From Dipteris shenzhenensis (Eukaryota), in assembly GCA_047967505.1 (NCBI GenBank), contig CM106538.1: a DNA stretch of 64,000 nucleotides, one strand, 5' to 3'. Shown one piece after another: positions 1-64,000 of this stretch. Every line of letters begins with the position of its first letter. Position 1 is the first letter of the stretch. Position numbers and translations under genes: made by a program. A model generated the notes under the pieces. That model did not search any database and had not been told where the DNA came from. It saw nothing but the letters and a program-made list of their open reading frames with translations.

Positions 1-445
1 ATATCACTAGCAACACTCAGCAAATGGAATGTGTATCAGCTTGATGTCAAGAATGTATTTCTCAATGGTTATCTAGATGAGGAAGTCTACATGAGGTCTA
101 CATGCAACAACCAGTAGGTTATGTTGAACCAGGAAAGGAGAATAAGGTTTTCCACCTCAAGAAAAGTCTCTATGGCTTAAAACAAGCCCCCAAAAGTTGG
201 TACAGTAGAATTGACAAATATTTTGCTGATCTGGGATACATGAAGTCCAATGCAGATCATACTCTCTACTACAAAGTTCAAGGGGAAGACATTACTATTG
301 CACTTTTGTACATAGATGACCTGATTGTGACAGGAAGCAAGGATAGCTTCATCAAAAAATGGAAACAAGACTTATCTACAAAGTTCAACATGAAAGATCT
401 TGGACTTATGCACTATTGTCTTAGAATTGAGTTCTGGAGAGATTC
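1..445 (+). mobile_element. Ty1/Copia reverse transcriptase fragment (degraded)
   Basis: QLDVKNVFLNG at the window start, then ORF 102-494 with LKKSLYGLKQAPKSWY, LYIDDLIVTG and MKDLG motifs. Confidence 0.93.
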
Positions 446-860
446 AGATAGCACATTGATGAGTCAGCTTGTATGCTTTTCTTTCTTCACTTAAGCCAAC
501 CATGATGCATTTTCGTGACTTTGCATCCAATTTTCTTCGATGATCATCATGTACGTGGGCATATGCTATGCAACCAAATATGTGGAGATGCCCAATGTGT
601 GGCTTGTGTCTAGTGAATGCTTCATAGGGATTCATACCCTGTATTAGTTCGATAGGAAGCCGATTAATCAAGTAGTTAGCTATAGCTATTGCTTCTACCC
701 AATACTGATTTGAAAGATGATTTTCACTAAGCATTGCTCCAGCACTGTCTACTAAAGTCTCATTCTTCCTTTTAGCTCGTGCATTCTACTGAGGAGTATC
801 TGCACATGTGAATTGTCTTCGAATGCCGTGATTTTTGCAAAAGTTCATGAATGCTGAAGA
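446..860 (-). mobile_element. Ty1/Copia integrase C-terminal fragment, inverted relative to the RT fragment
   Basis: ORF 444-734: YWVEAIAIANYLINRLP...HLHIFGCIAYAHV...KLDAKSRKCIMVG. Confidence 0.9.
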
Positions 861-939
861 CTTGACGTGGCAGTCGGTGATGATGTGGCAGATAGGATTG
901 ACACGTGGCAATTTTGAGACGCTTATCTACCACATGGCA

Positions 940-1375
940 CTATGCAGGGCATGTGCATAGTAGGAGATCCACTTCTGGTTATGTGTTCACCTTTGCAAGT
1001 GGTGCAGTGTCGTGGATGTCTTGCACACAGAAGTGTGTTGCTTTGTCTACCACAGAGGCTGAGTATGTTGCAGCCACAGAGGGTTGCAAGGAGGCTATAT
1101 GGCTTGATTGGCTAGTGGGGGATTTGGGAATTCATATAGGTGTAGCAGCATTGCATAGTGATTCCATGAGTGCTATTCAGCTAGCACGGAATCCAGTCTT
1201 TCATGCAAAGACCAAACACATTGAGGTCAGGTACCATTTCATCAGGGAGGTACTTGAGGACAAGCGCATAGAGCTTGTCAAGGTTTATACAGATGATAAC
1301 CCTACAGATATGCTGACGAAGAGTCTACCTAGTCAACGGTTTGAGTATTGTCATGCATTGATGGGCATTGGATAG
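940..1375 (+). mobile_element. Copia RNase H (end of pol)
   Basis: RRSTSGYVF, SWMSCTQKCVALSTTEAEYVA, NPVFHAKTKHIEVRYHFIRE, stop at 1375. Confidence 0.93.
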
Positions 1376-1598
1376 TATGCTCACTGGTTGTTCCCCCTTA
1401 AAGGCACATTGTCCTTTAAGTGGGAGGTTGTGGGGGTTAAAGGTCACTGTGCCTTTACCCCGGTTATGTACAATACTCAAAAACATATATAAATGAATGA
1501 AAAAGAAGATTAGGGTGTTCTGCACCCACCAAAACTTGTGTGGCTCTCTGCTTCTCTCTCTCCCTCTTCTGTTCTTGCTTCCGTTGAGAGCACTCTCA
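1376..1598 (+). repeat. Copia 3' UTR, PPT and ~170-bp LTR (LTR 1429-1598), copy 1
   Basis: Purine tract AAGTGGGAGG precedes a TG...CA segment; near-identical copy at 3976-4198. Confidence 0.8.
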
Positions 1599-1599
1599 G

Positions 1600-1786
1600 G
1601 TGCTGTGAAAACACATGGAGTAGAGCTACTGGTGGCTGGATTGTCCAATGGTCTAGGTGTAGACCCATCGACATACTCCCATTTTTCCTAAAGCACAAGA
1701 ATGGTCTCGATTTGGTATTTCCATGTACCGTAATTGGAGTTGTCTAACTTAGCAGATGTCTCCACATTGAGGTTGCTAGTCGACAT
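1600..1786 (-). mobile_element. Copia gag N-terminal fragment
   Basis: Manual translation from ATG at 1786: MSTSNLNVETSAKLDNSNYGTWKYQIETILVL*EKWEYVDGSTPRP (KLxxxNYxxWK gag motif). Confidence 0.75.
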
Positions 1787-1939
1787 GGTGCAAGAAATGT
1801 ACTCAAAAGTATTGTGAAGATCTCTGTATGAATCAACTGCAAATACATTGAATATGCCAAGTGAAATCTCTGTACCGTCGGTGAAGATAGAACTATGGTA
1901 TACAAAATCTGATCTGTATTACAAGGCTTGTGGCAATGA

Positions 1940-3020
1940 TGCTAGGAATAGCCTGTAAGAAAATAATACGACGTCTATGCTCAACAGATAATAGGATCTC
2001 GCACGCAAGAGAGAAAACAAGATAGTATGGAGAATCAAAAATTTGATTACTGTAGAACTGATACAATAGATGGCACTGCCTCCCAACCGTGTGCTCCTAT
2101 GAAAGAAGCTTCGATGGTGTTCTAGAAATAGTAGAAGATGGAGGTTGGATGCTAAGGAATCATGGTTGTTGTAGCTAGTGATGAAATGGGCTTCATGGGC
2201 TTGCTCTTATATAGCTACCAGTCATAGTGGGTTAGGCTCAATTGGGTGACTGACCCAGTCCACCCAAAATGGTCGCACAACCCGAGAGTGGGCTGCCCCA
2301 GGAAATGCTCCATCTACCCTCAGTGTGGTCAGTCAAGGGATGCCTTCCTGCACTTGCATGTAGCCTAGTTGGCAGTGTGCCAACTCTATCTGAAGCCATC
2401 CAGCCATCAGGCCACACATGGGCCCCATCTGGTGTCCAAACTAGCACCTATCGGATAACCGAGCTACTCAAATGCCTTTTCCTCATATGGGGGGCTTACA
2501 AGTAGAGTTATCTGGCTCCCACGTAGCTACACAAGAGTGGAGCATTGATATCTAACACCCCCCCTCAATGTCCATCCGCAAGTGAACTTCCTTTTTTGGC
2601 CCAATGCCAAGTCGATGAAGATGCCTCTCTAGCAAGTCTCTTCCAAGAGCCTTCATGAAGATGTCCGCAGCATTCTCTGTAGTTGGACAGTACACCAAAT
2701 CGACCTCTCCATCCATGATGAGCTCGGTACAAAGTGATATTGAATCTCAATGTGTTTTGTGCGAGCGTGGAACACCGGGTTCTTTGCAATCGCCATGCAA
2801 CTCTAATTGTCACATGATAACTACATAGGCTTGTTCTGCACTACACCCATGTCCCCCAAACTCCTCCTCAACCACACTGCCTCGCATGAAGAAAAGCATG
2901 CAGATTTGAACTCGGCCTCGGTAGAAGAAAGAGCAATTGTGGGTTGCTTCTTGCTGACCCATGACACAACTCCAGATCCAAGTGAGAAATAGTACCTTGT
3001 CATTGCTCTCTTGCTGTCCA
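1940..3020 (-). mobile_element. Copia RNase H fragment (2565-3020), PPT and LTR starting at 2557; left LTR limit uncertain
   Basis: SWVSKKQPTIALSSTEAEF motif; minus strand reads GAGGGGGGG then TGTTAG at 2557. Confidence 0.75.
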
Positions 3021-3960
3021 CGTTGTGAAGATAGTGGGACAGAAGGAAGGATTCTCACTTGCGGCTTTCTCACATACACAATGGGGGAATACACACAAAG
3101 GTGGAGGCTGAAAAATAGTTTTCCTCTTCTTAGTTGTGAAAGCCAAAGAAACTCTAGTACAAAGAAATAGAAGAACCCTATATGCGGGTCTCAAACCAAA
3201 CTCAGCTAACTAAGGTGGCATACTAGCTTAGCCATGAACTAGAGTACATAAGGATAGCTGTCATCCAGCTATTATTCATGGGCAATGTACCAACCGCATC
3301 TGCAGCTAACAAGTCGGTGACATAAATGCACAATGGTCACCTTGGCATATCACGAGTGGAACTCGATACCTCAACACTCCCCCTCGAGCTCAATCCCAAT
3401 TCCTGCACACCAAGCAGGTCTCTAAACTTGCGCAGCTTCTCTGCGCCCAATGCCTTCATGCATATGTCAGCTACCTGATCCTCTGTGCTAACATAAACTA
3501 GATCAATAAGACCTAGTAAAACCTTCTCCCACACATAGTGATAATGTACCTCAATGTGCTTTGTTCTAGCATGATAGACTGGTTTATTTGCCAAGTGTAT
3601 ACTACTCATGTTGTCACAATAAATGACAATTGGCCCATCTATAGATTGATGCATATCATAAAGTAGCTTATGCAACAAAGCTACCTCACATGTAGCCATT
3701 GTTGCACCCCTATACTCAGCCTCTGTGCTTGACAAGGCAACTGTAGGCTATTTCTTGATGCTCCAAGCGACTGCAACACTCCCAAAAGAGAACACATATC
3801 CACTGGTAGATCATCTATCTGAAATACTACCAGCCCAATCAGCATCAGTGTATCCATGCAACTGTATCTGAACCCCAGCCTCATAAAATAGTCCATACTG
3901 CAATGTGGACTTCACATACTTAAGTATGCGTCTAGCCGCATCCAAATGCGGTTTCCTTGG
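3021..3960 (-). mobile_element. 3' part of another Copia element: RT end and RNase H (3377-3960), PPT, 3' LTR (3021-3376)
   Basis: ORF 3337-3735 SSTEAEYR...PVYHARTKHIEVHYHY; PPT GAGGGGGAG then TGTTGA; LTR homologous to 7029-7389. Confidence 0.88.
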
Positions 3961-3975
3961 AGCCTGCATAAACTG

Positions 3976-4198
3976 ATGCTCACTGGTTGTTCTCCCTTAA
4001 AGGCACATTGTCCTTTAAGTGGGAGGTTGTGGGGGTTAAAGGTCACTGTGCCTTTACCCCGGTTATGTACAATACTCAAACACATATATAAATGAATGAA
4101 AAAGAAGATTAGGGTGGTTCTGCACCCACCAAAACTTGTGGCTCTCTGTCTCTCTCTCTCTCCTTCTTCTGTTCTTGCTTCCGTTGAGAGCACTCTCA
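3976..4198 (+). repeat. Copia 3' UTR, PPT and LTR (LTR 4028-4198), copy 2
   Basis: Direct repeat of 1376-1598; abuts the truncated transposase. Confidence 0.8.
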
Positions 4199-5924
4199 TT
4201 CTCATACTTTGTATACTCTTTGGAAGAAGAACTTTGGATATGTTAAAATCCCAAGGAGGCAAAAAATGTCAAAGTGCAATGTCTGTGATGATTTAAAGTG
4301 AGCGATTGAGAGTGTAACATGTCCAAATCAAAGGGAATTATACAAAAAAAACCGAAAATCTCATCATGACCTTATTCGACATTTCAGACAAAAATATGCA
4401 TCTTGGAAGGAGCAAGCTATTTCGCATCCCGATGACTACATGTGCCTTATTGTAGATGGCATGGATCAGAATACAACAACATTGCCTCGTTTTGTTGCCA
4501 CTCCACCTAGATTACAAGGAAAGCACTTTCTAAAGACACATCTATGTGGAGTGTTAGTGCATGGAATTAAGTTCTTTGCAAATATATGGATTGATTTCTT
4601 GCATCTACATGATAGCAATCAAGTTGTAGCATCTATTATGAAGGCAATTTGCAATATACATGCAGAAAAAGGTCGCCTACCACTGACTTTGAGAATACAA
4701 GCTGATAATTGTTGGCGAGAAAATAAGAATGTACTCATGTATGCATTCTACTCCATGCTAGTTGCTCATCGAATCTTCAATGAGGTCGAATGTGGATTTT
4801 TGTATGTTGGGCATACACATGAGGATATCGATCAGGTTTTTAGCATAGTCTCAAGGGAGCTTAAATGCAAGGATGTGGAGACAATAGATGACTTGGTAAG
4901 AAGATGTGGCAGGCAAGTTGGTGGTCATAAGGAAAGTACAATATGTGAGAGGCTCGAAAGAATGTATGATTGGAAGAGCTTCATTCTACCTTTCATACAA
5001 ACGAGTGAAGATGCATTGACAGGTCATACCAATCCACACTACTTTCGTTTTTTTTTTAAAGATGAAAAACCTGTAATGCAATGGCAACAGTATTCTCATG
5101 ATACACAATGGGAACCTGAAGAACCTTACAGTTTCTTAACTTTAATTCCCAGCAAGGAAAGGTATCCAACATGGGCTCCTATACAAGAATTCAATGAGAG
5201 GTCTAACTGTGAAATAGAAGGATTAAAAGCATTTATTACATACAAAGAGGAAATGCTCCAGAGATATCCTGATTCGAAGCCTACTTGGAGAGAACACACT
5301 ACCACTGGAATTAACAAGACACGAAATTTAATAAAGGACCTTGAGAGAATGCAAGGCTCAAAGGATGTCAAGGAAGAATGCAATATGTTTTGGCCAAATG
5401 TTCATAACGATTTGCGCCCAACTCCAGTCTTTGAAAATGAATTTGTATCATTACTCCCATGTCCATATTGTGGACCAAAGAAGAGAGAGTTTATGCCACA
5501 AGTAGATATAGAGGTCGATTGTTTTGTTGTGGTTCGGCCATCAGATGATGAATATGAGAATGTGAAGTTTTGGGTTGCAAAAGTAGTTGATGTGCAAAGA
5601 GATGACCAAGGGAGAGCTACAACATTTATAGCGGTATGGTATGAGCCAAAGGCCAGGAAGGAAAATATGGATAATAACACATTGTATACTAATTGTATAA
5701 TGAAGGAATGGGTCCCAAATGATGAAGCGGTCTCTCAAGTTTCAACGGAGACAATCATAGTGTCTTGGCATTCAAGGGCAAAGAAATCAAAGAAGCGCAT
5801 GGGATATGAGGTAGAAGGAAAAATAAAAATACCACATCAAACTATTTTGCATATACACGAATTTTTAAGGATGCTCGCCATGGAGGAAGTAGAAGGAGAC
5901 AGCGCAAATGAAGAATGTCCATGA
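4199..5924 (+). pseudogene. Sola-like (DDD-type) DNA transposase, catalytic and C-terminal half, 5'-truncated
   Basis: The frame extends upstream of ORF 4440 (LYTLWKKNFGYVKIP...SKCNVC, one stop). Motifs: LIVDGMDQ, RIQADNCWRENKN, GFLYVGHTHEDIDQVFS. Superfamily assignment is from motif recall. Confidence 0.75.
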
Positions 5925-6044
5925 TTAAAGCTTTGTATTGAAGTCCATTGAAGGATTTTATTTGGGTACTAGGCAAGAAGCCAATCCAAGATAATTATAA
6001 TCAGATTCATCACCTCCTATGTCAAATGAGAGTCAAAATATGCA

Positions 6045-6430
6045 CTGGATGTTGCCAAGACAATAGGGAGTTAATGCAGATGGCACCTGGCAAGGGACTA
6101 TCACATTGAGCAATAAGACAATAGGGAGTCAATGAACCCAAGGGGCAAGGCTTGGCAAGACAACTTGTGGGAGTTAATGCAGATGGCACCTGTATTTTGC
6201 ATTGAATGTCACCCAAGGGTCAAGGCTTGGCAAGACAATAGGGAGTTAATGTAGATGGCACCTGGCAAGGGACTATCACATTGAGCAATAAGACAATGGG
6301 GAGTCAATGCACCCAAGGGGCAAGGCTTGGCAAGACAAGTGGGAGTCAAATTATGCAGATGGCACCTGGCAAGGGACTGTCGTGACATTGAGCAATAAGA
6401 CAATGGGGAGTCAAATTATGCAGATGACAC
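6045..6430 (+). repeat. Complex tandem repeat downstream of the transposase (possible subterminal repeats)
   Basis: Recurrent GCAGATGGCACCTG, CAAGGCTTGGCAAGACAA and CACATTGAGCAATAAGACAAT blocks, period about 175-185 bp. Confidence 0.85.
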
Positions 6431-6887
6431 GAATTGAGGCTCTTTAAGAGCAACAATTTAAATTGTAAACATATGTTCAATCTATATCATTTTGGATATA
6501 AAAACTCTAGCTGAGAGCAACATCTCTCAATGTAATCATATAATAATAGCTATAATTGCTATTATACCTCTTTGGTTCAATACAAAACTTGGGTCTTATG
6601 GCATCATGTCTTTTTTCTATTTATTAAAAGTTTTAAAAATTTTGTGCATATTGCGAGTGACAATGTCATTTTCATGAAATATTTAAGTCTCCTTTCATGG
6701 ATTTATAAATTTATCACGTTAAGGAAAAACGTCAAGGAAAAATATTAAAAATAATTAAATTAACAAATAACTTAGATATAGCTAGAATTTCTAATACAGG
6801 ATTATTTCAAATTCTTGCATGTTGGTGCAAAAGTATAGATTGAAAAAACAATATTTTTATGTGAATATGATAGTGCCACAAAGTGAA

Positions 6888-6980
6888 CTTTTGATTTGGG
6901 AAGAATATTTTCAGAAAGTAAAATTTTGATTCGGGAAGGATATTTTCACAAAGTAAAGTTTTCATTTGGGAAGGATTTTT
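6888..6980 (+). repeat. Short tandem repeat, about 3 x 35 bp
   Basis: TTTTGATT(T/C)GGGAAG(G/A)ATATTTTCA..AAGTAAA repeated. Confidence 0.7.
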
Positions 6981-7028
6981 GGGCTTCATCCAAAAACAAC
7001 ACAAAAAGTCCAAAATTAATGAAATAGG

Positions 7029-7389
7029 TGTTGTGAAGAGAGTGGGAGAGAAGTAAGGAGTCTCACTTGCAGCTTTCTCACATACACAATGGGGGAATAC
7101 ACACAAAGGTGGAGGCTGAAAACAGTTTTCCTCTTCTTAATTGTGAAATCCAAAAGAACTCTCTCTTAATACAAAAGGAATAGGTGAACCCTATATGTGG
7201 GTCTCAAACCAAACTCAGCTAATCTAGGTAGCATACTAACTGAGCCACTAACTACAGTACATAAAGATATTTGTCATCCAGCTATTATTCATGGGCGGTG
7301 TACCAACCACATCTGCGGCTAACAAGTCGGTGACATAAATGCACAACGGTCACCCTGGCATATCATGAGTAGAGCTCGATATCTCAACA
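7029..7389 (-). mobile_element. Solo LTR of the family seen at 3021-3376
   Basis: TGTTG...CAACA termini, high similarity to 3021-3376; no PBS or PPT next to it; flanks ATAGG/TAGAG are not a perfect TSD. Confidence 0.85.
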
Positions 7390-7398
7390 TAGAGTTTT

Positions 7399-9257
7399 TT
7401 GCTAAAAAACACAATTTCAGTGTATTTAACTAGAAAGAAGACATATCGCTTTTTTTTACAAAGAGGAGCTAACCATCCAAGTGATACAGGTGATGCATCA
7501 AGACCTGTCAGGATGACCATTGACCTCTTAGCTTATGCTGTAAGGGAGGAGGAATCTCCTGGTAAGAATTTCTTTATGAGTGCTTATGTTTCTTTTTAGC
7601 ATTATATATGCAGGACTCAATTTTAATTTTGTATGATGCAATCAAAAAAAGAAATGCCAATGACAAGAGTTCAGACAAAGGTGGATAGAAAGTTGTTGAG
7701 GGGAAGGAGGAGGAAAAGAAGTCACCCCAATTGCAGCTCTTTGAATTTCCACAAAAGTCACAAATACCATGAGATGTTCAATAAGGAGATGATTTGCAGT
7801 CTCTTCTAACATAGCACAAGTATGAATCCTTCCACAAGCTGACAGTTGAAGGATCAAAAGTTGTCAACAGTAAAACTTTTGTACATATCAAGGACATTAC
7901 CGCAAATGATAGGATGAGGTATCAAATGCACAAGCTATTTGATAGTTTTGAAGATTGCCACAAGGGAATCTTCATTGTACACAAGGGCAATTGTAGGATC
8001 ATACTTGAAGAGTCACTTGCATTTGCCATGTATGTACACTATGTTGATCGATCAGTTGAGGACACAAAGGATAGCAATGAGGAAGAGAACACAAAAGATA
8101 ATTCAGACCTACTAGAAGTGGAAGAGAAGATCGACCCAAAAGAGGAGGAGCTTGCAATTGTAGCATTGGACCTAGTGGCCTTAAAAAAGGAGACCCTAAG
8201 ATGTTGATGCTAAGAGCTCTGACCTCACAGTGCCCATTCTTCCCTCATTCAATATTGAGGGAAAAGATTATGTCTAGTTGTATGACATAAAATGCCTATT
8301 TAATTTGAGAGAAGATTATGTAGTTGCCCTTATTGCATAATCTTGCAGGATTGACAAGGAAGTAAGGATTGATGATGATCCTTTGTTAGAGATGGAGGAA
8401 AATTCAATCCTTCAGAAGCATTGTCCATCTATTTTGAGCAAGACAAAATGTATGAAGAGGTGGATGAGACAATCTTCTAGGAAACCCAAGCACAAATGAA
8501 CATCATAGCAAGCTTGGATATCACTCAGAGCTCTGAGGGGAAGGAGGAGATGGGTATCTCCTTGTTTAATGATAATATACTAGAGAAAGATGAGAATATT
8601 GAGGTAAGGCACCTTTCTTGAATTTGGAGTTTAGATATGCAATTTGATGGTCTCTTTTAAATCTAAGTGTGTTTTGCGTATGGCAGTTGTTCGTTGAAGA
8701 TGACACATGATTCCTCCTGAGGGTAGCTGGAAGTAGAATTCCTAGGCTTGGTAAACTATCAAGCCTTTCTCATTATATTAAAGACCTATCTGCTACAAAG
8801 ATACTGATTTTTAGCAAATTGCTTAGCAACTATGGAGTTGCTCTTACTTATTTTTTCAAGTGTTTGTCAAAATTTTTGGGTGGTCATCCTATATCGTGGC
8901 AAACAGATAAGATCATTTTGATAGAGAAGCGGTCTACTTTAATAATTTTTGCATGTTATACTGGAAAGCAAGGCTCAAGAGCTGGTTACTTTTTGACATA
9001 TACTGCCTGGGCACTAGCTTGTGATGTAAATGATCCCCTCTCCTTGGAAGCTTATGGAAAGCATAAGCTCATAAGGAATCGAGAGCCTTCTTTGGTGGCC
9101 CTTCCCGACAAAACAGATGAAGAGTAAACTGCGACCACAACAACTCTTGCACAAGATGAGAAGAGTTTGGTTGCTTTTCAGCTCAAGAAAAAAAGGTCTC
9201 CAATCAAAGTCATAAGAAGGATTCCAAGAAAATTTGGTAAACCATTAGAAGGATAGC
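7399..9257 (+). pseudogene. Degraded intron-containing gene of unknown function, probably a transposon accessory gene
   Basis: Long coding-like frames broken by stops (ORFs 7399, 7914, 8819); GTAAG...CAG intron-like segments near 7562-7613 and 8604-8686; acidic, E/K-rich; limits approximate. Confidence 0.5.
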
Positions 9258-9516
9258 CTCTATGGCATTGTATATTTTACAAGATAGAAGTAGAATTGAA
9301 TTGTGAGAACACTGTCATTTTAGAATATCTTAGTTATGTTTATGTCTATTTGTGACAAAAACAATGCACATTTTGAAATAGAAATATTGTAGTAATTTCA
9401 AATATTTCAATGGTTGCATACAATGACTTCTTATGAATGAAAGATCCAAGTCTTGTTCATTGCAAAAAAAAAATTGTTACATTTAATGACACCTATTGAT
9501 GAACAAGGTTTAGCAC

Positions 9517-12096
9517 TTAGCTTGTATCTACCCATTTGTGCTTTATAAATATCTTTGAGTGTCTCCACTAAGCATATCTTTGTGCTGCATTTGAGTTCTC
9601 CAAAATCTGCGTCCTTTCCTTTTTATCCAATTTGAAAGCTAGCTTAACCTGTGATGTATTAACTTTCTTCTTGGCTTGAAGCCTTTGTAGTATTCCTTGA
9701 TAGAACTACTGAAAGACTTCTTTTAAACTATTGTCTTTCTGTTTTCCTTGAAAATATTGTGTATGTCTAAAGAATGCATTCCATGCCATGTAGTGTGATG
9801 TCTCCATTCCCTATGTGGACCAAATTGTAGGGCATCCGTATTTTTTTACAAAGAAAGGAAGGTGATTGTAGATTATATGCTATTTTGATACATAGGCAAG
9901 TGGGCATTAGAATATATAAAACTAATTGTGTTTGCTTTTTAACAAAAACATGCACAAAAATAGGATATTGTTTTTACCTCGTTTTTACCATGTAATGAGT
10001 GATGTTACATGCTGTCCAAGCCTCTTTCATTGCCTTTCCAAAACTCTTTACCGCTTCTTTAAATGCTTGTTGATCATTTTTGCTAAAGGTAGCTTGATCG
10101 CAAAAAACAAAAAGCTTATCTAAGCATTTCCACACTTCTGCCTTGACATCACTTGCCAATCCGTCTGCCTGATGATCTTTGACAGCATTGTGTACTTTTC
10201 TCCACAAGTTATACTTTATCCTTGATACATATGTTGTTTTACTGTCATTTATTTTTCTTTTCTCTAGATGAGACAAGAATCTTCTAGCCTTTACTCCACC
10301 AATAGATGGCTTGATAGGAACATGTTTTCCATTTGTAGATTTTTAAAGATCCTTTGTAATATATACATCTCCTCTATGGAGACCAATTTCTGATAGCACT
10401 GCTTCTAATGATTATAGTGCCTTTTTTCTTCTGATCTCGCGGCGAAGTTTCCATGCAAATCCAATATATAGGAAAACTAGTTTCTCAATGATCCTACATA
10501 ATGCATGCAATGTACAAATGTGAACATTGCATAATGGGATCTCAAGAATTGCTTTGAAAATTTTATCTACTTTATGTCTGTTGGGAGCTCTTTTCCAACA
10601 TTTAGAATCTAAGACATGCATTGGTTCATTGCAGTATAAGCAAGGAGACTTTGAGTTACCCCCTTTGCTTATATTGAACATACACTTTAGTGTCTTCAGG
10701 TCACCTGCCATATGCCATTCAATTTGAAAATTACCCTTCCCTGGAACATGAAGATGGCATCCTTGGACTTGACTCTTTATAATTGATGGTATATATGCTT
10801 GATGAAATACCCAATAAAGTATTGCATGGTCCTCAGTCTTCACCTATAATTTAAAACCATAGATTTGCAAGATATATGATATAAATTTATAACATTTCGA
10901 GTAAAGACTAATTTGGAAGGCGATAGTTTACATACCTCAAATGAGCCCAACCACCATACATGCTTTTTTGACTGGACATTGAAGTACTTTGAGCTAGACT
11001 TTGTGATCGATTGATCAAGTGCTCAATTCATCAAAGTGATAGAAACTCTCTGTATCTTTTTTTCCTTGACAATTTCACACTCATCAAGCTTCATAACAAA
11101 CTTTCCTGGTTGACATGACCTCATTCTTGACCTCATTCCTTCCACACTTGTGCTAGTGTTGGTAACAACACACATTTTATCGTTGATCTTTTAATGTTGA
11201 TGACACAACTCTAAATATTGAAGCATATCCCTTTCTACTCACTCCGCTCACATCAAGAGCCTCTTTAATTTTGTGACATCAACTTTACTTTCCGATACAA
11301 AGTCTTCAAGGACTTCACGTTTTACCTTCTTAAACTTATTTTCCTCCATCATGTTCTTTGCAACAATAGTAGAGACTAAACCCTTCATTTGTTTGATGGG
11401 AATTAAATTAGGATCAATGTTTTCTTTCTGAGGTCTTAAAATTTCCTTGCAACAAGTACACTTTGCAATATCACAGATTTTCTTGCAAGATAGACACACA
11501 TATACAAATACAATGGCTAAACAAGATGTACTATTACCTTGCTTTTTGTACTCTACGCTTACATCCTCTAGTGCCAGCTTTCAACTCTACAATGTTTTGA
11601 ATTCTCTTGCTTTGTTGTCTGTCTCCAAGAATTGTTCTCTTCATTCTTGCTCTTTGCAGCTCATTCTTTATCTTTGAATGCTCTTCGATTTCCCTTTGTA
11701 GCTTCTCTTTCAAGTCTAAATTTATTGACATTTCTTCCGCCTTCTCCATTCTTTCTTAGGCATACAATGTCTTGTACATTTCCGCAATTGAATGTTGAGT
11801 CGAAATGTATCCATACATTCCATTGTTCCCATCACCCACAAACCTCAATAGAATTTTTGGATTAGAAAATGGAGGGCTCGAATTTCTCAATGGACATTTT
11901 GGGTAAATCTGTTCGTCATGCCATAATTCGATATGTTGGGAGCCTGCTCTTCTCATATTTTCCTTTCGCTCAGCATTTACAAGCGGAACCTTTCCTCTTT
12001 TCTATAGTGGTGCATATTGTTCTTCTAAATCAATGTGCAAAGGTGTAGTTGCTTCTTTTGAGGTTCTTCTTCAGCAGCATGGTTGCGCGTAACCAT
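9517..12096 (-). pseudogene. RAG1-core/Transib/Chapaev-type DDE transposase pseudogene with two introns (10935-10844, 9988-9880)
   Basis: The spliced translation gives MKLDE, VQS.KH, AGDLKTLK, SPCLYC, HICTLH..RIIEKL and THYM|HIIYNHLPFFVKKYGCPTIWST*GME in order; several in-frame stops. Confidence 0.8.
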
Positions 12097-12499
12097 TTCA
12101 TAAGGGTTGGTTCTTCATCTTGTCTGTTTTTTATAAACTCATCTAATCTTTCACGGTAACGATTCAAATATTTGGAAAAAAATAGATTAGTGATGGCGTA
12201 ATGGGTTCTTTATGAGAGGCCATCAGAACGCTATCGAAAGAGATGCAAAATCCATATGGAGAGTTTAATGCAACATCTTCTCAATTATTTGAAAGGACTT
12301 TTTTATTCCTCCCTAGACTTACACACCTGTAGTCATGAACTAACAAATATCCATATTTTGTTGCTTTCTCCACATTTTAGAAGACAGATAAAAGAGAAAA
12401 TAGTGAATTTCTTACAGGGCCCCAAAATGAGTTCCCTTTTTTCCTAATGAGGTGGTTCTCTCTTGTAATAACAAAAGCAAGCCTAAACACATCATTCAA

Positions 12500-12780
12500 C
12501 ATAAGAGGTAAGGGAGCAAAGGGGAGAGAGAAGGAAAGTTGCTGGGAGGGGGGGGGGAGGAAAGGGAGGAAAGGGGATAGAGAAGGAAAGGGAGGAAAGG
12601 GGAGAGAGAAGAAAGGGGAAGAGAGGAAGGGGAAAGAGGGAGGAAAGGGGAGAGAGAAAAAGAAAAGGGAGAGAGGGGAGGAAAGCAAAGAGAGGAAGGG
12701 AAAAGAGGGAGGAAAGGGGGGAGAGGAAAAGGGAGTGAGGGGGAGAAAAGAGCTTGGAAGGGAAGAGGGAGGGAGTTTCA
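12500..12780 (+). repeat. Polypurine (G/A) low-complexity tract
   Basis: Almost purely G/A; the ORFs here are compositional artefacts. Confidence 0.9.
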
Positions 12781-13479
12781 TTTTCTATCCCAAGCCGATC
12801 TCTTCCCTATGCCTCTACCCCTCCCCCTCTTCCCTATCGCATGTAGAAAATAGGGAAAAAAACCATAGATGAAGCTTTGAAAGGAGGAGGGAAAACAAGA
12901 AGATCCATACCTAGAACTTGAAAAATGCAACTTCTTAGAAGAGTGTCCTCGTTTCTCCTTGCTGCCCACAATGCCTTTGATGTAAGAAGTGGGCGGAGGT
13001 GGTTGCAAAGTCTGAAGGGGAGAGAGAGTGAGGGATGCTAGATGGAAGAGGGCAATTAGTAGTGATGCGGAATAGGGGAGTAGGTGTTATTTGGGTCTTG
13101 ATAGCGTCGAAAAATAGTTGCTAAAAGCATCAAAAAATACATTATGTTTTTTTTTTTGCTTTATCTCTACAAACCTTTATTTTTTCAATTATCTATGTGT
13201 TTGATTCAGCTGCAATTCATTAGAAAGTTTTAAAAGTGATAATCAAACTTAGTTCAATGTAATTTTGGGACCTAAGGGGCCTTCGAATATGTTTTTCCTA
13301 TTTTGTAATCACACCTTCAGTGAATCTAAAACATTATTTATAGGCACCGATGGTCATAATGGGACCAAACTTGACAAGACTTTACATAGTGATGGCGCAA
13401 ATATTCACCAAGGTTTTATGCCATTTGGATTATCATGATGCCTTCTTTTAGGGTGCGTATCAATGTTAATACTACACAA

Positions 13480-15080
13480 AGGGATGGGGTTTGCAAATGT
13501 GGCAAATGATGTTGTATATCTTGTAGAGGCCTTAAACTAGGTATGGTCAAGGATTGAGAAAAGTATCATAGCCATCTTACGTCATGTTCCCCATTTGCAA
13601 AGACCAATCCCTTGTTTTTATAAGTGTGTCATGCATGAGTGTCAAAAAACAAGGAATTGCGGCTTTGCACATGGGGCAGATGATGTTGGATGGCTATGAG
13701 ACTTTGCATGGGCCTTTAAAAATTTGAATTCTTGATCATACATAATGGGACCCAATGGCCATGAGCATTTTCACAAGCCACAAGTCCCGTGCAAAGTATC
13801 ATGGCCATCGGGTCCCATTTGCATGGTCAAGAAGGAATATTTCCATGTTTCTGCCCATGCATCATTTACAATGGTACAAAAAATGATCTCGAGGCATGCA
13901 AATGAGATGTGATGGCCATGATACTTTGCACAAGTCTCAAAATATTGATCTACGTCTTCTGCAAACTATCATGGCCATCGGGTCCCATTTGCATGCCTAC
14001 AAGACCTTTGAGGCCTTTTTTTGTTCCATCATAAAGGATGATGTATGGGCAAAAACATGGAAATGTTCATTCAAGGCCATGTAAATAAGACGGGATGGCC
14101 ACATGTGATACTTTGTAAGGCCCTCCAACTAGGTAAGTTTAAGGCATGTGCAAAGTTTCATGGCCATCGGGTCCCATCTACATGATTAAGAATGAACCTT
14201 TCCATGTTTTTGCCCGTTTTTGCCCATCCATCCTCTACAATGGTACAAAAACATGAAAATGTTCATTCTTAACCATGCAAATGGGACCCTATGTCCACGA
14301 GCCTTTGCACCCGACTCAAACTAGGTGAGTTTAAGGGTTGTGCAAAGTATCATGGCCATCAGGTTCCATTTGCATGGTCAAGAATGAACATTTCCATGTT
14401 TTTGCTTGCGCATCCTCTACAATGGTATAAAAAATGGCCTCGAACGTCTTCTAGGCATGCAAATGGGACGTGATGGCCATGATACTCTTCATGGGCCTTA
14501 AAATAGTTTTATTTAAGGCCCTTGCAAAGTATCATGGCCATCGAGTCCCATTTACATGCATTTACACGGTCAAGAATAAACATTTTCATGTTTTTGTCCA
14601 TGCATCCTCAACAACAGTACAAAAAATGGCCTCAAAGGTCCTCTAGGCATGCAAATGGGGCGCGATGGCCATGATACTTTGCATGGGCCTCAAAATAGGT
14701 GGATTTAAGGACCGTACAAAGTATCATGACCATCGCGTCCCAGTTGCATGGTCAAGAATGAACATTTCCATGTTTTTGTCCATGCATCCTCGATAATGAT
14801 TCAAAAAATGGCCTCGAAGGTCTTCTAAGCATGCAAGAGCATGAAAATGGGACACGGGCCTCAAAATAGGTGTATTTAAGACCCGTGCAAAGTATCATGG
14901 CCATCGAGTCCCATTTGCATGCCTAGAAGACCTTCAAGGCCTTTTTTTGTACCATCATAGTGGATGCATGGGCCAAAACATGGAAATGTTCATTCAACAC
15001 CATGCAAATGGGGCGGCAAACTAGGTGAGTTTAAGGCCCATGCAAAGTATGATGCTCGTATGATGACCATCGGGTCCATC
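13480..15080. repeat. Tandem array of ~170-190-bp units with an internal inverted repeat
   Basis: TGCAAAGTATCATGGCCATCGGGTCCCATTTGCATG alternates with its reverse complement; forward cores near 13790, 13960, 14149, 14341, 14523, 14716, 14886, 15041. Confidence 0.9.
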
Positions 15081-15159
15081 TTCAGGGGTAGAATCATGTC
15101 CGTGCTTTTTTTTAAACACCTATGCATGATCCATGGTGAAAATAAAGGAGATATGCTAT

Positions 15160-15765
15160 CTGCTTTGCATCAAAAGGTTTTCAATCCACATAAAACTTTG
15201 TTATCGAGGGTATGAAAACCCCATAACTTAAAGGGTGCCTTTGCTTTGAAAGAAAAACAAAGATGCATGATTGGCACAAAATGATACAGGTAACCTTATT
15301 TCTATGCACTTGATTTGCAAAAATAAAAAGAACTCTTGATTCTATTCTGCTAACACATGATTGTTACTATAGTATGCACTTCCAATTGCTTTACGGGGAT
15401 GCAGTATTAAAGATGTGTCAAATGCCCTCAACAAGCTCAGTATATTTGTGAGATATGTCAAAGGGTTTGCTAGTGCATGTCTTATTTCCCTTCTCATTGC
15501 AAAAGTTAGTTACGTTGCTTACCAATGGATAAATGCAGGATGATATCATGAAAAGAAATCAAGAAATCATCCATTCCAGAATTGAGATTTATCGCCATCG
15601 AAGCCGTATGTTTGATTGAAAAGGCATTTCCAACAAGTATCATCGACATCCAATTGCATCGACTTGTGCATTTGGCTGATGAAGTAGCATATGAAGGCAC
15701 TTTACATGGCCCAGGAAGTGTTTAGGAAGGTGTTGAAACGGTATGTAAGACAAAAAGCAATGTTT
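15160..15765 (+). mobile_element. CACTA/En-Spm transposase (Tnp2/TnpD C-terminal region) fragment with introns
   Basis: Manual translation: MHDWHKMIQ|gt, ALPIALRG, AVCLIEKAFPTSIIDIQLHRLVHLADEV..G, KVLKRYVRQKA. Confidence 0.8.
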
Positions 15766-15997
15766 TACATTAGGGAGTTTCTTGTACAACTCGTGCCAGA
15801 CATGCCTCGATAGAACGCAATACCCTAGATTCTGTCCTTTAGAAGGCAATACCCTAGAGTCTGTCCTTTGCCGACCGTCCAGAGAAAGCCCAAATGGATG
15901 CCACGTGGAGCCCACATGGAAGCGTTTCTCCAAGCACGAGGACTAGTCTTACAAAATCTACTCTGTCGTGTGTGTGTGTGTTTTTTTTTTCCTCACC

Positions 15998-17629
15998 ATG
16001 GCTAAAGCTTGCAAAACCATGTGCTGCTGCTGCAAATGCATCCTCTCGTCGTCTCACGACCCCAGCTTCACCCAATGGCTCAAATCTCTGAGACGACGCA
16101 TCCACGAGCACCCCGAGCTCAAATTCCAAGAGTTCGACACCAGCGCCTTGATCAGATCAGAGCTGGATCAACTCCAAGTCGCCTACCGATCTCCCTTTGC
16201 TGAGACTGGAGTGGTAGCGAGCATAGGCACCGGGCATCCCCCCTTCGTTGCACTCCGAGCGGATATGGATGCCTTAGCGTTGCAGGTCAGGATTTTTCTC
16301 CGAATCCATGAGGTCAGATCAATTGAATGCTTCTTCGCTAAGCTTGCAGGGCTTTTGCCATTTAGCAGGAGCTTGTGGAATGGGAGCACAAGAGCAAACG
16401 GGATGGAAAGATGCACGCCTGCGGCCATGACGCGCATGTGGCAATGCTGCTGGGAGCAGCGAAACTGTTACAGGACCGGGCGCATCTCTTAAAGGTGTGT
16501 GTGGAGTTCTGAGCCGTCGATGTGCTGGCGGATTAGAAAGGAGAGTGTGAAAGAATTTTGGGAAGAAGATAATGTTCGCAAGAAATCTTCTGCTTAACCG
16601 ATTTAATTGTGCTTTCTTGATAAGGCAGGGAACGGTGCTGCTTCTATTTCAGCCGGCAGAGGAGGGAGGTGCGGGAGCGAAACGAATGGTGGAGGAAGGC
16701 GCACTGGGCAACGCGGAGGCGATCTTCGCACTGCATGTCACGCATGACCTGCCGGCGGGAAAATGGGCCTCCAAGCCAGCACACATGTTAGCAGGCGGTG
16801 GCAAGTTCGAAGCAACAATCGAAGGCAGAGGTGGGCATGCAGGTATTCCACACAAGGCAATAGATCCCATCGTTGCTGCAGCATCCGTCATCTCCAGCTT
16901 GCAGACCATCATCTCCAGGGAAGCCGACCCGCTCGACGGTCAGGTTTGCTCTCTCGCACCGATGCAAACATTTCTTGCAAAACAGGCGTATCCACATTCG
17001 CTTGTTTCAAGTTCACAATCGTTTCTGTGGCGGACAGGTGATTTCGGTGTGCTACATCAAGGGGGGTGAGGCTTACAACGTGCTGCCAAGTTCCGTAGTC
17101 TTGGGAGGAACTTATCGAGTGATGGAAAATCAAAATCTAATCAAGCTGAAGGACAGAATCGGAGAGGTAACTCACTGTGTAGGACATATATATAGACTGT
17201 CAGCTGCCATATGCTGGCACCTTTCTCATCTAAAGTTGCAATTCGCAGGTCATCAGAGCGCAAGCTGCAGTACATGGGTGCAAAGCTATGGTAGATTTTG
17301 ACGAGCAGAACCGGCCGGTATATCCTGCTCTGCTAAACGACGAGAAATCGTATGAATTTGCCCGAAAAGTAGCCATTGATCTTCTAGGTGAGAGCAATGT
17401 GATCCGTATACCTACGCCGGCGATGGCTTCTGAAGATTTTCCATTCTACCTAGAGAAAGTGCCAGGTGCGTTTGCCGTAGTAGGATGTGCACCGGCAGCC
17501 GCCAACGGGAAAGCGCACTGCGTGCACTCTCCGTATTTTGTTCTGGATGAGGATGTGCTGCCAGTGGGCGCAGCTCTTCACACCGCTACAGCAGAACGGT
17601 ACCTTGCTGAACATCACCCTATCCATTAG
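15998..17629 (+). CDS. IAA-amino acid hydrolase ILR1-like (M20 amidohydrolase, ILR1/ILL/IAR3 family), 412 aa; exons 15998-16285, 16369-16494, 16629-16943, 17038-17166, 17249-17629
   Basis: [54 protein letters not shown] and HSPYF motifs; four GT-AG phase-0 introns; the spliced frame is uninterrupted. Confidence 0.96.
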
Positions 17630-17951
17630 ATTCTTCTCTTCACAAAGAAACTCGTGTTGGAATAAATTCTGTCTTAACGTCGCTTGTCGATTGTAACGAC
17701 AATCCGTTTCATGGATTGGGAACGCAGAACAGAGCAATTATACATGATGATTTGCATCTTGTCTTCTTTTGTTTCGTCTGATCGCTTTCTATTCAAAACT
17801 CTCTAATATTAGTAATCGAAATACCATAATATTAGTAATCGAAATGGTATCAAGCACTTTGATGAGTTTGATCCATCTCGAACCTCACGTACACGAAGAT
17901 TAAGAGATGCTCCAGTTCGAACGACGACGATGGTGGACGAGTGTTGAAGAA

Positions 17952-18015
17952 GCTCAACCGATTGAATGGGTTCTTCATCAAGTGCTCAACCGATTGAATG
18001 GGTTCTTCATCAAGT
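17952..18015 (+). repeat. Exact 32-bp tandem duplication
   Basis: GCTCAACCGATTGAATGGGTTCTTCATCAAGT twice. Confidence 0.9.
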
Positions 18016-18537
18016 GCCTCGTAATTCGTGAAGAGTGCTGAAGCCTTGATGATTTCATCGAATTATCACCTCTGGAGGGTGCAACGCTCCAAGGCTCAAG
18101 CCAAAGACCTGTGGCGCAAAGTGAAGCCTCCTAAGAGGCCGTCAGCATGCGCCATCTTCGTCGGCGTGGGACGACGGTGTGGGCGGTCCCTATGCGTTGC
18201 AGATAGGGATAATGCACCAACCAATGATGACAGGGTAGGGGGTGCGTAGGGGTACCCCTGACCTCCCATTCGAAGACGATGGCAACGTGGTGGTTGGGAG
18301 ACGAGCTGTCGCTAGTCGTGCCGTTCGTTGCATGGTGGCGCCGCCTCCTCCATGTCAATACGCTACATTGCATGGCAACGAGAGCCATAAGCTCCTTGCC
18401 ATGCATGAATGCAACGAGAGCCACAACCTCCCGTCACCCTGTCTCCATTCTTCCTTGCCTCCCTCCTCGCCACTCCAAGCTCGTCGACGACGCCATGTCC
18501 AACTCCACGCCCACGATGGTCGACCTGAACGAGTAAT

Positions 18538-19977
18538 ATGATAACTACGATGCGGAGGAGTTTGTGCCCAGCACTCAGGGGACTGAAGACATGGACACCT
18601 TGCATGAGGAGGACAGCGCCAGTCGATTCATCCTCCTCTCGCCATGAATTAATCGGAGGGCATGACCCTGTACAGCTTAGAGGAGGCTATGAAGTTCGTG
18701 GAGGGTTGGATAGCTATCGTGGAGGTGCAGCAGCAATAGCGATGGGCACTGTCCTCGCAAGTGCATCTTTCATCCTCCCTTTACCACCTGGCGATTGGAC
18801 GTATCAAGCACATCCAAAACCCAACCTGTATCGTCCTCCTGCTCCTGCCCTTCTGTGTACTCCCAACGCTCCTTCTAGCCTTCTTCCTCTCAACACTCTC
18901 TCTGGCCGCCCTCCATCCTGTCCTGCGAAGCTAGCCTATGTGACACCTTCCAGCCGCCCCCCTCCCCTCTTGCCTGCTCGAGCTACTCTCCCCTCTTCCA
19001 TGCCCAGACTCATCTCCTCTGATGAGTCACAAGGCACGCAGATCACTCAGGCTACACCTGCAAAAGGAGGAGCACAAGGACAACAGAACTGGCGGGTTCA
19101 AGATGTGCTCATCCTCATAGAGAAGAAAAAGGAGATGGAGATTGAATGTCACGAGGGTGGAATTTGTGCTTGCATGAAGGATCGATGGCACTACATTTCG
19201 GAGCTTTGCATTGCAGCGAGAGTGCAACGTTCGAAGATGCAATGCAAGTCCAAATGGGGGAAATTGAATGGTGTCTTTTATCGCATCTACGACTATGAAC
19301 AGAACATACCATCCGGACGCTCTAGTTACTGGAACATGACAGCTGAGGAGAGGAGGGTCGCTTGCCTCCCTATGGATGACTTGCCCGAAGAGGTTTACAA
19401 GAAGCTCGTCTCTTTCTTTGGTGGAGACCAAGATGTTAATCTTGGTCTTATCCTCTTTCACTCGGGTTCTAAGGAAGGCGCCCCGCATGGTGGTGATTAT
19501 GAATAATCTATATGCACATCTTGCTTTGCATCTCTTGAACTTCTTCCTCTCATTGTTGAACAAAGCTTTCTAACTTCATTGTTGCATCCTTCATTGTTTT
19601 GTAGATGAATCAAGCCCTTCCACTCCAATCTTTAGCAACAGCCAGTCCGCACGGGAGGGAGATGAAGATGCTGACTCGGGAGGAGTACGATGCAAGAAGG
19701 CCAAGCGCATTGCTGTCAATCTGAAGGAGTTGGTGGACACGGCCAAGAACATGGTGGACATGCTGGAGAAATGCGAGCTAGGAGCACTCGCTTCATTGAT
19801 GCTGAGACTAGCAAGGACAACCGCTACGCTGCGACATGGCTATAGAAGATGGAGGCCATAGAGGCCCAACGTTTGCAAGTTCAATGGGAGAGCACTCAAG
19901 CTGTGTGCGGAGTTTTGAATAGGATCTCCAACTCTATTGGTGCTTTCCTACTTCGAGGGAAAGATGGGAACATATAG
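18538..19977 (+). pseudogene. Myb/SANT-like (trihelix GT-type) DNA-binding protein, probably disrupted
   Basis: NWRVQDVLILIEKK...RWHYIS...RSKMQCKSKWGKL...IYDYE...SYWNMTAEERR..LP; a second exon from ~19605 has a frameshift and a stop; start uncertain. Confidence 0.75.
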
Positions 19978-20127
19978 AGATCCTTTTCTTCCACTAGACT
20001 ATTCTTCAAGATGTATTTGACTCTTGGGTTCGCCTCTTGGACAACCTACCTATAAGATTGCAACATGTCCATATGGTTGGAATATTTGATGTTGGAATAT
20101 GTGTATGTGTGAGTACTCCACACCTCA

Positions 20128-21878
20128 CTATGGTACTACGGCATCCCCTCTTTGCCTTTGCTTTTCTGCAATAGAGTCAAATACTTCGAGCTTTGTCAAG
20201 CCCATTGGAAGGTGCATTTCAGTGACCGCGTCACCGTTAGGGAGTTTGGTAGATTTATGGGGTTGAGGTAAAGCATTTTCATGTATGAAGTCTTGCAAAA
20301 TTGCTGCTGCCCTGACAGTTGAGATTCTTGATTTGGACCTTCCCCTATTACCGTGAATGCTAAATTTGTTGCCGCCCTTTGCCTTGGTAACTAAATCCCA
20401 ATATGTACCATGGGATAATCCAGTAATATTGCGATATGCCTTATTGCAAGTCTTTTTTCCATTTACGAGAGGTTTTACCTTTTGTCTTGAACTTAGCCTT
20501 TTATTGCCATTCTGAAGAAAGCAAGAGAGACTTGTGAGAAGGTATTCATTTCTTTCGCTTCCTCTTCTTTACCACACGTGTCCTCTACATTCCCTGATGT
20601 CTGGAAGATCAATGAAGCGCATACATCTTCACTTGCAACATAGATATCCCAATGCATTTAACATGTTCTCCTCCTTCATTACTCTCTTTCTCTTTGGTTG
20701 CTTTTGTGGATATGCCTAGATTCGCTTTCTCTTCATGCATATGTATGACCGTTTTCGTTCCTCGTGCACGTTGTTATCTATATTTATGCACTTCTTTTCC
20801 TCACATTTGTTTGTAACCAAGCATCCATGATTGGTCGTTGCATCCTTGGCCATATCACAATCAAAGTTAAATACTGAATAATCCTCTGTTGATCTCATCC
20901 TCGTTTTTAACATACTCTTAGGACCATTCAATGAATTCAATATTCTACGAGAGTATTGAGAACCTTGAAACTCTTCCACTCCTGAGAGAACATTGCTCAT
21001 TGGGACATCTTGCATGGCTTTCACAAATCCACAAGCTTGATTGACACCAGGTTTGTTAATATGCATGAACTCATCCACACTTGACAAGACATCACTATTG
21101 AAACCTTTGCCCTTCTCACTATGCAAGAATTCATCCACCCCAGATAAGGCTTCGCTTCTAAAATCATTTTGTTTCTCGGAACCAATTAACTCATCCACTC
21201 CAGATAAGATGTCACTTCTATAATTGAGTACATTGAAATTGAATCCACGTTTGAAGTGATAGAGCCTGGCACATGGGCATGCTTTTTAGGTCCTTTGATA
21301 TTGTAGTATACCTTGTCTTTATCATTGAAAACCACGTGCCTCTTTCTCATGTTTAAAAATTGCATGCTCCATCTCATATTCTTACTTACCTCATAGTAGG
21401 GATCACATAAGGATGTTATGTTATCAACCATACCATCATCAGTGACTTTTAAAATCCTCATCTGTGCAAATGACCATTGCTCCACTTGTTCAAATCCCAA
21501 TACTTCACCTTCTGCTATAGTCTTATTTGCAAATGATCTCATTTGCAAAATGTTCCCTATAGTAAAATCCAAGGTGGTGCACTTTGTATTCTTGATAATG
21601 TCTATTGCATAAGTCTCGTCTTTGTCCCATGCTATAAATAATTTGTTGGATGTATTGTAGGGCATAACATCTCCAAGTGTTTCCATATCTCCACATTTAT
21701 ACTTTAGCTCAACATATGCGCTAAGAATCTTTGATACAGTAACTGCCACCTTATCTTCGCCAAGTCTTCAAAAGTGGCAAACTGAATTGGGATCACTATC
21801 ATGGATTGTAGCAAATGCAACTACTTCTCTTTTGCTACATAAAATCACATCCATCCCTGGAACAAAATCTATAGCCAT
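20128..21878 (-). pseudogene. N-terminal half of a Sola-like transposase (3'-truncated)
   Basis: Manual translation below ORF 20716: LCCK*RCM...KTCNKAYRNITGLS...HGNRG...LPQPHK...MHLPMGLTKLEVF. Upstream are repeated LSGVDE peptides and a VVAFATI..DP..VCHF.LG segment. Confidence 0.6.
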
Positions 21879-24682
21879 CTCCTTTGTGAGAGTCCTTTGC
21901 AAGCAAGCTACAGCAGCAACAATTACATAAATATTAGTCTCTCTTTAATAATCTACTCATTTATTATAATTTTTAATTAGTACTTAATTTATTGGTGGGA
22001 GAAGTTATCCGATCAATTACTCATCAGATGGACACACCACTTTGCATGCAACTCAATAATACCTACATTGAGGTGCATGCAAAGTATTGTGCCCATCGGC
22101 TATGCTTTGCATGGTATATCACGCATTAAATGCCATTTGTGCCTCAGTGTCATACACAACCATAAAAAACACAGTCCTAGCTATGTTATTCAAACAAGTA
22201 CTTATCGGATGGGGGCTCCACTTTGCACGCAAGTCAAGTTCAACTAAGTTGAGGTGTGTGCAAACTATTGTGACCATCGGATATGCGTTGCATGGTCGAT
22301 CATGCATTAGATATGCACATTTGTAAAAAAACATGCCCTTAGGTGTGTTATACAACCAAGTACTTATCATATGGGTGTGCCTCTTTGCAAACAAGTTAAT
22401 ACCACCTAGGTTGAGGTAAAGGTAAAGTGTTTTGCCCATCGGATATGCATTGCATGGTCAATTGAGCTTTAAATACCGTTTTTGCCTTAGTGTCAAGCAC
22501 GTTCATTTCAAAACACGCTCCTAGGTGTGTTATCCGATCAAGTACTTATTGGACGGACACGCCACTTTGCATGCAACTTAATAACACTAGGTTAAGGTGC
22601 GTGCAAAGTATTGTGCCCATCGGATATGCTTTGCGTGGTATAGATCATGCATTAAGTACCGTTTGTGCCTCAATGTCATGCACAACCATAAAAAAAATAT
22701 GCTTTTAGGTGTGTTATCCAACCAAGTGCTTATCGGATGGTGTGGCACTTTGCATGTAACTCAATACCACCGCTTTTGAGGCTCATGCAAAGTATTGTGC
22801 CCATTGGATATGCTTTGCATGGTCGAGGGAGAATTAAATACCGTTTTTGCCTTAGTGTCATGCACAACCGTCAAAAAACACGGTCCTAGAAGAGTTATTC
22901 GAACAAGTGCTTATCGGATTGGGGCACCTCTTTGCACACAAATCAATACTACCTAGGTTGAGGTGTGCGCAAAGTATTATGCCCATGGGATATGATCTAC
23001 ATTGTCAAACACGCATTATACAACATTTTCGTCCTTGTCATATGCACTACCGTCAAAAAACACGCTCCTAGGTGTGTTATCCAAACAAGTACTTATGGTA
23101 TGGGAGCATCACTTTGCATGAAACTCAACACCACATAGGTTGAGGCATATGCAAACTATTTTTTCCATTAGATATGCTTTGCATAGGCAGTCACGCATTA
23201 TGTACACCGTTTTTGCCTTAGTATCATGCACAACTGTAAAACACAAGGTCCTAGATGTGTTATTTGAACAAGTACTTATGGGATTGGCGCGCCACCTTGC
23301 ATGTAAGTCAATTCCACCTACTTTAAGGTGTGTGCGAAGTATTGTGTCCATCGGATATGCTTTGCATTGTTGATCAAGCATAAAACCCCATTTTTGCCTT
23401 AGTGAAAAAACACGGTCCTAGGTGTGTTATTCAAACAAGTACTTCTCAGATGGGAGATCCACTTTGCACGCAAGCCCCTTTCAACTAGGTTGAGGTGCAT
23501 GCAAAGTATTATGACCATCAGATATGCTATGCATGGTCGATCACGCATCATACACCGTTTTTTCCCTAATGATATGCACATCCATAAAAAGACACGCCCT
23601 TAGGTGTGTTATTTGACCAAGTACTTATTGGATGGGTGTGCCTCTTTGAAAACAAGTCAATGCTACCTAGGTTGAGGTGTAGGAAAAGTATTAAGCCCAT
23701 CGGAAATGCTTTGCATGGTCGATCAAGCATTAAGTACCATTTTTGCCTTAGTGTCATGCACATCCATAAAAAAACACGCTTCTAAGTATGTTATCCGATC
23801 AAGTACTTATGGGATGGCCACACCACTTTGCATGTAAGTCAATTCCACCTATTTAAGGTTGTGCAAATTATTGTGCCCATCGGATATGCTTTGCATTATG
23901 GATCAACCATAAGACACCGTTTTTGCCTGAGTGTCATGCACAATCATAAAAAAGCACGGTCCTAGGTATGTTATTCAAACAAGTACTTCTCAGATGGGAG
24001 CTCCACTTTGCACGCAAGTCCATTTCAACTAGGTTGAGGTGCATGCAAAGTATTGTGACCATCGGATATGCTTTGCATGGTCGATCACACATTATACAAC
24101 GTTTTTCTTGTAGTGATATGCACATCCGCCAAAAAACACACACTTAGTTGTGTTATCTTACCAAGTACTTATTGGATGGGTGTGCCTCTTTGAAAACATG
24201 TCAATACCACCTAGGTTAAGGCATAGGAAAAGTATTGTTCTCATTAGATATGCTTTGCATGGTTGATCGAGCATTAAGTACCATTTTTGCCTTAGTGTCA
24301 TGCACATCCGTAAAAAAACACGCTGCTAGGTATGTTATACGATCAAGTACTTAGGGGATGGGAATGCCACTTTGCATGTCAGTCAATTCCACCTAGTTTA
24401 AGGTGTGTGCAAAGTGTTATGCCCATCGGATATCCTTTGCATTATAAAACACCATTTTTTCCTGTGTAATGCACAACCATAAAAAAACACCGTCCTAGGT
24501 ATGTTATTCGACAAGTACTTATCGGATGGGGGCTCCACTTTGCACGCAAGTCTGTTTCAACTAGATTAAGGTGCGTGCAAATTATTGTGACCATCGGATA
24601 TGCTTTGCATGGTCGATCACGCATTATACACCGTTTTTCCTGTAGTGATATGCACATCCGCAAAAAAACACGCCCTTAGGTG

Positions 24683-26273
24683 ACAGCAGAAGAAAGTGCT
24701 CCCACAATGAGGAGAGCACTTAGAAATAGAGAGAAAGAGATCCAATGGAGGGGAACTCGCAGCTCGAGGTAAAGGGATGCCAAGTGAGGAAGAATGGGTT
24801 CAAAGAGTAGACTCTAGATCACTTCAACACACTCCAAAAGGCTCCAATAGTCGGCACGCAGCTCGAAGCAGCAAGAAAACTGTTTCGAAGGGCTTTAACA
24901 GTCAGCTGGCACACAACTCGAGGCAGCTCCCAAACGCTGGTATGTTTCACGAAATAGCTCTAGAGTGCAAGAAAACTTCAAAATGGCTGTCACGAACCCC
25001 GAGGAGCAGCAAATACAGATACAACAGTTCCGTACAACAATTATGGGCCCGTAAGGCAGCCGTACTGCATTAAATGCAACCCTGACAAGTCCGTACAGTA
25101 GTTAATGCAATTGGTCCGTACAACTGTAGGACAGTAATAAATGCAGTCAAAATTCATTCGTGCAGTCTATACGACTGTACGGAATCCATACAACAGGCCG
25201 GTTCTTCACACGTGCGAGTCCGTACTATAGGAAAACAGGTCGAGGAAGTTGTGACTGCCTCAAAATGCAGCAAATGGATGAGAAAACAGCCGAAATGCAC
25301 AGCTTGAGCACTACAGACTCAATTTTCGGCGATGAAACTCCTCCAAATAGCTTCGAATCACTCCAGCTTGCTGCAAATGCCTTGAGAATGAGTTGTCCAG
25401 CAGGAATGAGAGCTCAAGAGGCTACCAAACAGCTTGGGAAAGCTGTCAATGGCTGAGGGAAAGGATTCCCGAGCTGCTCTGATACCATTGTTGGGTGTAG
25501 GAAGCAATGGAAGCTCAGAAATGAGTGCAAGAAGCGAAAAAACGAGCTGTAATCAAAATGCTGCAAGTACAAGTGAGGAGGCTTAAGGGAGAGCCAACAT
25601 AACTAACTGCTTGGACTAAGTGTCCTAACTGAGCTAGATGAAGGCACATACCAAGGAATAAGTGGCACCTATGGATAGCCCATAGAATGGCCTAGAAGGA
25701 TGAACTCTACAAAATCTCCAGCAAGGTGCTAGGATAAACATTGGATCTCTCTGCCAAAGATGGCCTCTCACAAGAGTGTGTTGCACTGCCTGTGGTGGAG
25801 GCTTCTGCTACACACTGGATGAGAAAACAGTGAGGGGTCTATATAGCCCCACTCTAGGGCCAAATTAACTGACTAAGGGGGCTGACTTTGCCCCTTGCTG
25901 CACTGATTTCTGGGCCGGCTTTGGGCCGACCGTGCCTGGCCTATAAAAGGCCCATGTGCTGGGCACATGAGCTGCTACTGCCAGGCCTATGTATAGCAAT
26001 GTAGGCCCCTCAGCTGGGCACTGCAGCTATAGGGCCCCCTTGCTGGTTGGCCTACTTATGCAGCTGACTGATCAGCCTAACTGGACCCACATGGGTTGGG
26101 TCTGGTCAGCTCTCTGGTTGTGGCTCTATCTGACCAAGCTGATTGGGGTTACCCAACCTCGTTGCGTGGCCAAACGTGGACCCCAATCCTTGCTGGTGAG
26201 GCGGCCAAATGTGGCCCTTAACAGCCTCCAAACCAGCCTCCAAACGTGGCCTGGCGAAGCCCAGACTCCAACA
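24683..26273 (-). mobile_element. 5' end of an LTR retrotransposon: LTR 25489-26273, tRNA-iMet PBS 25476-25487, leader
   Basis: TGTTGG...CCAACA termini; minus strand TGGTATCAGAGC directly after the LTR. Confidence 0.85.
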
Positions 26274-26898
26274 GGAACCATGGTGCACATGCCTTAGCTT
26301 GTCGCCCTCCTAACCTGTGAAAATACACTGAGAAAGGGCTTGATACTTGGCCTCTGTGGAAGACGGCGACCATCTTGAGCAGGAGCATAGAGCCAGTAAG
26401 GCTCTCATGAGTCAGTGGATTTCTCGTACATCCACCACCGCCATTGATGATGCTACTAGCTTCGTGGCTTCCACCCTCGGAGTCTAGGAGCATGGGATTG
26501 AGGCGCATGGCTCATAGTGTGTGACCCACCTGAGAGTAGCCTCTTGTCATTTGATTCAGAAACACTCAGGCTCGCGCCTTGCAGCATTGTGTAAGCAGAC
26601 AATGCTACAAACCACCCCCATATTCACACCCTTATAGGCAGAGGAGAGGCACACCTTCCGGCAGCAACGAGATGTTCTAAATGAACCCTTCATAGGGTGG
26701 AAGTTATGAGGCCTTGACCGCCCCCAAGTCGAAAGGGCGGAACAACAACAAGAAGGGCAAAGGGAAGTTTGCCCTAGTTGAAGTCTTCCAAGAAGATATC
26801 CAACACGAATCGTGATGCCTTGAAGGCCAATCCGACATGCAACTACTGTGGCCAAGAGGGTAACTACTGCGGGGTATGTCCTCAGCAGAGCCACAAGA
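26274..26898 (-). mobile_element. Highly degenerate Copia-derived internal fragment
   Basis: Minus-strand SSTEAKYQALS resembles the RNase H SSTEAEY motif; satellite resumes at 26899. Confidence 0.5.
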
Positions 26899-27749
26899 TT
26901 ATCTGACCAAGTACTTATCGGATGGGTGTGCCTCTTTGAAAACATGTCAACGCCACCTAGGTTAAGGCATAGGAAAAGTATTGTTCCCATTGGATATGCT
27001 TTGCATGGTCGATCGAGCATTAAATACCATTTTTGCCTTAATGTCATGCACATCTGTAAAAAACACACTGCTAGGTATGTTATCCGATCAAGTACTTATG
27101 GGATGGGCGTCCCACTTTGCATGTAAGGCAATTACACCTAGTTTAAGGTGTGTGCAAAGTGTTATGCCCATCGGATATGCTTTGCATTGTCGATCAAGCA
27201 TAAAACACCATTTTTGCTCTAGTGTAATGCACAATCATAAAAAAACACGGTCCTAGGTGTGTTATTCAAACAAGTACCTATCGGATGGGGGCTCCACTTT
27301 GCATGCAAGTCTGTTTCAACTAGATTTAGGTGCATGCAAAGTATTGTGACCATTGGATACACTTTGCATGGTCGATCAAGCATTATACACCGTTTTTCCT
27401 ATAGTGATATGCACATCCACAAAAAAACACGACCTTAGGTGTGTTATCTGACCAAGTACTTATCGGATGGGTGTGCCTCTTTGAAAACTTGTCAATACCA
27501 CCTAGTTTGAGGCATAGGAAAAGTATTGTGTCCATCGGATATCCTTGTGTGGGAGCCCCTTATTCTTGCTAGGGCTTGGGGGCCAGTTGGCTCCCAGCTA
27601 GGGGGTCCCTAGTGACATGCACATCCATAAAAAAACACACCCTTAGGTGTGTTATATGACCAAGTACTTATCGGATGGGTGTGCCTGTTTGAAAACATGT
27701 CAATACCACCTAGGTTGAGGTGTAGGAAAAGTATTGTGCCCATCGGATA

Positions 27750-30099
27750 TGACAAAGTGAGGGATCAAGGAGGATCAAAGCACCACAAGAGAGACATAGG
27801 GTAGAAAACACTCAATCTATTGCAATGGGTGTAATCAACAATACGTCATGTGTGTAAGGCTTCTTATATAGAGAGAGCCTTTAGAATAGTCAAACCATGT
27901 GGGATCCTCTCATCCACATCTCTCCTTGTGGATATCCTCAATCCACATCTCCACATCATGTAGTCCACATCTTAGGGTGGCTACTTTAATACATTCCTTA
28001 TCACATACCTTTGCCCTTTAATCTATGTGCTAATGGCACCATATCTCAACACGTCCCCTTGGTGCCATGATCCTTTGGCTACTGCAAGGTGGTCAGATGT
28101 GAGTTACATTCCATCACCTCCCCTTAGTGCCATGGTCCTTGGGCTACTGCAAGGTGGTCAGATGTAAGTTTCTACATGTCAATACCTCCCCTGGGTGCTT
28201 TCATAGCTACTCTCATGTGGTCAGGTTTGATTTACAAAACATGTGGGCTGAAGGTGGCAAGGATTTTGCTTTTCAGTGCTTCATGTCGATGTCGTTGTCT
28301 TCTTTGCTTGATGTAGCTTGATGCATGATGCTTTGTTCTTCCATGTGCCTTAATGCTTTCTGTGTGGATGCCATGCTTTTTGCTATGGTCATCTCATGCA
28401 CTTGAGCTTTTGGCATGCTTATGATGACGATGTGTACATTCATGCTTTGATTTGTCATTTGTTGCAAAGGTCTTACCAATTGATTTTTTTTCAATATTGG
28501 CAGTGTCTAATTGCATACAATGATTTTGATCTAACAAGCGTGTAGAGCTCGAAAAGATGATCACTTTTCCTTTTTGGAGCGTGTCCAAATTCTTCCTGGA
28601 TTGGAAGTTACGGCTTGTCAAAGGTTCTGTGAAGAAGAGGGCCTTTGATGATGGGGATTTACATGTAGAATTCAAAACTGTGCTTAACAAGGGGCTGTGT
28701 GCTTAGGTGGCATGATGATGTGGTAGTTCACCAATCGTGAACCTAAACCTAGCCATGGCATATTGGATTGAGCTGATCGGGGTTGGGTTGACCAACCTTA
28801 TCCATTGTTGACCCAAGGTCAAATAAACCTAACTATGGTTAGTTTCTATCTTCCAGCCAGGTGGCCTAAGGTTTGAAACCTTAGGTTGCTTTCAGGCAAC
28901 GGAGGTTCTGAAGGTAGCGCGCCATTCGCTGGTTGCACATTTGGAGGAGACCCGTTGGTTGCTGATGGAGTCGAGTCTGGAAGCTTGGCCTTGCCAGAGT
29001 TTTCTAGTTGTAGTTTGAGGATGGTTGGCTACCGACCGTCGAGTGCCGTGGACTATTCGATGGAGAAGCTATAGATGGCTATCGTTGTAGCCACCGTTTG
29101 TTCATGGTCGTGAAGCTCGTGAGACTTTGGAGACAGTGAGTCATAGCTGGAGTGTGAAGTGTTGGCCATGCAGGAGGTTATGAGTCGGAGCCATTGATGG
29201 GCTGGGCTGGAGAGTCTACCATAGCTTGGGAGCTACAACACGTATGACGTCCGTTTGTGTGCTGGGAGCTAGTCCATCGAGTCAGATGCAACAGCGCTGG
29301 AACTAGAGCATTGAAGAATGCTGTGGAGAGAATGGGTTGTTGCAAGAGAGCTGGTTGATAGCGGCTAGTAAAGCTTGGCGTAGGCAAGTCAAGGGTCGCA
29401 AGGGTCGACTACTTGCTGTACTCCTTTTTCTTGTAGGTGCCAGCCCCGATGGACAATCGATATGTCATTTGGCGAGGACGTGCCGACTAGTGAAGGCACA
29501 TCCAGCTGAGTCTCTAGCATGGAGTCGAGCTTTGCTAGTTGAAGCCGTGGTCGAGCTAGTTGTTGAAGTTTGTCTGTTGCTACAGGTCGCCTGGGCACTG
29601 AGTCGATGAAGCCTTGTGTGGCTGGTAGCTGACCATATATGGAGGGTTAGCCTTAGTCTTGGAGTTATAGGTTGCTTGCTAGTCCTCTCGAACCAGAAGT
29701 ACCTTCAACCCTCAATATCTCTTAAGGAACCTCAGAGATCCTCCATAGATCAAAGAAATGAGAACTCTTTCACATTGAGTCAATGAAACCACATGAGGAT
29801 TCTCTCTCACTCTCTCTCAGAAAGTAGAGGTGTCTCATTAATATCTTTCACACAATCTCTCAAGGGAATAAAGTGAAGAATGAATCTAAATTTCTCGCTC
29901 TCTCATGAATGAAAATGGATGGAAATTTCTGAAACAAACGAAAGTTCTTTTTGTTTTCAACACAATCTATGGAAGTGAACTCTCACAAGAATGCTCAAGA
30001 AGCTCTCAATCTCTTAATCACTATCACACTCTCACAAAGATGGCGCCTCAGTGGAAGGCAGAACCATGCTCAAATACCATGACAAAGTGAGGGATCAAG
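27750..30099 (-). mobile_element. Non-autonomous LTR retroelement: 3' LTR 27750-28051, PBS-like 30068-30079, 5' LTR reduced to 20 bp (30080-30099)
   Basis: TGACAAAGTGAGGGATCAAG at both 27750 and 30080; minus strand TGGTATTTGAGC next to it; no pol motifs inside. Confidence 0.8.
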
Positions 30100-33000
30100 C
30101 CTCTTTGAGAACATTTCAATACCACCTAGGTTGAGGCATAGGAAAAGTATTGTGCCCATCGGATATCCTTTGCATGGTTGATCGAGCAAATACCATTTTT
30201 GCTCGTGTCATGCACATCCGTAAAAAAACACACTGCTAGGTATGTTATCCGATCAAGTACTTATGGGATGGGCATGCCACTTTGCATGTAAGTCAATTTC
30301 ACCTAGTTGAATGTGTGTGCACAGTATTGTGCCCATCGGATATGCTTTGCATTGTCCATCAAGCATAAAACACCATTTTTGCCTTAGTGTCATGCACAAC
30401 CATAAAAAAACACGATCCTAGGTATGTTATTCAAACAAGTACTTCTCAGATGGGAGCTCCACTTTTCATGCAAGTCCATTTCAACTAGGTTGAGGTGCGT
30501 GCAAAGTATTGTGACCATCGAATATGCTTTGCATGGTTGATCGCGCATTATACAACGTTTTTCCTGTAGTGATATGCACATCCGCAAAAAAACACGACCT
30601 TAGGTGTGTTATCTCACCAAGTACTTATCGGATTGGTATGCCTCTCTGAAAACATGTCAATACCACCTAGGTTAAGGCATAGGAAAAGTATTGTTCCCAT
30701 CGTATATGCTTTGCATGGTTGATCGAGCATTAAATACCATTTTTGCCTTAGTGTCATGCACATCCGTAAAACAACACGCTACTAGGTATGTTATCTGGTC
30801 AAGTACTTATGGCATGGGAATGCCAATTTGCATGTAAGTCAATTCCATCTAGTTTAAGGTTTGTCCAAAGTGTTATGCCCATCGGACATGCTTTGCATTA
30901 CAAAACACCATTTTTGCCTTAGTGTAATGCACAACCATAAAAAAACACGGTCCTAGGTACGTTACTCAGACAAGTACTTATCGGATGGGGGCTCCACTTT
31001 GCACACAAGTCTATTCCAACTAGATTGAGGTGCGTGCAAAGTATTGTGACCATCGGATATGCTTTGCATGGTCGATCACCCATTATACACCGTTTTTCTC
31101 GTAGTGATATGCACATCCGCAAAAAAACACGCCCTTAGGTGTGTTATCTGACCAAGTACTCATCGGATGGGTGTGCCTCTTTGAAAAGACATCAATAACA
31201 CCTAGTTTAAGGCATAGGAAAAGTATTGTGCCCATCGGATATGCTTTGCATGGTCGATCGAGCATTAAATACCATTTTTGCCTTAGTGTCATGCACATCC
31301 GTAAAAAAACACGCTGCTAGGTATGTTATCCAATCAAGTACTTATGGGATGGGCATGCCACTTTGCATGCAAGTCAATTACACCTAGTTTAAGGTGTGCA
31401 CAAAGTGTTATGCCCATCGGATATGCTTTGCATTGTCGATCAAGCATAAAACACCATTTTTGCTCTAGTGTAATGCACAACCATAAAAAAACACGGTCCT
31501 AGGTGTCTTATTCAAACAAGTACTTATCGGATGGGAGCTCCACTTTGCACGCAAGACTTTTTCAACTAGGTTGAGGTGCGTGCAAAGTATTCTGACCATT
31601 TGATATGCTTTGCATGGTCGATCACGCATTATATACCGTTTTTCCTGTAGTGATATGCACATCCGCAAAAAAACACGCCCTTAGGTGTGTTATCTGACCA
31701 AGTACTTATCGGATGGGTGTGCCTCTTTGAGAACTTGTCAATACCACCTAGTTTGAGGCATAGGAAAAGTATTGTGTCCATCGGATATCCTTTGCATTGT
31801 CGATCGAGCATTAAATACCATTTTTGCTCTAGTGTCATGCACATCTGTAAAGAAACACGCTGCGAGGTATGTTATCTAATCAAGTACTTATGGAATGGGT
31901 GCCCCACTTTGCATGTAAGTTAATTCCACCTAGTTAAAGGTGTGTGCAAAGTATTGTGCCCATCAGATATGCTTTGCATTGTCGATCAAGCATAAAACAC
32001 CATTTTTGCCTTAGTGTCATGCACAACCATTAAAAAACACAGTCCTAGGTGTGTTATTCAAACAAGTACTGCTCAGATGGGCACTCCACTTTGCACACAA
32101 GCCTGTTTCAACTAGGTTAAGGTGCATGCAAAGTATTGTGACCATCGGATATGCTTTGCATGGTCGATCACGCATTGTCCACCATTTTTCCCGTAGTGAT
32201 ATGCACATCCGTAAAAAAATACGCCCTTAGGTATGTTATCTGACCAAGTACTTATCGGATGGGTGTGCCTCTTTGAAAACATTTCAATACCACCTAGGTT
32301 GAGGCATAGGCAAAGTATTGTGCCCATCGCATTCAATATCATTTTTGCCTTATGGTCATGCACATCTGTAAAAAAACACGCTGCTAGGTATGTTATCCAA
32401 TCAAGTACTTATGGGATGGGAATGCCACTTTGCATGTAAGTCAATTCCACCTATTTTAAGGTCTGTGCAAAGTTTTATTCCCATTGGATATGCTTTGCAT
32501 TGTCGATCAAGCATAAAACACGGTTTTTGCCTTAGTCTAATGCACAACCATAAAAAAACACGGTCCTAGGTATGTTATTCAAACAAGTACTTATCGGATG
32601 GGGGCTGCACTTTGCACACAAGTCTTTTTCAACTAGATTGAGGTGCATGCAAAGTATTGTGACCATCGGATATACTTTTCATAGTCGATCACGCATTATA
32701 CACTGTTTTTCCTGTAGTGATATGCACATCCGTAAAAAAACATGCCCTTAGGTGTGTTATCTGATCAAGTACTTATCAGATGGGTGTGCCTCTTTGAAAA
32801 CATGTCAATACCACCTAGGTTAGGGCATAGGAAAATTATTGTGCCCATCGGATATGCTTTGCATGGTCGATCGAGGATTAAATACCATTTTTGCATTAGT
32901 GTCATGCACATTCGTAAAAAAACACGCTGCTAGGTATGTTATCCGATCAAGTACTTATGGGATGGGCATGCCACTTTGCATGTAAGTCAATTACACATAG

Positions 33001-36000
33001 TTTAAGGTGTGTGCGAAGTGTTATGCCCATCGGATGTGCTTTGCATTGTCGATCAAGCATAAAATACCATTTTTGCTCTAGTGTAATGCACAACCATAAA
33101 ACAACACGATCCTAGGTGTGTTATTCAAACAAGTACTTATTGGATAGGGGATCCACTTTGCATGCAAGTCTGTTTCAACTAGGTTGAGGTGCGTGCAAAG
33201 TATTGTGATCATTGGATATGCTTTGCATGGTTTATCATGCATTATCCACCATTTTTCCCGTAGTGATATAACATCCGCAAAAAAATATGCCCTTAGGTGT
33301 GTTATCTGACCAAGTACTTATCGAATGGGTGTGCCTCTTTGAAAACATTTCAATACCACATAGCTTGAGGTGTAGGAAAAGTATTGTGCCCATTGGATAT
33401 GCTTTGCATGGTCGATCGCGCATTAAATACCATTTTTGCCGTAGTGTCATGCACATCCATTAAAAAACATGCTGCTAGGTATGTTATCCGATCAAGTACT
33501 TATGGGATGGTAATGCCACTTTGCATGTAAGTGAATTCCACCTAGTTTAAGGTTTGTGCAAAGTGTTGTACCCATCAGATATGCTTTGCATTGTCGATCA
33601 AGCATAAAACACTCTTTTTGCCTTAGCGTAATGCACAACCATAAAAAAACACGGTCGTAGGTATGTTATTCAAACAAGTACTTATTGGATGGGGGATCCA
33701 CTTTGCACACAAGTCTCTTTCAACTAGATTGAGGTGCATGCAAAGTATTGTGACCATCGGATATGCTTTGCATGGTCGATCACGCATTATACACCATTTA
33801 TCCTGTAGTGATGTGCACATCCATAAAAAAACACACCGTTAGGTGTGTTATCTGACCAAGTACTTATTGGATGGGTGTGCCTCTTTGAAAACATGTCAAT
33901 ACCCCCTAGGTTAATGCATAGGAAAAGTATTGTTCCCATCGGATATGCTTTGCATGGTCAATCGAGCATTAAATACCATTTTTGCCTTAGTGTCATGCAC
34001 ATCCATAAAAAAACACACTGCTAGGTATGTTATCCGATCAAGTACTTATGGGATGGGAATGCCACTTTGCATGTAAGTTGATTCCACCTATTTTAAGGTG
34101 TGTGCAAAGTGTTATGCCCATCGGATATGCTTTCCATTGTTGATCAAGCATAAAACACCGTTTTTGCCTTAGTGTAATGGACAACCATAAAAAAACACGG
34201 TCCTAGGTGTGTTATTCAAACAAGTACTTATCGGATGGAGCCTCCACTTTGCACGCAACTCTATTTTAACTAGATTGAGGTGTCTGAAAAGTATTGTGAC
34301 CATCGGATATGGTTTGCATGGTCGATCACGCATTATACACCGTTTTTCTTGTAGTGATATGCACATCCGCAAAGAAACATGCCCTTAGGTGTGTTATTTG
34401 ACCAAGTACTTATCGGATGGGTATGCCTCTTTGAAAACATGTCAATACCACCTAGTTTAAGGCATAGGAAAAGTATAGTAACCATCGGATATGCTTTGCA
34501 TGGTCAATCGAGCATTGAATACCATTTTTTCCTTAGTATCATGCACATCCGTAAAAAAACACGCTGCTAGGTATGTTATCCGATCAAGTACTTATGGGAT
34601 GGGCGTGCCACTTTGCATGTAAGTCAATTCCACCTAGTTGAATGTGTGTGAAAAGTATTGAGCCCATCGAATATGGTTTGCATTGTCGATCAAGCATAAA
34701 ACTCCGTTTTTGCCTTAGTGTCGTGCACAACCATAAAAAAACACGGTCCTAGGTGTGTTACTCAAACAAGTACTTTTCATATGGGAGATCCACTTTGCAT
34801 GCAAGTCCATTTCAACTAGGTTGAGGTGCGTGCAAAGTATTGTGACCATCGGATATGCTTTGCATGGTCGATCACACATTATACACCGTTTCTCCTGTAG
34901 TGATGCAGATCCGTAAAAAAACACGCCCTTAGGTGTGTTATCTGACCAAGTACTTATCGGATGGGTGTGCCTCTTCGAAAACATGTCAATAATACCTAGA
35001 TTAAGGTGTGGGAAAAGTATTGTGTCCATCGAATATGCTTTGCATGGTCGATCGAGCATTAAATACCATTTTTGCCTTAGTGTCATGCACATTCGTAAAA
35101 AAACACGCTGCTAGGTATGTTATCCGATCATGTACTTATGGGATGGGAATGCCACTTTGCATGTAAGTCAATTCCACCTAGTTTAAGCTGTGTGCAAAGT
35201 GTTATACCCATTGGATATGCTTTGCATTGTCGATCAAGCATAAAACACCGGTTTTGCCTTAATGTAATGCACAACCATAAAAAAACACGGTCCTAGTTGT
35301 GTTATTCAAACAAGTACTTATCGGATGGGGGCTCCACTTTGCACACAAGTCTGTTTGAACTAGTTTGAGGTGCATGCAAAGTATTGTGACCATCAGATAT
35401 GCTTCGCATGGTCGATCACGCATTATACACCGTTTTTCCTGTATTGATATGCACATCCGCAAAAAAACACGCCCTGACGTGTGTTATCTGACCAAGTACT
35501 TATCGGATGGGTGTGCCTCTTTGAAAACATGTCAATACCACTAGGTTAAGGCGTAGGAAAAGTATTGTGCCCATCGGATATGCTTTGCATGGTCGATTGA
35601 GCATTAAATACCATTTTTGCCTTAGTGTCATGCACATCCGTAAAAAAACACGCTGCTAGGTATGTTATCTGATCAAGTATTTATGGGATGGGCATGCCAC
35701 TTTGCATGTACAATTCTACCTAGTTTAAGGTGTGTGCAAAGTGTTATGGCCATCGGATATTCTTTGCATTGTCGATCAAGCGTAAAACACCATTTTTGCT
35801 CTAGTGTAATGCACAACCATAAAACAACATGGTCCTAGGTGTGTTATTCAAACAAGTACTTACCAGATGGGGGCTCCACTTTTCACGCAAGTCTCTTTTA
35901 ACTAGGTTGAGGTGCGTGCAAAGTATTGTGACCATTGGATATGCTTTGCATGGTGGATCACACATTATACACCATTTTTCCCCTAGTGACATGCACATCC

Positions 36001-39000
36001 ACAAAAAAACACGCCCTTAGGTGTGTTATCTGACCAAGTACTTATCGGATGGGTGTGCCTGTTTGAAAACATGTCAATACCACCTAGGCTGAGGCTTAGG
36101 AAAAGTATTGTGCCCATCGGATATGCTTTGCATGGCCGATCAAGCATTAAATACCATTTTTTCCTTAGTGTCATGCACATCCGTAAAAAAACACGCTGCT
36201 AGGTATGTTATCCAATCAAGTACTTATGGGATGGGCATGCCACTTTGCATGTAAGTCAATTCCACCTAGTTTAAGGTATGTGCAAAGTATTGTACCCATC
36301 GGATATGCTTTGCATTGTCGGTCAAGCATAAAACACCGTTTTTGCCTTAGTGTCATGCACAACCATAAAAAAACACGTTCCTAGGAGTGTTATTCAAATA
36401 AGTACTTCTCAGATGGGGGCTCCACTTTGCATCCAAGTCCGTTTCAACTAGGTTGATGTGAGTGCAAAGTATTGTGACCATCATATATGATTTGCATGGT
36501 CAATCACGCATTATACACCGTTTTTCCCCTAGTGATATGCACATCCGTAAAAAAGCACGCCCTTAGGTGTGTTATCTGACCAAGTACTTATCGAATGGGT
36601 GTGCCTCTTTGAGAACATGTCAATACCACCTAGGTTGAGGCATAGGAAAAGTATTGTGCCCATAGGATATCCTTTCCATTATCGATCGAGCATTAAATAC
36701 CATTTTTTCTCTAGTATCATACACATCCGTAAAAAAACACGCTGCTGGGTATGTAATCTGATCACGTACTTATGGGATGGATGCGCCACTTTGCATGTAA
36801 GTTAATTCCACCTAGCTAAGGTATGTGCAAAGTATTGTGCCCATCGAATATGCCTTGCATTGTCGATCAAGCATAAAACACCGTTTTTGCCTTAGTGTCA
36901 TGCACAACCATAAAAAAACATGGTCCTAGGTGTGTTATTCAAACAAGTACTTCTCAGATGGGGGCTCAACTTTTCACACCAGTCCATTTCAACTAGGTTG
37001 AGATGTGTGCAAAGTATTGTGACCATTGGATATGCTTTGCATGGTCGATCACGCATTATCCACCGTTTTTCCCGTAGTGATATGCACTTCCGCAAAAAAA
37101 ACACGCCCTTAGGTATGTTATCTGACCAAGTACTTATCGGATGGGTGTGCCTCTTTGAGAAAATTTCAATACCACCAAGGTTGAGGCGTAGGAAAAGTAT
37201 TGTGCCCATTGGATATCCTTTGCATGGTCGATCGAGCATTGAATACTATTTTGCTCTAGTGTCATGCACATCCTTAAAAAAACACGCTGCTAGGTATGTT
37301 ATCTGATCAAGTACTTATGGCATGGGCGCGCCACTTTGCATGTAAGTCAATTCCACATATTTGAAGGTGTGTGCAAAGTATTGTGCCCATCAGATATACT
37401 TTGCATTGTCGATCAAGCATAAAACACCATTTTTGCCTTAGTGTCATGCACAACCATAAAAAAACACGGTCCTAGGTGTGTTTTTCAAACACGTACTTAT
37501 CGGATGGGGGTCCACTTTGCAACCAAGTCCGTTTCAACTAGGTTGAGGTGCGTGCAAAGTATTGTGACCATCGGATATGCTTTGCATGGTCGATCACGCA
37601 TTATACAACTTTTTTCCTGTAGTGATATGTACATCTGCAAAAAAACACGCCCTTAGGTATGTTATCTGACCAAGTACTTATTGGATGGGTATGCCTCTTT
37701 GAAAACATGTCAATACCACCTAGGTTAAGGTGTAGGAAAAGTATTGTGCCCATCGGATATGCTTTGCATGGTCGATCAAGCATTAATTACCATTTTTGCC
37801 TTAGTGTCATGCACATCCGTAAAAAAACACGCTGCTAGGTATGTTATCCGATCAAGTACTTATGGGATGGGAATGCCACTTTGCATGTAAGTCGATTCCA
37901 TCTAGTTTAAGGTGTGTGCAAAGTGTTATGCCCACTGGATATGCTTTGCATTGTCGATCAAGCATAAAACACCGTTTTTACCTTGGTGTCATGCACAACC
38001 ATAAAAAACACGGTCCTAGGTGTGTTATTCAAACAAGTTCTCAGATGGGGGCTCCACTTTGCACATAAGTCCATTTCAACTAGGTTGAGGTGCATGCAAA
38101 GTATTGTGACCATCGAATATGCTTTGCATGGTCGATCTCGCATTATCCACCGTTTTTGCTGTAGTGATATGCACATCTGCAAAAAAAGATGCCCTTAAGT
38201 ATGTTATTTGACCAAGTACTTATTGGATGGGTGTGCCTCTTTGAGAACATTTCAGTACCACATAGGTTAAGGCATAGGAAAAGTATTGTGCCCATCGGAT
38301 ATCCTTTGCATGGTCGATCGAGCATTAAATACAATTTTTGCTCTAGTGTCATGCACATCCGTAAAAAAACACGTTGCTAGGTATGTTATTCAATCAAGTA
38401 CTTATGGGATGGGCGCTCCACTTTGCATGGAAGTCAATTTCACCTATTTTAAGGTGTGTGCAAAGTGTTATGCCCATCTGATATGCTTTGCATTGTCGAT
38501 CAAGCATAAAACACCGTTTTTGCCTTAGTGTCATGCACATCCGTAAAAAAACACGCTACTAGGTATGTTATTCGATCAAGTACTTATGGGATGGACATTC
38601 CACTTTGTACGCAAGTCCATTTCAACTAGGTTGAGGTGCATGCAAAGTATTGTGACCATCCGGATATGCTTTGCATGGTCGATCATGCATTATCCACTGT
38701 TTTTACCGTAGTGATACATCCACAAAAAAACATGCCCTTAGGTATGTTATCTGACCAAGTACTTATCGGATGGGTGTGCCTCTTTGAGAACATTTCAATA
38801 CCACCTAGGTTGAGGTGTAGGAAAATTATTATGCCCATCAAATATCCTTTGCATGGTCGATCGAGCATTAAATACCATTTTTGCTCTAGTGTCATGCACA
38901 TCCGTAAAAAAACATGCTACTAGGTATGTTATTCGATCAAGTACTTATAAGATGGGCGCTCCACTTTGCATGTAAGTCAATTTCACCTAGTTGAATGTGT

Positions 39001-50050: not shown

Positions 50051-53000
50051 ATGGCTTCGAGTTTTAGTTCCAAGATGTCTTTCAAATATCTTGAACATGA
50101 TTGGTATTTTATGGAGCGCAAATCAAAGTATTTTTTGGTGATCACTGCCGAGACACTGCCGAGAATGTGTCAAGCGTGAAATATTCTCCAGAGGTAGTAA
50201 GAAATCGTGGCATGGTCTCAACCATCAACATTAAAGAAAACAATTTGATAGAAGTTGTGTGCAAAGGGAAGAATGACGATGTGGTCTACAAGTTACGAGT
50301 CACGCACAAGCACTTCTTGAAGCCCTTACCAGATTCAATTGAGGGATCCCAAGAATTACTTAGTGCCTTAGAAGCATTGAAGAAAATGTGGAATGCATTT
50401 CCAAGTGGTGGTGTTGTACCTTCAGCAACAGTAAGTATGCCATCTATAACATGTAACCCTCAAGTTGTACCACCAATATCTGTGGCGATAACTACGGTAT
50501 CTCCGGCAAGAGTAACTACAATATCTACAGTAGTAACTACAGTATCTCCAACTGTACCTACACCATTGACTGCTGCAACTACAGGAACAAGGAGTGATCG
50601 TGGAGCAGATTCAAGTTCCACAACTATTCCCAGAAAGAGAGCAAAAATAACTCCTACTCCACGTGCAGATTGTTCAAGTGCAGGTTATTTAAAACCAGGC
50701 GAAAAATTGGATAGTGATGATCAGAAGGATCCGTAAGAAGAAGATACAAGTCTCGCAGACTTTTCTATAAGTGTGGCAGACTTACATCTGGAGGATGAGG
50801 GGTACATTTGGGGATTTTCACAATTCAGCATGGCCACAATGCTTATTGATCGAGCTTCGTTGTTCACAAATCAAAGAAAGCTAGATAAGACATTTGCACG
50901 CAAATTGTATGAAGATACGAGGAAAACAAGAACTCCAGTTGCCACTAATATCACTCTTCATCCTATGGCATTTAAGAGACTTCAAGAAGATGATCCTACA
51001 TTGCTTGATGTCACATTTCAAAAGCGCGTGGACTTTCTTAATGCTTTTGAGAACTTTAGAAGGAGTGACTTTGTTCGTGGAGAGTCTTTGTACCAAAGTC
51101 GATATGGGACTGACATCGAGAAGAGATACATGCTCGCAAAGAATAGATTCTTGGAAAGATGCAGGTTTGAGCCCATTGATGGGCAACACTTTTGTGAAGC
51201 TTGCAGGATCGCCCTTGATGAGGGAAGAAAAGGAAACTTGCCGCAGATTGAGTGGATGGAAAAGTTTCAATAGGTCATTTGTCATGTATGCATATTTAAC
51301 GATGACTCGAAGTACATTCTAGAATCAGAAAGGCTGAATTTTGCTCCATTTAGGTTGAAAAAAAGCTCTTCTCTTTCTGAGATCCTGATAAGGGCAAGGG
51401 AGTTATGGGTGGGCTATGGAAAGCCACAAACAGTGAAGGGCAAGAGACCTACATCTGAGTACTTGGCAAAGAGGACTCGATTCTATAGATGCTTGAAAGG
51501 TGTTGTAAGCAATATGCAAGGCATACCAAGTAATAAGGTTGAGGCAAAGGATCTAAACACTGCCGTTGCAAGATACAGGGATATTACTTGCATTGTCTTC
51601 CACAAGGACTCTGTGTTTCAGAGCATGGTGGATGTTTGCCAAGCATATGAAACAGGAAAGATAAAGATATCCTTTGAGGCACCAGAGCACACTGCAACTC
51701 AGAGGAAAGAAATAATGAAACCGATGTCTATTGTTTAGTGGAGAGCATTAAGGTTTGTTCCAGATGCAATAACAGAAGAAGTATGTAAGAAGATCCTAAG
51801 CGGTGACTGCTTCTTTGGAAAGAAGAGCAAGCATAGCAACTTGGATGAAGTGGTCACCCGAATGATTCAAAGTGAGGCTGCTCTCTCGGCACTATTGTTT
51901 TATTGAAATCTGATGATGAGTTAGCTGGCAAGTCAATTAATGTGGATAAGAAGAAAGCACTTAGCCTAGGTCAACTCCTTGATAAGACATGGGCTAGAAA
52001 GTGGTTGGCTTCAATGGATGCAGATACCACACCAACAAAGGATCTAAGAGCTAAAATGCCAAAGATTGTTGAGACAGAATATATGGACATCAAGAAAAAG
52101 GCCTTGCAGTCCACTGCCCAAGGTAGAGCAATTGGTGGTTTAGATGACGGTTCTCCATTCAGCTTCTCCTATGATATCTTGCTATCAGATAATGATACAA
52201 ATTTTGCACACGTCAATGGCATTGATACATAGCATTTCATAACAATGAGCGGTCATGCTTGGGAGAAGCCATGTGTATTTTTCATAGATGAATTGCAAGA
52301 CCTTGCAGTGTCACAAATAGTTGAACTTGTGCGGTTTATCATAGAAGGTCCTATGGCAGATAAGAAAAGATCAACGTTGGTTCTGTTCATGATAGAATCA
52401 CAAAGGGATGCCTTGTATGCGAGTTTGACATCTGCTTTCAAAAGTATACCATGGTATAGTCCTACACAATCATATGACTATCTTGGAAGGCATTGCCATT
52501 CAAGTCTTGTAACCTTTCTTGATGTGCTTCTTATCCAAGGGTGGTGGCAATCTAATCAAAATTCCTTTAAGGACTCTCGAGCTTCATTACTTTGAGGACA
52601 ATAAGGTTAAACTTGATGCAGCAATGGTGGATTACAGAAAGCCGATGGATCCTGATGTGATACTAGAGATGACAAAGAATTTACTGAATGATGGGTGGGA
52701 AGTAGCATTGTATCGAATGGGTTTTGCTGCTAAGAAATTGCTATGCCAAGGTAGAAATGTAAATTTCATTGATACCCCCCATCAGATTGAGTTCTTTGGA
52801 TACATATTACAGTTGCACTACCTTCTTTGAAGAGGAAAATGTTAAAGAAGAGGGTAGTGAGGAAAATGTTGAAGACGAGGGTAGTGAGTTTGAGGGTGAT
52901 GATTCTAGCTCAAGTGATGATGAGGATGAAAGCTCTGCATCCAATGACTTACGCCAAGAAGAAATCCACACAAAGAATAAGGGTGATCAATTGTCAACTA

Positions 53001-53494
53001 GAGTCAAGGAGGTTCCACTCATCATACGGGAAGGCTCGTGGTAGCAAAAAGTAGTAGTACAGCATGTCATAGGAAAAGGTAAGGCTAAAGAGGTGGTAGC
53101 ACTTCCCTTGAAATTAAAAGTGAGGAAGGCACCTTTGATCTTGGGTGAAGGACATGCAAGTGGATCAAGCAAGGAAGCCTTACCCAAAGAAGGTATGGAT
53201 GAGGTAAAGCATGACCAGGAGGAGTTAGCAGGAGGCATAGATGGTTCTTCAACCATAACCTTACAGACTCCAAAGCAGCCTACTAGTCAGAAACCTAGTA
53301 GCCAGGACCCTACTCACCAAGAACTTGGACATGAGACTTTAGAGCAGCCTACTAGTCAGGTGCTTGGAACTGAAGAGCAAACTACTGAGGACCTTGCTAC
53401 TGAGACTCCAGTCTTAGAGCAGCCTATTAGTCAGGACCGTGGTAGTCAAGGGCCTGGCATTGAGGACATTGGTACTGAGGAACATGATTGCTGA
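50051..53494 (+). pseudogene. Large degraded gene (~1100 codons) with a ParB/DGQH-like segment and a possible degenerate methyltransferase-like segment
   Basis: Collinear ORFs 50101, 50773, 51355, 51903, 52245, 52519, 52769 and 53093 separated by single stops or frameshifts; NQRKLD...EPIDGQH; acidic C-terminus. Confidence 0.7.
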
Positions 53495-54179
53495 CGGCTT
53501 TGTAATCACAAGTTTTGAACTTTTGTGTAAAGCGAATATCTAATAAAAAGTTAACTACTTTTTTGATTTCTTTACTCTCATTATTGTGTATAAAGATTGT
53601 TTATGAGGTCCATTTTATACTTAATGGTGTATTTTAAACTTTATGTCAATGTATTTTTATAGTTAAGGGTGTTTTTTAATACCAAGTGAGGTGTATATGT
53701 ACATCACTTACACATAAAAGGATCTATGTACACTACCTTTCTAAGGGGTTTATGTACACCACCTTTCTAAAAGAAATGGTCATAAAGGTGTGTGCACACC
53801 ACTTATACATAAAGGTGTTTATTTACACCACCTCTCTAAGAGAATTGGTCATCTATTGATGTTCTTAGGTGATAGTAGCTCAATTCATAAGAAGTTATGA
53901 AGATGTTTATGTAGACCACCTCTGTAAGAGATTTGGTTATGCATTGATGTTCTTAGTACTTAATCACCAAATCTTTTGTTTGGAGTTGTCAAATCTAGTT
54001 CAAAAAACAACATTATTTACTAGCATATTCAAAATTTTTGGACTGTTTTTTAGTCCATTTCTCAAATTGGACTTTACACAAGTCCAAAAATTTTGAATAG
54101 TGTGTTATTCTCTATGGGACTGAGGTGGGACTTCATTTGAACTGCACGTGGATGATGAGCTCGAGGTCACTTTGAGTTT

Positions 54180-54660
54180 ATTTGCCGACTCTTAATCTGT
54201 TCAGCATGTCTAGGAAATAGTTTGTGTCTTGCCACATTGGTTGATGTAGTTCATAATATTATATGTCCCTTCATATTACGCGGCATTGTGGAGAAAATCC
54301 AATTGTCTTCTTTTGGCCTTACTTGGCAAAGGTCTACACAAAGAAGAATGTCAACTCCCCCAAAGGGCTGATTGTGGTTGTCTTTAATTTCATGTAGGCA
54401 CATGTCCATTGTGGTGAAATTGTTTTGCCCAATCAAGGAAATTTCCTCCACCACCACCAACTCCAAGTCCCTACATTGGAGTTGCTACAGCTTCTCAATG
54501 GAGAGGGATGGACATTGTGATGTTAGAAGCAATAGGCACAAAGCTGAGTCTATTATTATGCCTCCAATGTTTTATGTTACCTCCAGGTCATTGTTTGCTT
54601 GCATGTAGCCATTTTTGGTTAGGTTCAAGGAATTTTCTATATATAGGTATCTTGCATGAC
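54180..54660 (-). pseudogene. PIF1-family helicase fragment (Helitron-like)
   Basis: VVVEEISLIG, QPFGGVDILLCVDLCQVRP, upstream GGIIIDSAL, downstream FLDMLNRLRVG. Confidence 0.8.
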
Positions 54661-56434
54661 CCATAACTTATGCATTGCTCAACAGAATTTGGCAAACTTT
54701 GTCTTCAAGTTGTAGTACACATTCCAAACTTGAACATGAGACCACAATTATGGAATAAGGATTTGGAATGCGACTATTAAAGCATTACAAGTCATCCTAA
54801 AGACAATAATAGGATATAGCAATTTATCCAAAAACATCAAAATTTTATTCTATACATACATGCAACCAAGTAATCATTCAAAAGTACACTACGTGAGCTT
54901 CTCCTCAACCCAAGGACACACCTAAATGAGAACATTAGACATGGGTTAACAGGACTCTAATGTTGTGCTAAAGTAATGCAAACCCATTTGAGGGCAAGCT
55001 CCATAACTTTTTTTTTATTTGTTAAAAACAAAAACGGATTGAAAATTTGGAATCCAAAGTAGTGGGACTACTACATGGTGGTCTTAAAACATTGATAGTT
55101 GTTGATATTGATATCTAGATTCACCCTAAAATGGAAGTTGAAAATATGCAATTTGAGCATGTGCAAAGATATTTAAATAAATCCAACACTATCTATAATT
55201 TTGAATTGTTTCTTTTTCCATGCAATTGCTTACTATATGGCTCATAAGCATGCCAAATGTCATTGCATTTCATAACACATGGCATCAAAAACGATAGTGT
55301 GCCCTTTGGCTTATTTTTGTTTTGAAGCATTTTAGGCCGTATTGCACTTGTTTGGGATATCCAATTCTGTTGATGTGTATCATCGGAGGGGGGAAACCCT
55401 ACGGTTGAAAATTTTTCTACTCCTGTAAATTTTGAATTTTCACACCCCCCGCCCATCGAATCTTGGAATATTAACTACTTGCAACCTATCCATGCCCTGC
55501 AACCCATACACACCTCGATGTGACCTTGCATAAACTTTGGTTTGGCATTGTCTTCTTTTGAGTAAGTTGTCTTCTATTCTTTGCTCGCCTCACAATCTAG
55601 CTTCTCTGGGTCTATTCTGGACTGATCATGGCCATGGCGTCAATGCCAACATACAGCTTGCCATGGCTTGTAAGAGAAGGAGATAGAGGCTATGAGGCAG
55701 GAAAGCTGAAAAGCATGGTCAAGGCACAAGGAATAGATTGCAGGTCAAGGAAAGCAATGGCACAGTATTGAAATGGCAATGGAAGACACTTTTCCAACAT
55801 TTGTGAAGGAAGAAACAACGAGAAGAAAGATGACTCCTTGTAGAGTAGTAGCAGGAAGCAGTTGCACAAATGCATGCGAATTCAATCATTGCCATCAGAG
55901 CAAAGAGCACGAGCTATGGTGTCATGATTGGTGGGAGCATTCGAGGCAGCAACATCCAGCCAATTGAATACCAATCTCGAGTCTTTACAAGATTTAGCAT
56001 GCACCCTAAAGATGCACTCCGAAGAGGCGATGCTCTCTAACTTGAGAAATGGCCTACAGAAAGTGAAAGGGGTGCACAGCTTAGATCAACTAGGTGCAAA
56101 GAGGTCAACATTAGCTATGTTGGTGTCCCCTAAAATGGCTTGGGTGCACAATGTCAAAGATGTTGTCAATCAGAAGGACCAACATGGCTCTAGCAGTTGA
56201 ACGTAGAGTAGAAGCAATGCATGATCATCCTGATATGAGAAGACTGTGGACTTCAACAGAACGCAAAAAAGGAGATACAGTCTTAGTGCGAGAATCATTA
56301 CTGGAGTGACGATGTTTTGGTACAAAAATATGAGTTTCTCCAAATAGAAAGGACATTTGTAAAAATCAGATGGGACGCAAGGTGTTTGAGGAGCACACAA
56401 TACACATGCTTGATATAATACAGGTCAATGGTGC

Positions 56435-57005
56435 CTAAACCAACCCAGTGGTTGTTTGTGATTGAGATTTGGGATAGTTTACTTGTTTCATTTCTTAAAC
56501 CAAGCTTGGACTAAATGTGATTGTCCTAAATCAGCCCGGTGGTTGGAACATCATGCAACACTATGCTGGTTCAGCTAAATCACTAGTTATGTGATTGTCC
56601 TGAGCTGGCGTGGTTGAACAGACATTAGTTGCCATCCCGATGTCGTGGTTGGGCAAAAATTAATAGTAATATATTTTGCAATAGATCAGCAATATATTGT
56701 TATTTTACTAAGCTAGCCCTATGGTTGGAACATCATCAAACCGTGGCTACTTCAGCTCAATTAGTGGTTATGTGATTGTTCTGAATCAGCGTTGTTGAAT
56801 AGACATTAGTTAAATCGTGGCTGCTTTAGATCAATCAACAGTTATGTGAAGTTCCTGAAGCAGCGTGGTTGAACACACATTAGTTGTTGACCAGCCTAGT
56901 GGCGTGGTTGAGCAAAATTTAACAGCAATATATTTTGCAACAGAAAAGCAATATATTGTTATTTTACTAAACCAACCCAATGGTTGGAACATCATCCAGC
57001 CATGG
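56435..57005 (+). repeat. Degenerate tandem repeats
   Basis: GGTTGGAACATCAT x3; AATATATTTTGCAA...GCAATATATTGTTATTTTACTAA x2; GTTATGTGA x3. Confidence 0.8.
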
Positions 57006-57009
57006 ATGA

Positions 57010-60000
57010 TTTTTATTTTTTTTGAGAAAAAATGATTTATATTATAAATAGTTCATATGATATGCATTTATGATCCACAAAAAACAGTTATATCCGCAGG
57101 TCTTCGCATCTTAAGTCATCCAGAAGAAAATTCAAAGCTAACTCTCAGTCTAAGTCTGACTCAGTCTCATAATAGATGGATCCCTTGAAGTGGCATTCTT
57201 GATTGAAGTTTTGGCAGTGCTCCAGCTCGTGGTTCTTGATCTCTACAAAGAACTATGCAAGGTCGCTATCATATATCTTCGAAGCCTGCTAACCATTCAG
57301 AAAAAAGATATTCTACATCAGTAAGCTTATCATTAAATTGGACTTCATTTCTAGAAATCCACACAAACCATAATGCATGTGCCTGCACTAGTGCCCAACA
57401 TGAGTGTTTGACTTTAGATGCATCCCCAAGCATAATTTCTTTCCAATTGATCGGCTCACCTAGTTATATCTGCACTTTCTTCTAAAATTTCCTAGCTAAT
57501 GGGCATGCTACAAATAGGTGAAATACGTCTTCCTGTGCTCCCTCACAGTGTCGGCATTTGCTGTCCCCTTTTCCAATCCTGAGGCCTCTTGCATTTGTCC
57601 AGAAAGCTTTCAGCATAACCAACTAGAGCAAGGTCGACATCTTCTCTGAAATAGCTTTGGCCCAAATATAACAGAATCTCCGCTTCCAGCAAAGTGTAGA
57701 GTTGGAGCTGTTCCACCAGAAATTTAATACAGGGGTCATATCTTCAATAGAATCATACGGTGTAGGAATTGGGAGCAAATGATGGGAGTGAACCCAGCTA
57801 AACTCTAATGCATAGTTAAGTACTGAGTCCCCCTTCCACTGTGTATCTCCTTCCCAAAGAGCTATTCTATCCATGACAAACATGGCATCTTGATTGGTCT
57901 CAATCTAAATTCTCTCCAAATTTCAAGCAAGGTCTTCCATCTAATATGGTCTCTTTGCCACAAGTGGCCCCAAGATTCGATGCCCTTGTTGAATTGGAAG
58001 TTGAATTGGAAGCAAGCTCTAATAAAATCAGTATTGCTAAGTAATGCATTTCTATGTATTACTGACCCCCAAATAGAGTCAAGTTTCATGAAAAACCCTT
58101 TGCCGGAGAAGTGCACTTGCGTTTTAATTGATTCAAGTGCTCTCCACAAGGATTTCCATAAATCACTACCCTTAGTTAAGCAGGGTTTTGGACAAAAAAC
58201 CACAGACAACTTTGGGTAATTATTCCATCTCTTTTCCCTAACAAGTCAAATGAGCTTGAAATTTTGAGCAAGGAGTGTAACCCAATCTAGTTCCGGGTTA
58301 AGAAGAACTTTGAATATCCATGTCATTGCCAATTTTGCCACCTGTTTTATGTCAATCACTCCCAGCCCTCCTTCACTCTTGGGTCGAGTGCAAAAGTCCC
58401 ATCTTACCTTGGAGATTATGTTATATACTCCCCACATAAAGGATCTGCATTTAGCAATAAGTTTATCTAGTCCCGCTTGGCTTGGATGCCAGCAAGACAA
58501 GTAAAAGATAGTTATGGGATACAGGCAATGATTTAGCACCATCCTTCTTCCTGCTAGATTTGATTGAAATCCTCTCCAGTTTTCCAGCTTTGTGTTGAAC
58601 CTATTAAGTACCCAGTCCCATCGATCCTTCATTAACACCTCAAAGCCCATGGGTATGCCAAGCAGTTTGAAAATAGTGCCTTTTTGAATTAGTTCTTGAC
58701 AGCCTAGATGATCTCGCTGAGCTTGAGCGTTTCCATTGCGTGTGCAGTAACCTGTTTTGTTATGATTAATGAGTGAGCCAGAAGCTAGACAATATGTTTC
58801 CAGGGATTCCATAACTTCTCTCACATCACGTGTGGAGTTTTTCTAGGCATAAGATTCGTGTCATCCGCAAATTGTTGCATCACCATCTGCTTACCATTAG
58901 GCAACCCAATTCCTTTTATTGAACCCTTAGAAGTTTTTTCTATGAGCAACTAGTCCAACGAGTCCGCAGCTATAGCATATAGTAGAGGGGCAATGGGGCA
59001 GCCTTGCCTAATGGATCTTTGCAACTGAAAAGGTGGACATATCACCATTGATGCACACCTTGGTTGAGGCATTGGAAAGCATCAATTTGATTGCGGCAAT
59101 GAAATTAGGTCCCAGACCCATGTCTTTCATGGATTGCATAAGAAAATCCCAATCAAGCCTATCATAGGCTTTATCACAGTCTATTTTGATGAAGCAAATG
59201 TCTTGCCTAGACTCCCCCAGTGTGCTCACAGCCTTCCCAAATCTTAACAATAGCCTCTAGGAGGTGTCTCCCTTTTATGAATCCCTTTTGTTCCTATAAA
59301 ATTCCATGTATCCCTTGTGCTGGATTCTTAGTGCTAGTGCCTTGGCAAAGATTTTGTAATTGCGGTTAAGCATCATTAGATGTCTCCAGTTCTTTATTAT
59401 ATCTTTTCTTCTATCCTTTGGAATAAGTTTAACTATTCCAATTTTTAGGTGATCAGGGAGAGAGGAGGTGGAGATACTTTCTTGCCATACCTCCAGGAGT
59501 CTAGGGCCTATCCACTCCCAAAAGACCTTGTAGAATTCAACGGGGGTAAGCTGTCTTCTCTAGGGGTTTTCCCATCTTTCATGGCCATCATTGCTTCCTT
59601 AAGTTCACCTAGGGTAAGAGGAGCTTCCAAGCTCTGATGGTCAAGACCTATGACAACCCTTTGTCTTGCAGCCTGGCATCTAAGTCTTGCCTACACTACT
59701 GTGTCATTTGTCTGCATCGTTTATGACAAAATATTCTTAAAGTGTTCGCAAATGTACTCTCTGTTTTCAGTGTCCGATTGTGCCCAACTGTTTGGACTGA
59801 CTTCAAGGAGTGGAATTTCCTCTAATGTTCTCTTCCTGTGTATAATCTTGAAAGTTTCTTTGGTGGGCCTATCAAGCTTACCAGCCCACTATCTTCTGGT
59901 GTATAGTGTGGTTGATGAATATCTTATGCTTTCAAGTCTAGCTAGTTCGCTCTTAGCAAGACGAAGCTCGACCTATGCTTGAGTGTTACTGTTATGTTCC

Positions 60001-60720
60001 TGGGCTTCAAGAGCATTGAACCTCTTCTAGTCAGTGGCTATTCTCTGACGTCAAACTTTATCTCTGAGCTTTCTAGCATGCTTGAGAACTTCTTGCATTT
60101 CAAGGGCATTCCTAATCCAAAAGTCAGCCGCTAACTCATCAATGAGTCTAGGAGCAATCCAAAGCTCCTTCACTTTATCTTGTATAGTCCCTAGCTGGAA
60201 AAGGCTGGGATTAGCCTTAAGCCAAGATGGGGCTCTTGTACTTGACCCAAATTCACACTAAAGGAAAAGTGGTTTGTGATCAGAGAATGCAAAAGTGGAC
60301 TCCACTTGTCCGGGAGCTGCCAGAAAGTTTTTTTTCCCTTGAAAGGAGTAGAGAAGAAGCCCCCTCTATTTTGTTAAAGAGCCCTCGCATACGTGGAGCT
60401 GGGTGTTGAAGCTTTTCTAGGGCAACTAGGAGACGCTGCTCCGGTGTTGAGAGAACCACGACTTGTGGACCTTCCAACCCTGCTACCTCCCTGGCCGATG
60501 AGGGAAAAGAGTTTCCTCAATCACTGGTTCCTCTTTGGGTTCCTTCTTGGGAACCAGCAGGTGAGGTCCAAGTTGCTCTGTTTCCATCTCTGACATCCGT
60601 CTGAGTTTGCGCAGGCGAGTTGTCGACTAGCGGAGGGAAAGTAGTGAGGTCTGTGAAGTCAGGGTCGAAGTATTCTCTTCCAAAAGAGGGTAAGAGGGGT
60701 GGAGCCAGTGTCACATCTTG
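57010..60720 (-). mobile_element. Degraded L1-clade LINE (endonuclease remnant, RT, zf-RVT-like region, poly-A end)
   Basis: SDHKP (~60275), YKIFAKAL, KIDCDKAYDRLDW, RQGCPIAPLLY, QQFADDT (~58865), FKLLGIP, KSEGGLGV, CRHC...HLF..C; T-run at 57010-57023; 5' limit uncertain. Confidence 0.9.
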
Positions 60721-60884
60721 CAGGCAGAACGATGGATTCTTAATGAGTGTCGTCAGGGTTTTTTTTAAACGTTTTTTTTCAAAAAAATCTTTTAAATCAT
60801 ATTTAATTCCATAAATCCCAAATTTATTCTTACAAAAATTTATTTCTTATCAGGTCAAAGATGACCTAATAAACCTACTACCTT

Positions 60885-62190
60885 CCAGAAGGGACTTTAC
60901 AAATCCCTTAAGGGATGTGATCTAATCACATAAGGGTATGGGACTGCAAATCCCTCATGGGACATGGATCAAATCTCATAAGGGACCCAAAAACTCCTAT
61001 GTGGGACTTCAAATTCCATGAGGGACCTTGAACTCCAGTATGTAACATTAAATCCCTTGTAGGATATGGATCAGATCTCATAAGAGACTTTGAAATTCCT
61101 ATGTGGGACTTAAAATCTCATAAGGGACCCAAAAACTCCTATGTGGGACTTTAAATTCCAGAAGGAATCTCCGAACTCCTACACAAGACTTTATATATCC
61201 CATTTGCAAATTCAAATATTCCATGTGGGATATTGTTTCACTCCCAAAGTGGACTTCTAAAATTGTATGTGGGACTTTAAATATGATGTTTAGGACTTCA
61301 AACATTCCATGTGGGATATTGATCCATTCTTATATAACCCTTTAAATAGCAAGATTTCAAATCTCTTTAAATAACCCTTTTGGAAATTCAAATATTCCAT
61401 GTGGATATTTATTTTCTCCCAAATTGGGCTTTTAAACATGTATGCCAGACTTTAAATTGATGTTTAGGACTTCAAAGATTCCATGTGGGATATTGATCCA
61501 CTCCTATATGGGAGTACCAAATTGATATGTGGGACTTTAAATGGACCATGTTCAGCAAGATTTAAAATATTCATGCAGGATTTTCATTTAATTCATCAAG
61601 GGCTATTGGCTAGCAGCTAAAAACTTCAAATATTCACATGGGAAATTGATTCAAATGTTATGTTTAAGAGTTCAAATAGGGATGTTGATTCAAATTTCAT
61701 GTTTCAGACTTCAAATATTCACGTGGGATATTGATTTAAATGTCATGTATGATGTTTAAGACATCATATATGGGGGCTTCAAATTTCATGTTCAAGACTT
61801 CAAATTCATGTTTAAGACTTCAAGTGTTGACATGGTATAGTGATTTAATCCATCAAGGGCTATTGGTTTATTTCCATAAGGGAGTTCTAACTACCATGCA
61901 AGAGATGACACAAAAGGGAGGAAATGATTAAACTTCAACTCCCATGAGGGAGCTTGAAGTTCCATATGGAAGCTAGAAATTCCTTAAAAATGATATGGAT
62001 AGGATATATTATTTAGAGATTATTTTGTATGGGGAGGTTTATTCCCATAAGGGAGTTCTAACTACCGTGCAAGAGATGACACAAAAAGGATCAAATCCCA
62101 TGAGGGAACTTGAAGTCCCATATGGCAAATAGAAATGCCTAAAAAGGGATATGGATAGAATATATTATTTAGGGATTTTTTGTATTGGGA
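60885..62190 (+). repeat. Degenerate short-unit tandem repeats
   Basis: ATGTGGGACTT/CTTCAAA units; duplicated block TTCCATAAGGGAGTTCTAACTACC.TGCAAGAGATGACAC at ~61872 and ~62043. Confidence 0.8.
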
Positions 62191-62723
62191 GGGCTTAATA
62201 TTTTATTTATTTACCCCTTTCAAACGTTTTCAATGCTTGCAATACTATAAAGAACATACCTATACAAATTATATCACCAAGCCAAAGAACTAAAAAGTGT
62301 AAGTACTTGATGAGGAGCTTGTGAATTGATTCAATATTTTAAATAAATCATTCTAGTTAGTTAACCATAATAGTTGTATTTTTTCTTAGTTATTTTATAA
62401 GGGATTGGTTCTTATAAAAAATCCCATCAACAATATCATGTATTAACATACAGCAATGCTTGGATTCCAGAAACCTATATTTTCGTTATAGGATATCCAG
62501 GAGTTATGACGTTAAGTGTCCTATGATTAGGTCCCTTCTTCTAAATCTAATAGGTATCATTTCCCTTCTCACTTTCCATTAGTTTTGTGATTGTTGTTGT
62601 TTGAAGTAATATTTAAAAGTGCCTCAATTTGGCCTTGTATTGTTTTTTGGCTCAAAGAGCCTAGGACTAGATTTAAACCAAGAAAGACACATAGGATCCT
62701 CTCCAAAATGACAACCTAAAGGC

Positions 62724-64000
62724 CACTACAAGAAAAATAGGTAGAAATGGCAATAGGAAATGGCATACAATTTTCATTTTTGCAATTTCTTATGTATGAA
62801 AAGGCAGCCATTTGTCAAAGTGCCATATATTTGAAGAAATGGCAGCTAGAAATGGCAACCAATTCTTGAACTGCCATTTCTTGGGAGGAAATAGCAATAG
62901 GAAATGGCAAGCTTTTCTTGTTTGCCATTTTTAAGGAATAAATGACAACACAAAATTGCAACAATTTCTTAACTTCCATTTCTTATGATGAAATGGTAGA
63001 TGTTCTTCTAGCACGTGTCTATGTCTGATGGATATGATACTCTATGTAGGATCTAATGAAAGTAGGATTCTTGTTCTTGCAAATTTTGATGTGGATCAGC
63101 TTTCATTTTCATGGTTCGGCATGTGCAAGTGCAAATAATGTGCATCAATGTGCTTCTAGCATATGTGTGTGTGTCCAATGGGTATGATACTTTGCAAGGA
63201 TTTAATGAGAGGAATATCCTTTCTCTTGCAAAGTATGATGTGGATTAGGTATCATTTTCATGGTCACACATAAGTATTTGTACAATTCTTACCATGCGTC
63301 ATGCAAGAGTGTTAAAAACATGCATAAGTTTGCTTCTAGCATATGTATGTAAGTATGATAGGCATGATAGTTTGCATAGGCCTCAATGAGAGTATGTTCC
63401 TTATTCTTGCAGAGTTTTATCTAGATTGGACATCATTTGCATGGTTGGGCATGTGTACATCATCCACACTTCTTACCATGCATCATGCATGAGTGTTAAT
63501 AAAAATGCATCAGCATTCTTCTAGCCTTTGTGTGTGTGTGTGTGTGTGTGTGTTGGAGGTGTGTTGCTTTGCATAGTCCTTAGTGAGAGTAGCATCATTC
63601 TTCTTGCAAATTATAATGTGTATCAGATAGCATCCGCATGGTTGGGCATACATATTTCCACAATTCTTACCATGCATTGTGCATGAGTGATAAAAATATA
63701 AACTAGTGTATTTCTAGCATATTTTTCTATGTCTGATGTGGGTATGATACTTGTATAGGGATTAGTTACAGTAATTTATTTTATCTTTCAAAGTTTCATG
63801 TGGATTGGGTATCATTTGCATGGTCAGGCATACGTACTTCCACAATTCTTACATGCATTGTGCATGAGTAATAAAAATATGCATCGGTGTGCATACATGT
63901 ATGTCTTTGATGGATAGAATAGTATGAACAGACCTTGAAGAGAGTAATTTCCATGTTCTTTTATGTGAATAGGGTATCATTTTCATGGTTGTACCTACAT
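62724..64000 (+). mobile_element. End of a CACTA/En-Spm element: TIR 62724-62736, subterminal repeats, then ~180-190-bp tandem units
   Basis: CACTACAAGAAAA followed by direct and inverted AAATGGCA/TGCCATTT repeats to ~63000; TTCTAGC recurs near 63006, 63154, 63334, 63519 and 63712. Confidence 0.85.

Follow-up and report, generated by a model that had tools for sequence, protein, structure and literature searches.

The interval 50051–53494 (+ strand) of the 64,000-nucleotide stretch of DNA analysed here (the window) is interpreted, with a probability of about 0.65, as a dead copy of the second gene, other than the transposase, of a cut-and-paste DNA transposon measuring approximately 7 kb, for which a DNA-binding role through a ParB-type fold is proposed by analogy. 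The interval has protein homologues, has decayed to a pseudogene and lies inside the element. Its first segment most likely encoded a ParB/Srx-type fold. A second segment, originally predicted to be a dead DNA methyltransferase, may represent a methyltransferase-like module that is either very divergent or without catalytic activity.

The host element

The gene sits inside an element of about 7 kb (47109–54106) bounded by terminal inverted repeats (TIRs) and a target-site duplication (TSD). The left TIR (47109–47131, + strand), AACACACTATTTAAAATTTTTGG, and the right TIR (54084–54106, − strand) form a 23 nt pair (inverted pair I9) with 96% complementarity, 6952 nt apart; their 21-nt core has two matches in the window, a number given by none of 100 shuffles. 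The tetranucleotide ATTC, found directly before the left TIR (47105–47108) and directly after the right TIR (54107–54110), was read as a putative 4-bp TSD with a chance expectation of about 1/256 per offset. Duplications of 4 bp are made by Sola elements. An inner inverted copy accompanies the right TIR (54026–54060/54065–54099), so that the partner may alternatively be an 80-bp foldback unit at this end.

Both ends also carry subterminal arrays. The left array (47427–47592, direct repeat family D6) consists of three repeats of about 58 nt, each containing a GGTGTATAGATACACC-type palindrome of 16 bp, and the right array (53668–53956, family D5) contains degenerate copies of the palindrome at 53668, 53690, 53745 and 53814, within repeats of about 69–88 nt. 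With at most one mismatch, the pattern GGTGTNNNNNNACACC matches the window eight times, against 1.12 matches expected, and seven of the eight fall in the two subterminal zones (three in the left array and four in the right).

A transposase-gene remnant occupies 47623–48057 on the − strand, with its 3′ end toward the left TIR. Only the C-terminal tail is left, aligning with residues 377–479 of the 494-aa product of the window's intact open reading frame (ORF) at 4440–5924 (43% identity over 108 aa, E = 3e-24); tblastx detected no upstream transposase homology in the element. The product of the intact ORF carries Pfam DUF7869 (residues 26–220, E = 1.9e-51), and the matched tail falls outside this domain itself. 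A literature search for DUF7869 returned no paper using the word. Low-complexity DNA at 48726–49990, purine-rich (48726–49509) and then A+T-rich (49507–49990; repeat families D1 and D2), separates the two genes and occupies the place expected of the 5′ part of the transposase gene.

The gene at 50051–53494 and the transposase remnant are arranged head to head, with both 3′ ends facing the TIRs, and the former fills the space from the remnant to the right end. Its position within a TIR/TSD-bounded unit, opposite a transposase remnant, agrees with the original prediction of an accessory gene of a mobile element. The association between this gene family and the transposase is drawn from a single element (n = 1), and a family hidden Markov model (HMM) run on the window found no such neighbour beside the intact DUF7869 ORF.

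A degraded gene copy

All of the motifs quoted in the original prediction are present on the + strand where they had been placed: NQRKLD at 50868–50885, IDGQH at 51175–51189, GIDT followed by TAG and, in the next frame, by ...CVFFIDEL at about 52218–52300, and RKPMDPDVILEMTKNLLNDGWEVALYRMGFAAKKLLCQGRNVNFID in the piece 52513–52827. The frame was rightly said to need repair. The coding path shifts frame about four times (near 50150, 51900, 52550 and 52800) and contains five in-frame stops, a TAA at 50734 and TAGs at 51271, 51736, 52230 and 53042, and the window copy is therefore a pseudogene. The earlier reading of an accessory gene had captured the frame defect and missed the pseudogene status of the whole gene: the copy is dead, nothing functional is left in the window and there is no functional consequence for the host. 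An intron at TAG 51271, extending over the next 27 codons, was considered and dropped; since homologues align across this stretch, the TAG is a stop mutation and not part of an intron.

Several parts can be distinguished along the + strand. The start region (50051–50176), in another frame, is weakly placed at positions 20–33 of the family HMM, and is followed by an N-terminal family domain and a Ser/Thr/Pro/Val-rich linker (50101–50733; HMM 55–121, E = 1.5e-6). The ParB/Srx-like domain, supported by an AlphaFold2 (AF2) model, Foldseek and hhalign, spans 50773–51350. The helical middle region (51351–52232), with the frame change near 51900, is covered by HMM positions 435–573 up to 51735 and by AF2 helices, its placement beyond 51738 being weak or by eye. 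The putative C-terminal α/β domain, proposed to be methyltransferase-like, spans 52233–52827; its piece 52513–52827 corresponds to HMM positions 907–975, with an E-value of 0.2 in the search of the window and of 7e-5 as a lone piece. An acidic and then Ser/Thr/Gln-rich tail (52830–53494; repeat families D4 and D9), with three repeats of about 69–75 nt each at 53270–53479, ends in TGA at 53492–53494. Acidic tails are also found in intact homologues.

An unannotated protein family

Across its six frames the window contains a single DGQH, and at least one is present in 11 of 100 mononucleotide shuffles; by itself the motif is weak evidence, and it is more than chance because of homology. An exhaustive HMMER search of 1.84 billion representative proteins with the translation of 50773–51738, in which the TAG was read through as X, returned 20 proteins with E ≤ 1e-3, seven of them at ≤ 1e-10 and three at ≤ 1e-30, several aligning straight over the internal TAG, and a profile search returned 11. 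A local family HMM matched the window collinearly at 50737–51270 (E = 5.5e-17) and 51274–51735 (E = 1.6e-16), besides the N-terminal match at 50101–50733. Two further pieces were placed collinearly without significance; the family HMM left the pieces 51864–52229 and 52233–52595, in frame b, unplaced, and their family resemblance was judged by eye. On the strength of these matches, the interval belongs to a real protein family, the intact members of which comprise 1097–1488 aa.

The only member named to organism is a hypothetical protein from a lycophyte. Intact relatives share a layout of N-terminal domain, low-complexity linker, ParB/Srx-fold domain (moderately supported), helical middle region, C-terminal α/β domain and acidic tail, with the conserved motifs TN(Q/H)R, LTLRPI, WEPVDGQH..AC and ES.R.N. 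Database relatives are for the most part short ORFs, broken and located on small contigs.

The family has no match in Pfam, NCBIfam or PADLOC, and the ParB, DndB/DGQHR and DUF262 models of these collections matched none of its members even at E ≤ 10. No solved relative was found when the family profile was compared with PDB sequences (the best hit, at E = 0.17, is an unrelated protein). Word-indexed protein searches with a 166-aa piece containing DGQH, against longer proteins, and with 52513–52827, against proteins of similar length, gave no matches, nor did a tblastn search of 50,697 phage records with the homologue P0011 (E ≤ 10). When 185,579 genomes of bacteria and archaea were scanned for W[EK]PV[DN]GQH, eight stretches fitted the pattern, none of which was confirmed. 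Within the window, a second copy of the gene was found by neither blastn, tblastx nor HMM. A mixed alignment of the C-terminal pieces of the window with the homologues P0031 and P0034 was too poor and was dropped as a query.

The first segment

The original prediction assigned a ParB-type domain to the first segment, and this half of the proposed architecture is moderately supported as a ParB/Srx-type fold, by converging comparisons with no single strong match. A ParB/Srx-type fold runs from a strand through a basic-motif loop, a helix and a second strand to a Gly-ending strand, which opens a helix with the residues that bind the nucleotide. Built from the window's own sequence together with 32 aligned sequences, the AF2 model has a mean pLDDT of 74, exceeding 90 over residues 40–170. 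In this model, 50773–51350 would encode a strand, the TNQR loop (50865–50876), a helix, the strand ITLHPMAF and a helical insert, followed by a strand ending in ...FEPID, a helix opened by GQH, the strand VCIF and a helix containing ESERLN.

A Foldseek search of the PDB with the model listed four ParB/Noc chains, at ranks 3, 4, 5 and 12, with E-values of 0.55 or worse; they include the highest probabilities of the list (0.33, 0.33 and 0.28). In BFVD a phage protein resembling Spo0J/ParB was the best match (E = 0.011, probability 0.94). Among the 50 BFVD matches listed, 16 bear relevant names (eight ParB/Spo0J/Srx, six GmrSD-N/DUF262 and two DndB-like), one is an ambiguous 'chromosome partitioning protein', seven have other names and 26 are unnamed. 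No match reached E = 0.001 in either database.

Profile comparison points in the same direction. The N-halves of 29 family sequences aligned by hhalign with the N-domains of eight plasmid ParB proteins with a score of 23.8 (P = 0.011), in a register that disagrees with the one inferred from the AF2 model. This score was reached by none of 30 column shuffles (maximum 13.7) or by the reversed alignment (13.2), and the cross-controls scored 17.7 (N-halves against methyltransferases) and 15.4 (C-half against ParB); when only one ParB sequence was compared with the family profile, P was 0.42.

DGQH is present in 20 sequences (the window and 19 others) and DGQY in one more. The next residue is Ile, Val or Phe in all 21, and the fifth-residue Arg of DGQHR is found in none of the 21. 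Upstream, the window has TNQR and the six long members have TNHR (four), TNQR (one) or TNQQ (one); downstream, the Asn of ES.R.N is invariant, and there is no Phe four residues before it. DGQH most likely lies at the predicted junction of strand and helix, a place occupied by DGQHR in DndB and by DGQQR in GmrS.

The second segment

The methyltransferase half of the proposed architecture, with its Rossmann-like fold, found no support in the AF2, Foldseek, hhalign, Pfam, NCBIfam and PADLOC analyses. The model of the C-terminal domain, built for P0031 from only 11 sequences, has a mean pLDDT of 52, a value at which its Foldseek list, headed by NatD and EEP nucleases (E ≥ 0.078) and with no methyltransferase, is unreliable. 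Aligned with seven PF01555 enzymes by hhalign, the C-half gave P = 0.067, with one of 25 column shuffles scoring as high or higher; in global mode the real score was 4.8 and shuffles reached up to 7.2. PF01555 matched none of the window pieces or of the eight members scanned at E ≤ 10, and recovered control enzymes at E = 1e-44 to 1e-64.

Both signatures are missing: among the 35 family sequences, six of which cover the C-terminal half, none has catalytic motif IV, (D/N/S)PP(Y/F/W/H), or SAM-binding motif I, FxGxG, near the C-terminus; F.G.G-type loops occur only in the N-half or in low-complexity tails. The candidate DPPY position is occupied by DCRR, DCRT, DYRC or DCRC in relatives and by IDEL in the window, and the place aligned with FxGxG reads QGLT, CGMA, VGLT or YNIT. 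To call DPPY and FxGxG 'eroded' in this copy was therefore a misnomer: if the domain derives from a methyltransferase, their loss is family-wide and old.

Alternative readings

In its full form, the original prediction was of a ParB domain joined to a β-class N6A/N4C methyltransferase fold lacking DPPY and FxGxG, forming a non-catalytic DNA-binding or methylation-reading module, which is considered possible and rather doubtful. In the ESM Atlas, residues 470–745 of P0011 retrieved a best cluster (0.95, 195 of 256 features shared) automatically named 'Trimethylguanosine synthase (Fragment)', with no common Pfam domain, and, at rank 13 (0.88), a 'SAM-dependent methyltransferase' cluster with PF01555 in 39% of its members; these names are automatic, and protein parts lie outside the calibration. 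Locally, the best alignment by hhalign falls at the proposed place, with family ...GRRVVVLESDPDRE... on methyltransferase ...GRKFIGIEINSEY..., an acidic residue at the end of that strand is kept in all five sequences covering it, and the C-half scored higher against methyltransferases (19.7) than against ParB (15.4). Predicted strands and helices alternate in an order that fits a permuted β-class enzyme. A precedent is the 1104-aa ParB and N4C/N6A methyltransferase accessory protein described for an Ectocarpus Sola1 element (PMC12477816). The hhalign score reached by one of 25 shuffles, the low-confidence model with its Foldseek list, the silence of PF01555 in every member scanned and the 35 sequences without a DPPY-type motif all weigh against this reading. 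Also regarded as unlikely is that the family represents, in plants and protists, the counterpart of fungal DUF3723, an auxiliary gene of the giant Starship transposons, with a ParB-like domain shared by unrelated eukaryotic cargo transposons. DUF3723 is described as a conserved Starship gene of unexplained function (PMC9156397; 10.1101/2025.02.28.640899; PMC13486527). With residues 1–200 of P0011, the ESM Atlas placed first a cluster (0.95, 185 of 256 features) with PF12520 in 31% of its members and third one (0.94, 171 shared) with PF12520 in 98%, and nine of the 30 matches fall in the PF12520-bearing set; yet this resource gives neither alignments nor E-values, its calibration excludes protein parts, and PF12520 itself matched no family member scanned, even at E ≤ 10. 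A literature search found no paper with both DUF3723 and ParB.

The interval might instead be a normal gene of the host, or a piece of one that was captured, lying by chance between two repeats and not dedicated to the transposon, its resemblance to ParB being spurious. The single copy in the window, the intact DUF7869 ORF without such a neighbour and the fact that no structural or profile match is significant on its own would fit. This explanation is nevertheless judged very improbable: the gene spans the distance from the transposase remnant to the right end, with both 3′ ends toward the TIRs, its relatives in the databases are mostly the short, broken ORFs expected of decaying repeats, and three independent comparisons (Foldseek against PDB, Foldseek against BFVD and hhalign) point to one superfamily.

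Proposed role and significance

Under the preferred reading, a dead accessory gene of a cut-and-paste transposon, the element would have encoded its own transposase, related to the DUF7869 ORF of the window and now surviving only as a C-terminal tail on the other strand. The analogy with ParB, GmrS and DndB suggests that the accessory protein may bind a nucleotide in its conserved strand-DGQH-helix pocket and may load onto the element's own DNA. The 16-bp palindromes near both ends would be the obvious candidate binding sites, and the protein might assist transposition or protect the element against silencing.

More speculatively, and with little probability attached, a nucleotide-binding DNA clamp of the ParB/DGQH type could be a recurrent, perhaps homologous, accessory of eukaryotic cargo transposons with no other relationship. 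The candidates would be the present land-plant element with its DUF7869-type transposase, algal Sola1 and Plavaka elements and, via DUF3723, fungal Starships, the module marking or holding the ends of each element by binding to subterminal palindromes. If so, the long-unexplained DUF3723 would gain a fold and a testable function from the present family.

Transposon proteins that bind, and perhaps modify, the DNA of their own element are a recently noticed class, so far mainly algal. The present family, without database annotation, reaches land plants. Such a family in plants would broaden the class, and its candidate 16-bp palindromic site and conserved DGQH pocket would make it a simple system for tests. 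The value of the dead copy in the window is as a pointer to this family.

Comparison with known systems

The family and DUF3723 (PF12520) are both accessory genes of mobile elements, and DUF3723 is the nearest neighbour by language-model features (0.95); they differ in that the PF12520 HMM matches no member scanned and that Starship elements use a tyrosine recombinase. The N-terminal CTP-binding domain of ParB/Spo0J/Noc provides the highest-probability matches among solved structures (6sdk, 7bm8, 7ol9 and 7bnr), together with profile similarity (P = 0.011) and the same predicted order of strands and helices. In contrast to these proteins, the family has neither a GxRR box nor a recognizable ParB helix-turn-helix domain, and the TM-scores are only 0.37–0.43 on target length.

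DGQHR proteins have a QR pair upstream, a nearly invariant DGQHR and FxxxN downstream (PMC4619093). Like DndB (PF14072/TIGR03187) and DUF262/GmrS, the present family has a largely conserved (Q/H)R pair on the upstream side; its D-G-Q-H closes a strand and opens a helix, some 45 residues further on there is a conserved motif that includes an Asn, and GmrSD-N and DndB-like viral proteins are among the best BFVD matches listed. Unlike them, it never has the final Arg of DGQHR/DGQQR, has its second and third strands separated by a helical insert some 45 residues long and lacks an HMM match (for PF14072/TIGR03187, none at E ≤ 10 in the Pfam, NCBIfam or PADLOC scans); its context is a eukaryotic transposon rather than phosphorothioation or type IV restriction.

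Close parallels are algal. Accessory genes with ParB domains, encoded opposite the transposase strand, have been described in algal transposons: Dinatale et al. (2025; PMC12477816) describe the ParB and DNA methyltransferase protein of Ectocarpus Sola1-1_Ec32, and Petroll et al. (2025; bioRxiv 10.1101/2025.02.11.637652) describe PAG3 from Plavaka elements of red algae. According to these descriptions, the algal proteins carry nameable domains (N4C/N6A methyltransferase, 2OG oxygenase), whereas no Pfam model matches the present family, which here has a land plant as its host. As far as the published descriptions allow comparison, the likenesses are a large protein (1104 aa in Sola1-1_Ec32, against 1097–1488 aa for intact family members), an N-terminal ParB-like domain, a coding strand opposite that of the transposase within a DNA transposon and, as noted beside PAG3 in the red-algal paper, inverted-repeat arrays in the element that are possible binding sites. 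The family looks like a divergent land-plant variant of these algal ParB-domain transposon accessory genes.

A decayed accessory gene in a terminal-repeat transposon

The plus-strand interval 50051–53494 holds a long, broken reading path, with frame shifts near 50150, 51900, 52550 and 52800 and in-frame stops at 50734, 51271, 51736, 52230 and 53042, and is a pseudogene of a divergent family of ParB-like transposon accessory genes. All of the strings on which the original prediction was built were recovered on the plus strand where they had been placed (NQRKLD, 50868–50885; IDGQH, 51175–51189; GIDT and CVFFIDEL, near 52218–52300; the stretch beginning RKPMDPDV, within 52513–52827), and the observation as a whole is confirmed. 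DGQH occurs a single time in the window and lies by itself within chance, since 11 of 100 shuffles also contain it at least once.

Pfam searches with eight ORF pieces of the gene gave no matching model, only unrelated families at E values of 0.017–0.21. With 50773–51738 as the query and the TAG read as X, HMMER was run exhaustively against 1.84 billion representatives and returned 20 proteins at E ≤ 1e-3, seven at ≤ 1e-10 and three at ≤ 1e-30; the closest are short ORFs (45–58% identity), and the distant ones (25–31%) include proteins of 1097 and 1488 residues. A 1199-residue member was gained from a cluster look-up, and a profile search added ten further sequences, one of 1271 residues. Of the ten clusters queried, two are named, one as a hypothetical protein from the lycophyte Diphasiastrum complanatum, the second just as 'hypothetical protein'. 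A search of 185,579 prokaryotic genomes with the WEPVDGQH pattern yielded no relatives, and phage records yielded none either. An F-x-G-x-G glycine loop about 40–45 residues upstream of DGQH is conserved in non-plant members [P0011 (66), P0015 (239), P0027 (392), P0028 (272) and others] and is missing from the plant-lineage copies, that of the window included.

A local family HMM built from 18 members matched the window pieces collinearly on the plus strand, HMM positions 55–121 falling in 50101–50733 (E = 1.5e-6), 285–428 in 50737–51270 (E = 5.5e-17), 435–573 in 51274–51735 (E = 1.6e-16) and 907–975 in 52513–52827 (E = 0.2); piece-by-piece scoring placed two additional fragments collinearly, without significance, and two frame-b pieces received no placement. 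Homologous proteins can be aligned across the TAG at 51271 and over the subsequent codons; this stop is therefore a mutation, and its reading as an intron boundary is ruled out. The window copy is a full-length member of the family that has decayed.

The gene lies in a transposon of about 7 kb bounded by the inverted pair 47109–47131/54084–54106 (23 nt, 96% complementary), the core of which had two matches in none of 100 shuffles; ATTC stands immediately outside both ends. Inside each end, at similar distances from it, is an array of 16 bp palindromes of the GGTGTATAGATACACC type and its variants (47457–47589 and 53668–53829). The pattern matches eight times in the window against 1.12 expected window-wide, seven of the eight falling in the two subterminal zones, and the arrays are candidate protein-binding sites. 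On the minus strand, 47623–48057 encodes the tail of a protein with 43% identity (E = 3e-24) to residues 377–479 of an intact 494-residue DUF7869 ORF at 4440–5924 (plus strand; Pfam E = 1.9e-51), which is probably the same type of transposase; purine-rich and A+T-rich simple sequence stands in place of the remainder of the remnant gene. The remnant and the accessory gene lie head to head, the 3' end of either one pointing to a terminal repeat. Neither a ParB-like gene nor a matching terminal inverted repeat was found near the DUF7869 ORF within the window. Within 54026–54099, the right terminal repeat is accompanied on its inner side by an inverted copy of itself; the two form a 35 nt hairpin (83% complementary), possibly a very small foldback version of this element.

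The content of the window is that of eukaryotic, plant-like DNA. It includes, at 102–494 and 905–1375 (plus) and 3337–3735 (minus), the reverse transcriptase of a copia-type retrotransposon (RVT_2, E = 4.8e-31) together with two more ORFs that are RNase H-like by eye, without a Pfam match; plus-strand exons of an M20 peptidase/IAA-amino-acid-hydrolase-like host gene (15968–17301; Peptidase_M20 E = 4.8e-9 on 16572–17069); and a 322-residue plus-strand ORF with a Myb/SANT-like DNA-binding domain (18538–19506; PF13837 E = 8.7e-6, slightly below the curated cut-off). A PIF1-like helicase fragment (54251–54466, minus strand; Pfam E = 5.5e-8) lies a short way beyond the right end of the element and is probably a Helitron remnant. 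Between 40000 and 46000 lie 6 kb of strongly strand-biased, purine-rich low-complexity sequence (GC skew up to 0.80, AT skew up to 0.62), the long Ser/Leu/Pro ORFs on the minus strand of which are artefacts of this composition.

Fold of the two segments

A ParB/Srx-type fold is predicted for the first segment (50773–51350) with moderate support. Pfam, NCBIfam and PADLOC gave nothing for the family at E ≤ 10, and its profile found no relative among solved structures. Modelled by AlphaFold2 with 32 aligned sequences, the window's own sequence (322 residues) gives a structure with a mean pLDDT of 74, exceeding 90 at residues 40–170, that runs from a strand through the TNQR loop, a helix, the strand ITLHPMAF and a helical insert to a strand ending in FEPID, a helix opened by GQH, a strand and a helix containing ESERLN. 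This order is that of ParB/Srx domains. Foldseek against the PDB gave no match at E ≤ 0.001; four ParB/Noc chains ranked 3, 4, 5 and 12 (TM 0.37–0.43 on target length), three of them holding the top listed probabilities of 0.33, 0.33 and 0.28. Against BFVD, the top match (E = 0.011, probability 0.94) was a phage protein resembling Spo0J/ParB, and the best 50 rows comprised eight ParB/Spo0J/Srx, six GmrSD-N/DUF262 and two DndB-like names, one ambiguous 'chromosome partitioning protein', seven other names and 26 without a name. Alignment of 29 family N-halves with eight plasmid ParB N-domains by hhalign scored 23.8 (P = 0.011), against a maximum of 13.7 in 30 column shuffles, 13.2 for the reversed alignment and lower values in cross-controls; its register differs from that inferred from the model, so that residue-level equivalences with ParB are uncertain. 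Membership of the DGQHR family is not supported, as its HMMs did not match and Arg never occupies the fifth position; DndB and GmrS have DGQHR and DGQQR where this family has DGQH (PMC4619093).

The second segment (52233–52827) is only a possible inactive methyltransferase. The best local hhalign alignment of the second half with seven PF01555 (N6A/N4C DNA methyltransferase) enzymes [E. coli YhdJ, four phage and two plasmid; Pfam E = 1e-44 to 1e-64 for the five checked] sets GRRVVVLESDPDRE on GRKFIGIEINSEY, which is the register originally proposed, with a score of only 19.7 (P = 0.067) that one of 25 shuffles also reached. The nearest ESM Atlas cluster (0.95) is auto-named as a trimethylguanosine synthase fragment, without a common Pfam domain, and another (0.88) has PF01555 in 39% of its members; these neighbours are leads only. 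An AlphaFold2 model of P0031, a natural fragment spanning the second half (11 aligned sequences), reached a pLDDT of only 52, and Foldseek listed no methyltransferase among its matches, a list that is untrustworthy at this pLDDT. The motifs thought to have eroded are indeed absent from the window copy, but this is not specific to it: neither (D/N/S)PP(Y/F/W/H) nor a C-terminal FxGxG occurs in any of 35 family sequences, and relatives have DCRR and similar strings at the proposed motif IV position. If the methyltransferase reading were true, inactivation would be a property of the whole family. The proposed two-part architecture is half supported, moderately for the ParB-like first segment and without significant signal for the second.

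Comparison with published systems

In the ESM Atlas, the N-terminal 200 residues of the family member P0011 have DUF3723 clusters as neighbours (0.95 and 0.94). DUF3723 is described as an auxiliary gene of fungal Starship transposons with unknown function (PMC9156397; 10.1101/2025.02.28.640899; PMC13486527). No paper treating DUF3723 and ParB together was found in the literature searched, and PF12520, its Pfam model, did not match the accessory family; the kinship therefore stays a lead.

An Ectocarpus Sola1 element is reported to encode, opposite its transposase, a 1104-residue protein combining ParB with an N4C/N6A methyltransferase, and its authors suggest that such proteins may be a new accessory class (Dinatale et al., 2025; PMC12477816); a Plavaka accessory gene in Bostrychia joins a ParB domain to a 2OG oxygenase and adjoins inverted-repeat arrays (bioRxiv 10.1101/2025.02.11.637652); and Dam-type enzymes are fused to ParB-HTH in chlorophytes and chytrids (Iyer et al., 2016; PMC4738411). 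Because of these examples, the ParB plus methyltransferase architecture of the original prediction is of a kind already in print. The accessory family differs from the published ParB accessory proteins in lying beyond recognition by HMM libraries, in having a C-terminal domain without an assigned fold and in its land-plant host.
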